A DNA stretch of 64,000 nucleotides from Candidatus Cloacimonadota bacterium (GTDB taxonomy: Bacteria > Cloacimonadota > Cloacimonadia > JGIOTU-2), in assembly GCA_049903315.1 (NCBI GenBank), contig JBNGBT010000004.1, positions 160,001-224,000 of the forward strand, in the 5' to 3' direction. This document shows, one piece after another, positions 1 through 64,000 of the stretch; positions within the stretch are counted from its first letter, which is position 1, and each line of letters begins with the position of its first letter. A program made the translations under genes and the position numbers. Below the pieces are notes generated by a model. That model searched no databases, was not told the origin of the DNA, and saw nothing but the letters and a program-made list of their open reading frames with translations.

Positions 1-1064
1 GAAACCTTTTCGTGGGTCAGTTCCTCTATGAAGAACCTGATCTGAATTTCTTCCGTAAACAAGCAGCAAAGTATGGATTTGATGAGAAAGAGTATTTGGA
101 AGCTCTGTCTAAAGTTCCTATTTTATCTGATGAAGATGTGAAGAAAAAAATGGAGTTTCTTTCGGAACTAACAATGCTCATCGGTGATATGGGGATCAAT
201 AAATTGGATTTGATGGAGCTGACCGGCTCTCTGGAAAAGAGGATTACAGAACGCACAAAAGATCTAAGAGAAGCCAAAATCGCCACCCTGAACATGATGC
301 AGGACGCTGAAGAAGCGAGAAGGGAGACTGCGTCATCAAATAAGAAACTTAAAAAATCGATGCTTGATCTTGAGCGGTCGAATAAGGAATTGGAGCAGTT
401 TGCCTATGTGGCATCCCATGATCTGCAGGAACCTCTCCGCATGATCTCAAGTTATACGCAACTGCTGGCAAAAAGGTTCCAGGGTCAACTTGATGAAAAA
501 GCAGATAAGTACATACACTATGCGGTCGACGGGGCAGTGCGTATGCAGACTTTGATTAATGACCTGTTATCCTATTCAAGGGTAACAACACGCGGCGAAC
601 CCTTCAAAAATGTAGATTGTTATTCTGTTCTGGGACAGGCGCATTTAAATCTAAAGAAAGTGATCGAGGAGAATCAAGCAATTATTATGAATAATGGTCT
701 GCCGGAAGTGAAAGCAGATGCTAATCAGCTTGTAAGAGTGTTTCAAAATCTCATTGCCAATGCAATTAAGTTTCGTAAAGAAGAAACTCCTGTCATTCGT
801 ATTTCAGCGAAACAAAAAGATGAAGAATGGATCTTTTCTGTACAAGATAATGGCATTGGAATTGATCAAAAGCATAAAGATCGGATCTTTATTATTTTCC
901 AGCGGCTGCATACACGAGCGGATTATGCCGGAACCGGTATCGGGCTGGCAGTATGTAAAAGAATAATTAACAGACATGGTGGTAAGATCTGGGTGGAATC
1001 CGAACCCGGCAAAGGTTCTACGTTCTATTTTACCTTACCTATACAAAAGGAAAAAAAATCATGA
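1..1064 (+). CDS. Sensor histidine kinase (end of a PocR-like domain + HisKA + HATPase, Cph1-type core); 5' end lies outside the window
   Basis: GQFLYEEPDLNFFRKQAAKYGFDEKEYLEALSKVP resembles a PocR C-terminus; H-box FAYVASHDLQEPLR, N-box NLIANAIKF, G boxes DNGIGI and GTGIGLA. Confidence 0.9.
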   Translation, partial: NLFVGQFLYEEPDLNFFRKQAAKYGFDEKEYLEALSKVPILSDEDVKKKMEFLSELTMLIGDMGINKLDLMELTGSLEKRITERTKDLREAKIATLNMMQDAEEARRETASSNKKLKKSMLDLERSNKELEQFAYVASHDLQEPLRMISSYTQLLAKRFQGQLDEKADKYIHYAVDGAVRMQTLINDLLSYSRVTTRGEPFKNVDCYSVLGQAHLNLKKVIEENQAIIMNNGLPEVKADANQLVRVFQNLIANAIKFRKEETPVIRISAKQKDEEWIFSVQDNGIGIDQKHKDRIFIIFQRLHTRADYAGTGIGLAVCKRIINRHGGKIWVESEPGKGSTFYFTLPIQKEKKS

Positions 1065-1093
1065 CAAAACAAGAAACAAAACATGGAGGAAAC

Positions 1094-1534
1094 ATGTTAG
1101 TGAAAACTATCGATATTTTGCTGGTTGAAGACAATCCCGGTGATGTGGAACTCACCCGGGAAGCGCTTGAGATCAGTAAATTAAAAAACAACCTGTTTGT
1201 GGCAGAAAATGGCGAGGAAGCAATGGATTTTCTTTATAAAAGAGGAAAGTTCGCAAATATGCCGAAACCAGATCTCATACTGCTGGACTTGAACCTGCCA
1301 TTAAAGGACGGCAGAGAGGTCCTCAAAGATATCAAAACAGATAAAGATCTCCTCAGGATACCTGTCGTCATTTTGACTACATCAGAAGCAGAAGAAGATG
1401 TACTTAAGACCTATGACCTGCATGCAAACTGCTATATTACCAAACCATTGGACCTTGAACGCTTTATCCATGTGGTGAAAAATATCAAAGAATTCTGGAT
1501 GAGTATCGTTGTGCTTCCTGATGGATTAAAATAA
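1094..1534 (+). CDS. Single-domain response regulator (Rcp1-like)
   Basis: ILLVEDNPGD, DLILLDLNLP, ANCYITKP; ATG at 1094 follows GGAGG. Confidence 0.92.
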   Translation: MLVKTIDILLVEDNPGDVELTREALEISKLKNNLFVAENGEEAMDFLYKRGKFANMPKPDLILLDLNLPLKDGREVLKDIKTDKDLLRIPVVILTTSEAEEDVLKTYDLHANCYITKPLDLERFIHVVKNIKEFWMSIVVLPDGLK

Positions 1535-1675
1535 CGAAAGAGAAAAAATTCTATTTATCATTACTGATATGTGTCAGGAATATTAAGGCGAAGATAATAG
1601 TTCTTTCCTGAGACCTTGTGAAAAAGCTCACGGGTTTACAGTAAATAATTACTAAATAGTGCTATAGAGATTAAT

Positions 1676-3595
1676 ATGAACACAAGACTAAATATTTTGT
1701 TGGTCGAGGATAATCCTGGTGATGCAGAACTCATTAAGGATATGATATTTGAATCACGTTTAAAGCGTTCAGATATAGAAGAGGTTCAGACCCTGAAACA
1801 CGCTATTACGCAGGTTCAAAATAAAGATTTTGATATAATCCTCTTGGACCTTGGTTTGCCGGATAGCGCCGGTATGGATACTCTCTATGAAATACTCAAG
1901 TGGTCAGAAAGCGCTCCTGTGGTCGTTTTTACCGGACTGGATGACGAAGAAGCCGGACTTGAAGCTATAAGCAAAGGCGCACAGGATTACCTGGTAAAGG
2001 GTAAGGTCGGATCGGATATGTTAGCCCGTTTCATTTTATATTCCATAGAGCGGAAAAAAGATGCTAAGAAGATATCTCACTTGAACAGTATGCTCAAAGC
2101 AATACGAAATGTGAACCAGCTTATTGTGAAAGAAAAAGATGTGGATGAGCTCATCATGCAATCATGTAATATCCTAACAAAAGAGCGTGAGTATCTTAAT
2201 GCCTGTATTATCCTTTTCGATGAGAAGAACAAGCCATATAAATCTTCAATGAGAAGAAATACGAAGGGATATGATGAATTTCGCACACAGGTTGAAAAAG
2301 GCACCTGGAAAGGAATTTGTCAAAAAGCTCTCGGAATTGAAGGTATTCAAATAATTGAAAATCCTGCAGATGAATGCGGGAAATGCCCTCTTAATGAATG
2401 CCTCAGTGGGGGTAATGCGATAGCTATCCGGCTCGAGTATGGTGATAAAGTATATGGCGTTATGTCTGTGAGGGTTCCCCGGGATATGGCGTTTGCTAAA
2501 GAAGAACAGGAATTGTTAAAAGAAGCTGCCGGTGATATCTCCTTTGCTATTCATGATATTGAAATAGAGAAAGAGCACAAGCAGGCGGTAGAAAAACAGA
2601 AAATATCCGAAAGAGAAAAATCAATAATACTCAATAGCTCACCTACCCTGATCGCGTATCAAAATATGAACCATGAAGTCGTTTGGGCTAATCAAGCTGC
2701 CTGTGATTCTGTTGCTAAAAAGTTTGATGAATTGATAGGTAAGAAATGTTATCATATCTGGGCAAAACAAGATGAAGCATGTAAAGGATGTCCAGTTGAG
2801 ATATCCTGGAAAACCAAAAAAATAGTAAGTGGAGAACATGTTACACCTGATGGACGGTGTTGGTCAATCATTGGGAGTCCCGTTATCGATGACCATGGGA
2901 AAATAATCGGCGCAGTGGAAACGAGTCTGGACATCACCGAGCGCAAACAGGCGGAAGAACAGCTCAAGAAAGAGCTCACAGAAAAAGAATTGTTGTTGAG
3001 AGAAATACGTCATAGAGTAAAAAATAATCTGCAGGTGATATCAGGTCTTCTTCATCTTCAGCAGAGAGAAATAAAAACAAAAGAAGATGTTGCAAAGGGA
3101 TTTAATGCAAGCCAGGATAGAATACTTGCAATGGCAAAAGCGTATGAGTTATTATTGGGATCGGAGTATATGTCTGACGTGAGTGTGGGGAAATATATCG
3201 AATCACTTGCGACTCAACTTAAAAATAATTATGATATCCATAATAAAGTGAAAATACACTATTCTATGGATGAACTCACGGTCAATATCGAGATATTAGA
3301 CAGGCTAGCGCTGGCATTGAATGAGATCATCACGAATGCAATAAAATATGCGTTTGAAGGAAGAGATTCCGGGACTATCACAATACAAGTGAAAGGTGAT
3401 GAAGATCGCTTTACGATAAAGATATCAGATGATGGAACAGGCATTCCGGAAGAGGTAAAAACGGATAATCCCGCGACACTTGGTCTCTCGATTATTTCTA
3501 TGATCATCGGACAATTATATGGCACATTATCAATAGACAGAACAAATGGGACGTGTTTTATCCTGGATATCCCACACAAAAAAGATGAGAATTAA
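1676..3595 (+). CDS. Hybrid sensor kinase REC-GAF-PAS-HisKA_2-HATPase
   Basis: N-terminal receiver (LLVEDNPGD, LLDLGLPD); HRVKNNLQ box; NEIITNAIKYAF; DDGTGIP. Confidence 0.9.
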   Translation: MNTRLNILLVEDNPGDAELIKDMIFESRLKRSDIEEVQTLKHAITQVQNKDFDIILLDLGLPDSAGMDTLYEILKWSESAPVVVFTGLDDEEAGLEAISKGAQDYLVKGKVGSDMLARFILYSIERKKDAKKISHLNSMLKAIRNVNQLIVKEKDVDELIMQSCNILTKEREYLNACIILFDEKNKPYKSSMRRNTKGYDEFRTQVEKGTWKGICQKALGIEGIQIIENPADECGKCPLNECLSGGNAIAIRLEYGDKVYGVMSVRVPRDMAFAKEEQELLKEAAGDISFAIHDIEIEKEHKQAVEKQKISEREKSIILNSSPTLIAYQNMNHEVVWANQAACDSVAKKFDELIGKKCYHIWAKQDEACKGCPVEISWKTKKIVSGEHVTPDGRCWSIIGSPVIDDHGKIIGAVETSLDITERKQAEEQLKKELTEKELLLREIRHRVKNNLQVISGLLHLQQREIKTKEDVAKGFNASQDRILAMAKAYELLLGSEYMSDVSVGKYIESLATQLKNNYDIHNKVKIHYSMDELTVNIEILDRLALALNEIITNAIKYAFEGRDSGTITIQVKGDEDRFTIKISDDGTGIPEEVKTDNPATLGLSIISMIIGQLYGTLSIDRTNGTCFILDIPHKKDEN

Positions 3596-3607
3596 GGGAG
3601 AGGTGCT

Positions 3608-5797
3608 ATGGAACTTACATTAAATATTTTACTGGTAGAAGATAATCCAGGTGATGTGGAATTGATAAAAGAAATGATGGAACAGCCACATATCCGGAAT
3701 TCTACAATTATAGAAGCCAGAAACCTAGAACAAGCGATTTCCAAACTTCAAGAAGACACTTTTGATATTATACTTTTAGATTTGGGCTTGCCGGACAGCG
3801 CTGGTTTGATGACGCTCACTGATATATTGCAGTATGCAAAAAAGATTCCTGTGGTGGTTCTTACAGGTCTTGATGACGAGAGTTTGGCAGTGGATGCGAT
3901 ACGCAAAGGCGCCGAGGATTATCTCCCCAAAAATAAGATGGATGCTGAAGTTCTTTTGCGTGTTCTTCGGTATGCAATAGAGCGCAAACGCGTACGTGAA
4001 GCTTTACATGCAAGTGAAAAAAAATACAGGTACCTTGTGAATGAAATCAATGATGGGATTTATAATTCTGATATTGATGGCAATTTCACTTTTACAAATA
4101 ATGCACTCTGCTCGCTCCTTGGCTATGAAGAGGAAGAATTGATCGGGAAACCTTTTAGGGAGCTTATTATACCTGATGAGCGGGAACGATTCATAACATT
4201 ATATAAAGATACTCTCAAAACCGGCAAATCTCATGGAGTCATTGAAGTGCCGATTCAGGATAATAATGGAAATTCCCTGGTTATCGAGATAAAACCAGTC
4301 GTGATCAAGAGGGGGGGGAAACCGGTCGGCTCCCGCGGAGTTGTGCGTGATGTAACTCAACGCAAACAATGGGAGACACAATTACAAGCAAGTGAGAACC
4401 GCTATCGCTCTTTTGTGGAGAATTTCCACGGCATTGCTTTTCGCAGCAGTCTGGATTGGATTCCACTGTACTTTCATGGTGCGGTAAAAGAGATCACGGG
4501 TTACACAGAAGCAGAATTCATTAATGGTAAGCCCCGCTGGGATCAGATCATATATAAGGATGATCTGGAAAAGCTCATGACACCTGAATCACAGGAAGGA
4601 ATAAAGCAGGTCGGATATGTGGCAGAGCGAGAGTACAGGATCGTCACAAAATGCGGGGAAATAAAATGGCTGCATGATTATATACAAACTGTATATGATG
4701 ACCTACTCGGGGAGAATATCCTGCAAGGTGCACTCTATGATATTACTGACAGAAAAAAGGCAGAGGAAGCGTTGATTTTGGGAGAAAGGCAAATCAGATT
4801 TCAGGCGGAACTGCTCCAGAACGCGCCGATGATAGCAGCTTTTCACGACAAAGATCTCAATATGGTCTGGGCAAACAACGCATATGAAAAAGCAACCGGA
4901 TCATCCTTGGCGGAAATGAAGAACAGGAAGTGTTATTCTGTGTGGAATCTTTCCAGACCGTGTCGCAACTGTCCTGTTATGAAGGCAATAGAAACAGGAG
5001 AATCTCATGAGGCGGAGTTAACACCTCAAAACCAGGATCATTGGCCTGAGTCTCAGGGATGCTGGCTCTCAAAAGCTGCTCCTGTACGTGAAAGGGACGG
5101 CAGTATTATCGGAGCCATTGAAATTGCGATAAATATCACAGAACTCAAGCAGGCGGAAGAAGAATTAAAGATGAACCGCGAGAGATTAAAAACAGCAACC
5201 TCAATTCTGCGGCACGACATCATTAATGATCTTTCTGTGATCAAAAGCGCAGTTGATATATATCGTGATGAGCACGACGAAACGATGATTGACGAGATAG
5301 AGAAACGAGTAAAGAAAACAATAGAAACGATAAATAATCAAAGAGATCAGGTTAAGTTCTTAGATGCTCATGCTGAGCTGGATGAATATAACTTGGAAGA
5401 AGTACTATATAATGTCTTAAAAAATTATCCATGCCTTGAGATGACGATTTCGGGCTCCGGCAAAGTTTATGCTGATAATGCCATATATTCAGTATGTGAG
5501 AATATAATCAGCAATGCAATCAAACATGGAAAAAATAAAAAAATAGATATCGATATTGTTCCAGACAAAGAATATTGCGAGGTCAGATTTAAGGATTATG
5601 GTACTGGCATACCTGACGAAATAAAGGATAAGATTTTTGATGAGGGTTTCCATTATGGCAAGTCCGGTCATACGGGTATTGGTCTCTTTATTGTGAAGAA
5701 GACTATCGAGGAATATGGCGGAGAAGTTTCAGTGAAGGATAATAAACCGAGTGGAGCCATATTTGTCATTCGTTTAAAGAAAACGGTCGAAAGATAA
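3608..5797 (+). CDS. Hybrid sensor kinase REC-3xPAS-HisKA-HATPase (LRHDxxNDL type)
   Basis: Receiver, three PAS/PAC repeats (RDVTQRK, DITDRK, NITELK), ILRHDIINDL, NIISNAIKHG, HTGIGLFIV. Confidence 0.9.
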   Translation: MELTLNILLVEDNPGDVELIKEMMEQPHIRNSTIIEARNLEQAISKLQEDTFDIILLDLGLPDSAGLMTLTDILQYAKKIPVVVLTGLDDESLAVDAIRKGAEDYLPKNKMDAEVLLRVLRYAIERKRVREALHASEKKYRYLVNEINDGIYNSDIDGNFTFTNNALCSLLGYEEEELIGKPFRELIIPDERERFITLYKDTLKTGKSHGVIEVPIQDNNGNSLVIEIKPVVIKRGGKPVGSRGVVRDVTQRKQWETQLQASENRYRSFVENFHGIAFRSSLDWIPLYFHGAVKEITGYTEAEFINGKPRWDQIIYKDDLEKLMTPESQEGIKQVGYVAEREYRIVTKCGEIKWLHDYIQTVYDDLLGENILQGALYDITDRKKAEEALILGERQIRFQAELLQNAPMIAAFHDKDLNMVWANNAYEKATGSSLAEMKNRKCYSVWNLSRPCRNCPVMKAIETGESHEAELTPQNQDHWPESQGCWLSKAAPVRERDGSIIGAIEIAINITELKQAEEELKMNRERLKTATSILRHDIINDLSVIKSAVDIYRDEHDETMIDEIEKRVKKTIETINNQRDQVKFLDAHAELDEYNLEEVLYNVLKNYPCLEMTISGSGKVYADNAIYSVCENIISNAIKHGKNKKIDIDIVPDKEYCEVRFKDYGTGIPDEIKDKIFDEGFHYGKSGHTGIGLFIVKKTIEEYGGEVSVKDNKPSGAIFVIRLKKTVER

Positions 5798-5818
5798 AAA
5801 ATGAAAAAATATTATGTG

Positions 5819-6027
5819 TCGTTCTTAACTCAACGCTTCGCTGTTAAGTCAAGTCCGACAAGACTTGAAAAAGACTCAAGACTTGAGTTAAGGGCACGAA
5901 GTGAACTTGACTTAAGGATTGTTGTTGGTGCAGTATCGTTCTTAACTCAATCCCTCAGCAAGCTGAGTTATTAAGTCAAGTCCGATGAAAGGGATAGAAA
6001 ATGCGAAGTGAATTTGACTTAAGGATT
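5819..6027. repeat. Palindromic intergenic repeat family A, two tandem units (5819-5920 and 5936-6027)
   Basis: TCGTTCTTAACTCAA...TTAAGTCAAGTCCGA...CGAAGTGAA(C/T)TTGACTTAAGGATT; recurs at 9577, 11604, 11707 and 24249. Confidence 0.9.
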
Positions 6028-6050
6028 TTGGACGAGTTGCGGGTTGCGGG

Positions 6051-6092
6051 TTGTTTATTATCCGCTTGAGGAGAACGATTAATTCGTCATAG
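6051..6092 (+). pseudogene. Remnant 3' tail of a paralogous histidine kinase
   Basis: Translates LFIIRLRRTINSS*, compared with IFVIRLKKTVER* and IFIIRLKKAIEV* in the neighbouring kinases. Confidence 0.55.
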
Positions 6093-6135
6093 ATGGATTG
6101 AATGAATTTTTTATGAATATATGTAGGAGTTAAGA

Positions 6136-9100
6136 ATGTTTAAAAAAGTTCGTGCTCGATATTGGAGCACTATAATGATAATTTTTCTTTTTGTTATATT
6201 ATCAACAACCTCAATAGCAGCACAAAATACAAAGCACATGTTGCATGCGGTAAAAGATACAATACTTGTTGCTTCAGAACCGAGCTATCCACCATTCTGC
6301 ATCGTGGATGAGGACGGGAACGCAGATGGTTTTTCTGTAGATCTCATAAAAGCTGCTGCAGAAGTGATGCATCTCAATATTAAGTTCAAGGTAGGTCCAT
6401 GGGCTGAGATCAAACAAGAGCTGGTAGAAGGAAAGATCGATGCCCTGCCATTGGTTGGACGTTCACCGGAGCGGGAAGCAGTCTATGATTTCACTTTTCC
6501 TTATCATATTATGAATGGGGCTGTATTCGTACGAAAAGGAACCAAAGGCATCGAAACATTGGGCGATCTGAAGCATAGAGATATCGCAGTCATGAAAGGA
6601 GATAATGCACACGAGTTTGTCGCGAGGGTGAAATTATCCGACAAGATACACACTACACTGACCTATGATGTTGCTTTCCAGGAACTTTCTGAAGGCAAGT
6701 ATGATGCGGTCATTGCCCAGCAGCTCATGGGATTGCAACTATTAAATGAACTAAATATTCAAAATGTACAAGCCCTTGATATTGAACTCACGGATTTCAA
6801 CCAGGATTTCAGCTTTGCAGTGCAAGAAGGTAATAAAGAACTTTTAGCAGTTTTGAATGAAGGATTATCAATAATAGTTGCGAACGGAACGTATGATGAA
6901 TTGCATAAAAAATGGTGGTCACCCATCACTATAAGCGGTCTATCAACCAAAGAAAAAATCACAATGCTTCTGCCCTATATTATCAGTATTATTTTTATCA
7001 TAGCCATTATTGCCATAGTAGTTTTGGAAATACGGGTAAAGAGGAGAACACGCAAGCTTCGGAAGGAAATTGCTGTACGCAAACAAACAGAAATAGCTTT
7101 AAAAGAAAGCGAAGAGAAGTATCGAAATATTTTCGAGAATGTGCTGGATATGTTCTTTGAGGTGCGCCTTGATGGTGAAATCATTGATGTGAGCCCTTCA
7201 ATTCAGGAGCTGTCTTACGGTCAATACAAAAGAGATGATCTTATCGGCAGATCAATGTATGATTTGTATGCGGATCCGGCTATGCGGGAGGTATTTCTAG
7301 AAGCTTTGCAAAAGCAGGGAAGTGTGGCTGATTATGAAATTATATTCAAAAATCGGGATGGCTCTGAAGTTCCCTGTTCTATCTCTGCACGCATCCAGTG
7401 TGATGCGCAGGGCACACCCACGAAGATAATCGGCAGTATGCGTAATATCACCGAACGAAAAAGGGCAGAAGAAGAGCTGAAGAAAATTGAATGGCTGCTC
7501 GAAAAAGAAAAAAAGGAATCCTCAAAAATAGCAAAGAATTATATTCCAGATTACGGAGATGTAACCAAACTCAATACGGAAAGGACAATTCTGGATAATG
7601 TGGGAGCAGACACATTAAAAACCCTGTGCTCTGACATCATGGATTTGCTGGACACCTCGATTGCGATTTATGAAAAAAATGGTGATTATGCCTATGGTCA
7701 GTTTGACTCAAGGTGGTGTCAGACAATGGATATAGCGTCTTTTCGGTTATGTAAAACGCAGGACAATAAAGAAGCTCTGAGTTGCGGTAAATGGTTATGT
7801 CATGAAAATTGCTGGAATGACTCGGCAAAAGAAGCGATCATTACACAAAAAACAACAGATATTGAATGTGTCGGGGGAATTCATCTATACGCAGTTCCAA
7901 TTTTCGCAGGTAGAGAGTTAGTTGGCGTTATCAATATGGGCTACGGTAATCCTCCAACCGAAGAAAAAAACTTAATAGAACTGGCCGAAAAATTTCACGT
8001 CGAATATGAAGTTTTGGACGAGAATGCAACAAACTACAGAGCCCGACCTCCTTTTATTATCGAAAATGCCAAAAAGCGTTTACAAACCGTAGCACAACTC
8101 ATTGGCAAAATTGTAGATAGTGCGGAAAAAGAAAAGCAAATTAAAGAAAGCGAAGATTTCCTTAATCGAACAGGAGAAATATCCAGAGTAGGCGGTTGGC
8201 AGCTTGCAGATAATTTTACACGGGTAGAATGGACAAAAACAACCGGAGATATTCATGAACTTTCTGAAGGGGTTTATCCTACTTTAGAAGATGCGATCAA
8301 CTATTACCATCCAGATGACCGCGATAAGGTTAATAAAAGCGTTTCTGATGCAATTGAAAAAGGCAAGCCTTTTGATTTTCAAACCAGATTGATAACCGCG
8401 AAAGGAAACTTACGCTGGGTAAGGGCAATAGGTTGTCCTGAAATGAAAAATGGAAAATGTGTCCGGCTTTCCGGAACATTCCAGGATATTACTGAACATA
8501 AACAGGCTGAAGAGAAACTAGAAGCAGCTAAGGAAAAAGCTGAAGAAAGCGAAGCCCGTTTGCGTGATGCCCAGAGAATTGCCAATATCGGCAACTGGTC
8601 CTTAGATCTGCAAACTGGAAGAGTCGAAATGTCTGACGAAATGTTAAACCTTAACGGACTGAAAGATAAGAACGAAGCTTTAGATGTAGCGAATCATGAG
8701 AAATTCTATACACCAGAAAGTTGGCTTCGGTTTGAAAAAGCTGTAGAGACATGCAGAAATACAGGTAAAAGTTATGAAATCATAATGGAATTTTCTGATA
8801 AAAATGCTGAATTCCGTTATGCGGTAGCGAGAGGTGAAGCGATTAATGATGAGAATAACAACATCATAGGGCTAAAAGGTACTCTTCAGGATATCACCCA
8901 GCGCAAACGGGCGGAAGAAGAATTAAAGATCAACCGTGAAAGGTTAAAAACTGCAAGCTCCATCCTTCGCCACGATATCACAAATGATTTGACTGTGATT
9001 AAAAGTGCGGTTGATATATATCGTGAAGAACGTGATGAATCCATGATCGATGAGATTGAGAAGCGCGTATGGAAAAGCATAGAAACCATACAAAATCAGC

Positions 9101-9555
9101 GGGATCAGGTACAGTTCCTGGATTCTCATGCCGATCTTGATGAATATGAGCTGAAAGAAGTAGTGCAAAAGGTTCTCAGTAACTATCCGGATTTGAAGAT
9201 CACTGTTACGGGTAACTGTGTTACCTATGCAGATAACGCAATATACTCAGTATTTGATAACATCGTCAACAATGCAGTCAAGCATGGGAAAACCTCTAAA
9301 TTGGATATTGAAATTATTCCAAACAAAGAACATTGTGAGATTAAATTTAAAGATTATGGTATCGGCATACCTGATGAAATAAAGGATAAGGTCTTTGATG
9401 AGGGCTTTCACTACGGAGAAACCGGTCATACAGGTATCGGGCTGTATATTGTTCAGACCACTGTCGAAGAATATGGCGGAGAAGTATTTGTAGAAGACAA
9501 CGAACCAAACGGTGCTATATTTATTATTCGTTTGAAGAAAGCGATTGAAGTTTAA
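6136..9555 (+). CDS. Membrane sensor kinase: periplasmic SBP family-3 domain-TM-PAS-PocR-like-PAS-PAS-HisKA-HATPase
   Basis: Signal peptide; EPSYPPF...GFSVDL...NGTYDELHKKW binding domain; TM helix; Cys-rich PocR-like segment; ILRHDITNDL. Confidence 0.9.
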   Translation: MFKKVRARYWSTIMIIFLFVILSTTSIAAQNTKHMLHAVKDTILVASEPSYPPFCIVDEDGNADGFSVDLIKAAAEVMHLNIKFKVGPWAEIKQELVEGKIDALPLVGRSPEREAVYDFTFPYHIMNGAVFVRKGTKGIETLGDLKHRDIAVMKGDNAHEFVARVKLSDKIHTTLTYDVAFQELSEGKYDAVIAQQLMGLQLLNELNIQNVQALDIELTDFNQDFSFAVQEGNKELLAVLNEGLSIIVANGTYDELHKKWWSPITISGLSTKEKITMLLPYIISIIFIIAIIAIVVLEIRVKRRTRKLRKEIAVRKQTEIALKESEEKYRNIFENVLDMFFEVRLDGEIIDVSPSIQELSYGQYKRDDLIGRSMYDLYADPAMREVFLEALQKQGSVADYEIIFKNRDGSEVPCSISARIQCDAQGTPTKIIGSMRNITERKRAEEELKKIEWLLEKEKKESSKIAKNYIPDYGDVTKLNTERTILDNVGADTLKTLCSDIMDLLDTSIAIYEKNGDYAYGQFDSRWCQTMDIASFRLCKTQDNKEALSCGKWLCHENCWNDSAKEAIITQKTTDIECVGGIHLYAVPIFAGRELVGVINMGYGNPPTEEKNLIELAEKFHVEYEVLDENATNYRARPPFIIENAKKRLQTVAQLIGKIVDSAEKEKQIKESEDFLNRTGEISRVGGWQLADNFTRVEWTKTTGDIHELSEGVYPTLEDAINYYHPDDRDKVNKSVSDAIEKGKPFDFQTRLITAKGNLRWVRAIGCPEMKNGKCVRLSGTFQDITEHKQAEEKLEAAKEKAEESEARLRDAQRIANIGNWSLDLQTGRVEMSDEMLNLNGLKDKNEALDVANHEKFYTPESWLRFEKAVETCRNTGKSYEIIMEFSDKNAEFRYAVARGEAINDENNNIIGLKGTLQDITQRKRAEEELKINRERLKTASSILRHDITNDLTVIKSAVDIYREERDESMIDEIEKRVWKSIETIQNQRDQVQFLDSHADLDEYELKEVVQKVLSNYPDLKITVTGNCVTYADNAIYSVFDNIVNNAVKHGKTSKLDIEIIPNKEHCEIKFKDYGIGIPDEIKDKVFDEGFHYGETGHTGIGLYIVQTTVEEYGGEVFVEDNEPNGAIFIIRLKKAIEV

Positions 9556-9576
9556 AAAATGAAAAAGTATGATGTG

Positions 9577-9636
9577 TCGTTCTTAACTCAACGCTATGCT
9601 GTTAAGTCAAGTCCGACAAGACTTAACTTAAGGATT
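9577..9636. repeat. Repeat family A, internally deleted copy
   Basis: TCGTTCTTAACTCAACGCTATGCTGTTAAGTCAAGTCCGACAAGACTTAACTTAAGGATT. Confidence 0.85.
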
Positions 9637-9647
9637 GTGCGGCACGT

Positions 9648-9689
9648 GCAGTATTTATTATTCGTTTGAAGAAAGCGATTGAAGGTTAA
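9648..9689 (+). pseudogene. Remnant 3' tail of a paralogous histidine kinase
   Basis: Translates AVFIIRLKKAIEG*, nearly identical to the end of 9713-11287 (AVFIVRLKKAIEG*). Confidence 0.8.
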
Positions 9690-9712
9690 AAAACTATGGA
9701 GCATACATAGAT

Positions 9713-11287
9713 ATGAAAAAAGTTATAGTATTAATTCTAACTATATTTATTCTCTCTCAACTCATAGCCCTGGAACTCACGCAGGAAGAAACTGCCTGGC
9801 TAAAAGAACATCCGGTCATTCGTATTGCTCCTGATCCGGATACTCCTCCTATTGAATGGTTTGATAATAATGGTGAATATCGGGGAATTACTGCTGATTT
9901 TATGAATTTGATTTCCAAAGAACTGGATGTAACGTTTGAAATAGTGAAATGCAAAACCTGGGATGAGGTTCTTTCCAAAGCGCGAAATAGAGAAGTAGAT
10001 TTGATACCGGCAGCAGCTCAAACACCCAGTAGAGCAGAATATATGCTTTTCTCGGAACCTTATCTCACTCTTCCCGGGGTCATTATAACTAAGAATGAAA
10101 ATAAAGATTTAACGACTACTAAAAAACTTAACGGGAAAAGAGTTGGAGTAGTATCAGGTTATATCTGGCATGAAGGTTTAGTCAGAGATTATCCCGATAT
10201 AGAAATTGTTCCTGTAGACCACATCTTGCATGGATTACGTAAAGTGTCCACTGGAGAGATCGATGCATTTGTGGGAATTTTTCCCATTGCACTTTATTAT
10301 ATCGAAAAAGAAGGTATTCACAACTTAATTGTAGCCGGTGAAACCGAATATGAAACCAGGATATCGATCCATACACGTAAAGATTGGCCAGTCCTGAATG
10401 CAATTATAAATAAGAGTCTCAAGAGTATATCGGAAAATAAAAGGAAAGAGATCATAAATAAGTGGATATCACTAAAACCAATGTCGATATTTTCCTACAA
10501 AATTTTCTGGTTGATAGTTATATCTATAATAGGTGCAGGTTTCCTGATCGTAATTGTGATTGCTACCTGGAATGCATCGCTGAAGAAACAAGTGAAACGT
10601 AAAACCAAAGAGCTGGAAGATGATATTGTCATGCGCATGAAGACGGAAGAAGAATTAAAGCTCAGCCGGGAAAGGTTGAAAATAGCAAGTTCCATTTTGC
10701 GGCACGACATTATTAATGATTTGACTGTGATTAAAAGTGCGGTTGATATCTATCGTGAAGATGGGGATGAATCAATGATCGATGAGATAGAGAAACGAGT
10801 TGAGAAAAGCATTGAAACGATACATAAACAAAGGGAACAGGTAAAGTTTATAGATTCTCATTCTGATCTTGATGAATTTGATTTGAAAAAAGTTGTACAA
10901 AAAGTGCTCAGTAACTATCCAAATTTGCTTATCACTATTAAGGGCAATTGTGTTGCGTATGCAGATAATGCAATATATTCAGTATTCGATAACATAGTAA
11001 ATAATACGGTCAGGCACGGGAAAACTTATAAATTGGATATAGAAATTATTCCAAACAAAGAACATTGTGAGGTGAGATTTAAAGATCATGGTATAGGAGT
11101 TCCCGATGAAATAAAGGATAAGGTATTTGATGAGGGCTTCCATTACGGCGAAACCGGTCATACAGGTATCGGTTTGTACATAGTTCAGACCACTGTCGAA
11201 GAATATGGTGGAAAGGTATTTGTAGAAGATAATACACCGCACGGAGCAGTATTTATTGTTCGTTTGAAGAAAGCGATTGAAGGATAA
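9713..11287 (+). CDS. Membrane sensor kinase: periplasmic SBP family-3 (BvgS-like) domain-TM-HisKA-HATPase
   Basis: LTQEETAWLKEHPVIRIAPDPDTPPIEWFD; TM helix; ILRHDIINDL; GETGHTGIGLYIV. Confidence 0.9.
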   Translation: MKKVIVLILTIFILSQLIALELTQEETAWLKEHPVIRIAPDPDTPPIEWFDNNGEYRGITADFMNLISKELDVTFEIVKCKTWDEVLSKARNREVDLIPAAAQTPSRAEYMLFSEPYLTLPGVIITKNENKDLTTTKKLNGKRVGVVSGYIWHEGLVRDYPDIEIVPVDHILHGLRKVSTGEIDAFVGIFPIALYYIEKEGIHNLIVAGETEYETRISIHTRKDWPVLNAIINKSLKSISENKRKEIINKWISLKPMSIFSYKIFWLIVISIIGAGFLIVIVIATWNASLKKQVKRKTKELEDDIVMRMKTEEELKLSRERLKIASSILRHDIINDLTVIKSAVDIYREDGDESMIDEIEKRVEKSIETIHKQREQVKFIDSHSDLDEFDLKKVVQKVLSNYPNLLITIKGNCVAYADNAIYSVFDNIVNNTVRHGKTYKLDIEIIPNKEHCEVRFKDHGIGVPDEIKDKVFDEGFHYGETGHTGIGLYIVQTTVEEYGGKVFVEDNTPHGAVFIVRLKKAIEG

Positions 11288-11290
11288 AAA

Positions 11291-11497
11291 ATGAGAAAGT
11301 ATTATGTAGAAAAAATTATGCAATCGAACGGTGAACACGAGGTTCATTCCGAAGAATGTAAGTCTCTACCAAATGAGGATAATAGAATCTATCTTGGAGA
11401 ATTTTATTGGTGCAGAACCGCAATTGAGGAAGCAAAGAAGCATTATTTTAAAGTAAATGGGTGTTATGCATGCTGTAATGAATGCCATAGAGATTAA
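11291..11497 (+). CDS. Small Cys/His-rich hypothetical protein, possibly metal-binding
   Basis: 68 aa with NGEHEVH, NRIYLGEF and VNGCYACCNECH; starts 3 nt after the kinase stop. Confidence 0.8.
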   Translation: MRKYYVEKIMQSNGEHEVHSEECKSLPNEDNRIYLGEFYWCRTAIEEAKKHYFKVNGCYACCNECHRD

Positions 11498-11603
11498 TTA
11501 TATAAATAATCTAATTCATTTATCCAAAAAAAATCTGAAAAACGAAACGAGATTTACCCTGAAAATATCAAAGGAGAGAATAAATCAATAAATTTCATTC
11601 ATG

Positions 11604-11798
11604 TCGTTCTTACCTCAACGCTTCGCTGTTAAGTCAAGTCCGACAATACTTGAGTTAAGGGCACGAAGTGAACTTGACTTAAGGATTGTGGATGTTGTTG
11701 CAGTTATCGTTCTTAACTCAATTCCTCAGCAAGCTGAGTTATTAAGTCAAGTCCGATGAAAGGGATAGAAAATGCGAAGTGAACTTGACTTAAGGATT
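11604..11798. repeat. Repeat family A, two tandem units (11604-11687 and 11707-11798)
   Basis: Near-identical to the 5819-6027 doublet. Confidence 0.9.
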
Positions 11799-11804
11799 GT
11801 GGAC

Positions 11805-12008
11805 GATTATTGTATCAGCATACCAGCTGAAATTAAGGATAAGATTTTTGTCGAAGGTTTCCACTACGGAGAAAATGGATATACAGGTATCGGGCTTTAT
11901 ATTGTTAAGACGACTGTTGAGGAATATAGCGGAGAAGTATTTGTAGAAGATAATACACTGAACGGTACAGTGTTTGTCAATCGGTTAAAGAAAACGATTA
12001 GGCGATAA
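11805..12008 (+). pseudogene. Truncated HATPase C-terminus of a further paralogous kinase
   Basis: DYCISIPAEIKDKIFVEGFHYGENGYTGIGLYIVKTTVEEYSGEVFVEDN...RLKKTIRR*; begins just after the repeat; G1 box degenerate (DYCIS vs DYGIG). Confidence 0.85.
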
Positions 12009-12505
12009 AAAAATGAAATTGAAAGCTAAGGTCATCCCATCTCCCTTACCTGCAGTTTTATATTGTTGCATGAGTGAGTGGTTAGCCCTTAATGAAAAAA
12101 TTGACAAAGTAAGAATTAAGAAAAGAATATTACTAACACAAGTAAATTTTAACCAGAAAAACTGTTTGTTACATGAGGTTGGATTAGGCGGAGGTATGGA
12201 TGTTAAAGTAGATTGTGAAGCTAGGATTGATAATATCATAATTATTACAGAACAATCAAATGATAGATTTATCTTAAACGGACGATGTGCGGAATTGTTT
12301 TCAAAGGATAGGGAGTCATTCTTTTTTACATCAATAAGAGCAGAAAGCTAATGAACAAGAATATTTCCACATCAAAAACCAGAAGAAAGTCTACAAAAAA
12401 ACAAATAACAAATAATTTGGATAAAGCGATGAGTTTATTCTATCTTGGTATGAAAATAAAACTGGAAAAAATTAAAATACAAGTAGATAAACCGGGAGGT
12501 TTGCT

Positions 12506-15500
12506 ATGAAATTTGTTAATAATCTCTCTATAAAAGGGAAAATTATATCAGTAGTATTACTTGTTGTCTTTCTTGAGATCCTCATATCAGTTGTCGGAAT
12601 TTACTATTTGAATCATTCCGAAAATCAATTAGATTATATCGTAGATATTAAATCGGAGAACATCAAACTTGCTGCTCGAATCCATCGAAACCTGGTTGAA
12701 ATAAATAGAGCTGAAAAAAATCTTCTCCTGTCTAATTCACTGGAAGAAATCGATCTCTATTTATCCAGGATTACAGAGGCAAAGAGTGAACTTGAGTCAA
12801 AATTAATACAGTTGAAATCCCAAATCGAAGAACAGAACATACAATACGTAGAGAACTTTGAAACAAGTTATGCAGAATTTATCAGAAAGAATGAGGAAGT
12901 ACAGGATATAATTTCTCATGAGCTGTTAAAAGCAGATATTACTCAGCTTCAATCTCCTGAAAAATTTATGAATTTCTCGGGCGATGCGGTTATCTCAGCT
13001 AAGAATTTGAGTAGGGAGTCGTATCATAATGCTGCTTCTGCAATGGAAAATCTGGTTGAAAAAATAGATGAAGAGCTTGGAGGGCAGCAGATAATAGCTT
13101 CCAAGAATGCCACCTCCGAACTGACCATTATTATAATAATTGCTTTGGCAAGTATTGTTATCGGGCTAGTGGCTGGATTATGGATAGCGCGATTAATATC
13201 ATCTAATTTGAACAAAGTGGTGCACCTGGCAAACGAAATAGCAGAAGGAAAGCTGGATACAAAGATTGAAATTGAAAGTAAGGATGAGACTGGCAAATTG
13301 GCAGAAGCTACCGAAAAAATGCAGATTTCGTTGCTTAAATCAAGAAATGAATCTGAAGCGGATGACTGGCTGAAAACAGGGATTGTGCGCATTAATGACG
13401 TCATAAAAGGTGAACTTGATTTACCGGATATGGCTAATAAAGTAATTACAGAAATTTCCTCCTATCTCGATGCTCAAATTGGTGCATTCTACCTTTATGA
13501 AAAAAATGACAAAGAAGAAGTCCTGACTTTACTCAGCAGTTATGCCTATCAGAAACGCAAAAACCTGTCGAATACATTCAAAATTGGTGAAGGATTAGTA
13601 GGTCAAGCAGCCTTGGAAAAAGCCCCAATATTGATAAAAAATGTTCCTGAAGATTATATCAAGGTTGTATCAGGCTTGGGTGAAAGAATTCCACAGTATA
13701 TTTGCGTGATTCCGTTTATATTCGAAGGCAAGGTGAAAGGCGTGATCGAAATCGGAACCTTGAATGACTTTACCGACCTGCAAATGGAGTATCTTAACCA
13801 GGCAATGGCTGCAATTGCTATTAATGTTGAAACTGCGAGGAATCGTGATGAACTTGCTAGAGCATTGCAAAAATCTCAAGCGCTTACAGAAGAATTGCAA
13901 AGCCAGCAGGAGGAATTGAGAACTGCCAATGAAGAGCTGGAAGAACAAACACAGCTCTTGCAGCAATCCGAAGAAAAATTAAAAGCCCAGCAAGAAGAAC
14001 TTGAAGTGACGAACGAAGAATTGGAAGAGAAAAACGAATCACTTCAAAGGCAGAAAAGGGATATTGAGAATGCGCGAAAGGAAATTGAAATAAAGGCGGA
14101 AGAACTCGCTATTGCAAGCAAATACAAATCCGAATTTCTTGCAAACATGTCACATGAGCTTCGCACTCCCTTGAATAGTCTATTAATACTCTCTCAAATA
14201 TTAGCTGAAAATAAAAATGGGAATTTGGATAAAAGCCAGGTAGAGTCTGCAAGCGTGATATATAAGAGTGGTAACGATCTTCTTTCTCTTATCAACGAGA
14301 TATTAGATCTTTCCAAGATCGAAGCCGGTAGAATGGATGTCCATGTTGAGCAAATAAATATTAAGGGACTCATAGAGAATATCAAAAACAATTTCCATCA
14401 TATGCTCGACGAAAAAGGGCTGTCCTTAACGACCGAAGTAGATTCCAAAGTGCCCGAATCAATATTAAGCGATAATCAGCGCCTGATGCAGATCATCAAG
14501 AACATTATGTCAAATGCGATCAAATTTACAATGAAGGGGGGCGTTACCGTTAAGGTGAATGTGCCGCCAAACAATGTAGATTTGTCGAGAAGCGGACTTA
14601 AGCCGGATAACTGTATAGCGATCTCGATACAGGACAGTGGAATTGGAATTTCTTCCGAAGAACAGAAGATTATATTCGAAGCTTTCCAGCAGGCAGAAGG
14701 TGGAACATCGAGAGAGTTCGGTGGAACAGGTCTGGGACTTTCAATTTCAAGGGAATTAGCCAATTTGCTTGGAGGAGAAATCCAATTAGTGAGCGAAAAA
14801 GGAAAAGGATCAACATTTACTCTTTATATTCCTGTGAGATTAGTAGAGACAAAAATAAAAATTGCCCCATTATTAAAGATACCTGAGGAACCAGCCATTG
14901 AAGTTATTACGGATAAGAAAACTCCAGCAACAGTCCAACATGAAATACCTGATGACCGTGAGTCTCTTGCAAAGGGAGAAAAAAGTATTCTCATAATCGA
15001 AGATGATCCCAATTTTGCGAAACTGGTCCTCGATCAATGCCATCAGAAGAATTTTAACGGAATCGTCGCGTTAACAGGAGAAGAAGGATTGGAGCTCGCA
15101 GTTCAGTACCTTCCGGCTGCAGTGATTTTGGATCTGCATCTGCCGGGAATTGACGGCTGGAGTGTGCTCGATAGTCTTAAAAATAATCCAGAAACAAGGC
15201 ACATACCGGTTCATATCATGTCTGTAGAGGACTCCACTCTGGAAGCATTCAGAAAGGGGGCAATCGGTTATTTAACAAAACCTGTCAAAAAAGAAGAACT
15301 CGATGGAGCATTCCAGAAACTCGAGGGGATGTTGAGTAAACGAATTAAGGATCTGCTCGTTGTAGAAGATGATCAAGCACTTCGGGACAGCATCATTAAA
15401 TTGATCGGAAACGGAGATGTCCACTGCAAAGCAACAGGTTCTGGCAAAGAGACGCTCAAAGAACTGAAAGCAAATAAATTTGATTGTATCATTCTTGATC

Positions 15501-16147
15501 TTGGGCTGCCTGATATGACAGGATTTGAGCTATTGAAAAAGTTAGAGGAATTGGAAATAGACATCCCGCCAATTATTGTCTATACAGGCAGAGAACTCAC
15601 AAAAGAAGAAGAGTATGAATTGCGTAACTATGCAGAATCAATAATAATAAAAGGAGTCAAATCACAAGAAAGATTGCTGGACGAAGCATCGTTGTTTCTC
15701 CATAGGATGGTTGAAAATATGCCGGAAAAAAAGAGAAAAATGATTGCAGATCTCCATGATACAGATGTAATTTTCAAAGATAAAAAAGTCCTGATCGTGG
15801 ATGATGATATGAGGAATGTTTTTGCCCTTTCTAAATTACTGAGTGATAAAGGAATTACACTGCTGAAAGCAGGAGACGGACTGCAAGCGTTAGATATATT
15901 GAAACATAATCAAGATGTTGGTCTTGTTCTCATGGACATCATGATGCCGGAAATGGACGGTTATGAAACAATAAAACGTATTCGAGCGCAGGAAAAATTC
16001 TATAAGCTTCCGATTATCGCACTCACCGCAAAAGCAATGAAAAAGGATTATGAAGATTGTATTGCAGTAGGTGCAAGTGACTATTTACCAAAGCCGGTAG
16101 ATATAAACAGACTCCTTTCTATGATGAGGGTCTGGTTATATAGATGA
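12506..16147 (+). CDS. Hybrid histidine kinase: four-helix-bundle sensor-HAMP-GAF-coiled coil-HisKA-HATPase-3xREC
   Basis: Two TM segments; HAMP (KDETGKLA); GAF (GEGLVGQAA); FLANMSHELRTPLNS; GGTGLGLSIS; three receiver domains. Confidence 0.93.
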   Translation: MKFVNNLSIKGKIISVVLLVVFLEILISVVGIYYLNHSENQLDYIVDIKSENIKLAARIHRNLVEINRAEKNLLLSNSLEEIDLYLSRITEAKSELESKLIQLKSQIEEQNIQYVENFETSYAEFIRKNEEVQDIISHELLKADITQLQSPEKFMNFSGDAVISAKNLSRESYHNAASAMENLVEKIDEELGGQQIIASKNATSELTIIIIIALASIVIGLVAGLWIARLISSNLNKVVHLANEIAEGKLDTKIEIESKDETGKLAEATEKMQISLLKSRNESEADDWLKTGIVRINDVIKGELDLPDMANKVITEISSYLDAQIGAFYLYEKNDKEEVLTLLSSYAYQKRKNLSNTFKIGEGLVGQAALEKAPILIKNVPEDYIKVVSGLGERIPQYICVIPFIFEGKVKGVIEIGTLNDFTDLQMEYLNQAMAAIAINVETARNRDELARALQKSQALTEELQSQQEELRTANEELEEQTQLLQQSEEKLKAQQEELEVTNEELEEKNESLQRQKRDIENARKEIEIKAEELAIASKYKSEFLANMSHELRTPLNSLLILSQILAENKNGNLDKSQVESASVIYKSGNDLLSLINEILDLSKIEAGRMDVHVEQINIKGLIENIKNNFHHMLDEKGLSLTTEVDSKVPESILSDNQRLMQIIKNIMSNAIKFTMKGGVTVKVNVPPNNVDLSRSGLKPDNCIAISIQDSGIGISSEEQKIIFEAFQQAEGGTSREFGGTGLGLSISRELANLLGGEIQLVSEKGKGSTFTLYIPVRLVETKIKIAPLLKIPEEPAIEVITDKKTPATVQHEIPDDRESLAKGEKSILIIEDDPNFAKLVLDQCHQKNFNGIVALTGEEGLELAVQYLPAAVILDLHLPGIDGWSVLDSLKNNPETRHIPVHIMSVEDSTLEAFRKGAIGYLTKPVKKEELDGAFQKLEGMLSKRIKDLLVVEDDQALRDSIIKLIGNGDVHCKATGSGKETLKELKANKFDCIILDLGLPDMTGFELLKKLEELEIDIPPIIVYTGRELTKEEEYELRNYAESIIIKGVKSQERLLDEASLFLHRMVENMPEKKRKMIADLHDTDVIFKDKKVLIVDDDMRNVFALSKLLSDKGITLLKAGDGLQALDILKHNQDVGLVLMDIMMPEMDGYETIKRIRAQEKFYKLPIIALTAKAMKKDYEDCIAVGASDYLPKPVDINRLLSMMRVWLYR

Positions 16148-16187
16148 GGAAAGCAGCAGACTGTAAACTGAATATGGAGTTAAAAAA

Positions 16188-17042
16188 GTGAAGAACAAAG
16201 ACATCGATAACCTGGAATTAACTCTTTTACTTGACGCCATGTATAAAAGATACGGATATGATTTTCGGGATTATTCAAGGGCTTCTGTAGAACGAAGAGC
16301 CAGACATTTCATAGCAAAAGAAGGTTACAAATCAATTTCCGAGATGATCCCGCTCCTGTTACATGATGAAACCTTTTTTCAAACTCTGGTTCGTGAATTT
16401 TCCATCACAGTAACCGAGATATTTCGCGATCCCCACGTGTATAAAGTGATCAAGGAAAAGGTTTTCCCGGTTCTGGAAACCTATCCCTTTATCAAGATAT
16501 GGCATGCTGGCTGCGCTACTGGTGAGGAAGTTTATTCGCTTGCTATACTTATGAAAGAGAATGGCTTATACGATAGGGCAACCATCTTTGCTACAGATTT
16601 TAATGACGAAGCATTAGAGAAAGCAAGGCAGGGGATTTACCATGTGGACAATATCAAGCAATGTACTCAAAATTACCAGAAAGGCGGAGGTTCCGAATCA
16701 TTCTCCCAATATTACCATGCTAAGTATGATTCAATAGCAATTGATAACTCGCTAAAAAAGAAAATAACATTTGCAAATCACAACCTGGTCACTGACCACT
16801 CATTTGGCGAGATGAACCTGATCCTTTGTAGAAATGTGTTGATATATTTTAACAAGGGGTTGCAGAATAGGGCTTTACAGCTCTTTGATGACAGTCTCAT
16901 GCCTGGCGGATTTCTCTGCCTTGGTAACAAGGAAAGCCTTCTTTTCTGGGACGAGAGAAAAAGATATGAAACCATATCAGACAGTGCAAAAATTTTCAGA
17001 AAAAAATATGTGCACACCCACAATAAAACCATAGGGCAATAG
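16188..17042 (+). CDS. cheR: CheR-type protein-glutamate methyltransferase
   Basis: YGYDFRDY, IWHAGCATGEEVYS, LILCRNVLIYF. Confidence 0.93.
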   Translation: MKNKDIDNLELTLLLDAMYKRYGYDFRDYSRASVERRARHFIAKEGYKSISEMIPLLLHDETFFQTLVREFSITVTEIFRDPHVYKVIKEKVFPVLETYPFIKIWHAGCATGEEVYSLAILMKENGLYDRATIFATDFNDEALEKARQGIYHVDNIKQCTQNYQKGGGSESFSQYYHAKYDSIAIDNSLKKKITFANHNLVTDHSFGEMNLILCRNVLIYFNKGLQNRALQLFDDSLMPGGFLCLGNKESLLFWDERKRYETISDSAKIFRKKYVHTHNKTIGQ

Positions 17043-17043
17043 C

Positions 17044-17625
17044 ATGAATAAAAAAGCATATAAAGCAATTGTAATAGGTGTTTCCGCCGGTGGTTTGAGA
17101 GCTATAATAGAATTATTTAAAAATCTGCCATCTGATTATCCCTTTCCCATTATCGTTACTCAACACCTTTATCCTACGGAAGATAGCTGCCTGGCGGAGC
17201 TTTTAAACAGGATAACAGCGCTCCATGTGAAGGAAGCGAGCGATAAAGAAGATGTCAAGGCAGGAAATATATACCTGGCGCCACCCAATTACCATTTGCT
17301 GGTTGAACGCAACGAAACATTTTCTCTATCGAATGATGAAAAGGTAAATCATTCCAGACCTTCAATCGATGTGATGTTTGAAAGCGCTGCATATGTCTGG
17401 GGTGATCTTCTTATCGGGATTATTCTGACCGGAGCAAATAGCGACGGTGCGAAAGGCATAAAAATCATTAAAGAATTTGGCGGATTAACAATAGCTCAAG
17501 ATCCGGAAAAAGCTGAACATCCTGCAATGCCATTATTTGCAATAAATACAGGTGCTATTGATAAGATATTAAATCTTAACGAGATCAACGCTTTCCTGAT
17601 CAACCTTGTAATGGATATATCATGA
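17044..17625 (+). CDS. cheB: CheB-type methylesterase (catalytic domain only)
   Basis: GVSAGG, HSRPSIDVMFESAA, LTGANSDGA. Confidence 0.93.
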   Translation: MNKKAYKAIVIGVSAGGLRAIIELFKNLPSDYPFPIIVTQHLYPTEDSCLAELLNRITALHVKEASDKEDVKAGNIYLAPPNYHLLVERNETFSLSNDEKVNHSRPSIDVMFESAAYVWGDLLIGIILTGANSDGAKGIKIIKEFGGLTIAQDPEKAEHPAMPLFAINTGAIDKILNLNEINAFLINLVMDIS

Positions 17626-17650
17626 GAAAGCACCATTATGGAGGAATTGC

Positions 17651-19189
17651 ATGAATAAAAAACAAAAAATTCTGATTGTAGATGACAAAAAAGAAAACTT
17701 AATCGTTTTGGAAAAAGTGTTACAAGCACTCGATGTTGATATCGTTAAGGCAGAGAGCGGTAATGATGCACTCAAAGCAACACTCAACCACGATTTTGCA
17801 CTGGCAATTCTGGATGTGCAAATGCCGGAAATGGACGGGTATGAACTTGCAGAGTATTTACGGAATGAAGAAAAAACAAAACATCTCCCAATGATCTTTC
17901 TTTCTGCGGTTTATTCTGATGATTATCATGTGTTTAGGGGGTATGAAGCTGGTGCAGTTGATTTTGTGACCAAACCATACAATCCATACTACCTTGTCAG
18001 CAAGGTGAATATCTTCCTGCAGTTGGACAAACAAAAGCATGAACTCCTTGAAAAAATCGAGCTTGAGAAATCGAAAAACTATCTTGAAAGTATTTTAATG
18101 TCTGTTAATGACTCTATAATAGTATTGTCATTAGACGGGGTGATGAAAACCGTAAATAAAGCTGCGTTATCACTTTGGGGCTATAAAAACAAAGAGATGA
18201 TAGGTTCAAAGATACGAAAATTATTTGAAACTGATATTTATACTACGTGGCTCAATTCAATAAAAGATTATAATGTATCGCTGGGTAAATCAAACTTTTC
18301 CTTTAAAAAAGTAGAAGCGAACATTATCACGAAAGATAACAATAAAATACCTGCTCTTATCTCCGGTTCAGCTCTTTTAAATCGCAATGGGGATGTTCAG
18401 GGAGCAGTTCTTGTTGCAGTTGATATTTCTGAAAGAAAGATCGCTGAGATGAAAATCAAGCAAATGAATGAAGAACTGGAAGAACGGGTAAAGGAAAGAA
18501 CCCTACAACTTGAGATTTCAAATAAAGACCTGGAAGCGTTCTCATATTCGGTTTCCCATGATCTCAGAACACCCCTGCGAGCAATTTCCGGTTTTGCAAA
18601 TGCTTTGTATAAAAAATATTTTGATGTATGTGATGATGAGGGAAAAAGATTGATCAATGTCATTATCGATAGTGCAAGCAAAATGGGTTGCTTGATAGAT
18701 GACATACTCGCATTCTCTAGATTGGGCAGAAAAGAAGTTGTGAAGAATTTGATTGATCTGAATCCTCTATTTACAGAAGCATTTGACGAATTAACAAATC
18801 TTATAACTGACAGACAAATTGAATTCAAGCTTTCAAAACTTCCCTCGGTGAACGCAGATGCCTCATTAATCAAGCATGTAATAACCAATCTTCTCGCTAA
18901 TGCTGTCAAATTCACACAAACAAAGGAACATGCAGTCATTGAAGTCGGGTGCCAGAAGACTGAAGATAAAATTGTCTATTATGTGAAAGATAATGGCGTA
19001 GGATTTAATATGGAATATGCTGATAAGTTATATAATGTCTTTCAGCGCTTGCATACAGACAGAGAGTTCGAAGGTACTGGTGTAGGTTTGGCGATTGCGT
19101 ATAAAATTCTGCAAAGACATGGCGGAATTATTTGGGCAGAAGCCGAAGTAAATAATGGGGCAACGTTTTATTTTTCATTACCTCAATAA
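17651..19189 (+). CDS. Hybrid kinase REC-PAS-HisKA-HATPase
   Basis: ILIVDD, LDVQMPEMDG, FSYSVSHDLRTPLR, GTGVGLA. Confidence 0.92.
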   Translation: MNKKQKILIVDDKKENLIVLEKVLQALDVDIVKAESGNDALKATLNHDFALAILDVQMPEMDGYELAEYLRNEEKTKHLPMIFLSAVYSDDYHVFRGYEAGAVDFVTKPYNPYYLVSKVNIFLQLDKQKHELLEKIELEKSKNYLESILMSVNDSIIVLSLDGVMKTVNKAALSLWGYKNKEMIGSKIRKLFETDIYTTWLNSIKDYNVSLGKSNFSFKKVEANIITKDNNKIPALISGSALLNRNGDVQGAVLVAVDISERKIAEMKIKQMNEELEERVKERTLQLEISNKDLEAFSYSVSHDLRTPLRAISGFANALYKKYFDVCDDEGKRLINVIIDSASKMGCLIDDILAFSRLGRKEVVKNLIDLNPLFTEAFDELTNLITDRQIEFKLSKLPSVNADASLIKHVITNLLANAVKFTQTKEHAVIEVGCQKTEDKIVYYVKDNGVGFNMEYADKLYNVFQRLHTDREFEGTGVGLAIAYKILQRHGGIIWAEAEVNNGATFYFSLPQ

Positions 19190-19201
19190 AGGAGTAAAAA
19201 C

Positions 19202-19642
19202 ATGAAAGAAGAGTGGTATGAAATTTTGCTGGTTGAAGACGATCCTAATGATGCTGAAATGACAATAAATGTTTTAACAGAAAATCATCTTGCCAATAAG
19301 ATACATTGGGCTGAAGATGGTGAACAGGCAATTGACTATATTTTTGGATTAGGAAAACATACAGGGCGAAATATTGAACATAAGCCCAAATTGATACTTC
19401 TTGACCTTAAGCTGCCCAAAATTGATGGTTTGGAGATTCTGAAAAGGATCAAATCGGACGGGATAATGAAAACGATACCGGTCGTGATACTCACGTCATC
19501 AAGAGAAGATAATGATATCTTGAAAAGTTATAGTCTCGGAGTAAACAGCTACATCGTGAAGCCGGTTGATTTTGACCAGTTTTCTAAAGTAGTGAACGGA
19601 TTGGGTTTGTATTGGCTGTTATTAAACCAGCCCCCGGAGTAA
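19202..19642 (+). CDS. Single-domain response regulator
   Basis: ILLVEDDPND, LLDLKLPKIDG, NSYIVKPV. Confidence 0.92.
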   Translation: MKEEWYEILLVEDDPNDAEMTINVLTENHLANKIHWAEDGEQAIDYIFGLGKHTGRNIEHKPKLILLDLKLPKIDGLEILKRIKSDGIMKTIPVVILTSSREDNDILKSYSLGVNSYIVKPVDFDQFSKVVNGLGLYWLLLNQPPE

Positions 19643-19695
19643 ACAATGAAAACAAATATAAACACAGCATCATCACAAGAAAGAAAGGAAGAGTT

Positions 19696-22600
19696 ATGAA
19701 ACGTAAGATCAAATTCTTAATCCTCGAAGATGTGCTCACCGACCTCGAATTAGTTCTTATGGAACTAGAAAAAGCACAATTAGAATTCACTTATCTTCAT
19801 GTAGAAACCGAAAAGGATTTTATAAAAGGATTACATGAATTTAAACCTGATCTTATTCTCTCGGATTATAGATTGCCCCAGTTCAATGGCATGCAAGCAC
19901 TCAAACTGAATAAAGAAATTTCACCTTTAATACCCTTTATTATCATAACTGGTTCGATCAACGAAGATACTGCAGTTGAATGCATGAAAGCAGGTGCAAC
20001 AGATTATGTCATAAAACAAAATCTCATTCGGCTTAATTCTGCTATTGAACAGGCTCTGGATAAGAAAGTGCTGCTCGAAGAAAAGACCAAAGCAGAAGAA
20101 GCATTGCGTGAAAAAAGCTATATTCTGAATGAACGTGTTAAAGAACTCAATTGTCTGTATAAAATTTCTCAACTTGTCGAAACACCCGGGATCTCGGATA
20201 AACATTTCTTTCAAGGTGTTGTCGATCTCATACCTCCCGCCTTTCAACATAGCAATATTACCGTTTGCAAGTTGATAATAAATGATAAGGAATTTTTAAC
20301 AAAGAATTTTACACAAACCGATTGGGCACTCCACCAAGATATAGTTATCAATAATGTAAAAGCTGGTGTGATTGACGTTTATCATATAAAAGCGATACCT
20401 GAAACAAAGGATCAGCAATTCTTGGATGAAGAGAAGAGTCTCCTTAATGCAGTCGCTGAACATCTCGGACGTGTTGCCGAACATAAAACAGCAGAAGATA
20501 GTATTTTTCATTTGAACAAAGTTTTGAGAGCAATTCGAGATGTAAATCAGCTTATTGTAAAAGAAAAGAACATGAGTGCCCTTATTAAAAAGTCATGTGA
20601 TATTCTCACCAAAACAAGGGGCTATGATCGTGCCTGCATAGTATTGTTTGATGAACATGATCAACCATACAAATCTTCCCTGGCAAAGAATACCCCAGAA
20701 TATGTTCTATTCGAAAAAGCAGTAAAAAAAGGAACCTGGGATGGGATGTGCAGAAAAGTTATGGATCAGGAAGGAATTGTAATACTTGATAATCCGGAAG
20801 AACAGTGCAAAGGTTGTCCGCTACAATCACTTGTCCCGAAATCTAAAGCCATGTCGATCAGGTTGGAATATGAAGGAAAGATATTCGGCTTTATTAGTGG
20901 CTGGATTCCGGAAAGAATACCGTTAAATGCTGATGAACAGGATTTATTCATCGAAGTTGCCGGTGATATAGGTTTCGCTCTTTATACTGCTGAACTCGAA
21001 AAGAAACGGAAAGAAGCCATCGATTCACTTGCTGCCAGTGAAGAAATGTTCCGATTGCTCGCAGCGAACTCGATCGACTGTATCTGGAAAATCAATAAAA
21101 AATTACAATTCACCTATCTCAGTCCTGCTTTGGAACGAATGACTGGATTTAAACCGGAAGAATGGGTTGGAACACATTTAAGCACTCATTTTACTAAGAA
21201 AGAATTTCTCAAAGTAAGCGCTCTGGCAGTTAATGCATTAAAGAATTATAAAAATTTTTCACATATTACTTTTGAGACCAAAATGCTCAATAAGAATAAA
21301 GAAGAAATAGACTTTGAAATAACCAGTAAACTAATCAAAGATAAAAAAGGAAAAATAATCGGACTACAGGGTACTACACGTGATATTTCAGACAGAAAAA
21401 AAAATGAACAAACTATCAAGCAAAACCGTGAGATGCTTGTACGAACGGAAGCAATCGCACATATTGGTAGCTGGGAATGGGAAATAGCCACCGATACGGT
21501 CATCTGGTCTGATGAGTTATTCCGAATTTTCGGTATAGAAATTGCAAAAACCGCTCCCAGCTGGAAAGAGCATTCTGCTCTCTATTATCCTGAGGATATG
21601 AAGAAATTGACCGCTGCTGTGGAAAAAGCTGTGACCAAAGGGAGTACCTACGAGATGGAACTCAAAGCTATCCGGAAAGACGGTGAGACCAGGATCTGCC
21701 TTGCACGCGGAATCGCAAGGAAAGGAAAAGGTGGGAAAATAACTCACCTCTTCGGGTCACTGCAGGATATTACAGAAAGCAAGGAGGCAGAAGAAAAAAT
21801 CACCAAAGCAAATCGGATATACTCAGTGATCAGTCAAATCAATCAAACGATTGTACACGAAAAAGATAAAAATTTACTCTTTAGAGAAGCCTGCCGCATT
21901 GCTGTCGAGTTTGGAAAATTTCAATTAGCCTGGATCGGCATAGTCGATGAATCTACAAAACTGGTGGTTCCTGTTCAATATGCGGGGAATGGGGCCGGAT
22001 ATTTCTCCACAATTCCCCAGATATCCGTCGAAGATATACCTGAAGGCAGAGGTCCTACCGGTACAGCCATTCGAGAAGGAAAACATGTTGCCTGCAATGA
22101 TATACCCAATGATCCCCGCATGACTCCATGGCGTGAAGAAGCTCTCAAGCGAGATTATCGTTCTGCCATTGCTCTTCCCATAAAACTCTACGATAAAGTG
22201 ATCGGCGCTTTTAATATATACTCTAACAATCCGCATTTCTTTGATGAAACTGAAATAGCTCTTCTGGATGAAATAACTCAGGATATATCATTTGCTATTT
22301 CTGCTATCGAGACGGAAAATAAACGTATTAAAGCTGAAGAAGCCCTGATCAAAAATGAAAAAAAATACAGAGATATTTATGAAAACATCCAGGATGTGTA
22401 TTATGAAACCGATCTTAAGGGAAATATACTGGAAGTGAGTCCCTCTATTAAAGCACTTTCCAGAGGACAATATACCAGAGAGGAAGTAATCGGCAAGAAT
22501 ATGAATGATTTCTATTCGAAACCTGAAGAAAGAACGGAGTTGATCCAGGAGTTATTAAAACATAAACGGGTATCGGATTATGAAATCACTCTGAAAAATA

Positions 22601-24237
22601 AAGATGATTCCCGGATAATATGCTCTCTTGCTTCAATACTTCAGTTTGGCAATGAAGGAAAACCTGAAAAAATCATAGGCTCTATGCATGATATTACAAA
22701 ACGAAAGCATACAGAAAAAGGGCTACACGAGAGTGAAGAACGTCTACTACTAACTTTACAAAGTGCAGATTTGGGATCATGGTACTGGGATATACCAACA
22801 GGTCATGTCGTTTTTAACGAGCGATGGGCAGAGATGCTGGGATACAAACTGAGTGAGATCGAACCCACTTTATCAACATGGGAAAAATTGGTGCATCCTG
22901 ATGATTTGCCGGGTATAATGAAGGGGCTTAATGATCACCTGAAAGGAAATACACCTTCCTACAAAGCAGAATTCAGAATGAAGACAAAGTCAAATGAATG
23001 GAAATGGATACTCGACAGTGGAAAAGTAATAGAAAGAGATAAGCAAGGAAAACCATTGCGAGCAGCAGGAACCCATTTAGATATCACAGAACGTAAGCTG
23101 GCTGAGAAAACGCAGAAAATTTTGTTTAACATATCCAAAGCCCTTAATGTTACTGAAAATTTGCAAATGTTGTATAAAGAGATACATGCATATTTAGGAG
23201 AGGTTCTTGATACTACGAACTTCTACATTGCGCTGTACGATAGAGAAAATGAGTTACTAACATTTGAATATTATGCAGATGAAAAATTTGATAAGGATTA
23301 CCTTCCATCCGGTCGAGCATTTGGTAAAGGTCTAACTGAATATGTTATCTCCACCGGTAACACTATACTCGCTACATTGGAAAAACAGGATGAACTGGCA
23401 CGAGAAGGCAAAATTGAGATTATTGGTCCCCGTTCTAAAGTCTGGCTTAGCGCTCCTCTCAAAGTGGAAAATGAGGTCATCGGAGCCCTTGCTGTACAAA
23501 GTTATGATGATACGGATCATTATAATGAGAAGGATATTCAGATTCTTGATTTTGTATCAAGTGAAGTTGCGATCGCGATAAAGCGTAAGCAGTCAGAGCA
23601 GCAAATACAAAGAGACTTGAAAGAAAAAACACTTTTATTGCAGGAGATCCATCATAGGACAAAGAATAATCTACAGACAATATGTAGTTTAATGCAGATG
23701 CAGGAGGACAATATCCTAACCAAAAAAGATGCGCTCCAGGGTTTTCAAGTAACCCAGGATAGAATAAGGGCAATGGCAAAATCGTATGAGATTTTATTGC
23801 GGTCGGAATATATGTCAGAAATAAAACTCGGTGAATATATTACAGAGCTTGCAGACCAGCTGGGAAGGAATTATGATATCCATAGGAAAATTAAGATCAT
23901 TTACTCTTTGGAAGATGTGCATTTTGACGCAGAGAAATTATCTAAACTCGGGCTGATCCTGAATGAGATAATTACAAATTCGATAAAATATGCTTTCAAA
24001 GGAAGAGATGGGGGGAATATACACATCATTTTAAAGGATGCAAAAAACCATATAACAATTGAAATATCAGATGACGGTATAGGTATTCCGAAAAATATAA
24101 AAATACCGAATCCAAAAACGCTTGGACTATCACTTGTGGATATGCTGATGAGTGAGTTAAATGGGTCCTACTCGGTAGGCAGAAAGAATGGCACGAGTTT
24201 TACACTGGAAATACCGAAAGAGAGAAAAAATCATTGA
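19696..24237 (+). CDS. Large cytoplasmic hybrid kinase REC-GAF/PAS array-HisKA_2-HATPase
   Basis: Start MKRKIKFLILED at 19696; multiple GAF and PAS/PAC modules; EIHHRTKNNLQ; NEIITNSIKYAF. Confidence 0.9.
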   Translation: MKRKIKFLILEDVLTDLELVLMELEKAQLEFTYLHVETEKDFIKGLHEFKPDLILSDYRLPQFNGMQALKLNKEISPLIPFIIITGSINEDTAVECMKAGATDYVIKQNLIRLNSAIEQALDKKVLLEEKTKAEEALREKSYILNERVKELNCLYKISQLVETPGISDKHFFQGVVDLIPPAFQHSNITVCKLIINDKEFLTKNFTQTDWALHQDIVINNVKAGVIDVYHIKAIPETKDQQFLDEEKSLLNAVAEHLGRVAEHKTAEDSIFHLNKVLRAIRDVNQLIVKEKNMSALIKKSCDILTKTRGYDRACIVLFDEHDQPYKSSLAKNTPEYVLFEKAVKKGTWDGMCRKVMDQEGIVILDNPEEQCKGCPLQSLVPKSKAMSIRLEYEGKIFGFISGWIPERIPLNADEQDLFIEVAGDIGFALYTAELEKKRKEAIDSLAASEEMFRLLAANSIDCIWKINKKLQFTYLSPALERMTGFKPEEWVGTHLSTHFTKKEFLKVSALAVNALKNYKNFSHITFETKMLNKNKEEIDFEITSKLIKDKKGKIIGLQGTTRDISDRKKNEQTIKQNREMLVRTEAIAHIGSWEWEIATDTVIWSDELFRIFGIEIAKTAPSWKEHSALYYPEDMKKLTAAVEKAVTKGSTYEMELKAIRKDGETRICLARGIARKGKGGKITHLFGSLQDITESKEAEEKITKANRIYSVISQINQTIVHEKDKNLLFREACRIAVEFGKFQLAWIGIVDESTKLVVPVQYAGNGAGYFSTIPQISVEDIPEGRGPTGTAIREGKHVACNDIPNDPRMTPWREEALKRDYRSAIALPIKLYDKVIGAFNIYSNNPHFFDETEIALLDEITQDISFAISAIETENKRIKAEEALIKNEKKYRDIYENIQDVYYETDLKGNILEVSPSIKALSRGQYTREEVIGKNMNDFYSKPEERTELIQELLKHKRVSDYEITLKNKDDSRIICSLASILQFGNEGKPEKIIGSMHDITKRKHTEKGLHESEERLLLTLQSADLGSWYWDIPTGHVVFNERWAEMLGYKLSEIEPTLSTWEKLVHPDDLPGIMKGLNDHLKGNTPSYKAEFRMKTKSNEWKWILDSGKVIERDKQGKPLRAAGTHLDITERKLAEKTQKILFNISKALNVTENLQMLYKEIHAYLGEVLDTTNFYIALYDRENELLTFEYYADEKFDKDYLPSGRAFGKGLTEYVISTGNTILATLEKQDELAREGKIEIIGPRSKVWLSAPLKVENEVIGALAVQSYDDTDHYNEKDIQILDFVSSEVAIAIKRKQSEQQIQRDLKEKTLLLQEIHHRTKNNLQTICSLMQMQEDNILTKKDALQGFQVTQDRIRAMAKSYEILLRSEYMSEIKLGEYITELADQLGRNYDIHRKIKIIYSLEDVHFDAEKLSKLGLILNEIITNSIKYAFKGRDGGNIHIILKDAKNHITIEISDDGIGIPKNIKIPNPKTLGLSLVDMLMSELNGSYSVGRKNGTSFTLEIPKERKNH

Positions 24238-24248
24238 ATGTCATTCTG

Positions 24249-24332
24249 TCGTTCTTAACTCAACGCTTCGCTTTTAAGTCAAGTCCGACAAGACTTGAGT
24301 TAAGGGCACGAAGCGAACTTGACTTAAGGATT
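24249..24332. repeat. Repeat family A, single unit
   Basis: TCGTTCTTAACTCAACGCTTCGCTTTTAAGTCAAGTCCGACAAGACTTGAGTTAAGGGCACGAAGCGAACTTGACTTAAGGATT, 11 nt after the kinase stop. Confidence 0.9.
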
Positions 24333-24480
24333 GAGGAGAGTTTCAACATCACTTTTGTAAATATTTTAAAATTTTAAACCATATAATTTCCACATATTCT
24401 TGACATAAATTTTTAAAATGCACTCAATCCATACAATCATCATCGGCAATTTTGCTGAAATATTACATGAAGGAGTAACG

Positions 24481-25104
24481 ATGGACGAACAGTTATCAAT
24501 TGGTAACATTATCTCGAACGGTTTTTCCTATGGATTAAGAAACATTCTCAATCTGCTTGGAGCAATCATCTTATGGATCGTCACTATTTGGATACCTTAT
24601 CTCAATATCGGAACAACGATCGGTCTCGTGGGATTGGTTGTGCATATGAGCAAGGGAGAGCCTTTTTCACCAACAGTTATTTTCGATTCAAAATATCGAA
24701 AGAATTTTGGTGAATTTTTCCTGTTGGGCGGTTTTTTGATGATAGGTATTTATTTTGCTTCGATGCTCATGATCATTCCCGGTATCGTATTGCAGGTTGC
24801 CTGGGGACAGGCATTCTACCTTTTCCTTGATAAAGGTATTAAGCCACTCGGTGCACTAAGAAAAAGTAATGATATTACTTATGGCAAGAAGTGGAACATA
24901 TTCCTCGGAGAACTGATTCTTATGCTTATCGTAGGCATTATCTTCGTAATCCTCGTCACGATCTTTTATAAGATATGGGGATTCCTTGGCGGTCTCTTCA
25001 CATTTATTGGTATTATCGCCATTATTGCCATTGCTATGGGTGTGAAAGCGTATATTTACAGCGTACTTTCCAAAGGTGTCGAGTCTGAAGTTGAAACTTC
25101 ATAA
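24481..25104 (+). CDS. Integral membrane protein of unknown function
   Basis: Several hydrophobic helices; AAGGAG before ATG 24481. Confidence 0.8.
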   Translation: MDEQLSIGNIISNGFSYGLRNILNLLGAIILWIVTIWIPYLNIGTTIGLVGLVVHMSKGEPFSPTVIFDSKYRKNFGEFFLLGGFLMIGIYFASMLMIIPGIVLQVAWGQAFYLFLDKGIKPLGALRKSNDITYGKKWNIFLGELILMLIVGIIFVILVTIFYKIWGFLGGLFTFIGIIAIIAIAMGVKAYIYSVLSKGVESEVETS

Positions 25105-25129
25105 GTAGAATTTCAATAAACAAATTTAC

Positions 25130-25163
25130 AGAGAGGAATGAAAGTTCCTCTCTTCTTTTATTT
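25130..25163 (+). terminator. Probable intrinsic terminator
   Basis: AGAGAGGAA-TGAAAG-TTCCTCTCT followed by a T-rich tail, just after the stop at 25104. Confidence 0.65.
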
Positions 25164-25309
25164 GCAACCTCCATGATCGAGTGTTCCTTAAAAAAATTAG
25201 ATAAAAATATGCCACGAAGACTCTAAGGCACAAAGAGCTTAAAGGAAAATAAAATGGACTTAGTGACTTCATGTCTTAGCGGCAATCTTTCTAGTTTATT
25301 TAGGTAAAT

Positions 25310-25921
25310 ATGCAGAATAATAAAATCACTCATCTCTTTTTTGATCTTTCGGAAGTGATTATCAGGGGATTGGTCGGCATTGATGATGCGCTTGGTGAAC
25401 TGCTCGGTAGAAAGTCTGAAAAGTTACTTCATACATTTGGAGGAGAGGATTTAATAGCACTCTGCAAGAATGATATAACCGAGGATGAATATCTAAAGAA
25501 CATCATTACCAATGAAAATTGGGATTGCTCGTTAAAAGAACTCAAAAAGATAATCAGAAATAATTTTCATGTCGTAATGGGAAATATGGACGAGATAATT
25601 GAAGAATTATCTGGCAAGTACACACTCATTCTTCTCAGTGATCATGCACGGGAGTGGATAGAATATATTGAAGAATATCACCGGTTTTTAAGCAATTTTT
25701 CTATGAGAATGTATTCTTTCGAGACAGGTCATCTCAAGGATGAAACTCACAATTTTCAGAAACTTCTCACTGATCTGAATATTTCATCTGATTCATGCCT
25801 TTTCATCGATGACAATAAAGAAAATATAACTGTGGCGAATCAGTGCGGTATAAAAGGAATTCTATTCAAAGATCAAGATCAATTGATAAATGAATTAAGG
25901 GAGTTCGGAGTAGTTATATGA
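25310..25921 (+). CDS. HAD-superfamily hydrolase
   Basis: FFDLSEV motif I, LLSD motif II, CLFIDD motif IV. Confidence 0.85.
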   Translation: MQNNKITHLFFDLSEVIIRGLVGIDDALGELLGRKSEKLLHTFGGEDLIALCKNDITEDEYLKNIITNENWDCSLKELKKIIRNNFHVVMGNMDEIIEELSGKYTLILLSDHAREWIEYIEEYHRFLSNFSMRMYSFETGHLKDETHNFQKLLTDLNISSDSCLFIDDNKENITVANQCGIKGILFKDQDQLINELREFGVVI

Positions 25922-27291
25922 ACAAGGATACCTCCTATGCTATTCTGAAAGACCTGTTTTATGCAGGAGTCCGGGCAGTTGATCCTTCTGATCTTATTCA
26001 GGATATTCTCAGGTTAGAGAAAAACACACTTATTTTACAAAGGCAACTTGATTTTAGATTGATCAATCTCGATAAATTTGATGAAATACTGGTTATCGGC
26101 GCGGGGAAAGCAAGTGAGCAGATGGCAGCAGGAATACATAATATCCTGGGTGATAGGATCAGTGATGGGCTAGTTGTCACAAAATATGTCCGTTATCCTC
26201 TTATTGGAGCGATCCACATTCTGGACGCAGGCCATCCATTGCCGGATAAGTGGAGTGTCGAATGCGGCATTGCGCTGCAGGTTAAAGCACATCGGGCAAA
26301 TGAACGAACATTATTTATTTCCTTGATTTCAGGGGGTGCTTCAGCATTGGTGGAAGTGCCGCGCATCGATAAGGTCGGTAATATCACGGTCGCACTCACG
26401 CTTGAAGACATTATTGCAACGCATTCTGCACTTATCCTGAGTAGGGCTTCTATAGATGAAATCAACTGTGTACGCAAGCACATTTCAATGATAAAAGGCG
26501 GGTATCTCTCTGCATGGATGTATCCTGCAACTGCACTCAACTTGATTTTATCCGATGATGAATTCGACCGCATCGATGTTATCGGTTCGGGATTGACCAC
26601 GTATGATAAAACCTCTTTTGAAGATGCGCTCCAGATAATTGAAAAATATGATCTGGCTGAGAAGATGCCAGAAAATGTGATGAGAATAATTCAATGGGGA
26701 GTTGATGAGAAAATTTTGGAAACTCCTAAAACCAACACACTTGTTTTTGATAAAACAGAGAATGTCATTATCGGTAATAATGCACTTGCATTGAACGCTA
26801 TTGAAGAGCATGCTCTATCACTCGGATTTAACGTAGAAAGATCTACTGATTGGATTAAAGGAGAAGCGCAGGAAGCAGGGCGGAAATTATTTCATAAAGC
26901 ATTAAAACTCAAACAAGGGAAATCTGCTGATAAGCCATTCATTATCATTTGTGGCGGCGAAACGACTGTCACGATACGAGGAGAAGGAAAGGGTGGAAGG
27001 AACCAGGAGATAGCGCTTGCATTTCTGGATGAGCTGAAAAAATTCGGAACAAAAGCAGAAGGCATTTATTTTCTTTCAGCCAGCACAGATGGAGATGACG
27101 GACCAACTGATGCAGCAGGAGCATTTGCTTCATCAGAGATTATACATATTGCAGAAATGATGGAGCTCAATACAGAAGAGTATCTTCGCAGAAATAATTC
27201 TTATGCGTTCTTTGAATTGTGCGGATATTTATTCAAGAGCGGAATAACAGGCACGAATGTGTGTGATGTGCAATTGATTCTTATTACATAA
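25918..27291 (+). CDS. Glycerate 2-kinase (DUF4147 + MOFRL family)
   Basis: GAGKAS, AGHPLPD, LISGGASAL, GGETTVT, GKGGRNQE, TDGDDGPT, TGTNVCD. Confidence 0.92.
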   Translation: MNKDTSYAILKDLFYAGVRAVDPSDLIQDILRLEKNTLILQRQLDFRLINLDKFDEILVIGAGKASEQMAAGIHNILGDRISDGLVVTKYVRYPLIGAIHILDAGHPLPDKWSVECGIALQVKAHRANERTLFISLISGGASALVEVPRIDKVGNITVALTLEDIIATHSALILSRASIDEINCVRKHISMIKGGYLSAWMYPATALNLILSDDEFDRIDVIGSGLTTYDKTSFEDALQIIEKYDLAEKMPENVMRIIQWGVDEKILETPKTNTLVFDKTENVIIGNNALALNAIEEHALSLGFNVERSTDWIKGEAQEAGRKLFHKALKLKQGKSADKPFIIICGGETTVTIRGEGKGGRNQEIALAFLDELKKFGTKAEGIYFLSASTDGDDGPTDAAGAFASSEIIHIAEMMELNTEEYLRRNNSYAFFELCGYLFKSGITGTNVCDVQLILIT

Positions 27292-27904
27292 TCCCGATTC
27301 TTTTAAGTTCCTTTACCATTTGTTCATAACTATTCACGTGAATGATTTTCATTCCGATATTCGCAGCTGAGAGAATGTTTTCATGATTATCATCCAAAAA
27401 TACAGTCTCTCCAGGTGGAAGCTGCAAGTAATCCAGCACACATTTGTACGCGTTATGCTCTGGCTTGCGATAGCCTATCTCATTTGAAGAGAATATTTTC
27501 TCAAAACAGGGGAGGATCGGTTTACACATTTCAAGCCACATCGGCACATGGATTTCATTCGTGTTGGAAAGGGCGACGATCCTGTATGACATACTGAGTT
27601 CCTGTAATAGTTCTGGAATATTGCTTCTGATTTGTATGAGGATTCTTTTCCATCCTTCGATGAAATCATCTTCCGAAATATCTATCTTCAGACATTTCAT
27701 CACGTGTGTCCTGAAGATTTCCGAACTGATCTCTCCTCTCTCAAACTGTGCATACGTCTCATCAAATGGAAAGGCGACATATAAATCCATTGGTTTAATT
27801 CCGCATATATCAGCCCAGTAATCGCAGGTATTTTTTGGTGAAATATCAATAATGACATTCCCAAGATCAAAGATGAGGGCTTTATACTTCTGAGGAGGTA
27901 TCAC
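27284..27904 (-). CDS. HAD-family phosphatase (YihX-like)
   Basis: LIFDLGNV, ALSNTN, RKPE, VFLDD. Confidence 0.9.
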   Translation of the reverse strand: MIPPQKYKALIFDLGNVIIDISPKNTCDYWADICGIKPMDLYVAFPFDETYAQFERGEISSEIFRTHVMKCLKIDISEDDFIEGWKRILIQIRSNIPELLQELSMSYRIVALSNTNEIHVPMWLEMCKPILPCFEKIFSSNEIGYRKPEHNAYKCVLDYLQLPPGETVFLDDNHENILSAANIGMKIIHVNSYEQMVKELKRIGIM

Positions 27905-28503
27905 TTACTTTTTCTCTTGAATCTGAATAGTCGGGGATACGCTTTCATCTTTGGTAGGATTGGGTGTTTTTCCTTTTTAGGTATTGCCCATTCACTCATC
28001 ATGCGCACATCCTCAAAAGTGTACAGTGCATTCTCGTTATATTTTCTTATCGCTGCAACAACAGAACGTATATCTTTTCTTTTTATAGGAATAAATATGA
28101 TCTCGACCTTGCCGACATTCGCCTCGGCTGGTACGTGTGTCACACGGTAGCCCAAGTCGCGGAAATGAGTGATAAGCTCTTTTGCTTTTTTCATCGTGAT
28201 AATACGAAGAAGCACAATACCCATAGCAAGTTTCTGTTCAAGAAAGATGCCGACAAAATTACCCATTGCAAAGCCCCCTGCGTAAGCGATATAATTTGTA
28301 ACATTGGTAAGGTTTTGCATGATTTGTCCGATAACGACAAGCCATATAAGTACTTCAAAAAATCCGATGACTGGTGCTATATACTTCATGCCCCGATTAA
28401 CAAAAATGATGCGAAGTGTGCCGAGGGACACGTCAATGACGCGTGATATAAAAATTAAAAGAGGGAGTAATGCGTAAGAAAAAAGTCCTGATTCAGATAA
28501 CAT
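27901..28503 (-). CDS. DUF2179/UPF0316-type membrane protein
   Basis: IFISRVIDVSLGTLRIIF, GFFEVLIWL, AYAGGFAMGNFVG. Confidence 0.88.
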   Translation of the reverse strand: MLSESGLFSYALLPLLIFISRVIDVSLGTLRIIFVNRGMKYIAPVIGFFEVLIWLVVIGQIMQNLTNVTNYIAYAGGFAMGNFVGIFLEQKLAMGIVLLRIITMKKAKELITHFRDLGYRVTHVPAEANVGKVEIIFIPIKRKDIRSVVAAIRKYNENALYTFEDVRMMSEWAIPKKEKHPILPKMKAYPRLFRFKRKSK

Positions 28504-28511
28504 AATATTTC

Positions 28512-30284
28512 CTATAAATTTTTTAAGAAGTGATCAATCGATCTTGCCGCACGGTGTCCATCTGCAATTGCGCTAATAGCATCTTTCGTTTGATTCGCAA
28601 TGTCACCTCCTGCGAATATTTTACAATCCGGAGTCCGGCAAAATTCATCAATCTTTAACTGATTTTTTCGTTTAAAAAGAGTTTCATATTCCATCGGAAG
28701 AAAGGAGAAATCTGCACCCTGTCCGATAGCAGAAACAACCATATCAACAACGATTGAGTATTCTTTTCCTTCGATCAGCACCGGCTTTGGTCGTTTACCT
28801 TGTCCCTGATCAACCATTTCTGCCAAGCCATAAATAAAATTCAAACGGTTATCTTCTGCTTGTTCTATTCTTAAAGGAACTGCCTGAGTTATAAATGACA
28901 CTTTTTCTCGCTGTGCATCAATAATTTCTTCTTCATCAGCGGGCATATCCTCGATCCTTCTTCTGTAAAGCACTGTCACTTCTGCACCAAATGTTCTCGC
29001 GGTACGGGCAGAATCCATTGCGACATTTCCACCGCCTATGACAGCTACCTTTTTCCCAAAAGGTACTTTCTCTCCGCGAGTGATCTTGTCGAGTACTTCA
29101 AGTCCAGAAATATTACCGGGCAGATCTTCGCCGGAGATTTCCATTTTATATGGAACCATTAGCCCGATAGAGATCAAAACAGCATCATTTTTTTTATGGA
29201 TTTCCTGAAATGAGATATCTTTTCCAACTCGTGTATTGTATTTTATATTGATACCGAGAGAGAGTATATATTTAATATCTTTATCAAGCTGGTCATAGGG
29301 TAGCCGATATTCTGGAATGCCGTAACGGGTCATACCGCCTGCTTTTTCATTTGCTTCATAGATAGTAATTTCATAACCGAGTAACCGCAGGTAGTATGCA
29401 GCGCTCAATCCGCCCGGTCCAGCGCCGATTATCGCAATATTCTTTCCGTTTGACTGAATATCGGTTGGCATTGCTTTTGAATAGTCCCCAAGTTCAATCT
29501 GGTCTGCGAGGTAACGCTTGAGCCAGCGTATGGAGATCGCTTCACCCGTATGAGCAAGAGCACAGTCCTCTTCGCATTGGTGTGTGCACACACGACCGCA
29601 CATCGCAGGCATGGGATTTGTTTCATACATGAGTTTCAGTCCGTCTTCAATCTTATTTTCCCGGACTGCTTTTATATATCCCGGGATGTCCATGTGGGCA
29701 GGACAGGTTGCTGTGCATATTCCGCATTGAATGCAACGGTCGGCTTCTTTTTGTGCCTGTTCCTTGGAGTAACCCTTCACCATCTCAAGAAATGATTTTA
29801 CTCTTTCTTCCGGAGTGAGCATTTCCATAGCAACTCGTTGCAGATCAACCAGATGATAGTCTTCTTCTCTTTTATATCCTTTTGCAAATGAGTCCCACGG
29901 TTTTTCCTCTGCGCCGGGCACAAAACGAAAAACATCAGCATCAGAGTCTATCCACACATATTCATTGCTCATTGAGAGAGATTGTGTCGGACAGATGTCC
30001 ACACAGAGAGCACACCAGCAGCATCGTCCATAATCGATTCTGGGTCGAAGTCCACTGTCGCCTTTGTGAGTTTCTATTCCTTCAACAGGTACCATGTCAA
30101 TAGCATGGTTCTGGCAGATTGAAGCGCAGGTTCCACAGCCGATACAAGCATCCAGTTCATTCTGATGAAATCCGCGGTAACGAGGAGAGCCGGGTCTTTC
30201 TTTCAGAGGCTTTGGAACAGTAAAAGGTTTTTCGAATGCGCGTTTCCACACATAGAATGGTGCGATCCAGTCTTTCAGTTTCAT
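28512..30284 (-). CDS. Fusion of an MbxN/NuoI-like 2x[4Fe-4S] ferredoxin with a GltD-like FAD/NAD(P)H oxidoreductase
   Basis: CIGCGTCASIC and CCWCALCVDICP; then RCIQCGICTATCP, CGRVC, IIGAGPGG, VIGGGNVAMD, FAGGD. Confidence 0.9.
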   Translation of the reverse strand: MKLKDWIAPFYVWKRAFEKPFTVPKPLKERPGSPRYRGFHQNELDACIGCGTCASICQNHAIDMVPVEGIETHKGDSGLRPRIDYGRCCWCALCVDICPTQSLSMSNEYVWIDSDADVFRFVPGAEEKPWDSFAKGYKREEDYHLVDLQRVAMEMLTPEERVKSFLEMVKGYSKEQAQKEADRCIQCGICTATCPAHMDIPGYIKAVRENKIEDGLKLMYETNPMPAMCGRVCTHQCEEDCALAHTGEAISIRWLKRYLADQIELGDYSKAMPTDIQSNGKNIAIIGAGPGGLSAAYYLRLLGYEITIYEANEKAGGMTRYGIPEYRLPYDQLDKDIKYILSLGINIKYNTRVGKDISFQEIHKKNDAVLISIGLMVPYKMEISGEDLPGNISGLEVLDKITRGEKVPFGKKVAVIGGGNVAMDSARTARTFGAEVTVLYRRRIEDMPADEEEIIDAQREKVSFITQAVPLRIEQAEDNRLNFIYGLAEMVDQGQGKRPKPVLIEGKEYSIVVDMVVSAIGQGADFSFLPMEYETLFKRKNQLKIDEFCRTPDCKIFAGGDIANQTKDAISAIADGHRAARSIDHFLKNL

Positions 30285-30286
30285 AG

Positions 30287-31456
30287 TTACCTCTCGATCT
30301 CAGGCGGACATGTATGCAGAGAAACCATCAGGCCGGCAAGATCTGCTATGTTTGTGCCGATCGCTAATTTTTCCAAAACAGCTATTGCATGTGTATAGCT
30401 TGGTCCGCGCACCTGTACTCGTCTTGGATATTCTGTGCCGTCAGAAACCATGTAATAGCCATATTCTCCGCGCGATGCCTCTGCACGGACATAGGTTTCG
30501 CCTGCAGGGATTTTCCAGTGAAGGGGATTTGGAATACGTGTTTGATACTCACCATTTTCCGGCATTTTATTTATAATCTGCCGTATTAATGATACGCACT
30601 GTACCATTTCCTGAAATCGCACGAAAGTTCGTTCAAGAGCATCAGATTTTGTGCCGGTTATCACATTAAAGTCGAGTTTATCATATATTAAATAAGGAGA
30701 ATCCTTGCGGATATCACGAGTAAAACCAGCAGCTCTTGCAGTGGGACCGACAATCCCGTACTCATCAACCATATCTTTTGAAATGTATCCTAGTCCTTTT
30801 GCTCGCATTTTGAAAATTGCATTATTAAGGAGCGCAATTTCTACATCATAGAGAACTTTTTCGACACCCTTCATAACTTTTTCAACATGCTCAAGAAATC
30901 CATCCGGAACGTCGCCACGCACACCACCCGGGACGATATACATATGATATACTCTCCCGCCGGTGAGTTCTTCAAAAAGATCAAGAATATAGTCTCGTTG
31001 GGCGACAGTCCACTGAGCGATCGTTCCCATTCCAAGCGCGCCTGCCTGTCCGCCGATCCACATCAAGAAGCTTGCAAGCCGAGCCATCTCAAGTGAAAGA
31101 GTGCGAAGCCATTTCGCTTTTTCGGGAACAGTAATTCCCGCAAGTTCTTCTGTAGCGGCAGCAAAGATATATTCATTCGTATCTGGCTCAGGAACACATA
31201 TTCGGCATACGATCGTGAAACACTGCAGATATTTTCTTCGTTCCATGAGCTTCTCAAAACCACGATGCAGGTAGCCGACATGCGTTTTCAGGTCGACAAC
31301 TTCGTCGCCACTCAATGTAACTTCCAGGGATATATTCCCTGTCACGCCTGGATGCTGAGGTCCCTGCCAGACCTTCAGGAATTTCTGCGAGTCAAGATCT
31401 ATGACAGGTTTACCATCCACGAGTTCGGGAAATTTTTCTCTATCTTTATCGTTCAT
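30287..31456 (-). CDS. mbxL: Mbx/MBS catalytic subunit L (NuoD homolog; not a NiFe subunit)
   Basis: GPQHPG, GYLHRGFEKL, RICVPEPD, C-terminal CPPEIER; the second Cys of each NiFe motif is replaced by Glu. Confidence 0.85.
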   Translation of the reverse strand: MNDKDREKFPELVDGKPVIDLDSQKFLKVWQGPQHPGVTGNISLEVTLSGDEVVDLKTHVGYLHRGFEKLMERRKYLQCFTIVCRICVPEPDTNEYIFAAATEELAGITVPEKAKWLRTLSLEMARLASFLMWIGGQAGALGMGTIAQWTVAQRDYILDLFEELTGGRVYHMYIVPGGVRGDVPDGFLEHVEKVMKGVEKVLYDVEIALLNNAIFKMRAKGLGYISKDMVDEYGIVGPTARAAGFTRDIRKDSPYLIYDKLDFNVITGTKSDALERTFVRFQEMVQCVSLIRQIINKMPENGEYQTRIPNPLHWKIPAGETYVRAEASRGEYGYYMVSDGTEYPRRVQVRGPSYTHAIAVLEKLAIGTNIADLAGLMVSLHTCPPEIER

Positions 31457-31486
31457 ATTAAAACCTCTGAATACTGTGTGAACATG

Positions 31487-32023
31487 TTACTCAGGTTCTT
31501 TATCGGGATACAATTTTTGTTTCATATATTTCTGTGGATCATAACTTTTCCTGCCCGGGCGCGGAAAGAAGGTCTCCTGCGAATATTTTAATGTATCAAA
31601 ATCTTTTCGCATTGGTGGAATGTTCTGCCAGCCCTCAAGGAGGAATGGTTTGTCAATACCGGGACTACCAGGAAAATCAATGCCGAACATTTCCTTAAGT
31701 TCCTGCTGATATGTTCTTGCCTGTGCCCAAAAAGTGTGAATTGATTCCATCACAGGATGTTTTCGTTCGATTTTTACACGTATGCCAATATCGGCATGAA
31801 GATCATAATTATGGAGTATATACGTAAGCTGGAAAATCCCATCTTCAATAAAATCAACTGCTGCAAGCATTACAAGATGAGTAAAACCTTCAAACTGCTT
31901 GAGATAGGAAATACTCGGTATTGCATTGCTCTTTTGTACAGCTACAAATACCATACTTTCTCGTTGATGCACTATATTCGACACCGGAAATCTATCAGAA
32001 AGTCTTTTTAAAATATCATTCAT
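31487..32023 (-). CDS. mbxK: Mbx/MBS subunit K (NuoC homolog)
   Basis: ELKEMFGIDFPG, PPMRKDF; operon position. Confidence 0.85.
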   Translation of the reverse strand: MNDILKRLSDRFPVSNIVHQRESMVFVAVQKSNAIPSISYLKQFEGFTHLVMLAAVDFIEDGIFQLTYILHNYDLHADIGIRVKIERKHPVMESIHTFWAQARTYQQELKEMFGIDFPGSPGIDKPFLLEGWQNIPPMRKDFDTLKYSQETFFPRPGRKSYDPQKYMKQKLYPDKEPE

Positions 32024-32035
32024 GATTTCTTTATC

Positions 32036-32659
32036 CTACCAATTATAATCAGGCATGTTCCAGTCTTTGATCACCTTTTTCTGGTTTGCCTTGTACCATT
32101 CAAAATTTTCTATATATTCATTTGCCTTTTCAGCTTTGCCCTGTTTGATAAGTTCCTGCAATTTTCTCAGTCCTGCAATAAGAGCTTCGGGTCTGGGCAT
32201 GCATCCTGTGACATACACATCGACTGGTATGTAGTGATCGATGCGGTTTATCGTGTTATAGGAGTCAAAATACATGCCACCATTGATCGTGCAGCTTCCG
32301 AGAGCAAGCACGAATTTCGGTGCCTGGATCTGTTCATAACTTCGGACTATTCGCTTCAAAGTTTTTATGGATGCATAACCACCAATAACAAATACACAGG
32401 ATTGACGTGGCGTGGGACGCGGAGCCATACCATAACGGAACATGTCAAAACGGGCAGTCATCAGCGGACGAAGCTCGATCGCTCCGCAGCCTGTGCCGAA
32501 TCCAAGAATCCATAACGAGTTTGCCCGAGCCCAATTGAGAAATTTCTCAATATATCCTTGAAGCGGTTTTACCTGCTCGGGATATGCATCGCAGAAGTAA
32601 TCACGTTCAATATCGGGCATGTCTTTATTTGGTAATAATCTGTTATCTTTCTTCACCAA
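32036..32659 (-). CDS. mbxJ: Mbx/MBS subunit J (NuoB homolog, Fe-S)
   Basis: TGCGAIE, PRQ, GSCTINGG, PVDVYVTGCMPRPEA. Confidence 0.88.
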   Translation of the reverse strand: MVKKDNRLLPNKDMPDIERDYFCDAYPEQVKPLQGYIEKFLNWARANSLWILGFGTGCGAIELRPLMTARFDMFRYGMAPRPTPRQSCVFVIGGYASIKTLKRIVRSYEQIQAPKFVLALGSCTINGGMYFDSYNTINRIDHYIPVDVYVTGCMPRPEALIAGLRKLQELIKQGKAEKANEYIENFEWYKANQKKVIKDWNMPDYNW

Positions 32660-32665
32660 AGCTCC

Positions 32666-33580
32666 TTATAAAACCATAATAATGATTGCAAGCAAAGCAA
32701 TCAGCGTGGGAACAAAAAGGAAAAATTTTATTGATTGATCAGTTCTGAATCTCGGAAAGGAAACACCAACCACAACTGAAATCATATATATAGCAAAAGT
32801 TTTTATGATCATGGCAAAGATGTTTGTCGCGCCTCCAAAGAACAGATTCATGTACAGCACAAGCTTGGCTGCATTGAAAATACCACGATTTGTCTGCATG
32901 AGTCCGAGAAAGCTGCCGTGGAATTCGGTTGGTGGTCCAATTGGGATTTCCTGAGGTGCCAGCACCACGCTGAATGGATTGTGCATGTTCATCCCGAGCA
33001 TAGCGATGAGCGCTGCAGTGGTCGCAAGAGGATTGGTAAATAATGTCCAGTTCAGTATACTGCCCTGCTGTGCAACTACGATTGAAGTAATGTTCAATGT
33101 ATGATACTGAATTGCAATTGCAATAATAGAAAGTGCAAAGGGAACTTCGAACGCAGTCATCTGAGCGAGTCCTCTTGCCACACCGATCGCACTGTATGGA
33201 TGTCCACTCTCCCCAGCTCCCAAAGCCATGCCGAGCTGACCGAAAAAGATAAAATACATCACAAGCAGCACATCACCCGAAACACTGAAATTGCTGAAAA
33301 TCGTTGATCCAAGTATCGCTGGGATGAATAAATACGTGCCAATTCCGCCTGCAATTCTAAAAACCGGTCCAAGAAAAAACATGATCCCATGAGTAACTGC
33401 TGTCCTCTTACCATACGTTTTGATAATATCAATAAACGGCTGCCAGAATGGAGGTCCAATCCTGCCCTGTACTCGTGCATATATCTTGCGTACAATACCG
33501 CCGAGTGTTAATCCCCAGATTGTAATAACGGCAAGTGAGATGAGCGAGTAGAGAATTTTAAGTAGAAGGGGAGTAGTCAT
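32666..33580 (-). CDS. mbxM: Mbx/MBS subunit M (NuoH homolog)
   Basis: RKIYARVQGRIGPPFWQPFIDIIK, APQEIPIGPPTEF. Confidence 0.88.
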   Translation of the reverse strand: MTTPLLLKILYSLISLAVITIWGLTLGGIVRKIYARVQGRIGPPFWQPFIDIIKTYGKRTAVTHGIMFFLGPVFRIAGGIGTYLFIPAILGSTIFSNFSVSGDVLLVMYFIFFGQLGMALGAGESGHPYSAIGVARGLAQMTAFEVPFALSIIAIAIQYHTLNITSIVVAQQGSILNWTLFTNPLATTAALIAMLGMNMHNPFSVVLAPQEIPIGPPTEFHGSFLGLMQTNRGIFNAAKLVLYMNLFFGGATNIFAMIIKTFAIYMISVVVGVSFPRFRTDQSIKFFLFVPTLIALLAIIIMVL

Positions 33581-36500
33581 TATTTACCTCCCATAATGAA
33601 ATAGAGTACAACAAAATAGAGTAAAATATGCAAGAGATAGGTTTGCCCGTTTCCGGAATATATCTGCCGGACCGTACCTGCTATAGAACTGACCCATTCT
33701 CCAAGACTACTCCAGAATCCAGTAACGACAGGGCGCACAAACGTGCCAAGCGCTCTTCTGTAGTGAGCATAAAAGTTGTGTGCAAAATGAGTAGTAGTAG
33801 GTTTAAAAGGTCGTTCTGCTGCAAACACAATATTAAACTGTTTCACTTTCTGCACGCGACCGATCGAGACTATGAGCCAGATAAGAGGAAGCATGAATAC
33901 ACCCATTGTGACATACATAACGAGGTTGCCGTTCCAGTACCCCAAACTACTATACAGCGTGTTTCCCTGCCAATGAATTGTGGAAGCAAAATAAGGAGTG
34001 ATGAATGTGCTCAAGGGTTTGATTATCAAACTCGGGAACATTGAGATCGCCATGATCGCAAAAATAAATAGAAACTGGGGAACGAGGAAGAATGGAGAAG
34101 CTTCTTTTACATCTTTATGCTGGGGTTTGGGCTGTCCAAGGAATATCGTATGAATCAGTCTGAAAAGATACAGAAATGCGATAGCACTTGCAAAGAAGGA
34201 GAGTCCAGCCCGGAAATACCAACCCTTCTCAAGAAGCGCGGTGTATATAAGCCATTTGGCTCCAAATCCCGACAAAGGCGGCACACCGGAAAGTGCAATA
34301 ATACCGATCAATACAGATATGAAAGAATAGGGCATCTTTTTGATAAGACCACCCATCTCGTACATGTTACGTGTTCCAACCCTGGAAATAACACCTGCAA
34401 CTGTGAGGAGTATCATGGCTTTGAAAAACAGGTGATTTACTGCAAGATAGAGTCCGGATACCCAACCAAGATGTGACATCACTGCCATGCACAATACTAT
34501 ATAGCCAAGCTGTCCCATGCTTGAGTACGCAAGAAGGTATTTTACATCCTCCTGAAAAATCGCCATTAATGAGCCGAAAAACACAGTAAAGATGCCGATC
34601 CAACCAAGCATGCTTAAGAAAAGTGCGCTATGATGCATGTTCATTTTTATGAGAAATAGCAGTAAAATAAGCATACCGAAAATTCCTGTTTTACTCAGTA
34701 TGGAAGACATAAAGGAAGTTGTGTCATCTTCAGCTTCTGCATAGGAACCGGGAAGCCAGATATGAAATCCTATAGCTCCAACTTTGATGAGAAATGCACC
34801 TATGATAAGTACGAATGCAGTAATTGGTAAAATGTGTGCAGAAACAGGTATTGATCCTAAGCCGAAAAGTGAAAAGTCAATAGTATGAGCATAACTCAGT
34901 CCGCTGAGAAGCATATATGCTCCTGCCAGGGAAAAAGTAATAAAGAGGAGTGCTGGCTTTTCTGCTTTCTTGCCGCGAAGGACAAGCAAGTACGCAGCTA
35001 TAGTCATCATCTCCCATGCAAAGAAAAACTCAAGAGAATTCCTCGCGACAAGCATGGAACCCATTGAAAGGATCATTCCGACGAGGAAGGGGAAAAAGCC
35101 CCTGTCTTGTACTTCCCTGCCCATAGTCGCAATAAGCTGAATAAAGCTGCCGGCAAGGAATATAAAGGCAAATACAAGGCTTACCCCTGAAAGTACTGGA
35201 TAGATATAAAAAGTATAAGCCGCTACTATTAACATTGAAATAATCGCTTTCAATTTGGAGGGAAGGAAGTCAAATATACTCAGAACGAGTATTCCTGCAA
35301 GCGGCAATAGCGGCAGAATATCAAAATTGTAAATATGGATTGGGATGCCGAGAGAAATAATGATTAATATTAAGAAAAATAGTATAATTGGAACTGTTTT
35401 ATATGCAGGCTGTAAAAAGTGCTCTTCCTTTTGCTCTGATCTTACAATGCTTCCGAACCAGCGAAACAGGTAGAATGCTTCAAGAAGAGAGCCGATGAGA
35501 ATAAGGACTATCCAGACATGAAGTTTGGAAAGAGCCAGGAATCTTACTATTTCCCATTTAGCCCAGAAATTTGGAAAAGGAGGAATGCCGACCAGAGTAA
35601 AAATGAACACACTAAATATGATAAGCAAGCCCGGTTTGAAACGTAGTATTGCCCACTCCTTGATATGAGCTTTTTTGATAATCCCTGCAATCCAGAAAAG
35701 TCCGGCTTTCGCAATAAAATTACTTAAAAATATACTCGAAATAATAAAAAGTGAGGTCGAGCTTTTTACATGGAGATATCGCGTAAGTGCGGTTACAGTA
35801 ATGAGCAGACCAATCTGCGCAATTGATGAATATCCAAGAAGACGTCTCGCATCAGTTTGCTTGAGAGCTATTAGATTTGAGAAAACAAAAGATACTATCC
35901 CAATACCAGCAATGTAAAGTAATTGGTTGTGTGGAATAAGAGGAAGAAGCTTGTAAAATGCATAAAAAACTCCAGCCGAATTTGCCACAGCAATAATGGA
36001 TACAACTCCCGAAGTAGTAGTTTGATAGACATCAAGCGCCCATCCGTTTGCAGGAAATGGTTTAAGTTCTATGATCAGTGACATCAGAAGTGTAAATAGA
36101 GACAAAAATCCAAGTGTTGTTATTACAAAACTCTTTTGAGCAATGATCTGATCAATATTGAGTGTACCTGTGATATGATAGATAAAAATTGTGCCAAGAA
36201 GAAAGAATATTGAGGCCAGGCCGCTGGCGATCATATATTTGAAGCCCGATGCAAGACGCTGCTCGTTTTCTTTCAGTGTAATCAAAGCATAGGTGGAAAT
36301 GGATGAAATCTCCAGAAATACAAACAGGTTGAAAAGGTCGCGAGTCATCACAATGCCATTGATCCCCATAATCATCATGAGGTAGAGGACCATAGGATAG
36401 ATTTTTGACTGCTTGAAAGACTTAGTGAGATATAATGCGCTGAGGAGTCCTATAAGATTCACTGCAAAGAGTATAAATGCTTCTTCCAAACCCATCCTTA

Positions 36501-36720
36501 AATTGATTGAAAAAGGTGGTTTGAAACCTGCCGTGAAGATCATTACTGGCGTTTGTGAGGTAAAGACAAATTTATACAGCCACTGTCCAGCTATAAAAGT
36601 ATTTATAAGAAGAACAAGTTGTAAAATCCCAAGGGAAAATCTTCGATTTATTTTATCAAAAAGGGAAAGGAGAAATGAGGTTCCAAGAAAGAGAATAAAA
36701 ATTATAATTGGATTTACCAT
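33580..36720 (-). CDS. Fused double MrpD/NuoN-like proton-conducting subunit (MbxH + MbxH')
   Basis: Two antiporter repeats in 1046 aa: DLFNLFVFLEI...RRLLGYSS and FFFAWEMMT...HIWLPGSYAEA...YLLAYSSMGQ. Confidence 0.88.
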   Translation of the reverse strand: MVNPIIIFILFLGTSFLLSLFDKINRRFSLGILQLVLLINTFIAGQWLYKFVFTSQTPVMIFTAGFKPPFSINLRMGLEEAFILFAVNLIGLLSALYLTKSFKQSKIYPMVLYLMMIMGINGIVMTRDLFNLFVFLEISSISTYALITLKENEQRLASGFKYMIASGLASIFFLLGTIFIYHITGTLNIDQIIAQKSFVITTLGFLSLFTLLMSLIIELKPFPANGWALDVYQTTTSGVVSIIAVANSAGVFYAFYKLLPLIPHNQLLYIAGIGIVSFVFSNLIALKQTDARRLLGYSSIAQIGLLITVTALTRYLHVKSSTSLFIISSIFLSNFIAKAGLFWIAGIIKKAHIKEWAILRFKPGLLIIFSVFIFTLVGIPPFPNFWAKWEIVRFLALSKLHVWIVLILIGSLLEAFYLFRWFGSIVRSEQKEEHFLQPAYKTVPIILFFLILIIISLGIPIHIYNFDILPLLPLAGILVLSIFDFLPSKLKAIISMLIVAAYTFYIYPVLSGVSLVFAFIFLAGSFIQLIATMGREVQDRGFFPFLVGMILSMGSMLVARNSLEFFFAWEMMTIAAYLLVLRGKKAEKPALLFITFSLAGAYMLLSGLSYAHTIDFSLFGLGSIPVSAHILPITAFVLIIGAFLIKVGAIGFHIWLPGSYAEAEDDTTSFMSSILSKTGIFGMLILLLFLIKMNMHHSALFLSMLGWIGIFTVFFGSLMAIFQEDVKYLLAYSSMGQLGYIVLCMAVMSHLGWVSGLYLAVNHLFFKAMILLTVAGVISRVGTRNMYEMGGLIKKMPYSFISVLIGIIALSGVPPLSGFGAKWLIYTALLEKGWYFRAGLSFFASAIAFLYLFRLIHTIFLGQPKPQHKDVKEASPFFLVPQFLFIFAIMAISMFPSLIIKPLSTFITPYFASTIHWQGNTLYSSLGYWNGNLVMYVTMGVFMLPLIWLIVSIGRVQKVKQFNIVFAAERPFKPTTTHFAHNFYAHYRRALGTFVRPVVTGFWSSLGEWVSSIAGTVRQIYSGNGQTYLLHILLYFVVLYFIMGGK

Positions 36721-37067
36721 TTCAGCTCCCTGTAATCTTCGATTGAAAGCGATTTTCTGCGTTTGTACAATCGAACCACATAACTAAGCATCAGTGCGGT
36801 CACTGCAAGTCCGATAACAATAGCAGTGAGTACAAGGGCAGAAGGAATAGGATCAACTACTTTTTGGACTGCATTGTCCGGAGTGACCATTTTATCAAGA
36901 ATTGGAGCAGTTTTTCCCCTCAGATAGCCAATTGTTACAATGATGAGATGAATGCCTGTATCGATAATTGAGAATCCTATCACGATCTTAAATAGATTTT
37001 TCCGGGTGAGCATGCCCCAGAGTCCGATGACGAATAATATGAAGCCAAGTATAAGTGTATATCTCAT
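36714..37067 (-). CDS. mnhC: Mrp/MnhC-like subunit (MbxG)
   Basis: DPIPSALVLTAIVIGLA. Confidence 0.9.
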   Translation of the reverse strand: MRYTLILGFILFVIGLWGMLTRKNLFKIVIGFSIIDTGIHLIIVTIGYLRGKTAPILDKMVTPDNAVQKVVDPIPSALVLTAIVIGLAVTALMLSYVVRLYKRRKSLSIEDYRELKW

Positions 37068-37765
37068 TCTTCGGCTCCTCTCATACTATCCAGCACATTG
37101 CTGAGTTCAGATCCAACTTTTAGACCGATGAATGAGTATATTAAAGGAATCGCACCTGCACTGAATAATTTTCCGAGCACACCGAGCGGGAGAAACGTAG
37201 AATTGAGAAAACTTCCTAATAAGACCAATCCAAGCAATCCCAGAAGTACGTAAAATGCCCCGGAAAGTGACTCAACCCAATGCAGAACTGTATGATTAAA
37301 TTGAAAATTGATATTTGATAATAAGAGAAGAAGGAATGCAGAAGCAAGCACAACACCTCCCTGGAATCCGCCGCCAGGGGTAAGGTGTCCATGAAGGAAA
37401 ATATACACACCAAACAAAATTGTGAGTGGAAACAGAAATGATGCACCTGTTTGCAGAATTTCTGATGCCGGACGCCGGTCGGATTTACTGTTCTTCTCAC
37501 CCTTTTTTCTTTTCAGGAGTAATCCCACTCCGGCAGTCGCGATAAAGAGAACAGTCACCTCGCCAAGAGTATCAAGTCCACGGAATGTAACCACAACAGC
37601 TGTGACAATATTCGCGGTTTTAAGATCGCTTACAGATTTTTCCACATATCCTGACGAGAGGGCATTAAGTGAGTCTTTAAGAATAACATTTTTCATGAAT
37701 GGAAGGAAGATGACAATAAGGACGATGAGCACTGCAATAGCGAGCATACGTTTAATCATCATCAA
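37064..37765 (-). CDS. mnhB: Mrp/MnhB-like subunit
   Basis: FRGLDTLGE, HGHLTPGGGFQGG. Confidence 0.9.
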   Translation of the reverse strand: MMMIKRMLAIAVLIVLIVIFLPFMKNVILKDSLNALSSGYVEKSVSDLKTANIVTAVVVTFRGLDTLGEVTVLFIATAGVGLLLKRKKGEKNSKSDRRPASEILQTGASFLFPLTILFGVYIFLHGHLTPGGGFQGGVVLASAFLLLLLSNINFQFNHTVLHWVESLSGAFYVLLGLLGLVLLGSFLNSTFLPLGVLGKLFSAGAIPLIYSFIGLKVGSELSNVLDSMRGAEE

Positions 37766-38009
37766 CCTCCTTATTTATCTTCTTGATCCTGCTGAGTGCA
37801 TAGAGAAATACAATAGTCGTAAGCCCCGAACCGATCGCAGCTTCCGTCATTGCAACATCCGGTGCAGAAAGGATAAGATAAATAATGCTTGCAAGGAGAC
37901 TGATCACTCCTGAGGTGATAATTGCTGTCAGCAGGTTTTTGGACATCACTGCAATGACTGCGGCGAGTATCATAATGATTCCTAAAATGATGATGAAAAC
38001 TGTGATCAT
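37752..38009 (-). CDS. DUF4040/MbhD-like small membrane subunit
   Basis: APDVAMTEAAIGSGLTT. Confidence 0.88.
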   Translation of the reverse strand: MITVFIIILGIIMILAAVIAVMSKNLLTAIITSGVISLLASIIYLILSAPDVAMTEAAIGSGLTTIVFLYALSRIKKINKEVDDD

Positions 38010-38359
38010 ACAGACGCTCCTTCCTGCTCTTGTTCATCATCTTTCAAGCAGTCTCTGATAGAGACATCTGCAAGCTTTATCCCGGCATGATGAGCAGCTC
38101 TGGCAAGAGCATGTGAGGATATTGGATTGGTGAATAAAATGAAAAGTATCAACACTATTATCCTTCCTATGCAGCCGCATTCGATATATGAAATTCCCAA
38201 ACCAAGCAAGAACAGCATACTTCCGAGAGTGGTTGCTTTTGTGCCTGCCTGCATCCTGTTATATACATCCGGCATACGAAGTATTCCAATAGACCCAAGC
38301 AGAAGAAAAAGGGATCCTATCAGGGTAATAAAAGCTCCGATTATATCAAGCACAGCCAC
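38006..38359 (-). CDS. mnhG: Mrp/MnhG subunit
   Basis: GILRMPDVYNRMQAGTKATTLG, TNPISSHALARAA. Confidence 0.92.
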   Translation of the reverse strand: MAVLDIIGAFITLIGSLFLLLGSIGILRMPDVYNRMQAGTKATTLGSMLFLLGLGISYIECGCIGRIIVLILFILFTNPISSHALARAAHHAGIKLADVSIRDCLKDDEQEQEGASV

Positions 38360-38619
38360 TAGATCCCCCTTTCGATATAGCGCGCAACAGCAATAACACC
38401 AAGAAAGCTTATCAGTGCATACACCGTCGCGACATCAAGATAAATGATTCTCATTGATTTGGAAGCGATGAATGCGATTAAGGAAATACTGATGATGGTC
38501 ATTGTGTCGAGTGCAATTGCTCGATCAGCAGTGGTAGGACCTAGTATCATTCTTATGAATGAAAGAGCCAGTGCAAAAAGTGCGATATATCCGGCAATGT
38601 TAATAATTATCTCAGCCAA
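38359..38619 (-). CDS. mnhF: Mrp/MnhF subunit
   Basis: GPTTADRAIALD, FLGVIAVARY. Confidence 0.92.
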   Translation of the reverse strand: MAEIIINIAGYIALFALALSFIRMILGPTTADRAIALDTMTIISISLIAFIASKSMRIIYLDVATVYALISFLGVIAVARYIERGI

Positions 38620-39106
38620 AGATCACCTCCAAATAACGTTCGAATCGTGCAACGATCTCTCTGCTGGTATCATCGATATTATCTGTCGATATATTGATCC
38701 AATGTATATAGAAAAATTCATCTCTGGTTTCCACGGTCAATGTGCCGGGAGTGAGTGTTATGGAATTTGCAAGAATGAGCTTACCCATTTTTGATTTCAG
38801 TTTGGTTTTCACTTTTACTATCCCGGGTTGTATAGGCAGTTTCGGATGTGCGACACGGAATGCAACATCAAAGTTGGATTTTATGAGTTCAAGAAGAAAT
38901 ACAAAAACATATAATATGCTGTATAGAATCGATTTGGGAGTGAGTCTGAGTTCTTCAAAGGCAAGTGCTTTTGAATTGTATATGACAGTAATAATAAGGC
39001 ATACCACTGCGCCTGCAATGAGTTCCTGTATTTTAAAACCAGTGAACAAAAACCAGATCAAGAATAAGAAAAGATAAAGCAGAATACTTCGTTTAAAAAT
39101 TTTCAT
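38612..39106 (-). CDS. mnhE: Mrp/MnhE subunit
   Basis: LANSITLTPGTLTVE. Confidence 0.92.
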   Translation of the reverse strand: MKIFKRSILLYLFLFLIWFLFTGFKIQELIAGAVVCLIITVIYNSKALAFEELRLTPKSILYSILYVFVFLLELIKSNFDVAFRVAHPKLPIQPGIVKVKTKLKSKMGKLILANSITLTPGTLTVETRDEFFYIHWINISTDNIDDTSREIVARFERYLEVIFG

Positions 39107-39328
39107 GAGCCCACCTTTCTACAGTATGATAACATGCTTCAAACATTTAGGATAAACTCTTTCCGCCGATTCCGAAGTTTTCGCGGGGAACTTCGTCTAT
39201 ACGGACATAAATATATTTTTCATTTTTTCCTGTAATTTCAGCCGCAACCTCTGTCAATCTTTTAATTAAAAGTTGTTTTTGTTCCTTTGATAATTCACCT
39301 GCATTTTCAAGAGTTATGATCGGCATAC

Positions 39329-41254
39329 TTACTCCTTATTTTCCTGTTGAAAGGCGTCGAGATCAGCCCATTCTTTGAGCAGATCATCTAATTTATTCTG
39401 TAAATATTTTCTCTGATCGTAGAGTTCAAGCAATTTCTTGTAGTCTTTCCCAAAGGCACTGATGTCTTTATCAGTTTGCTCGATTTGATCTTCAGTCTTT
39501 TCCACTTCGTTTTCAATATCCAGAAGCCGTCTCACCCTGCTTTTCTTTTCATTTGCAGCTTTTCTGCGTGAGGCGTGATCCAGTTGGGATATTGGCTTTT
39601 CACCAATTATTTTATGAGGTGTATCTTCTTGTGAATCATGTTTTTTCTTATTTCTATAGAAATCATAATTACCGGGATATTCATAGAGTTTTCGCTGCTC
39701 AAGTTCGATAACTTTATGTGCTATTTTGTTGATAAAATATCGGTCATGAGAGATGAAGAGTATCGTGCCTTTATAGTCGAGCAATGCTTCTTCCAGCATT
39801 TCCATAGAATCGATATCAAGGTGATTCGTGGGCTCATCCAGAAGCAGTAAATTGGGATTCTTTTTCATGAGAATACAAAGCTGGAAACGTACTTTCTCAC
39901 CTCCGGAAAGGTCGTCCAATCTTTTGAAAACATCATTTCCAAAAAAGAGAAAACGAGCAAGAGCAGTCCGGGCTCTATCCTCATGCATGGGAAACATCCT
40001 GCGGTATGCATCGAGAACTGATTCTGTGGGATTCTCAAAATGTACTTCCTGCTCAAGGTAACCGATATTCAATCTCGAGCCAAGCTTCACCTCTCCGGAA
40101 TCCGGCTGTATTTGATTCAGAATGATCTTAAAAATGGTTGTTTTGCCTGTACCGTTCTTGCCGAGAATACATATATGTTCCTTATAATAAACAAACAGGT
40201 CAATCGAATCTAATAAAACAAGGTTTTCATAAGTCTTTGTTACATCCTTGAGTTTGATCACATCTTTGCCTGAACGCTGCACAGATGAGAGATCGAGTCC
40301 CATTTTTTTAGCTTCTGTGGGTCTATCCACTCTATCAATCCGCTCAAGACGGCGTTCCATGTTCATTGCTTTTTTGAACATATCTGGATTATCTGTGCGT
40401 GTTCCCCAATCCCGGAACCGCTTGATTGCTTCTTCCATTGCTTCGATCTTTTTCTGCTGATTCTTGTATGCGGAAAATTGGCGCTGTATTTCTTCCTCGC
40501 GAAGCTCGATATATTTTGAATAATTACCCTTGTATGTTTTTGTTCTGCCATTTTCCAACTCAATTACTTTTGATACTGTCGCATCCAAAAAATAGCGGTC
40601 GTGGGCAACGATTATTGCGCTTCCTTTATACTGGGAAATAAAGTCTTCAAGCCATTCGATCGATTCGATGTCCAGATGATTTGTTGGTTCGTCCAATAGC
40701 AGGATGTCAGGATGATTAAGAAATATCTGCCCGAGCATTACTCTTGTCTTTTCTCCTCCGCTCAGGGAATTATAATCCCGATGCAGCATCTGGTCTGTGA
40801 TCTTGAGACCGGTACATACTTTCTCAAGTTTGACATCGATATCATATCCTTCAAGATGCTCAAACCGCATCAATAGTTTTTCATATTTTGAGATCAGTTT
40901 TGTTTGAGCATTTTTATCTTTCGTACTCGAAATGCGCTGTTCGAGAATTCGAAGATTGTCTCGCAGGTCAAAAATATGCTGGCAGGATTGTTTGAGTACT
41001 TCGATGACTTCAGTGCCTTCAGGATAATCGGGAATTTGCTCGATATATCCGATAGTTGATCCTTTTGCAACACTGATTGCTCCAGCATCTGCATCTGCGG
41101 CGCCGGTGATCAAACGGAAAATTGTCGTCTTGCCGCTTCCATTCCTGCCGATAAGACCGACCTTCTCTCCTCGAATAAGATCGAAGGAAGCATTTTGGAG
41201 AATTTCATACCCTCCAAATGATTTTTTCACCGCGTTCAAACTAATATCTTTCAT
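39329..41254 (-). CDS. ABC-F family ATP-binding protein (ribosome-associated)
   Basis: Two ABC domains (GRNGSGKTT and GKNGTGKTT, LSGGEK twice, LLLDEPTNHLD twice), no TM, C-terminal coiled coil. Confidence 0.92.
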   Translation of the reverse strand: MKDISLNAVKKSFGGYEILQNASFDLIRGEKVGLIGRNGSGKTTIFRLITGAADADAGAISVAKGSTIGYIEQIPDYPEGTEVIEVLKQSCQHIFDLRDNLRILEQRISSTKDKNAQTKLISKYEKLLMRFEHLEGYDIDVKLEKVCTGLKITDQMLHRDYNSLSGGEKTRVMLGQIFLNHPDILLLDEPTNHLDIESIEWLEDFISQYKGSAIIVAHDRYFLDATVSKVIELENGRTKTYKGNYSKYIELREEEIQRQFSAYKNQQKKIEAMEEAIKRFRDWGTRTDNPDMFKKAMNMERRLERIDRVDRPTEAKKMGLDLSSVQRSGKDVIKLKDVTKTYENLVLLDSIDLFVYYKEHICILGKNGTGKTTIFKIILNQIQPDSGEVKLGSRLNIGYLEQEVHFENPTESVLDAYRRMFPMHEDRARTALARFLFFGNDVFKRLDDLSGGEKVRFQLCILMKKNPNLLLLDEPTNHLDIDSMEMLEEALLDYKGTILFISHDRYFINKIAHKVIELEQRKLYEYPGNYDFYRNKKKHDSQEDTPHKIIGEKPISQLDHASRRKAANEKKSRVRRLLDIENEVEKTEDQIEQTDKDISAFGKDYKKLLELYDQRKYLQNKLDDLLKEWADLDAFQQENKE

Positions 41255-41357
41255 GTCAGTAAAAGTAATGTAGTTTATTGAGTGTGTCTGTCAAATCTTA
41301 AAGATCATAATGAGAAGTTATCCATTTTGAGAAGCTGTTTTCGCAAGAACTTATCCA

Positions 41358-42359
41358 TTAGTCATGGATTAAATACCACTCGACAGTGGATGTGAGATTT
41401 TTGTTAAAATTATGAGAAGGTTTCCATCCGATCTCTGCCTGTACTTTTGAACAATCCATTGAATAGCGTAGATCGTGACCGGGTCTGTCTTTTGTAAATG
41501 TAATGTATTTTTTGTAATAATCTTTCTCTTTATTTGTATGAGAAGCAACAATTTCGCAGAGCTGGTTCACGAGTGTAATATTGTCGACCTCGTATTCTCC
41601 ATTGATATTATATATTTCACCAATCTTGCCTTTTTCTAATACTCCAAGTAATACTTTGCAGTGATCTTCCACATATATCCAATCACGAACATTCAAGCCG
41701 TTTCCATAAATTGGAAGTGGTTTTTCATTCTTCATGTTGAGGATCATGAGGGGAATCAGCTTTTCCGGGTACTGATAAGGACCGAAATTATTGGAACATC
41801 GGGTGATAAGAATGGGGAATCCGAATGACTCAAAATAGGATTGAGCAAGAAGGTCTGCTGCCGCTTTGGATGCTGCATAAGGTGAGCGCGGTTTAAGAGG
41901 GGAATCTTCAGTAAATTTCTCTTTTCCTTCGAGTGGTAAAGAGCCATACACTTCGTCTGTGGAGATATGCAGAAATCTATTGGATTCCAACTCATCTTTT
42001 TTCCAGGATTCTTGTGCAGCTTGAAGCAGAACTGAAGTGCCGAGTACATTGGTTTTCATGAAAAGTTGCGGATCATCAAAAGAGCGGTCAACATGAGATT
42101 CTGCAGCGAAGTGAATGACAAAATCGATTTCATTTTCTGTAAAAATTTTTCGTACAAGTTTTTGGTCAGCAATATCTCCTTTTATAAAAGTATAACGCTC
42201 AGGATAGAGGTTCTCAATTTCTTCAACATTCAATACATTTCCTGCATAAGTGAGTGCATCAAGATTCAGGATGTGAGCATTCGATTTTTGCTTTAGAAGA
42301 TATCGGATGAAATTCGATCCGATGAAACCGCAACCGCCTGTGATCAAATAGGTTTTCAT
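41358..42359 (-). CDS. rfbB: dTDP-glucose 4,6-dehydratase
   Basis: TGGCGFIGSNF, DALTYAGN, HFAAESHVDRS, STDEVYG, YAASK, DRPGHDLRY. Confidence 0.95.
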   Translation of the reverse strand: MKTYLITGGCGFIGSNFIRYLLKQKSNAHILNLDALTYAGNVLNVEEIENLYPERYTFIKGDIADQKLVRKIFTENEIDFVIHFAAESHVDRSFDDPQLFMKTNVLGTSVLLQAAQESWKKDELESNRFLHISTDEVYGSLPLEGKEKFTEDSPLKPRSPYAASKAAADLLAQSYFESFGFPILITRCSNNFGPYQYPEKLIPLMILNMKNEKPLPIYGNGLNVRDWIYVEDHCKVLLGVLEKGKIGEIYNINGEYEVDNITLVNQLCEIVASHTNKEKDYYKKYITFTKDRPGHDLRYSMDCSKVQAEIGWKPSHNFNKNLTSTVEWYLIHD

Positions 42360-42585
42360 CTCTGCTCCGGAATTCTTTTTCAAAGAAGGAGTGATTATGA
42401 GGAGTATTCTTTGTCAAGACTTTGGTGTATTATGAGCTATACATTCTAAATATATTGCTGATAAAGAATATTAAATTTTCTTTTTTTTAGAGGGTGTAAA
42501 TTGTAAATGATTAATAATTTCTTGACATCCGATATGGTCAGTTAAGCTCACACAATATTTCAAATTATTCAAAAGGAGCATACAC

Positions 42586-43587
42586 ATGAAGAAAGTACGG
42601 TTAATTTTCACTCTTTTACTTCTCATTACAATTTTTTCATGCACAAAGCATGATACCACATTCGTTACCATTGGTACAGGCGGGGTGACAGGAGTGTATT
42701 ATCCTACAGGTGGCGCAATCAGCAGAATGGTGAACAAGAACTTTAAAGAGTACGGAATAAAAGCAACTGTCGAATCCACAGCAGGTTCTGTGTATAATAT
42801 AAACTTCGTGCTGAGCGGAGATCTTGATTTTGGTATCGCACAATCGGACAGGCAGTACCAGGCAGTAAAAGGATTGTCAGATTGGGCAGAGATCGGACCG
42901 CAGGAAAAACTTCGCTCTGTATTTTCAATACATCCGGAAGCGATTACCCTTATTGCAGCTGATAAAAGCGGAATCAGCAGAATAACTGATCTTGTCGGAG
43001 CACGAGTAAATCTCGGCAATCCCGGCTCAGGTCAACTCCAGAATTCCAGAGATGTACTTGCGGCTTTTGGTGTGAGTGAGGATATGCTCAAAGGTGAGTA
43101 TGTCAAAGCAGCTGAAGCCCCCGGACTCGTTCAGGATGAACGCATGGATGCATTTTTCTATACTGTTGGGCATCCTAATGAAAATATCAAAGAAGCTACA
43201 TCAGGTCGCATCAAAGTACACATTGTTCCTATCGAAAGCGCTCCTATTGACTCATTGCTGGAAGCATTACCCTATTATGATAAAGCGATCATTCCTCATG
43301 CATATTATGAACTTGCTTCCAATTTAACTGATGTACCGACTATTGGCGTAAAAGCCACATTGATCACGTCGGCAGATGTTTCCGATGATGTCGTGTATGC
43401 GTTGACTAAAGAGGTGTTTGAGAATTTTGATGAATTTAAAACCCTTCATTCGGCTTATGGTACACTCACCAAAGAAAGCATGCTTAAAGGACTATCCGCT
43501 CCCATTCATCCTGGTGCGCTGAAGTATTATAAAGAAGCAGGTTTGACAGAACATATCAAGCCGTCACTCATACATGCAGAAAAGTAA
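42586..43587 (+). CDS. TAXI-family TRAP transporter solute-binding lipoprotein
   Basis: TIGTGGVTGVYYPTGG, STAGSVYN, GIAQSD, APIHPGALKYYKE; lipobox IFSC. Confidence 0.93.
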   Translation: MKKVRLIFTLLLLITIFSCTKHDTTFVTIGTGGVTGVYYPTGGAISRMVNKNFKEYGIKATVESTAGSVYNINFVLSGDLDFGIAQSDRQYQAVKGLSDWAEIGPQEKLRSVFSIHPEAITLIAADKSGISRITDLVGARVNLGNPGSGQLQNSRDVLAAFGVSEDMLKGEYVKAAEAPGLVQDERMDAFFYTVGHPNENIKEATSGRIKVHIVPIESAPIDSLLEALPYYDKAIIPHAYYELASNLTDVPTIGVKATLITSADVSDDVVYALTKEVFENFDEFKTLHSAYGTLTKESMLKGLSAPIHPGALKYYKEAGLTEHIKPSLIHAEK

Positions 43588-43601
43588 GTTCAATTAAGGA
43601 G

Positions 43602-44225
43602 GTGGGATTGATGGTAAAGTATAATGCCCTAAAGAATATTACGTGTGTGATAATTGTAACACTTGTGATTTCTCGTTGCTCTATGATGTCATCAATGCAG
43701 ACTGGACGAACAATGAAGAAGGGTGATGTTGGATTAGCTGTTGGCTATGGGAATTTGCTGAGTAGTGAAAGCAGCAATGTCTTCTCGGACGCTCATTTCT
43801 GGGAAATGAATCTTAGATATGGATTATTCAACCATTTTGATGTTGGTTTAGAGTTTGCAAGCGCTTATCCAACAACATTTGACGTGAAATATCAATTTGC
43901 AGGAACTGATTGTTCCTTATTCGCATTGAGCATTGGAGCTGGTTTCACCGTTCAATCTGTACGATCTGGCTTCAGGGAAATTGGACTTCTTGCGCCGTTG
44001 TACACTTCCTTGCATCCTATTAAAGAAGTTGCTGTATTTCTGAGTCCTAGAATATATTATTATCATGATAATATGAACTGGGTTACCTATGCTGGATTAT
44101 CAACGGGCTTCCGGCTTGGTGGTATGCTTGCATTAGTTCTTGAATACGATATCTATAAAATTATATCAAAAGATTCTAAAACATTTTCCCAGGCAATTGT
44201 AGGATTGTCGTATAATATTCCTTAA
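43602..44225 (+). CDS. Hypothetical exported / outer-membrane beta-strand protein
   Basis: N-terminal signal with Cys; alternating hydrophobic beta pattern (NLRYGL, DVKYQF, VGLSY). Confidence 0.65.
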   Translation: MGLMVKYNALKNITCVIIVTLVISRCSMMSSMQTGRTMKKGDVGLAVGYGNLLSSESSNVFSDAHFWEMNLRYGLFNHFDVGLEFASAYPTTFDVKYQFAGTDCSLFALSIGAGFTVQSVRSGFREIGLLAPLYTSLHPIKEVAVFLSPRIYYYHDNMNWVTYAGLSTGFRLGGMLALVLEYDIYKIISKDSKTFSQAIVGLSYNIP

Positions 44226-44243
44226 TAGAATTTTGGAGTTCTT

Positions 44244-45089
44244 ATGATAATAATGAATTTAATAAAAAACTGGTTGATAATTGTTGGTGCGTTAATCTTG
44301 ATTATTTCTCTGTCACCAATACAGAAATTAAAGCAGCAATTACCCGCAAGTTCTCTTCGCAGTAGATGGGATATGCTCAGTATACTCATGCTTTTTTTCT
44401 TTGCGGGTTATGTCGTTTATGTGGTTGCTCAGTGGAATGTATACCTGGATGCATCGGATCTGATTGTCCCGTTTGTGTTTTTCTTCGGAGCGATTTTTGC
44501 ACTTCTCACGAGTTCTCTTGCAGTACAGACAGCTCGCGATATTTTGCGGATCAGTACACTCGAACAGGAAAATATTACCGATCCTCTTATGGAAATCCAT
44601 AATCGAAGACATTTTGACAGACGTCTCAAAGAAGAAATAAATCGCGCTCACAGGTACGCTTCTCCTCTCGCTCTATTTATGATTGATATAGATCATTTTA
44701 AAAAAGTAAATGATACATATGGACATGATGCAGGTGACCAGGTATTGAAAAAAATCGGAGTTCTTATTCAAGATCGTGTACGTAGAACTGATATTGTTGC
44801 CCGTTATGGGGGAGAGGAAATTGCGATCATTGCACCGGAAACTACCCTCGAAGTGGCAGATGTTTTAGGAGAACGACTTCGTGAATCAATTGAGAATACT
44901 GTATTAGCACCTGCGAACAACGAACATCCTGATATTAAAGCAACAATCAGCGTTGGCATCGCAGGATTAGAAAGTGATACTGCAAGCAATGAGAGATTCA
45001 TTCAATGCGCGGATATTGCCTTATACGATGCAAAAGAAGCGGGACGAAACCGAGTTGTGATTTACAAGTGTACTCAAGAAAATGTGTAG
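44244..45089 (+). CDS. Membrane-anchored diguanylate cyclase (GGDEF)
   Basis: Three TM; DPLMEIHNRR, DIDHFKKVNDTYGH, RxxD I-site (RRTD), RYGGEE. Confidence 0.93.
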   Translation: MIIMNLIKNWLIIVGALILIISLSPIQKLKQQLPASSLRSRWDMLSILMLFFFAGYVVYVVAQWNVYLDASDLIVPFVFFFGAIFALLTSSLAVQTARDILRISTLEQENITDPLMEIHNRRHFDRRLKEEINRAHRYASPLALFMIDIDHFKKVNDTYGHDAGDQVLKKIGVLIQDRVRRTDIVARYGGEEIAIIAPETTLEVADVLGERLRESIENTVLAPANNEHPDIKATISVGIAGLESDTASNERFIQCADIALYDAKEAGRNRVVIYKCTQENV

Positions 45090-45092
45090 ATT

Positions 45093-45458
45093 ATGGAGAT
45101 TATATATGTTCGCAACGAGAATGATGTCACTTTTGCGGAGTGTAAACCGTCAGAAAAACTTATTACTTCTGAACAGGATGCAGTTGACCTTATCGGCTTG
45201 TGCGGATATCACCAAACAAATAATCTGCTGCTCTATGCAAAGAATGTTGATAAGAGTTTCTTTGATCTGAAATCCAAACTTGCAGGCGAAATTCTCCAAA
45301 AATGCATGAATTATTATATGAGACTGGCAATGGTGTTGCCGTCTGAAGTTGAGAATAATAAACGATTTACTGAAATGGCACTCGAGACAAACAAGGGGAA
45401 TCATTTCCGTATTTTTAAAACTCGAGAGGAAGCAATTGAGTGGCTCACACATGGATAA
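45093..45458 (+). CDS. DUF4180 domain protein
   Basis: FFDLKSKLAGEILQK, ETNKGNHF. Confidence 0.85.
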   Translation: MEIIYVRNENDVTFAECKPSEKLITSEQDAVDLIGLCGYHQTNNLLLYAKNVDKSFFDLKSKLAGEILQKCMNYYMRLAMVLPSEVENNKRFTEMALETNKGNHFRIFKTREEAIEWLTHG

Positions 45459-45849
45459 AAGGTTTGAAATTCGATTTGAAATCAATAATGAAGTAATCCC
45501 AGAAGAGCTTATCGAAGTATTCCAAAGCGTAGGATGGAGAAAGAATCCGAACAACATTGTTGCAGCATTCAAGAATTCCTATTATATTACGGCATATCAC
45601 GGAAAAAAGCTTATTGGATTTGCACGTGCAATTTCGGATAATTGTTACTACACAAATATCTTCGACGTGATCGTGCGTCCGGAATATCAAAGGCAGGGCA
45701 TAGGCAAAAAAATGATGCTCATGCTGAGAGATACCTTCAAAGAAACCTATTTCTTTTTGACCTATACAGAAGGAAGAAAAGAGTTTTATGAGAAATGCGG
45801 CTTTGAAGAGAATGATCGGGCAATGTGGATTCATATTCATAATTCATAA
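45451..45849 (+). CDS. GNAT N-acetyltransferase
   Basis: LIGFARAISD, VRPEYQRQGIGK, FYEKCGF; ATG at 45451. Confidence 0.9.
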   Translation: MDKRFEIRFEINNEVIPEELIEVFQSVGWRKNPNNIVAAFKNSYYITAYHGKKLIGFARAISDNCYYTNIFDVIVRPEYQRQGIGKKMMLMLRDTFKETYFFLTYTEGRKEFYEKCGFEENDRAMWIHIHNS

Positions 45850-45866
45850 GTTCTTTTTATCGGGAC

Positions 45867-46571
45867 ATGCCGCAAACAGACTTAGAGAATGTTGAAAATT
45901 ATATAGGAACATTAAACGAAAAATCCCTGCATGCCGACCTTAAAAAGTGGTATGCAAGACCGGGTGACAAATTGGAAGTCCCGCTTGATGGATACTATAT
46001 TGATATTGTCAGGGGCAACAACCTGATCGAGATCCAAACACGAAATTTTTCTTCAATAAAGAAAAAAATACTCTATCTCGTAGAAACATATCCTGTACAT
46101 CTCGTTCATGCGATTGCTCAGGAGAAATGGTTGGTAAAACTTCCGAAAGAAGGAATTGGGGAATCGGTAAGAAGAAAATCTCCCAGGCGGGGTTCCATCT
46201 ACGATATCCTCGATGAACTGGTGAGTTTCCCATCACTGCTCATGCATGATAATTTCACACTGGAAATACTGTTTATTAAAGAAGAGGAAGTGCGCACATT
46301 CGACAGGAGAAGGGGCTGGCGCAAGCATGGTTGGATTACGCTTGAAAGAAAACTCCTTGATGTTGTTGATTCTGTTCGTATTGAAAAACCGGATAATCTG
46401 AAAATACTTTTGCCAACCGACCTGCCGGATACTTTTACGACCGAAGATGTTTCACTCACACTTGGACGGTCAAAATGGTTTGCACAAAAAATGGTCTATT
46501 GCCTTAAGAAGATGGGCATTATTGAGAAGGTCGGATCAAAAAATAGATTTTATCTTTATCGAATAAAATAA
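45867..46571 (+). CDS. Conserved hypothetical protein, possible PD-(D/E)XK fold
   Basis: IGTLNEKSLHADLK...IDIVRGNNLIEIQT; C-terminal HTH-like segment. Confidence 0.7.
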   Translation: MPQTDLENVENYIGTLNEKSLHADLKKWYARPGDKLEVPLDGYYIDIVRGNNLIEIQTRNFSSIKKKILYLVETYPVHLVHAIAQEKWLVKLPKEGIGESVRRKSPRRGSIYDILDELVSFPSLLMHDNFTLEILFIKEEEVRTFDRRRGWRKHGWITLERKLLDVVDSVRIEKPDNLKILLPTDLPDTFTTEDVSLTLGRSKWFAQKMVYCLKKMGIIEKVGSKNRFYLYRIK

Positions 46572-46583
46572 TTGGGAGTGCTC

Positions 46584-46928
46584 ATGAATATAGAAGAAAA
46601 ACTAAATTTGAATGGGGAGTTTCTGGGGGTGACCTCAATGGCTGTGTACAGCGCGCCATGGTTCCTGAAAGTCGGGTTGCTTGTACTCGTCGGATTTCTC
46701 TTCTCTGTAAAAATTGCCCAGGATTCTAGGAATTTTAAAGGGGAACTCGAAGATATTGCAGATGAAGATCAGGATGATTATCTTAAGCTCATGAATGATT
46801 TTAATAAGTTCTTTTTTGGATTCACTGTTGCGAAGAAAAACCTGCCTGTATATTGGCTTGGATTCGCTATTTTTGCTATTACTTTTGTGTATTCTGTATT
46901 TGAAACATTAACAAAAATCTTATTGTAA
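46584..46928 (+). CDS. Small membrane protein
   Basis: Two hydrophobic segments; GGAG before ATG 46584. Confidence 0.65.
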   Translation: MNIEEKLNLNGEFLGVTSMAVYSAPWFLKVGLLVLVGFLFSVKIAQDSRNFKGELEDIADEDQDDYLKLMNDFNKFFFGFTVAKKNLPVYWLGFAIFAITFVYSVFETLTKILL

Positions 46929-47099
46929 ACATGATGCAAACAGGTAATATTTGTAGATAACACGATTTTTCTACAGATTACTCAATTTCATAAAAACTTC
47001 GAAAAAATACATACCTGAAAACCGAGTTTCAAAATTCTTGACACATATAATGAATATAAAAATCTGTAAAAAAACAGAAATTTAGTTAGAGGCGTGTAC

Positions 47100-48434
47100 A
47101 TGAGAAAAATTATTATTTTTCTCTTTATCTTTTTAATGATTTGTTTTTCGGTTTTTGCTGCCAAAAAACCGGACTGGGTAAACAAGAGACCAATTGATAA
47201 CAATTCCTATATTGGTATTGGTGTTGCAGAAAAAGATACTGAGACCAGCGAATATATCCAAAAAGCAAAAGACCGCGCACTGCGGGAGATCGCTTCCGAG
47301 ATTACCGTCACTATTAGCGGTGCCACGTTGAACCAGATCCTCGAAAAAGCAGGTGTGGTCAAAGAAGAATTTGAATCCCAAATCCAATCTTCAACGCAGG
47401 CACAATTGGAAGGATACGAACTGGTAGATACATGGCAAGATAAAAATCAATACTGGGTTTATTACAAATTATCAAAAGAAAAATATGCACAGCTTCGTAA
47501 AGCAAAGACTGATAAAGCGATTTCTCTTTCCCTGGATTTTTATTTAAAAGCTGAGCAGAAGAAAGCAGACAGTCATATAACTGAAGCATTACAACTCTAT
47601 CTGCAGGCGTTCAATCCGATCGAGCCATTTATTTCTGAACCTCTCGAAACGAGGTATAATGAGCAAAATATCTATCTATTAAACACGATTCATTCCTCAT
47701 TGCAGCAGGTTCTTGGAACGATTTCTCTTAAACCGGTTGAGCCCGAGATCGATGCGACAATTGGGAAGAGTTTGGAAGATCCTATTCTTTTCAATGCGCT
47801 CTACATGCAAAGTCCGATTGCAAATTTCCCGCTTCATTTCAGTTTTATAAAAGGCGAAGGCGAGTTGATCGAATATACGAAGTCTGCTGCTGATGGCATC
47901 GTATTGTGCAGAGTTTCTAACATTCTTTCTGCTGATAAAATGCAGGTTATTAAAGCAGAATTGGCAATAAACAAACTCATATCACAGGATGATGTAAATC
48001 CTATTATTCAGGATATTATTAAAAGTCTTACAATTCCTTCTGCGAATGTCATATTAAATGTATCCGGACCACAGGTTTTTATTGAATCAACCGAGTTAAA
48101 TTTTGGAAATCCCCTGGAAGTTACCTATATTGAGCCAAAACTGAAAGAGAAACTCTCCGGTTACGGATATAGTTTTGTGGATATGAAGTCTGATGCCGAT
48201 TATGTTATTATGATCGATGCACAGTCCAGGAAAGGTTCAACAGTTTATCAAATGTGTTCGGCTTTTGTAGATGTAACTGTCTCCGTGATGGACATGTCTA
48301 CGTATGAGGAAATTTACAAGAATACCTTTTCTAATGCGAAAGGCATCAATACGGATATGGACAAAGCAGGTCTGGCAGCGTTCGATAATGCAGCAAAACA
48401 GATCTCAGAAGAGATCATTGAAATCATGCAATAA
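47100..48434 (+). CDS. Exported protein with LPP20-like N-terminal domain
   Basis: Signal peptide; KPDWV...YIGIG...AKDRALREIASEI...WVYYKLSK. Confidence 0.75.
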   Translation: MRKIIIFLFIFLMICFSVFAAKKPDWVNKRPIDNNSYIGIGVAEKDTETSEYIQKAKDRALREIASEITVTISGATLNQILEKAGVVKEEFESQIQSSTQAQLEGYELVDTWQDKNQYWVYYKLSKEKYAQLRKAKTDKAISLSLDFYLKAEQKKADSHITEALQLYLQAFNPIEPFISEPLETRYNEQNIYLLNTIHSSLQQVLGTISLKPVEPEIDATIGKSLEDPILFNALYMQSPIANFPLHFSFIKGEGELIEYTKSAADGIVLCRVSNILSADKMQVIKAELAINKLISQDDVNPIIQDIIKSLTIPSANVILNVSGPQVFIESTELNFGNPLEVTYIEPKLKEKLSGYGYSFVDMKSDADYVIMIDAQSRKGSTVYQMCSAFVDVTVSVMDMSTYEEIYKNTFSNAKGINTDMDKAGLAAFDNAAKQISEEIIEIMQ

Positions 48435-48448
48435 TTTTTGGAGCTTTA

Positions 48449-49789
48449 ATGAAAAAAATAATATTATTTTTACTTATGCTTCTGCTCTGTACGAGCTTTC
48501 TACACGGACTTGAAAAATTTTATCAGTACTATGATAAGGGTTTGGAATATATGGAGAAAGGTGACTGGCTGCGTGCGATCGAGGAGTTCAAGAGTGCGGC
48601 ATCCCTCGAATTTGAGGATACAAAAAAAATGCGCACGTATGGCACGAGATTCATTAAATATTTTCCTCACAGAGAGATGGGTATTGCCTATTATCAACTC
48701 GGGGAATTTGATATCGCTAAAGAAGAGCTTGAACTTTCAATTGCCTATAAGAAAACGAGTGAAGCAGAAGAATATCTTGAAAGAGTTCTTCTTGGCATTG
48801 CTCCGGAGCAGGATATCATAGTTCAGGAAGAGATCATAGAGGAAGTTATCGAAGAAAAGCAGAAAGAGCAAGTGATTGAGAAAGAACCGGAAAAGGTCAT
48901 CACAGAACCTAAAGAGAAAGAGGATGTCAGGAAGAAACCGGTACAAATTGCCTCTATCGATAAAGATGTGATTAAAAGAGAGAAAGAGAAAGAAAAGGAA
49001 AGAGCAATTGTCCCAACTTTGAAGAGAGATGAAGAAAGAGTGACATTAGAACCCCCAACTGATAAAGTTCCGGTTGGCGCTCTTACTTATGACCCTTCCA
49101 AAGTCACACAGGTGGGCTCACGTCTTTCAATCGCAGTGATGCCATTTGAAGCAAAGGGACAGGCACACGAATATGAATTCACTCTTATGGAGAAATTGGT
49201 CACGCAGCTTGTTAACTTGAGAAGATTCAGGGTTATAGAGCGCGGTGCGATGGACCAGGTCATGAATGAGCAGGCATTGGGAATGTCTGGCATGGTCGAT
49301 GAAGAGACTGCGGTCGAGGTGGGGAAACTTGCAGGTGCGGATGTGATCGTGGTCGGAACCATAAATATTGCAGAGGGTTTCGGAAAAGTGAGTGCACGCG
49401 GTATTGATACTGAAACTGCAGAAATGATCGTTGCAAAAGAATCCCAAACTGGTGAACCCAGCATGTCTAATCTTGAATCGCTGGTGGAGAATGTCGCGAT
49501 CTTGATCTATAATGCCCTCCCGCTCGTAGAAGGATATATAGTTAATATCGATGAAAATGTCCTGTATCTTGACATGGGCAGCAATGTGGGCATCCGAAAG
49601 GGAACGAAGTGTGTCGCTTTCCGGGAAGGTGATGAGATCATTCATCCTATTACAAAAGAAGTTCTGGGCACGAAGGTCACTATGCTCGGTGAATTGATCG
49701 TTACACAGGTTCAGGAAAAGATGTCTATCGCAAAAGTTTTGGCAAAAGAAGGTACTATTAAAATTGGAGATAAAGTAGTCGTAAAATAA
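48449..49789 (+). CDS. Exported TPR + CsgG/FlgO-like + FlgT-C-like protein
   Basis: Signal peptide; TPR (GIAYYQLGEF); IAVMPF...FRVIERGAMDQVMNEQ...VGKLAGAD; YLDMGSNVGIRKG. Confidence 0.75.
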   Translation: MKKIILFLLMLLLCTSFLHGLEKFYQYYDKGLEYMEKGDWLRAIEEFKSAASLEFEDTKKMRTYGTRFIKYFPHREMGIAYYQLGEFDIAKEELELSIAYKKTSEAEEYLERVLLGIAPEQDIIVQEEIIEEVIEEKQKEQVIEKEPEKVITEPKEKEDVRKKPVQIASIDKDVIKREKEKEKERAIVPTLKRDEERVTLEPPTDKVPVGALTYDPSKVTQVGSRLSIAVMPFEAKGQAHEYEFTLMEKLVTQLVNLRRFRVIERGAMDQVMNEQALGMSGMVDEETAVEVGKLAGADVIVVGTINIAEGFGKVSARGIDTETAEMIVAKESQTGEPSMSNLESLVENVAILIYNALPLVEGYIVNIDENVLYLDMGSNVGIRKGTKCVAFREGDEIIHPITKEVLGTKVTMLGELIVTQVQEKMSIAKVLAKEGTIKIGDKVVVK

Positions 49790-49802
49790 ATAAGGAGTAT
49801 TC

Positions 49803-50927
49803 ATGAAAAAATTTATCATTGTTATTATTTCAATCCTCTTCTGTGTAACTTCCTTAAGCTATGCACAGAATATTAACTGGAATCTGACCGGTGCCGGTGC
49901 CCGAGCTGCAGGTTTTGGCGGAGCATTTATCGGTGTGGCAGATGATGCAACAGCAATCAGCTGGAATCCTGCAGGTCTTACCCAGCTCATCGATCCGGAA
50001 TTCTCAGCCGTGATGCGTTATATTAATGACAGCTATGATTTTGTGAGAATGGGTTCGGGAAACACTCTTGGCATCGGGCATGTTGTACCGAACTTTATGA
50101 GTGCAGTCTATCCTTTCAACTTTGGAAGTCGAAGCATCGTAGCAGGTATTGCATATCAGCAAATGCTTGATTTCTATTCAGAAGGGGAAGATTATTATGG
50201 TGACGATTATAAAACAACCGGTGGGGTGTACACAATGAGTTTGGGGCTTGGTGCGCAAATAATACCGGTTTTTTCAGTCGGTGTCACTTCTAATGTGTGG
50301 ACAGGAAATTATAAATATGAATTGATAAGCAAAGATGACAACGCTGAACACTTCTCTGGTTTCAATTTTAATCTTGGTGCAATGATCAATCTTGAAAACT
50401 TAAATTCTCCGCTTCCGGTAAAATTCGGTTTTGGTTTTAAATCTCCATTTGATCTTAATAGCGATTTTGATTATACAGTTGAGATGCCCACCATGCTTGG
50501 ATTTGGAGGTTCGGTACGTCTTGGTGATAATTTGACCGTTGCTTGTGATTATGAAACAAGAGCTTACGGTTCAAGCAAGATCGTGTATGATGGCGGTGGA
50601 GAAACTCCTTTGTCTGATTATGATCTGAATCAGCTAAGATTTGGCGCAGAGTATTTGCTTGTGACAGATTTTGCTGTCATTCCTGTTCGGGCTGGATTCC
50701 ATACACTTCCAACGACATATTCAAATTTTGATGATTATGGTGATCCGGTTGATCAGGTTGTTGGCTCAGGATTTGCATTTGGCACAGGATTGATCTTTGA
50801 AAAGATAGCTATAGATGCTACCGTAACAATGGATTCCTTTAAACAAAATATTGCCGAAACAGAAGGAAATTACACTAAACTTTCAACTACGACTTTCACT
50901 CTTTCAGGAATTCTCTATTTGAACTAA
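49803..50927 (+). CDS. Outer-membrane beta-barrel, FadL/OmpP1/PorV-like
   Basis: GARAAGFGGAFIGVADDATAISWNPAGL plug motif. Confidence 0.85.
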   Translation: MKKFIIVIISILFCVTSLSYAQNINWNLTGAGARAAGFGGAFIGVADDATAISWNPAGLTQLIDPEFSAVMRYINDSYDFVRMGSGNTLGIGHVVPNFMSAVYPFNFGSRSIVAGIAYQQMLDFYSEGEDYYGDDYKTTGGVYTMSLGLGAQIIPVFSVGVTSNVWTGNYKYELISKDDNAEHFSGFNFNLGAMINLENLNSPLPVKFGFGFKSPFDLNSDFDYTVEMPTMLGFGGSVRLGDNLTVACDYETRAYGSSKIVYDGGGETPLSDYDLNQLRFGAEYLLVTDFAVIPVRAGFHTLPTTYSNFDDYGDPVDQVVGSGFAFGTGLIFEKIAIDATVTMDSFKQNIAETEGNYTKLSTTTFTLSGILYLN

Positions 50928-50946
50928 ACAATATTAAACATGATTC

Positions 50947-50976
50947 AGGGCTTCTGCGTGTCAGGAGCCCTTTTTT
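50947..50976 (+). terminator. Intrinsic terminator
   Basis: AGGGCTTCTG-CGTGT-CAGGAGCCCT-TTTTT. Confidence 0.8.
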
Positions 50977-51140
50977 AATTGCCATTGATATTGAAGGCGA
51001 CAATGGCCATTATCGCCTTCTGTATTTGTATATTTTTTTCAATTAAATCTGTACGAACGTGTCCCTCGGCTGGCGGATCGTGAGTTATTTTTTTAACCGT
51101 TACGAAGGTTTCCTTCATCAACCGTTCGCAAGATTTTAGA

Positions 51141-51800
51141 TTATCTGTGTTTTTCTACTCCTCTTTTGGGACAAAAATTCTCGATCGGGCATGTCGAGCA
51201 GAGAGGAGAGATCGGTTTGCAGAGATGCTGACCAAAGGACACAAGATAGTCATTATAAATTTTCCAATATTCTTTTGGTAATTTCTCCCGAAGTGCAAAC
51301 TCGGTCTGCTCGGGCGTTTTTGTTTGCACATAATCCCATCTATTGGAAATCCGGCGCACATGAGTATCCACACAAATGCCGTATTTATCATATCCAAGTA
51401 CAATTACAAGATTTGCTGTTTTACGACCGACTCCGGGGAGTGCAAGCAGATCATCAAGATTATTCGGCACTTTTCCATCATACTTATCGAGTAATATTTT
51501 GCATACCTGAAGAATGTGTTCCGCTTTTCTGTGATAAAAACCAACAGGAAAAATGAGCTTTTCTATCTGCACATTGCTGAGTTTAAGCATCTCATCCGGA
51601 GTTGAAGCCACATTAAATAATCGGTATGATGCTTCTGCAGTGACTTCGTCTTTTGTGCGTAGACTAAGAATTGTGCTGATCAAAATGAGAAAGGGATTTC
51701 TCTGTTTCTCAGAAATTTTTGTGACAATTGGTTTGCGGTTTTTATTGTATTCAGTTTCTATCAGCGAGAGGATCTCGCCAATATTGGAATTATCAATCAT
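51141..51800 (-). CDS. nth: Endonuclease III
   Basis: LPGVGRKTAN, VDTHV, C-terminal CKPISPLCSTCPIENFC [4Fe-4S] motif. Confidence 0.95.
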   Translation of the reverse strand: MIDNSNIGEILSLIETEYNKNRKPIVTKISEKQRNPFLILISTILSLRTKDEVTAEASYRLFNVASTPDEMLKLSNVQIEKLIFPVGFYHRKAEHILQVCKILLDKYDGKVPNNLDDLLALPGVGRKTANLVIVLGYDKYGICVDTHVRRISNRWDYVQTKTPEQTEFALREKLPKEYWKIYNDYLVSFGQHLCKPISPLCSTCPIENFCPKRGVEKHR

Positions 51801-51808
51801 AGAGAGGA

Positions 51809-53431
51809 TTAATCGGGCTTCTGTTCGATAATATAGCCGTCGATCGCCTTGATCATGTCTGCGAGTTTCGGGGATTTTTTCTTGATTTCCTCGTATGATG
51901 CGCCGTGCATATACTTTTTCCCTGTCTTCGGCTCTTCAAACTCGAATACAACCTTAACCGGTGTGTGGAAATGCTCGGAAAAAATCGTTGCGATCTTATC
52001 AATATCTTCATTCAGCATCTGGTATGTAATTCTGGAATTGGTCGAGTAATGAATAAAATTGTTGGAAATATTTTTTATTGTTGTTTTGGAAAAATGATTT
52101 GAAATAATTGGCATTTCGTCCTGTAATTTCTTTCTCAGTGCTTGCCACTCACTTTGTATGATATCCTCTGTAAGATTTATTTCCGGATCAGTTTTTTCAG
52201 ATTTGATCTCTTCTGTTTTTTCAGGACGTTTATTTTTTTTAACTGATCTTTTCTCAAACAAAACTTTTTCAGAGGGTTTTTTTTCTTTCTGTGTACGTGG
52301 AGTAAAAGAGGGCATTTGTTTGTGCTGACCCATATCTTCAACCTGAACTAACCGGCTGATATTAGCCAATTTAAGCAAACTTGTTTCGAGAAGAAGCACA
52401 GGATGTGAACAGGTGCGCAACTTGTCTTTTGTGTCCACGAGCAAAGTAATGACGTACAGGAGATCTTCTTCGGAAAAATATTCGCTGATAGGGGAGAGAG
52501 CATCGATTTCATCCGAGTGCACTTCCTCTGGAATGATGCCGATTTTTATCATAAGGATATTTCTGAAATATTCGATCATGCCGAGGGTGAGTTCATTTAT
52601 GTCATTGCCTTCTGCCACGACATTATGAAAATTTTCGATCAGACCCTTTTCGTCATCTCCAATGATCTTCTGCACTAGCGAATGATATACATCGACATTC
52701 ACAATCCCGAACACCTGGAGTACATCTTCCTTCGTGATCTTGTCCTTACCAATAGATACGATCTGGTCCATCAAACTCAATGCATCACGCAGGCTTCCAT
52801 CTGCTTTTTTTGCCACAAGAAAGATCGCAGCGTCATTAAAAGTAATATGTTCTTTTGGGGTAATAGTATGTATCTGCTCGATGATCTGTTTGATGGGTAT
52901 TCGATGGAAATCATAACGCTGGCATCGTGAAGTGATCGTTGCCAGAACTTTATGAGGTTCAGTTGTTGCAAAGATGAATTTCACGTTTTTAGGTGGTTCT
53001 TCGAGGGTCTTCAGGAGTGCATTGAATGCATTTTTAGAAAGCATGTGCACTTCATCGATGATGTATATCTTATATTTTGAACTTTGCGGAGGGTATAAGA
53101 GCTCGTTTTGCAGACCGCGAATATCTTCTACGCTTGTGTTTGATGCACCATCGATCTCGATCACATCAACCGAGTTCGAGCGTGTGATCTCCACGCAGTT
53201 CTTGCATTCGTTGCAAGGAGTATCTGTGGGTCCCTTTTCGCAGTTAAGTGCTTTAGCCAGGATGCGTGCCATCGAGGTTTTTCCCACACCACGCGGTCCG
53301 GTAAAAAGGAATGCCTGCGCAATATGATCGGTCTTGATCGCATTTTTCAGCGTGCGGGTAATATGCTCTTGAGCAATGACCTCATCAAAGGTCTGGGGTC
53401 GGTATTTTCGTGCGAGTACTATGTATGCCAT
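51809..53431 (-). CDS. dnaX: DNA polymerase III subunit gamma/tau
   Basis: [44 protein letters not shown]. Confidence 0.97.
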
Positions 53432-53492
53432 GGTGTAATTGTAGATTTATAATTTTGCTGTCAAATTTTATGAATTTATCTTGGGAACAAAC

Positions 53493-53524
<32 letters not shown>

Positions 53525-53581
53525 AGAACGTATAGAAATGTAGCACAAGATTCCGATCTTATGTAAGTAAAAGAGATAGTC

Positions 53582-53771
53582 GTTCATTTTCTCCTTGATG
53601 AGAAAACGAACCAAATGAATCACACGCTGATCAAGAAAACACTAAAATTTCATTCATTCAGCTAAAAGAAAAGAACTTATTCTTCCGACACTTCGGAAGA
53701 ATTCAAACAGCTTTCCTTTTTTAACACCTCATTCACAAAATTTCTTAACGTGTTTTCTTAATAGGCGGGAA
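53582..53771. repeat. 190-bp non-coding repeat B, copy 1 (MITE/REP-like)
   Basis: GTTCATTTTCTCCTTGATGAGAAAACGAACC...TTCTTCCGACACTTCGGAAGAA...TAGGCGGGAA; direct copy at 54052-54241. Confidence 0.9.
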
Positions 53772-54051
53772 TGGATAAGAAAAAATCAAATCCTCTCTAA
53801 ATAAGGGGAGTACGCCAACTGGCGGATACATCATCGCAGGTAAAGCCCAAAGAGATAGTTGCATAATTTAATAATGAAAATTCTAAAGAAGTAAAAATAC
53901 TCATGAATTTTAATCAATCGAAATTGAGAAATTATTGAAAAAGTAACGCATGATTCCAATCTTGCGCGATTCATAACTGAACTGAACACATTAATTATAA
54001 CGATGAGTCGGGTAAATAGTTGGAATTGAAATATAACTGAAAGATAATTAT

Positions 54052-54241
54052 GTTCATTTTCTCCTTGATGAGAAAACGAACCAAAAGAATCACCCGCTGA
54101 TCAAGAAAACACTAAAATTTCATTCATTCAGCTAAAAGAAAAGAACTTGTTCTTCCGACACTTCGGAAGAACTCAGACAGCTTTTCTTTTTAAACGCTTC
54201 ATTCACAAAATTTCTTAACGTATTTTCTTAATAGGCGGGAA
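54052..54241. repeat. 190-bp non-coding repeat B, copy 2
   Basis: Same length as copy 1 and highly similar, with scattered substitutions. Confidence 0.9.
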
Positions 54242-54359
54242 AGCAAATACCTGATCCTGACTGTATGATCTAAATTTTATTATGAGTTAAATATGTCGCT
54301 TAACGAATTTCTTGTATATTTGTTGAGGTTGTGGGACAACCCCGCGATTTTATTTCTTA

Positions 54360-54919
54360 TTATTTATACAAATTTTTCATTCGCTGCAGAAGTTCATCAT
54401 TTTCAAGTAAGGCAACAGAATTTGTAATCTGATTTACTGATCCGATTTCAGATTTTATGTGCAGAATGGCTTTGTTCTTTATCTGTTTTTTTTATATGTC
54501 TTGCAAAAATTCCACCATTAATAACGAGATATGGTCTATCATAAAATTCAGTGACTTTAACTTTAAGGGGCTTGGTAATTTTTAAATTATTGTGCATGTG
54601 TGCAATACTTTCATATGCTTTCGAGAGATATTTTTCTCTTTCTTTCCAATTTTCAGAAGAGATAATTTTGTGGAAAAGAGGAGTGAGTTCTTTTGCTGAT
54701 CTTAATTGTGCCAAAGCAGTTCCAAACCATTTGCTGTAAGGCACATATTCTTTTTCCATTAAAAAGCAAAGTCTCATGAGTGACTGGACTAATCGAGCAG
54801 CAATAATGCGAGAACCTAACTCATCCTCCGCATCTCCGCATCTGCCGACAAAAGGTTCCTCTTCAGCAATGTTAGTCCATTCCGATGCAAGAAGGTAAAG
54901 CCAAATATCATGAGGATAA
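54360..54919 (-). pseudogene. 5'-truncated, frameshifted DUF4037-family gene fused to the last attC-like site
   Basis: YPHDIWLYLLASEW...EEPFVGRCGDAEDELGSR...YVPYSKWFGTA; an extra A in the A8 run (54486-54493) hides the natural end IGSVNQITNSVALLENDELLQRMKNLYK*. Confidence 0.8.
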
Positions 54920-55039
54920 TGTTTTGCGCATACGGCGGAATCAGCAGGATTCCGTCGTAAAACGAACAGCCAAACACCTGAGCCGGAAGGTTCAGGCAAA
55001 AAGCACTGACCAAACCAACTGACGACACGGCTGTTACAC
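54914..55039 (-). repeat. attC-like site 6 (distal)
   Basis: + strand GGATAAT-GTTTTGCGCATACGGC...CCTGAGCC-GGAA-GGTTCAGG...GACGACACGGCT-GTTACAC. Confidence 0.88.
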
Positions 55040-55162
55040 GAATTTTTAGTTATTAATCTCGAAAGAATTAGAAAAAAGCTAACCCTGGTAGCTGACTGGG
55101 ACAATGCCCCAGCCAACGACAGCACCTCGCTCTCCAAATAAATGGAGATCCAGGGAGTTGCT

Positions 55163-55981
55163 TTATTTTCTACGAATTTCATCTATTTGTTTTTTTGCGC
55201 AATGTTTTTTTTTCATCGAAAGACCATCACATATTTCAAAATTATCATTTCGCCATTCAATTTGATTGAAATTTGAAGTTCCTGGCACTTCTGAACCAAG
55301 GAAATACCTTTTATTATTATGAATAATGCCAAAATTTATCGAAGCAGAATCCGGTTTTCTATATAAACCAATTAGTTGTGGAGAACCTCCACAGTTTTTA
55401 TCTCTTATATTAAATAAAGTATCACAAAAACAATGAAAGACATTTCTACTGGTGCTTTTATTTACACCCTGTTGATATCTTTTGTAGTTCTCAATAAATT
55501 CTTGTCTACCAGAACCGAGAACAAATAGTAAATCTGATTGCATAGGCAAATTCATTGTTTCTCTTTTAGAAGTAATTGAGTTTGACCAAGTCATTTTATA
55601 ACATTTGAAATTAGGATAATTATTAACAATTGTGTCTCTGGTAATGTGCATTATGTTTACGATGTTACTTACCAATTTCGGATATTTTGAAAAAGAATGT
55701 GATATTTTTTCGAATACAAGTTTGTTTTTTTTATCACAATTTAGGGTTTTTGTAAAAAGAATATTGGAATCTATCATCTCGATTATTTGAGATAATACTA
55801 TTGATGGAAATAACACATCGCCAGAATAAGCTAATATTTCAGGATATTCTTTTGAGGAAAAAACTTTTTTACCATAATCAAATTTGGTTGTACTATTCCA
55901 TGTAAACCGGCTATCGCCAGCAATATATGCTGACGTTGGTCCGTGTGTGTCAACGCCTAACCAAGAAACGATTAAGGTCAC
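55163..55981 (-). CDS. Cassette 6: putative Ntn-hydrolase (proteasome-beta/HslV-like) protein
   Basis: GTG at 55981 after GGAG gives M-T-L-I-V...AGDSR: Thr2 and a DSR motif, later GSG and GGSPQ. Confidence 0.6.
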   Translation of the reverse strand: MTLIVSWLGVDTHGPTSAYIAGDSRFTWNSTTKFDYGKKVFSSKEYPEILAYSGDVLFPSIVLSQIIEMIDSNILFTKTLNCDKKNKLVFEKISHSFSKYPKLVSNIVNIMHITRDTIVNNYPNFKCYKMTWSNSITSKRETMNLPMQSDLLFVLGSGRQEFIENYKRYQQGVNKSTSRNVFHCFCDTLFNIRDKNCGGSPQLIGLYRKPDSASINFGIIHNNKRYFLGSEVPGTSNFNQIEWRNDNFEICDGLSMKKKHCAKKQIDEIRRK

Positions 55982-56009
55982 TTTTATCTCCAACTAATTA
56001 CAAAATTTC

Positions 56010-56133
56010 GTGTAATGTTTTGCGTGTGCGGCGGAATCAGAATGATTCAGCCGAGACAAACAGCCCAAACCCTGAACCGGAAGGTTCAGGACAGAAGCAC
56101 TGACCAGCCCTACAGCCGACACGCTTGTTAAGT
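56010..56133 (-). repeat. attC-like site 5
   Basis: GTGTAAT-GTTTTGCGTGTGCGGC...CCTGAACC-GGAA-GGTTCAGG...GCCGACACGCTT-GTTAAGT. Confidence 0.9.
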
Positions 56134-56136
56134 GCA

Positions 56137-57168
56137 TCAATCCAAAACATCTCTTCCACTTGTATAAGTAACTTCAATTGTTTCATTGAAAACTAATTTT
56201 TGGCTATCACTTGTAAATGATCTTGCAGAAGAAGCCGGAGTTTCAGATAATAATGTTATTTGATCAGTTACCATATCCCAAACCATGAATTTAGAGAACT
56301 CATCTATATAGGCAAGTTTATTTCCGTCAGGAGAGATTTTAGGAAAGGTTCCTGAGAATAAATGTGAAACGGAATAGTTAGATGTATTGAGTAGATAAAT
56401 TTCATCATCGTCCTCAAAAACAACTTTTGATCTATCTTCGCACATTGATAATTGTATTAAAAATCCTTCATAAATGTATTGATTATTAGTACCATCAGTA
56501 TTAATTACATAGATACCTGGTTCAGAGAAGTATTTGCCATTTACATAGATAAGAGTGTTTTCATCAATCCAATCAACAGATGAATATGAGTTTTCCGATG
56601 AAAATTCAGAATCAACTACTACATCGATGTAACCGTCTAAATTGCGAAATTTAAGTGACCAAAGAACACTGTCTGGTAGCTCAAAATAATGTTTCTGAAT
56701 ATATGCAAAATATTCATAATTTGGTGATGGTTTTACATAACCTTCTACGATAGAATCAGTATTTGTTAGAACCTCAACAGTTCCAGATTCAATCGAACCT
56801 AAATAAATGTCACAATCAATTGAAGTTGGACCCCAGAAGATTATTTTGTTTAAATTTGGGAACAACTCAAAATCACTAATATCGTAATTGGTTGTATCAG
56901 TTGGTAGGATAGTATTTATACTTAAAGTGTTTAAATCGAGTGAAACAATTTGATCATAAGGGTAACTAATCTTAGTTTTATGTAGGATTTTTGAGTTATT
57001 ATCATAAAAAATAGAATGTCCTGCACTATAATCTGTGAGTTGAATTTTGTTTGTACCATCGCAATTAATCATTGTTAGATAGTCATAATAGTAAGTTTCA
57101 GTTATTGGTTCACAACCAATTATAAATAGAACTAATACAACCGAAATGCTATAAGCTAAATATTTCAT
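56137..57168 (-). CDS. Cassette 5: TolB-like/PD40 beta-propeller lipoprotein
   Basis: Lipobox IIGC; repeats such as PKISPDGNKLAY, FTSDSQKLVF and IYVINTDGTN; stop codon lies inside the cassette inverted repeat. Confidence 0.75.
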   Translation of the reverse strand: MKYLAYSISVVLVLFIIGCEPITETYYYDYLTMINCDGTNKIQLTDYSAGHSIFYDNNSKILHKTKISYPYDQIVSLDLNTLSINTILPTDTTNYDISDFELFPNLNKIIFWGPTSIDCDIYLGSIESGTVEVLTNTDSIVEGYVKPSPNYEYFAYIQKHYFELPDSVLWSLKFRNLDGYIDVVVDSEFSSENSYSSVDWIDENTLIYVNGKYFSEPGIYVINTDGTNNQYIYEGFLIQLSMCEDRSKVVFEDDDEIYLLNTSNYSVSHLFSGTFPKISPDGNKLAYIDEFSKFMVWDMVTDQITLLSETPASSARSFTSDSQKLVFNETIEVTYTSGRDVLD

Positions 57169-57193
57169 TCCTTTTACTCCATACTTTTGATGC

Positions 57194-57317
57194 ACTTAAT
57201 GTCTTGCGTATGCGGCGGGATCAGAATGATCACGCCAAAACAACCAAGCAAACACCTGAGCCGGAAGGCTCAGGACAAAAGAACCGAAAAGCCCAACAGC
57301 CGATACGCCTGTTACAG
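57194..57317 (-). repeat. attC-like site 4
   Basis: ACTTAAT-GTCTTGCGTATGCGGC...CCTGAGCC-GGAA-GGCTCAGG...GCCGATACGCCT-GTTACAG. Confidence 0.9.
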
Positions 57318-57353
57318 GCAGTTTAAGATGAAATATTCTACACATAATTTAAA

Positions 57354-57866
57354 TCACCAGATATATTTGCATCTTACAAGGTATTTTACACCTTCATCAG
57401 TAACTGTATATGATTTTCGTCTTTTCTTATTAATAAATCCATCTAAATATCCATTATCTTTTAAATATCCAAATGCAATTAGTGTTTTAAGATATGCAGT
57501 TATTGTTGATTCTTTGAAACCTACCGCTTCGGCATATTTATCTTTAAAAAAACAAGGTGCTTCGTTCGTTAACAAAACAAATAAAAGTCTTCTTAGGTGT
57601 TTTTTATTTGGTAGTTTTAATTTACGATTTTTATATAAGCAAATAGAGGTGTAGACAAGTGATAGAATTACAAAACACATTAATATTATTGATAATCTCA
57701 ACATTGGTAGTGATATTTTACTGTGTAACGATAACTGCTGTAATAATTTTGAGAAAAATGGGAAAAATTGAAGACCTGAAGGAGATAAAATTGGGATTAC
57801 TATTTGTAGGATTGATACAATATCTCTCCATGTTAATTTGTTGTTATTTTTATCTTTTTCACTCAC
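57354..57866 (-). CDS. Cassette 4: membrane protein with C-terminal winged-helix-like domain
   Basis: Two hydrophobic segments, then YAEAVGFKESTITAYLKTLIAFGYL...YTVTDEGVKYL. Confidence 0.65.
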   Translation of the reverse strand: MSEKDKNNNKLTWRDIVSILQIVIPILSPSGLQFFPFFSKLLQQLSLHSKISLPMLRLSIILMCFVILSLVYTSICLYKNRKLKLPNKKHLRRLLFVLLTNEAPCFFKDKYAEAVGFKESTITAYLKTLIAFGYLKDNGYLDGFINKKRRKSYTVTDEGVKYLVRCKYIW

Positions 57867-57908
57867 TTCATCCTCTCAATTAAAACAATAAAAAAATACA
57901 GCAACTGC

Positions 57909-58034
57909 CTGTAATGTTTGGCGTGTGCGGCGGAATCAGAAGGATTCCGTCGTAAAACAAACAACCCAAACCCTGAACCGAAAGGTTCAGGCAAAACACA
58001 CCACGAAACCGAACAGCCGACACGCTTGTTAAAC
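57909..58034 (-). repeat. attC-like site 3
   Basis: CTGTAAT-GTTTGGCGTGTGCGGC...CCTGAACC-GAAA-GGTTCAGG...GCCGACACGCTT-GTTAAAC. Confidence 0.9.
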
Positions 58035-58061
58035 GCATATATCATAAAATTTCACCGAAAC

Positions 58062-58712
58062 TCAATTACGAAAATAATCTGAATCAGCCAAGATTATTTG
58101 CTTATTCGTATGAAAAATTCCTGTAACATTTGTATATATTTTTGAAATTACTGGTGGAGGATAATTTGTTTTAATTAAAAAAACAACCCAACCATTATTC
58201 TCACTAATTTGATTTCCTCTCCAGTTAAACTTTTTCCCATTATCATATAATCCTTTTCCACCTGTAAAATTAGAACTTGATCTTCGATACTCATAATTTA
58301 TTGAATCAACAGGTTGTTCAAATATTAGAGTAAATTCAAAATTATTAATTGGTTTTTTAGTAATGTTTTTGAAACCAAGCTCATAATATTTATTTGTATT
58401 TTGGTAGGGTTGAGGATTTTTAATTTTTTGATAGAACAATTCATATTTGGGAATAGAAACATTGTCTTCAGAGTTTTCAAAATTGTAGTTAATTATTACA
58501 TCACTATTATCACCTTCCGTTGAAATTGCAGGTGAGAAAGAACCATCTGTAGTATTATGTATTTCCTTATACTCATCTTCTTTTGGATTAATAATGAATT
58601 TAGTTACCAGAGTTAATGCGAATGATATTATTGCTAAATAAGATACAAAGACAGTTATCTTTGTTGGAAAACTCCAAGCTTTCCATTGTTTTCTTGAAGG
58701 AATAAATTTCAT
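58062..58712 (-). CDS. Cassette 3: hypothetical protein with N-terminal TM anchor
   Basis: 216-aa ORF filling the cassette; one hydrophobic helix near the N-terminus. Confidence 0.75.
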   Translation of the reverse strand: MKFIPSRKQWKAWSFPTKITVFVSYLAIISFALTLVTKFIINPKEDEYKEIHNTTDGSFSPAISTEGDNSDVIINYNFENSEDNVSIPKYELFYQKIKNPQPYQNTNKYYELGFKNITKKPINNFEFTLIFEQPVDSINYEYRRSSSNFTGGKGLYDNGKKFNWRGNQISENNGWVVFLIKTNYPPPVISKIYTNVTGIFHTNKQIILADSDYFRN

Positions 58713-58746
58713 TTATCAACCCCACAAAACTCAATAATTAATATGC

Positions 58747-58871
58747 GTTTAATGTTTTGCGTGTGCGGTGTGATCGGAACGATCACGCCAACCCAAACAA
58801 ACCAGCCGTTTGAATCGTAAGATTCAAACAAAGAGCACTGACCAACCCGAACAACGACACGCCTGTTAGGC
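58747..58871 (-). repeat. attC-like site 2
   Basis: GTTTAAT-GTTTTGCGTGTGCGGT...GTTTGAATC-GTAA-GATTCAAAC...ACGACACGCCT-GTTAGGC. Confidence 0.9.
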
Positions 58872-58880
58872 ACATTTTAC

Positions 58881-59522
58881 TTATGTAGAAAAATCAAGTT
58901 CCTGAGATCTTGTATATGATTGTGCTCTGGGAATTGATATTGGTATATTCTGAATTATGGGATTATTTTTTTGAGGTTCATAAATTATTGATAAATCAGC
59001 ATTAACAGGTAACAAATTGGAACTAATTTCATGTGTTAAACCATAGTCTTTTGCTTCAGTCGGATTAAGTGTAGTTCGATTATTCATGTCCTCGAATATT
59101 TTATCGGTTGATTTTCCTGTATTGTCAGCTATAACTCTTGCAATATTTAATTGATCAATTTTTAATCCATTTAAGTGTTCTTCTATTTGCTTTTCGTCTA
59201 AGCTAACGTTACCATTGAAATTAAATCTTACTCCATGAAGAAGGAACCTTGAGTGGGGAACTGAAAAACGTTTTTCTCCAGCGCAATAAATTACAACACC
59301 AATTGAATCAACGCTACCAAAATTATACGTGTCAATTTTTATTGGAGCTCCTTTGAGATAGTTATAAATGGACAGACCATGAAAGACAGAACCTCCTGGA
59401 GAAGAAATCATTAAATGTAGTTTTTCAAATTTTTGAGCGATTTTTTGATCAATTATCCGTAATAGTTGATCACTTGTTTGCGGAATTACGGGAGCCATAA
59501 ATCTAATGTAACATTCTTTCAT
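58881..59522 (-). CDS. Cassette 2: ClpP-family serine peptidase
   Basis: ISSPGGSV, VDSIG (Ser), RFLLHG (His), EAKDYGL. Confidence 0.85.
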   Translation of the reverse strand: MKECYIRFMAPVIPQTSDQLLRIIDQKIAQKFEKLHLMISSPGGSVFHGLSIYNYLKGAPIKIDTYNFGSVDSIGVVIYCAGEKRFSVPHSRFLLHGVRFNFNGNVSLDEKQIEEHLNGLKIDQLNIARVIADNTGKSTDKIFEDMNNRTTLNPTEAKDYGLTHEISSNLLPVNADLSIIYEPQKNNPIIQNIPISIPRAQSYTRSQELDFST

Positions 59523-59553
59523 TTTACTTTACCTCCAATTTTTTTTTAAATGT

Positions 59554-59679
59554 GCCTAATGTTTGGCGTGTGCGACGGGATCGGAACGATCACGCCCAAA
59601 ACAAACCGACCAGCCGTTTGAATCGGAAGATTCAAACAAAGAGCACTGACCAACCCTACTGCCGACACGCTTGTTAGCT
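59554..59679 (-). repeat. attC-like site 1 (proximal)
   Basis: GCCTAAT-GTTTGGCGTGTGCGAC...GTTTGAATC-GGAA-GATTCAAAC...GCCGACACGCTT-GTTAGCT. Confidence 0.9.
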
Positions 59680-59774
59680 ACATCTTTTTCTATTTCAATT
59701 ACTTACATTTTAAACTTATTTAAGTAAAGAATTTTATTGTTGTTCTTGGATAAATGGGTGTCATAATTAATTCT

Positions 59775-60248
59775 TCATTTTTTTATCTGAAACCATTCTG
59801 ATTCAATTTTACCTTGTGGATAAAAACCTTTGTAAGGCGACCCAGGCATATTTATAAATGGCGAGTGCATATATATAATGTCTCCAATTAATTTAAAGCT
59901 ATATTTGCCTTTGATTGGGGCAATTACTTTATATTTGTCAGGATAATTGAAAATTGTGAAACCCTGTTTAGTCGGTAATAAACGTTTTTTTTTGAGCTTA
60001 TTATTTTCATTTTTATAAAGAATAAAAAGATTTGACGAATAATAAAAATCAGGATTATCAATTCCTTTAATATCTACAGAAAAAGTTAGAGTATCTAATT
60101 TTGTGGAAATGTCAGAAGTTATTAAAGAAATACTTCTATGTTTATAAAGATTCGAGATATAATTATAACTTACTTTAGTATTGAAGTTATATGCACATGA
60201 AGATAACAAAAATAAGAAACACGCTGATTTTAATAATTTTATTAGCAT
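59775..60248 (-). CDS. Cassette 1: hypothetical lipoprotein
   Basis: Lipobox LSSC after a short signal peptide; very AT-rich. Confidence 0.7.
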   Translation of the reverse strand: MLIKLLKSACFLFLLSSCAYNFNTKVSYNYISNLYKHRSISLITSDISTKLDTLTFSVDIKGIDNPDFYYSSNLFILYKNENNKLKKKRLLPTKQGFTIFNYPDKYKVIAPIKGKYSFKLIGDIIYMHSPFINMPGSPYKGFYPQGKIESEWFQIKK

Positions 60249-60299
60249 ATTATTAACCTAAAAATATTTTCCAATTCTCCATCCATTTCATTTAGATGT

Positions 60300-60400
60300 A
60301 GCTAATGTTTGTATACCCGACCAAAAGGTCGTGTATATTACGATTAAATTTCCTATAAGGTCGTATACAATACAATATATAAGTTATATACGAACTTGTT
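60300..60400 (-). other. attI-like recombination site
   Basis: Shares TAATGTTTG with the repeats, then diverges into palindrome TAAT-N5-TATACCCGACC-AAAA-GGTCGTGTATA-N5-ATTA, plus inverted pair AAGGTCGTATA / TATACGAACTT. Confidence 0.65.
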
Positions 60401-60412
60401 TTAATTATGAAA

Positions 60413-61477
60413 TTATGTTTCATCTAACTTCAAATTATCCAATGGACTTTTAATTTTGTTTCTTGCTGTATGTGTAACATGGGTATATATCTCTGTTGTT
60501 CTTGAGCTTTTGTGCCCTAAAAGTTCTTGAATATACCTCAAATCAGTCCCATGCTCCAATAAATGAGTAGCAAAACTATGCCGTAAAGTATGTATTGAAG
60601 CATGTTTCTTTACTCCAGATTTGTTTACAGCTGCTTTAAATAATTTTTGTATTACTCTCCTACTGAATTGTTCTCCGTATTTGCTTTCAAACAGCCATTT
60701 CTTTGGTTTATAAACCTTATAATATGTTCTTAGTAAATCTAATACGGTATCTGAAAGAATGCCGTATCTATCCTTGTTGCCTTTTGCGCTTCGAATAAAT
60801 ATCTGTTTTCGATCAGAATGAATGTCGGATATTCTCAAATGTACAACTTCTGTTAAACGTAATCCTGCAGAATAGATCAAATAGATAATACATTTATATT
60901 TCAGGTTCTTGACCTGTTTCAATATTTTTGTTACTTCTTCCTCGCTTAGAACTTCCGGTAGCTTTTTTTCTTTTCTTGGTCGAGGAACGTAATATTTTTC
61001 AACAGGTTTTCCCAGCACTTTTTCATAATAAAACTTTATACTGTTTATTGCTTGATTCTGTGCAGAAGTGGAATATTTCTTCTTATCTACCAGGTATAAC
61101 AAATATTTACGGATCTGTTCATGTGTGATATCTTTCAATTTAGTGTTTTGATAATATTTTAAAAACCGCTGAAAATGAAGACGATAAGTTTTAATGGTTG
61201 CGTCACTATAGTTTTTCAATTTCAAAGTTTCAATGTATTCAGAAGGGAAATCTAGTTTTGTATCAGTATCTTCTATGAATTCTAATTTACCTTTGAATTT
61301 CGTATGTAAAACACTAATGATATTTTTTTGATAGGGGATATGCCAGAACTTATTTGAAGCAGACCACTTTCTGCCTTCTATCTGTTTAATCTGTCTAATC
61401 GTATTTATGTCATAATCAAACAGTAGAGCAATACGTCTCTGCTTATCAATCAAATATTCCTTAGTCTTTATCTGCAT
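60413..61477 (-). CDS. Tyrosine recombinase, integron-integrase-related (N-terminal extension + SAM-like + catalytic domain), lacking the IntI insertion
   Basis: YSAGLR, AKGNKDR, HTLRHSFATHLLE, IQELLGH, TTEIYTHV, SPLD tail; catalytic R-K-H-R-H-Y all present. Confidence 0.93.
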   Translation of the reverse strand: MQIKTKEYLIDKQRRIALLFDYDINTIRQIKQIEGRKWSASNKFWHIPYQKNIISVLHTKFKGKLEFIEDTDTKLDFPSEYIETLKLKNYSDATIKTYRLHFQRFLKYYQNTKLKDITHEQIRKYLLYLVDKKKYSTSAQNQAINSIKFYYEKVLGKPVEKYYVPRPRKEKKLPEVLSEEEVTKILKQVKNLKYKCIIYLIYSAGLRLTEVVHLRISDIHSDRKQIFIRSAKGNKDRYGILSDTVLDLLRTYYKVYKPKKWLFESKYGEQFSRRVIQKLFKAAVNKSGVKKHASIHTLRHSFATHLLEHGTDLRYIQELLGHKSSRTTEIYTHVTHTARNKIKSPLDNLKLDET

Positions 61478-61542
61478 ACTATATCCTTCAGGTCATAATT
61501 TGGAGAATCATATTCCTCTTGTCAAAGTAAATATTTTTTTCA

Positions 61543-62184
61543 TTAAAATCCCATATTCTCCTTAATTAAAAATATCTTTATCCTGTCCGGAATATTCTGG
61601 CGCATATTAATGGTCAGGTGTTTGCAGATACGCTCCTCAGCATCGCAGTCTGTGCAATAGCCGTTTTCAGCGCATGGAGTATTTCGTTTCAGCCGCTTTG
61701 CATTAATGGGAGCAGCCACATCGAGTACCCGGTCAATCGCCTGCTGCCTGTCCATCACGATCTTGTTCATGCCGGCAAAGAGGAATATTTTTCTTGGTCC
61801 AAAAATAATAGCTGAAACCCGGTTGCCATACCCGTCGATATTCACGATCTCACCTTCTGTGGTAATTGCATTGCATCCGGCAAGGAAGAAGTCGGACATG
61901 AGTGTTTTTCTGCGAAGTTCAAAAATTTCATCTCTGCTAAGGTTGGGGAGATAGGGATTAATAATATTGTAGTTATTGTCTTTGAGATGATCGAACAGTC
62001 CGATCTCCCGCACGGTCATGGAGCCGCCTATGCCGATGGATGATTTCTTATCGAGTTCCTTCAATGCTTTTTCACGGGCATCGTCACTATTTTCACAGAG
62101 TTCTACAAGGAAGTTATGTTTTTCCAGCGCTTCTTTTGCCTTTTTCATCATTGTTTCGTTGTGCCAGTTCACGAATTCAGACAT
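61543..62184 (-). CDS. LUD-domain (lactate utilization-like) protein
   Basis: GIGGSMT, NAITTEGEIVNIDGYGNRV, GMNKIV, TPCAENGYCTDC; GGAGG before ATG 62184. Confidence 0.88.
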   Translation of the reverse strand: MSEFVNWHNETMMKKAKEALEKHNFLVELCENSDDAREKALKELDKKSSIGIGGSMTVREIGLFDHLKDNNYNIINPYLPNLSRDEIFELRRKTLMSDFFLAGCNAITTEGEIVNIDGYGNRVSAIIFGPRKIFLFAGMNKIVMDRQQAIDRVLDVAAPINAKRLKRNTPCAENGYCTDCDAEERICKHLTINMRQNIPDRIKIFLIKENMGF

Positions 62185-62592
62185 GGTACCTCCGTTTTTT
62201 GCAAAAATTGTTATATTCTGTTTTATGGGGTCAAGAGAAAAGATTTCACGCAAAGAACGTCCGTCTTCACCACCTGCCGGTGGCTACGACGTGGCACGCA
62301 AAGAAACGCAGAGGTCGCAAAGAAAAAGATTGCGCAGAGAACGCAGAGAAAAATATAATCAGTGTGTTTTTAAGATGAAGAGTGGATGATACAGAGCGGA
62401 GGATGGAGGAGGGAGTATCGATTGCAGATTTCAGATTGAAGATTTATGATTTAAGACCTTCGCAACGGTTTTTAACCTTGCGAACGGTCAAAAGGGAGAA
62501 AAGAGGACGGAAGAGGGAGGAGGGGAGTGATTTGAAACTTGAAATTTGAGATTTGAGGTTTCAGAAACTATCATTTTTTAATTATTAAACAT

Positions 62593-62683
62593 TGTCACTC
62601 TGAGCTTGCTTGCTGCGCTATAGCAAAGCGAAGGCGAGTCGAAGGGTTTTTGACACCCATGCTTCGAGAACCTCAGCATGACA
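62593..62683. repeat. REP-like palindrome with an internal insert
   Basis: TGTCACTCTGAGCTTG-[insert]-GTCGAAGGG...CTTCGAGAACCTCAGCATGACA. Confidence 0.6.
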
Positions 62684-62816
62684 TTAATTTGTTGAATCGA
62701 AAGCAAAAATGAGGACTTTAGGCTTTATATTAAATTCATTCCTAAATTATTTGACAGGATATTTAATCATTCACCTGTACTGTAATACAAATAATCAATG
62801 GTAATGAGGATAATTT

Positions 62817-64000
62817 ATGCCAGATATCAGACCCTTTAAAGGACTTCGGCCAGACCAAAAATATGCTGATAAAGTAGCAGCTCCACCTTACGATGTATTA
62901 AATTCCGAAGAAGCAAGAGAGCTCGCAAAAGATAATCCATACAGCTTCCTTCATGTGTCTAAACCTGAGATCGATCTGCCTGCTGATATTGATGTTCATG
63001 ATGAACAGGTGTATGAAAAAGGGGTAGAGAATTTCAAAAAAATGATCGCTGAAAACCTCCTTATTCAGGATGATGAGCCGTGTTTCTATATCTACCGCCA
63101 AATTATGGGAGATCATGAGCAGAGTGGTATTGTAGCAGCGGCTTCAGTCGAAGATTATGACAACGGCATCATAAAAATACATGAATACACACGCGAGGAT
63201 AAAGAGCAGGACAGAGCAAAACATGTGGATATGCTCAGCGCTAATACAGGTCCGGTTTTTCTCACGTATCATGCAAAAAAGAAAATAGACAAAATCGTGG
63301 AAGCGTGCCAAAAAGAGGAACCTCTGTATGATTTCACGAGCAGCGACGGCATTCGTCACACAGTGTGGAAAATCAGCGACCAAAATATCATACAAGAGAT
63401 CATCAAAGAATTTGCTGGGCTCGATTTTCTGTATGTGTCTGATGGACATCACCGCTCCGCAGCGGCATCTCGGGTACAGAAGATCAGAAAAGATAATAAT
63501 CCCGCTCATACAGGAGACGAAGAGTACAATTATTTCCTCACGGTTATCTTCCCTGACGATCAGATGTATATTATGGATTACAATCGAGTGGTCACAGACC
63601 TGAACGGACTTTCGGACGATGAATTTATTGAAAAAGTAACTGATAAGTTTTATCTTGATAAGCAAGCATCACAAAGTAAACCAGAGAAGAAACACTCGTT
63701 TGGAATGTACATCGATGGTAAGTGGTACAAAATCACGGCAAAGCCCGAAATTTTTGATGAGAATGATCCTGTCGATTCTCTCGACGTGAGTATCTTACAT
63801 AAAAATATTATGGAACCCATTCTTGGTATACTCAATCCAAGAAAGGATAAAAGAATAGATTTCGTGGGCGGCATTCGAGGACTTGGAGAGCTCGAAAAAC
63901 TTGTGGACAGCGGCAAATTCAAAGTTGCATTTGCACTTTTCCCGACCTCGATAGATGACCTTATGAATGTCGCAGACTCGAATAATGTCATGCCTCCGAA
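62817..64000 (+). CDS. DUF1015 family protein (runs off the window end; missing from the ORF track)
   Basis: ATG 62817 reads MPDIRPFKGLRP...AAPPYDVLNSEEAR...NPYSFLHV...DGHHRSAAA. Confidence 0.9.
   Translation, partial: MPDIRPFKGLRPDQKYADKVAAPPYDVLNSEEARELAKDNPYSFLHVSKPEIDLPADIDVHDEQVYEKGVENFKKMIAENLLIQDDEPCFYIYRQIMGDHEQSGIVAAASVEDYDNGIIKIHEYTREDKEQDRAKHVDMLSANTGPVFLTYHAKKKIDKIVEACQKEEPLYDFTSSDGIRHTVWKISDQNIIQEIIKEFAGLDFLYVSDGHHRSAAASRVQKIRKDNNPAHTGDEEYNYFLTVIFPDDQMYIMDYNRVVTDLNGLSDDEFIEKVTDKFYLDKQASQSKPEKKHSFGMYIDGKWYKITAKPEIFDENDPVDSLDVSILHKNIMEPILGILNPRKDKRIDFVGGIRGLGELEKLVDSGKFKVAFALFPTSIDDLMNVADSNNVMPP

Follow-up and report, generated by a model that had tools for sequence, protein, structure and literature searches.

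The minus strand of a 64,000-nt stretch of DNA from a Candidatus Cloacimonadota bacterium (the whole stretch analysed, hereafter the window) carries six gene cassettes beside a tyrosine recombinase gene. The explanation that best accounts for the whole is that this array is probably an integron-like platform for capturing genes, operated by a tyrosine recombinase that is related to IntI but has no I2 insertion (Table 1). For its chemistry we favour, with moderate confidence, recombination through bottom-strand hairpins in which a wobble pair keeps cassettes with an ATT core compatible with both types of attI. The array shares with canonical integrons (class 1 and the V. cholerae VchIntIA/VCR system) a tyrosine recombinase beside an attI-like site, single-ORF cassettes on one strand with the site downstream of the gene, an inverse core AAC, cassette starts that complement their own ends, signs of bottom-strand folding, and VchIntIA (2A3V) as best structural match. 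It differs from them in having no IntI insertion, an extra N-terminal domain, and an ATT core with an unmatched AAC where canonical attC sites have AAC and GTT triplets.

Table 1. Features of the recombinase locus and cassette array, in window coordinates
Feature	Position	Strand	Length	Remarks
Tyrosine recombinase	60413..61477	-	354 aa	PF00589 and PF13495; IntI-related; strand shared with cassettes
attI-like site	60296..60400	-		108 nt after integrase stop; core A|TT, A at 60306; cassette 1 begins here
Cassette 1	59560..60305	-	746 bp	ORF 59775-60248, 157 aa, no family
attC-like site 1	59557..59676	-		TAAC...ATTA
Cassette 2	58753..59559	-	807 bp	ORF 58881-59522, ClpP-like protease family PF00574
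attC-like site 2	58750..58868	-		TAAC...AC-ATTA
Cassette 3	57915..58752	-	838 bp	ORF 58062-58712, 216 aa, no family
attC-like site 3	57912..58031	-		TAAC...AC-ATTA
Cassette 4	57200..57914	-	715 bp	ORF 57354-57866, 170 aa, no firm family
attC-like site 4	57197..57314	-		TAAC...AC-ATTA
Cassette 5	56016..57199	-	1184 bp	ORF 56137-57168, ~343 aa, no family
attC-like site 5	56013..56130	-		TAAC...AC-ATTA
Cassette 6	54920..56015	-	1096 bp	ORF 55163-55993, 276 aa, no firm family
attC-like site 6	54917..55036	-		Decayed, with arm mismatches; TAAC and AC-ATTA ends kept
DUF4037 gene, 5'-truncated	54448..54919	-		PF13228; starts at ATT of site 6

Recombinase and cassettes

The window recombinase scored 227.9 bits against TIGR02249, in two stretches and under the 265 cut-off, and narrowly passed NF040815 (221.1 versus 220). 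Between the aligned blocks that flank the IntI-specific insertion (I2) it has 21 residues versus 64 in VchIntIA, and I2 is thus absent. A single-sequence AlphaFold model (pLDDT 37) was discarded and an alignment-based model (pLDDT 85) used; Foldseek returned 2A3V as the best structural match, while the best sequence matches found by phmmer were XerA proteins. The catalytic R, K, H, R, H and Y, together with the equivalents of VchIntIA Y26, K160 and H271 (catalytic and cleavage-site), are invariant in all 34 aligned proteins. The extra N-terminal domain spans about 70 aa; HARP matches 10 of the 34 family members, the window recombinase not being among them. Other tyrosine recombinases are also encoded in this genome.

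All six window cassettes consist of one ORF and a downstream site. The start of each is complementary to its own end, with 55 matches in total, the best of 720 pairings (runner-up, 50), and this complementarity extends over 9-13 nt versus 7 in canonical integrons. Searches of the six cassette proteins against PHROGs and PADLOC gave no firm match; the N-terminus of the cassette 5 protein is lipoprotein-like, as judged by eye. At the far end, the PF13228 match of the DUF4037 gene begins at profile position 33 of 101 (window 54927) and is the sole match within the whole genome. No excision or reordering of the array was found in contigs of four sequencing runs, three of which are possibly the source of this DNA.

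Site architecture and the crossover

As the initial annotation had proposed, the sites on the coding (minus) strand start with TAAC, all seven junctions (six sites and the attI-like junction) read AC-ATTA, and GTT is never present, being absent from the last 12 nt of 6/6 sites. Its description of spacers of 2 and 5 nt, with the ATT-side arm carrying one extra base after 6 bp, holds for sites 1-5 and breaks down at the decayed site 6, where the proposed fold of the bottom strand lies 13 kcal/mol above the minimum. The GCGTGT-CGGC arms it listed were found, although they represent only one of 13 arm sequences with the same geometry. This geometry is indeed unlike that of canonical attC, in which unpaired spacers measure 5-6 nt per arm and the extrahelical bases G16 and T23/24 lie on L'' (PMC5027507); here the spacers are asymmetric and a single bulge sits on the L' (cut) arm. 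An Rfam search gave three weak, chance-level matches, none overlapping the attC-like sites.

A search of 69 loci that fixed neither the core base nor the third base of AAC gave 61 candidate hairpins, of which 53 combined AAC/ATT with the bulge and none combined AAT with ATT. When two further features, the length of the spacer and the base preceding the core, were also left free, AAC/ATT with the bulge accounted for 12 of 82 in 20 further loci, the next class reaching 3. Chance pairs dominated the output of a boundary detector that did not require a hairpin. The ATT/bulge pattern is not due to chance. All nine sites found in this genome retain AAC and have ATT for GTT. The inverse core is AAC and never AAT, which gives the bottom strand a T·G wobble; the bulged purine of that strand is G in 58 of 60 sites. 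Among the matches listed from Cloacimonadota, again with the core base free, 136/139 and 138/150 had ATT and the bulge, and GTT sites accounted for 2/139 and 2/150; judged from these sequences, ATT with the bulge is a trait of the Cloacimonadota lineage.

The ends of the array bear out the earlier placement of the crossover at the ATT end: the first cassette follows the attI-like sequence and the last closes with a full site. The attI-like site, which has short direct and inverted repeats upstream, keeps its layout and its place after the stop codon in close homologs. Read from these junctions, the mobile unit is TT-gene-site-A, with exchange 3' of the A or G and 5' of the fourth base. The initial annotation had also raised the opposite reading, in which the sites are canonical attC on the plus strand, the ORFs are inverted and the crossover falls at the plus-strand G|TT. 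On the plus strand the spacer is indeed 5 nt long, the first arm has an additional G and the site ends in GTT, and complementarity of own start and own end cannot by itself distinguish the two ends. The array ends contradict this reading, however, as it requires that in many homologs the integrase-proximal gene was deprived of its site precisely at AAT and that a conserved attI-like sequence stands there instead, and single cassettes on C69 and C71 share the polarity of the window array, with a site only downstream of the gene. We regard it as scarcely credible. The idea that the C69 cassette had inserted at a random chromosomal ATT was dropped because relatives carry an integrase-less attI-like site at that place.

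Proposed strand folding and docking base

Eight of ten arm pairs change on both sides across 16 short sites, giving a covariation score of 0.514 that none of 500 shuffles reached (slid controls, ≤0.056), and the 13 arm sequences preserve pairing rather than sequence. Non-Watson-Crick arm pairs favour one strand: in 60 ATT sites G·T occurs 71 times on the bottom strand and twice on the top, and in 40 GTT sites the corresponding figures are 24 and 3. These counts come from about five columns of related sites and are not independent. Short sites are predicted to fold on the bottom strand with a probability of 0.91. In predicted ensembles of long sites the mean arm-helix probability was 0.18 on the bottom strand versus 0.25 on the top, the bottom being ahead in 6/35, and for six modelled circle junctions of the window it ranged from 0.00 to 0.41 on the bottom strand.

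The poor predicted folding of long sites would suit double-stranded, Xer-like recombination, in which proteins would bind the inverted arms as duplex DNA that never folds into a hairpin, as would the XerA sequence matches and an enzyme without I2, since extrahelical bases are accommodated by that domain (PMC4792948). Xer/dif systems (XerA, XerC/D) share with the window a catalytic domain without the IntI insertion and recognition by NF040815; in contrast to them, the window has a cassette array, and its partner sites have unlike spacers. The spacers of attI differ in sequence from those of the attC-like sites, and so the partners lack a common overlap such as the identical 6-8 bp central region of dif partners. 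Together with the conserved pairing, the strand bias of mismatches and the bottom-strand folding of short sites, this leaves the duplex alternative very improbable.

Under the favoured hairpin reading, the bottom (non-coding) strand of each site would fold and be cleaved at AA|T, the counterpart of AA|C for IntI; one strand would then be exchanged with double-stranded attI and the junction presumably resolved by replication. The first base of the IntI1 core must dock on its partner and receives no base-specific contact from the enzyme (PMC2811028), and the first base of ATT may likewise be the docking base. Because the inverse core remains AAC, the folded bottom strand would offer a G at the docking position, accepting an incoming C by Watson-Crick pairing or T by wobble, while the site's own T could dock on A or wobble on G, so that ATT cassettes could enter both A|TT and G|TT attI with the protein unchanged. 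More tentatively, the cut strand may have a spacer of full length and the opposite strand one that is shorter by 3 nt, an asymmetry common to the family that might replace the strand choice and second-cut blocking provided by the extrahelical bases and I2 of IntI; the lineage-specific bulged purine may add to this effect.

ATT cassettes were found at nine A|TT attI-like junctions and at 11 G|TT attI-like junctions (L099, L196, L224, L225, L243, L248, L254, L279, L288, L277 and C71 of this genome), of which three (L099, L224 and L225) adjoin an integrase gene in the fetched DNA and the others are attI-like by resemblance. A change of A to G in attI after cassette entry could be an alternative source of G|TT junctions. 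At L271, a cassette ending in a GTT-type site starts at an A|TT attI-like site. These junctions speak against strict insulation, in which partners that both carry ATT would exchange only among themselves, with no traffic to or from GTT cassette pools, as in IntI1 mutants. Mixed IntI1 crosses do fall to ~3e-3 of wild type (PMC2811028, Table 4), and GTT sites are rare among the matches listed above. Yet every published mixed cross contains a C·A mismatch because both cores had been changed, while natural sites retain AAC, and we consider insulation distinctly unlikely.

The initial annotation took ATT to imply a different recognition code. In its strongest form, an integrase clade would read ATT directly, the sites and integrase having co-evolved as a private pair. 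In the close clade (≥72% identity), 12 of 14 confidently read attI sites have ATT, versus 1/69 called outside it; the close-clade sites were read by eye, as the automatic caller mis-picked those of the window and L005. A few residues, such as S230, N234 and A139, are fixed in this clade and rare elsewhere, and the near-invariance of ATT in cassette sites is hardly expected from drift alone. However, G|TT attI occurs in two members of the close clade, L083 and L088, and among the well-aligned integrase columns none separates these proteins, of which there are only two, from those with ATT attI. The same ATT cassettes are carried by another, well-supported integrase clade whose attI is G|TT, and SH-aLRT support for the close clade is only 91% in a quick tree of 110 of 191 ORFs, from which ORFs shorter than 215 aa and most lacking an attI call were left out. 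As IntI structures show no reading of the corresponding base (PMC2811028) and ATT cassettes occur at G|TT junctions, a direct ATT code is not supported, and we judge it unlikely. L221 probably has a third G|TT attI of the close clade and was left unlabelled.

ATT most likely alters which sites can pair, not how the enzyme reads DNA. IntI1 recombines ATT with ATT at the wild-type level with the enzyme unchanged (Frumerie et al., PMC2811028), and that engineered attC/attI1 pair shares with the natural sites A for G at the first core position of both partners. The engineered attC is AAT/ATT, with both cores changed, whereas the natural AAC/ATT combination falls outside the set of crosses published, and findings made with IntI1 may not carry over to this recombinase family. 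With no I2 insertion and an asymmetric spacer, the family likely uses a structural code differing from that of IntI.

Relation to described integrons and the wider family

No description of such ATT-core, I2-less arrays was found in the papers searched. In Treponema-type integrons as described (PMC3607928), intI is transcribed toward attI, and AAC and GTT are conserved alongside an IntI; here the core is ATT, the spacers are asymmetric and the IntI insertion is absent. Standard searches look for an IntI domain and for attC of canonical shape (PMC4889954), and arrays of this kind are therefore probably missed by them. Few integrons have been reported in Bacteroidetes (PMC9024848).

Whether these arrays form an undescribed second class of integron, with hairpin recognition without the I2 helix, a spacer lopsided by 3 nt that chooses the strand, and a hybrid AAC/ATT pool in Cloacimonadota with a T·G one-way valve, is a tentative suggestion about which we are more doubtful than convinced. 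If the valve exists, ATT cassettes would enter platforms of both types, A|TT and G|TT, while a C·A mismatch would put GTT cassettes from outside at a disadvantage on A|TT platforms, a natural case of one base gating horizontal gene capture in a lineage. The GTT triplet has been described as common to all characterised integrons and kept only for a one-base match between partners (PMC2811028). A natural change to ATT that spans the lineage and leaves AAC in place opens that idea to direct test, with docking by wobble as the predicted rule. The ATT sites are also those of a recombinase family that lacks the domain considered essential for hairpin sites, and cassette sites that are orthogonal or work one way would be of use in engineering.

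The window resembles the I2-less recombinase arrays of Bacteroidota and Chlorobiota in its protein family, in the co-orientation of recombinase and array, in the position of attI after the stop codon and in its 3-nt spacer offset; it differs from them in that their sites are of GTT type and mostly lack the bulge after 6 bp (40 GTT sites). The 2/5 offset is common to the whole family, GTT sites of Bacteroidota included, and in a comparison of spacer lengths the offset-3 diagonal was enriched and the 5/5 cell at background. The initial annotation had bundled core, bulge and spacers into one altered code; ATT and the bulge stand as lineage-specific, whereas the offset belongs to the family. In Bacteroidota, one pattern with a free core base gave counts at control level and the other matched 2/301 genomes, and the GTT assignment there therefore rests on loci adjoining integrase homologs. 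A pattern scan of viral contigs gave eight matches, which were left out of the counts; seven look like chance, and L207 resembles a GTT-type site.

Layout of the ATT-core array

The ATT-core array is a real feature of this genome. Its six cassettes carry one ORF each, are 715-1184 bp long and end in repeats of 118-120 nt (sites 1 to 6, counted from the integrase). All six repeats run from TAAC to AC-ATTA, as the initial annotation had described, and the attI-like junction shares AC-ATTA. The 2-nt and 5-nt spacers and extra base of that annotation hold for sites 1-5 (AAC, 2 nt, 6-bp arm, 4-bp arm ... arm, one extra base, arm, 5 nt, ATT) and fail only at site 6, which is decayed. Outside the array, three further sites on contigs C69, C20 and C71 are also AAC...ATT, so that all nine sites found in this genome belong to this class. 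Neither natural ATT cores nor this site geometry turned up in the literature searched, which did not extend to subscription journals or bioRxiv supplements.

Coordinates of the array and of related features
Feature	Location	Strand	Content
Array	window 54917-61477	minus	recombinase gene, attI-like junction, six cassettes and six repeats, all on the same strand
Tyrosine recombinase gene	window 60413-61477	minus	
attI-like junction	A of ATT at window 60306	minus	
ClpP-like protease	window 58881-59522		cassette gene
Unrelated 211-nt repeat	window 53561-53771 and 54031-54241		two copies, 91% alike
attI-like site without integrase	L081:7100-8380 (C69)		one cassette
Single cassette	L291:3944-7315 (C71)		3.4 kb, 1056-aa ORF
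Tandem recombinase pairs	G053:C46 13230-15740; G216:C3 9985-12027; G223:C56 5517-7468; G212:C93 2518-4469; others		

Position and probable strand of exchange

Directly after each TTA, ten bases agree with the reverse-complemented end of the same cassette at 9 or 10 positions, and the true pairing of starts and ends scored 55, the best of 720 permutations (runner-up, 50). Judged from sequence, this complementarity defines the cassette units; it does not decide which end is exchanged. Upstream of the first gene lies a conserved attI-like sequence without a site, a full site stands after the last gene, and the single cassettes on C69 and C71 share the array's polarity. The array ends and single-cassette polarity thus bear out the earlier placement of the crossover at the ATT end. 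The A or G belongs to the upstream element, as a cassette may start at G|TT yet end in ATT, and the fourth base tracks the cassette's own end. As the former stays upstream and the latter travels with the cassette, exchange falls within A|T|T|; the exact A|TT position is adopted by analogy with IntI. At all cassette junctions, ATT and GTT sites have a common consensus in the 11 bases that follow the core (purine, then G-C-A-A-T at positions 5-9), which extends the R box in these arrays to 9-13 bp, versus the canonical 7. A DUF4037 remnant starts at the ATT of site 6, with its PF13228 match beginning at profile position 33. This junction is consistent with recombination at a secondary site; a search for an uninterrupted DUF4037 allele found none, there being no close full-length homolog for comparison.

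On balance, we favour an IntI-style mechanism in which the bottom strand of the site would fold, be cut at AA|T and exchange a single strand with duplex attI, docking by one base with T·G tolerated. Two studies (PMC4792948, PMC5027507) credit extrahelical bases on the L'' arm of attC, kept in place by the IntI-specific insertion I2, with choosing the strand and preventing the second cut; this array has neither those bases nor I2. The strand that is cut would retain the canonical 6 nt between cut and L arm. The opposite strand would be 3 nt short, a shortfall that would put the scissile bond of the second monomer out of place and leave the top-strand fold a poor substrate. The lopsided spacer may act as the strand-choice device.

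Two-sided changes affected 8 of the 10 arm pairs when 16 short sites were compared, and none of 500 shuffles reached the covariation score while slid registers collapsed, a result inflated by sequence relatedness. Non-standard arm pairs were G·T on the bottom versus the top strand 71 to 2 times in ATT sites and 24 to 3 times in GTT sites, and both the core and the next position were G·T on the bottom strand in all 60 ATT sites; these counts derive from few columns. Predicted arm-helix probability was 0.91 (bottom) and 0.83 (top) for short sites, and averaged 0.18 and 0.25, respectively, for sites longer than 83 nt, as inner hairpins compete. In modelled circle junctions the bottom-strand minimum was lower in energy than the proposed fold by 1.4-2.6 kcal/mol at sites 1-5 and by 13 kcal/mol at site 6. 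The weak predicted folding of long sites counts against the hairpin proposal.

The integrase family and its sites

The window integrase matches PF00589 and PF13495, and the best fold match of its predicted model (pLDDT 85) is VchIntIA, the Vibrio cholerae integron integrase. It scored 227.9 with the integron-integrase model (cut-off, 265), and it lacks the IntI insertion, as it has 21 residues where VchIntIA has 64. Positions aligned to VchIntIA Y26, K160 and H271, named as cleavage-site residues in PMC2811028, do not vary among the 34 family members aligned. Ten of these 34 match HARP with their N-terminal domain, the window integrase not among them; its residues 1-70 form an extra N-terminal domain with conserved tryptophans, and in several homologs the open frame extends much farther upstream. 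Homologs occur in 44 of 232 Cloacimonadota genomes and are widespread in Bacteroidota, the nearest being mostly from Cloacimonadota. In many genomes of one family, two recombinases of this type stand in tandem in front of a G|TT attI. They fall into different clades, each well supported, and recall a XerC/XerD-like pair.

Compared with a canonical integron, the array works alike and differs in the IntI insertion, GTT triplet, spacer lengths and bulge position; Treponema integrons, as described in PMC3607928, are co-oriented and have AAC/GTT. Few Bacteroidetes integrons have been reported (PMC9024848, in part), and the displayed portions of one published source's supplementary tables held Bacteroidetes only as In0 rows. 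The available text of PMC8138268 calls the insertion 'not fully conserved' in an integron-like subgroup, and thus I2-less members of the present family may sit there unnamed.

Spacer offset, ATT core and bulge are three features that separate. The 3-nt offset is common to the whole recombinase family, and the lopsided spacer is its signature: in 305 kb on the downstream side of 159 distinct homolog loci, hairpins of the AAC...GTT type with spacers of 1/4, 2/5 and 3/6 numbered 13, 19 and 5, versus one each in the upstream control (218 kb) and 3 in the canonical 5/5 cell. The ATT core is a cassette trait of the whole lineage. In searches with the core base left free, a first arm pattern gave 146 matches in 40 of 232 genomes (ATT 136, GTT 2 and TTT 1 among the 139 listed) and a second gave 231 in 65 genomes (138 ATT among the 150 listed, with 8 of the 12 others from families where matches equal the control level). 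By comparison, A follows C before TTA at 8768 of 22553 places in this genome. The 18 attI cores of the close clade (integrases at least 72% identical to the window's) comprise 12 ATT, 2 GTT and 4 unread or unlabelled; beyond this clade, GTT accounts for 68 of the 69 called. The bulge is present in all 60 distinct ATT sites compiled, for which AAC, C before the core and the spacer offset were prerequisites; its top-strand base is C in 58 of these sites and T in 2. The sites are 43-134 nt long and have 13 different arm sequences. Most GTT-type sites continue pairing without a bulge. Relaxed searches returned the same AAC/ATT and bulge class in 53 of 61 and 12 of 82 cases, the former yielding no AAT...ATT site of this geometry.

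Proposed docking rules and the ATT core

The initial annotation took ATT to signal a different recognition code. According to PMC2811028, IntI1 does not contact the first core base in a base-specific way and recombines ATT with ATT at the wild-type rate, and mixed core pairs drop to about 3e-3. That paper's primer table suggests that both cores of its ATT attC were altered, so every published mixed cross would contain a C·A mismatch. Natural sites retain AAC; therefore, the docking base on the folded bottom strand would be G. An ATT site would then require one Watson-Crick pair and one wobble at an A|TT attI and likewise at a G|TT attI, and a GTT site at an A|TT attI would require a C·A mismatch.

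For ATT sites, the genomic sequences fit these predictions. ATT cassettes start at 9 A|TT attI-like junctions (window, C69, L086, L098, L182, L199, L244, L273, L276) and at 11 G|TT junctions (L099, L196, L224, L225, L243, L248, L254, L279, L288, L277, C71), three of the latter immediately after integrases that belong to a separate clade (100% support, fast tree of homologs). Within the close clade, the 12 ATT-attI and the 2 GTT-attI integrases are not told apart by any well-aligned column. With IntI1 not reading the base, a new protein code is not upheld, and the ATT core is best explained by docking rules. The third prediction, that GTT sites are disfavoured at A|TT attI, is weaker: at L271, one cassette with a degenerate GTT-type end site starts at an A|TT site, and the scarcity of GTT cassettes is biased, as loci were picked by ATT-type arms.

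At L221 (G163:C220), a gene-less element of ~125 nt ending in GTT lies between the attI, probably G|TT, and an ATT cassette. The integrase-less attI-like site of C69 is conserved in the genus (also L270, L271), with ATT as its core in this genome and G009 and GTT in G008; its cassette protein matches the DUF4238 model (PADLOC 1e-53). A short attI-like remnant with G|TT marks the start of the C71 cassette and an ATT site its end; the right junction of this cassette, ATTATCC, resembles the DUF4037 junction. On the 5.6-kb contig C20 (L290), an ATT site of 43 nt, shorter than the 57-141 bp quoted for attC, lies downstream of an 858-aa ORF and probably belongs to a further array broken in assembly. 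The 211-nt repeat has more copies on contigs C11, C22 and C4 and is possibly a small non-autonomous element.

Follow-up and report, generated by a model that had tools for sequence, protein, structure and literature searches.

The window analysed here (64,000 nt of DNA from a Candidatus Cloacimonadota bacterium; all coordinates are positions within it) carries six foreign genes as an array of single-gene cassettes, the ends of which are complementary across each gene. These arms form the outer stem of an attC-like hairpin, split in two; the hairpin can close only in the free circular form of the gene. Self-pairing ends as such are a known trait of integron cassettes rather than a new mechanism; here they serve a little-studied relative of the integron, with another enzyme and a differently shaped site. 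The locus probably belongs to the rAID-1 type, as a sedentary and integron-like platform for cassettes, and it is not a canonical integron.

Pairing of the cassette ends across each gene

The array contains repetitive intergenic sequences, and its six cassette genes are all co-directional, with a GC content of 0.31-0.34. Each unit consists of TTA plus 9-10 nt, one gene, the complement of those bases followed by AAC, and a repeat of 116-118 bp ending in CAAAC-A:

60413..61477, minus strand: tyrosine recombinase of 354 aa (PF00589 and PF13495), oriented like the cassettes
60303..60396, minus strand: attI-like site ending in ...TACAAAC A|TTA, with no repeat arm upstream of the core
59560..60305, minus strand: cassette 1; ORF 59775-60248 (157 aa, lipoprotein-like start, no family); arms 60294-60306 and 59673-59685; repeat 59558-59675
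58753..59559, minus strand: cassette 2; ORF 58881-59522 (ClpP-like, PF00574); arms 59548-59560 and 58865-58877; repeat 58751-58867
57915..58752, minus strand: cassette 3; ORF 58062-58712 (216 aa, no family); arms 58741-58753 and 58028-58040; repeat 57913-58030
57200..57914, minus strand: cassette 4; ORF 57354-57866 (170 aa, weak winged-helix matches); arms 57903-57915 and 57311-57323; repeat 57198-57313, its inner stem changed on both sides (GCGTAT/ATACGC)
56016..57199, minus strand: cassette 5; ORF 56137-57195 (weak match to a TolB-like beta-propeller); arms 57187-57200 and 56127-56140; repeat 56014-56129
54920..56015, minus strand: cassette 6; ORF 55163-55993 (no family); arms 56007-56016 and 55033-55042; repeat 54918-55035, its inner stem decayed
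54448..54918, minus strand: 3' fragment of a DUF4037 gene (PF13228), starting at the A|TTA of the last repeat

The left arms start at 55033, 56127, 57311, 58028, 58865 and 59673, and the right arms end at 56016, 57200, 57915, 58753, 59560 and 60306. Paired across their own genes they form, after the first base and in the same order, perfect runs of 9, 13, 12, 12, 12 and 12 nt. A first-pass annotation had described inverted ends that match across a gene and not across a repeat. This holds for all six cassettes, and every end pair that it quoted is present in its place: own arms pair over 9-13 nt, against 3-5 nt in the other 36 of 42 left/right pairings, every across-repeat pairing included. Of 720 permutations, the true assignment scores highest (53, with 48 for the runner-up). 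Genome-wide, 46 of 61,223 GTTA..TAAT pairs lying 550-1100 nt apart reach at least 9 nt, a count that includes the array's own cassettes. The description of the ends as private is correct within the array and fails beyond it, as three of the six arm cores recur in relatives' cassettes (L146; L162 and L197; L170), the genes of which gave no tblastn match to the window cassette proteins. Nor is the outer stem fully paired, as had been suggested: on the plus strand its outermost position is a G/T mismatch, which reads A/C on the gene strand. The inner site, too, contains a 5x2 loop.

The same pattern is present in the wider family. In 40 family cassettes with ends called from inner context alone, five of them from the window's own genome and kin among them not independent, positions 5-13 pair at 0.52-0.92 with their own partner compared with 0.30-0.60 for cross pairs, and none of 20,000 permutations reaches the own-partner level. 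Self-paired ends were also found in 27 pairs from 8 of 81 loci, mostly of Bacteroidota. When the family was first scanned for inverted repeats alone, no enrichment appeared: 117 lay downstream, compared with 116 on the opposite strand. Chance often produces such inverted repeats, and in later tests the sites were therefore set from inner context.

Structure of the joined site

Circularising each cassette in silico at A|TT closes the outer stem, with a pair probability of 0.99-1.0 compared with 0-0.09 in the array, and the joined site is 3.6-8.7 kcal/mol more stable than the arrayed one. In canonical integrons only the folded bottom strand recombines; folding energies here reveal no preference for the strand opposite the gene (the gene strand is lower in four of six circles), and the lowest-energy fold contains the inner 6-bp stem in only about half the circles. 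The 2x5 loop is present in all five window repeats listed. Among family sites, the 3' arm is 3 nt longer in 20 of 33 rows and an extra C lies on the 3' (R') arm of the gene strand in 19 of 33; the geometry of the inner stems is kept despite unrelated sequences.

All six window cassettes have the core AAC..ATT, and the 51 cores called in the family comprise 48 ATTA, two GTTA and one ATTG. The insertion point at attI follows the first base of RTT, which is A in the window and G in 7 of 29 relatives; at repeat ends, by comparison, the base before TTA is G in only 2 of 56. This split between attI and repeat ends, together with the alignment of homologues from the core onward, independently supports a cut 3' of the A and a cassette defined as the gene plus its downstream 116-118-bp repeat, cut at A|TTA. 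The proposal in the first-pass annotation that gene and repeat existed as a circle opened at the core thus gains support from in silico joining, core bases and homologue alignments.

The arms might instead be two ordinary binding arms of a site recombined in double-stranded form, as in Xer/dif, with no role in a hairpin. The colinearity of the enzyme with XerA and the arm length, which is that of a recombinase binding arm, would fit this, as would a loose consensus at positions 2-4 and 8-10. In the circle, however, the arms lie 116-118 bp apart rather than 6-8 bp, the inner stems covary at a fixed offset in unrelated sequences, and the complementarity is well above what the consensus gives. 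We regard the double-stranded site as extremely improbable.

Cassettes in other genomes

The mobility of the cassettes is better supported by comparing genome sequences than by the repeats. That comparison shows whole units moving, with the core as their starting point, and standing at attI or at internal positions depending on the genome. Cassette X (92.5% identity over 1558 bp) has an internal place in genome G008 and is the first one behind attI in G004; the alignment starts at AC|ATTA. Another cassette, 95.6% identical in G001 and G009, has different neighbours on both sides and the same odd short repeat. The slot between LUD and dnaX is empty in G008 and contains attI and other DNA in G004 and G001. 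Between loci L158 and L183, the arms have changed on both sides.

Homologues of cassette 6 stand at 87% identity among other neighbours at L202/L203, which are identical in their overlap, and at L204, where the alignment covers query positions 393-1385 for a cassette at 401-1384. Seventeen cassette 6 loci were found, 15 were scanned and 13 gave rows: the arms are kept in L204 and L215, decayed in L202/L203 and absent in nine. The L204 homologue retains both arms with no family repeat behind it. The first-pass annotation had named such a gene, with the same flanks and no repeat, as evidence against its reading; L204 is formally the one case found, and is tentatively read here as a broken array end.

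These loci also bear on whether the arms are transposon-like terminal inverted repeats. The unit would then be the gene and its arms, possibly plus half a repeat to either side, and the repeats would be part of the array. In favour of this, the downstream repeats of cassette X in G008 and G004 are unrelated, cassette Y has three different ones, and the L202 repeat (0.64 to window repeat 1, 0.65 to repeat 4) is no closer to repeat 1; L204 has none, and the L173/L181 repeat carries arms of two types. Recombination between similar repeats can nevertheless give such turnover. Further, first cassettes stand after attI with no repeat arm, the both-sided change in 57198-57313 lies within the repeat and not across the gene, L173 and L181 share their downstream repeat and not the upstream one, and the only close recombinase in the genome is the tyrosine recombinase. 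Terminal inverted repeats are therefore a very unlikely explanation compared with a split hairpin stem.

A search for circle-junction reads, as the annotation had advised, gave no circle or excision junction at a core in the contigs of four runs, possibly of the source DNA, from which rare variants may have been dropped. Mapping of reads gave three mid-repeat joints of low depth with foreign letters, probably from other organisms.

Elsewhere in the genome, a seventh repeat (G000:C69) stands behind a single gene that has 13-nt arms of its own and, on its left, a flank derived from attI. Random secondary-site insertion was rejected for this cassette, as the flank is homologous to relatives' attI regions (46 bp at 87%, 147 bp at 74%); it falls below detection by the attI profile, and an empty site was not found among 13 relative loci. 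None of 21 attI-plus-cassette sites in relatives has an intact integrase upstream, and 8 have a 3' integrase remnant. These sites and C69 resemble CALIN elements (PMC4889954) in lacking an intact integrase. CALIN elements have classical attC sites, whereas here an attI-like end is kept and the repeat is that of the window family.

Separately, a genesis of cassettes by swapping unrelated genes inside shared ends was weakened by the finding of an inner attC-like end before the shared trailer in four of five cassettes, which suggests nesting.

The recombinase, known systems and proposed mechanism

The best NCBIfam match of the recombinase is TIGR02249 (227.9 bits in two stretches, below the cutoff of 265), and IntI4 and XerA tie as its best structure match. 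The IntI-specific insertion (the I2 helix, about 35 aa near patch III) is absent (query 249-271 against IntI4 177-242); the enzyme is about 43 residues shorter than IntI4 across patch III, where it follows XerA. R207, K232, H296, R299, H322 and Y331, which we take to be the catalytic residues, are invariant in 38 relatives. The enzyme has an extra N-terminal domain of about 70 aa that is HARP-like: HARP was detected in 14 of 30 family members and not in the window recombinase itself, fold matches are weak (UvsW, Z 6.1; XPB, Z 5.0), and Foldseek returned nothing for the domain at E 0.001 or below. The closest integrases come mostly from Cloacimonadota MAGs. The same attI motif stands behind close integrases, and a profile made from the sequence that follows eight related integrases matches the genome only at the attI-like site (E 3e-10).

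As in canonical integrons, an attI lies next to a tyrosine recombinase, each cassette holds one gene with a hairpin downstream, crossover falls behind the first base of RTT and the cassette ends are complementary; in classical cassettes, self-pairing extends 9-11 nt beyond the R boxes (PMC2727003). Its co-oriented integrase matches the Treponema type, in which the integrase points towards the cassettes (PMC3607928). The TIGR02249 match, the IntI4 tie and the extended pairing would also fit a canonical integron whose IntI is divergent or decayed, or which an IntI elsewhere serves in trans. However, the insertion is missing while the catalytic positions are intact, and the genome's other three tyrosine recombinase matches are 29-38% identical. 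The site geometry also differs from attC: the canonical core is AAC/GTT and the window core A|TT with an AAC/ATT mismatch, the attC spacer has 5-6 nt on each arm and the window loop is 2x5, and extra bases lie on the R''-L'' arm in attC and on the R' arm here. A canonical integron is accordingly highly improbable.

The accessible part of the rAID-1 description from Bacteroidales (Ross et al., bioRxiv 10.1101/471110) reports features common to the window: a XerD-like recombinase at the 5' end, co-directional low-GC genes and repeated intergenic sequences. Its criteria are a recombinase more than 44% identical to BF9343_RS08045 and at least two co-directional downstream genes with GC of at most 41%. 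The comparison made here is with the recombinase of a B. ovatus plasmid immunity-gene cluster (L200), to which the window recombinase is 48% identical over 279 aa. This rAID-1-type cluster shares the core and private ends of the window array: A|TTA..TAAC/T ends pair over 8-9 nt at 10 of 14 following genes, a figure from a best-pair scan that is biased upward, although all ten fall on repeat ends not given to the scan; a strict inner-stem filter leaves only two pairs. The systems differ in that rAID-1 repeats are about 45 bp with arms of 8-9 nt, against 116-118 bp and 9-13 nt, and in that rAID-1, as far as that part of its description extends, has Bacteroidales hosts and toxin-immunity cargo, the window belonging to another phylum with cargo other than immunity genes. 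The same part of the description contains no site structure, crossover or cassette movement, and a literature search, mostly outside subscription journals, found no paper describing this site anatomy.

In the proposed mechanism, one strand of the excised circle would fold into an outer stem of 12-13 bp (the private repeat) with a T.G wobble at the core and, further in, a 5x2 loop, a 6-bp stem bearing an additional G, and two terminal hairpins. In the outer stem the tyrosine recombinase would find a double-stranded binding arm. By analogy with IntI, the strand opposite the gene may then be exchanged once, at AA|T, into double-stranded attI, with resolution by replication. Because insertion would split the stem, one half would come to lie on each side of the gene, and selection at each insertion would keep the halves complementary while their sequence drifts. 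More speculatively, the HARP-like domain could recognise the folded strand in place of the absent I2 helix, and excision might be rarer than insertion because the outer ends pair poorly in the array, over 3-5 nt.

Matched ends would not surprise an integron specialist; their value is as a marker that delimits cassettes without any attC model, and they show that real, shuffled arrays of cassettes are headed by recombinases without the IntI insertion. Were the mechanism true, the I2 helix would not be the sole solution to hairpin recombination, rAID-1 would gain a testable mechanism, and gene capture in these phyla would be undercounted. Tentatively, and at somewhat less than even likelihood, the arrays may represent a second single-strand system of cassettes alongside IntI integrons, one that is widespread in both Bacteroidota and Cloacimonadota and escapes tools based on IntI and attC. 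In that system the classical signals would be replaced by a long stem specific to each cassette, the G.T wobble and the 2x5 loop, all read by an I2-less recombinase with a HARP-like domain; unrelated genes would be nested in reusable carrier ends, and the platform would be that of the first tet(X3) capture. Such carrier ends, if real, would give a handle on cassette origin. The window itself is a clean substrate set of one intact enzyme, one attI and six sites.

No immunity family was found among the six cassette proteins, PADLOC gave no convincing match to them, Rfam returned nothing near gathering scores, and ESM Atlas matches were unnamed clusters under 0.9. The ClpP-like gene has one homologue in 231 other genomes, with no visible cassette ends. 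A scan for a cassette promoter Pc, which integrons have upstream of attI, placed two sigma-70-like sites at the integrase end, from a total of 6 against 7.3 expected by chance. The DUF4037 fragment has no second copy in this genome or in 20 family genomes. It matches PF13228 only from profile position 33 onward and a plasmid homologue is 68 residues longer upstream; its start is probably a secondary-site junction.

Cassette anatomy and end pairing

The six genes and the 354-aa tyrosine recombinase all lie on the minus strand, at a GC content of 31-34% compared with about 39% in the surroundings. Read on the gene strand, each unit runs from A|TTA plus 9-10 nt through the gene to the complement plus TAAC, then into a 116-118-bp repeat ending CAAAC-A. 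An attI-like stretch without a repeat arm precedes the first cassette and is the genome's only match to a profile made from the DNA behind eight related integrases. CGAC/GAAC-TATA motifs recur several times in this region (window 60310-60400), some direct and some inverted, together with a small hairpin at 60318-60331; these are candidates for extra recombinase-binding sites. At the other end of the array, the last repeat leads into a gene fragment, probably through a secondary-site junction:

Window 54448-54918, minus strand: 3' fragment of a DUF4037 gene

An open frame (54448-55182) starts inside cassette 6, crosses the repeat and enters this fragment. Between the array and dnaX lies a 211-bp direct repeat (53561-53771 and 54031-54241, 91%), and similar sequences are present at other places in the genome as well as in relatives.

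The first-pass annotation described ends that match across each gene and not across the repeat, and all six quoted end pairs exist where it placed them. Counted from the second base, each cassette's own ends pair perfectly over 9, 13, 12, 12, 12 and 12 nt, whereas the remaining 36 of 42 pairings reach 3-5 nt, and the true left/right assignment ranks best among 720 permutations. Genome-wide, pairing of at least 9 nt occurs in 46 of 61,223 comparable GTTA..TAAT pairs, window cassettes included. The outer stem had been called fully paired; this holds from the second base inwards, but the outermost position is non-Watson-Crick (G/T on the plus strand, A/C on the gene strand). When the cassettes are joined in silico at A|TT and folded, the outer stem closes in every one, with a predicted pair probability of 0.99-1.0 joined versus 0-0.09 in the array and a gain of 3.6-8.7 kcal/mol. 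Folding of the joined cassettes favours neither strand, and only about half of the circles have the inner stem in their lowest-energy fold.

The same pairing extends to relatives. Calling the ends of 40 family cassettes by inner context only gives pairing of 0.52-0.92 at positions 5-13 in own pairs versus 0.30-0.60 in cross pairs, and no permutation out of 20,000 attains the observed sum. The excess is also found in 27 own pairs from the 8 of 81 integrase loci with at least two inner-defined sites, and the non-window arrays of this set conserve an A/C mismatch at arm position 11. Bacteroidota-type cassettes (L028, L050, L068, L012, L019) have G|TT cores and the conserved mismatch at position 11; that of the window is at the core, and either yields a G.T pair on the strand opposite the gene. 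Of 20 family genomes, 13 have the repeat and 8 the integrase. Cloacimonadota MAGs account for most of the closest integrases (73-79%), and Bacteroidota for most of the next closest; one genome, G053, has a tandem pair of family recombinase genes on two contigs (L102, L108). Several attI-plus-cassette sites per genome occur in relatives (L144-L180, L197, L198), and among 21 such sites none has a whole integrase upstream, while 8 have its 3' end alone.

Comparison with classical integrons

Patch III is spanned by about 21 residues in the window recombinase versus about 64 in IntI4, and the window enzyme aligns colinearly with archaeal XerA. What defines IntI is its insertion near patch III (PMC4889954; PMC8138268; bioRxiv 2022.02.06.479319). 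The N-terminal 70 residues have a confident predicted fold (pLDDT 92), weakly like domains of UvsW (Z 6.1) and XPB (Z 5.0). This domain matches Pfam HARP in 14 of 30 family members, though not in the window recombinase itself; HARP binds single-/double-strand junctions. Of 51 called sites, 48 have ATTA as their core. The inner loop has a 2x5 shape; among 33 rows, four of them opposite-strand duplicates, the 3' arm is longer by 3 nt in 20 and bears an additional C in 19. The other loci, mostly from Bacteroidota, have a 3-nt offset in 34 of 46 rows, a count that includes both strands of most sites. In descriptions of classical attC, the triplets are AAC/GTT, each arm contributes 5-6 nt, and the R''-L'' arm bears the extra bases (PMC5027507; PMC2727003). 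Enzyme and site in the window are non-classical.

The available text of PMC2727003 also reports that most classical cassettes self-pair beyond the R boxes, up to 9-11 nt, so the paired ends, correctly interpreted in the first-pass annotation, are in themselves a known integron trait, slightly longer in the window cassettes. Co-orientation of recombinase and cassettes is likewise shared with Treponema integrons (PMC3607928, available portion). The closest described system, as far as the accessible text goes, is rAID-1 (bioRxiv 471110; restated in PMC13633076), which shares the design of the window array but not its cargo or host. In a B. ovatus plasmid immunity-gene cluster of that type (L200:7731-16300, NZ_CP081918.1), the recombinase is 48% identical over 279 aa, the repeats are ~45 bp, and 10 of the 14 genes after the recombinase have cassette-specific A|TTA..TAAC/T ends pairing over 8-9 nt. 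The window system therefore works like an integron yet lacks three of the features that characterise IntI/attC integrons. The value of the paired ends is that they mark a non-IntI platform. The literature covered contains no description of the A|TTA/2x5-loop site anatomy; the rAID-1 supplements and Fig. S4A may bear on its novelty.

Cassette unit and movement

G precedes TTA at 7 of 29 attI-type sites versus 2 of 56 repeat ends (p 0.007 by Fisher's test; patterns written after the sites had been seen, among non-independent kin), which assigns the base before TTA to the target and places the cut 3' of it. A seventh cassette lies elsewhere in the genome:

G000:C69:12213-13379 (L001:3214-4380): lone DUF4238 gene (PADLOC DUF4238-Pers, E 1e-53)

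It has its own 13-nt arms, a family repeat downstream and an attI-derived left flank, with no integrase at the locus. The cut-site base, this cassette and a both-sided change in window repeat 57198-57313, inside its own inner stem, argue that a cassette is a gene plus its downstream repeat. The same contig carries an 18-nt perfect inverted repeat with copies 2.4 kb apart (125971-128377), probably insertion sequence ends.

Sequence comparison shows the boundaries, the end pairing and the movement as units. Cassette X (92.5% over 1558 bp) occupies an internal position in G008 and the first position, after attI, in G004, the alignment starting at AC|ATTA. A 95.6% cassette in G001 and G009 has different neighbours on both sides and in both genomes retains the same short repeat of unusual form. 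A both-sided change distinguishes the arms of L158 from those of L183, their 3' parts also being unequal in length. Cassette 6 recurs (87%) in two different metagenome contexts, surrounded by other genes; the L204 alignment spans it almost exactly, with the same arms as in the window. Nothing occupies the LUD-dnaX slot in G008; in G009 it holds ~2 kb in which no sites were detected, and in G004 and G001 it contains attI and an integrase remnant.

Some observations run the other way. The proposed search for circle junctions found no joint at any core in the contigs of four runs, which may be of the source DNA and in which rare circles are undetectable. Flanks kept without the repeat, named in the first-pass annotation as a refuting case, occur once: L204 has both arms and no family repeat behind them. 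Copies of cassette X, and likewise those of cassette Y, carry unlike downstream repeats, and the repeat in L202 differs too. In our reading, these missing or differing repeats may reflect decay where arrays end and recombination among repeats of similar sequence. Nine homologues of the cassette 6 gene, more distant than these, lack arms, indicating that its family also exists outside cassettes.

We consider it likely that the recombinase inserts a circular cassette at R|TTA, with the cassette presented as a folded single strand and attI as double-stranded DNA. The private repeat would be the outer binding arm of the folded strand; insertion would split this arm, and selection would maintain complementarity of the halves. 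Parts of this model are inferred, namely the folding of the strand, which strand is used, the step of replication and what the N-terminal domain does.

Nested carriers and tet(X3)

Five of 26 strictly called cassettes of relatives (L144, L159, L147, L174, L204) share the same arms and a homologous leader (~45-100 nt, with a TTGAC motif) and trailer (73-75 nt) around four unrelated genes; such starts also occur in L163, L145, L009, L224 and L226. An inner attC-like end lies 73-75 nt before the outer end in four of the five, with a matching inner start in one, a pattern suggestive of nesting of cassettes within a reusable carrier. The window's genome yielded no such carrier. On Acinetobacter plasmids, tet(X3) is preceded by a 5'-shortened family recombinase (56.5%; annotated as TnpF in one record). 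In one of these loci (L199:3986-6060, NZ_CP041297.1), tet(X3) sits between an attI-like GTTA and TAAC plus a repeat start, with imperfect arms, placed as expected of a first-position cassette.
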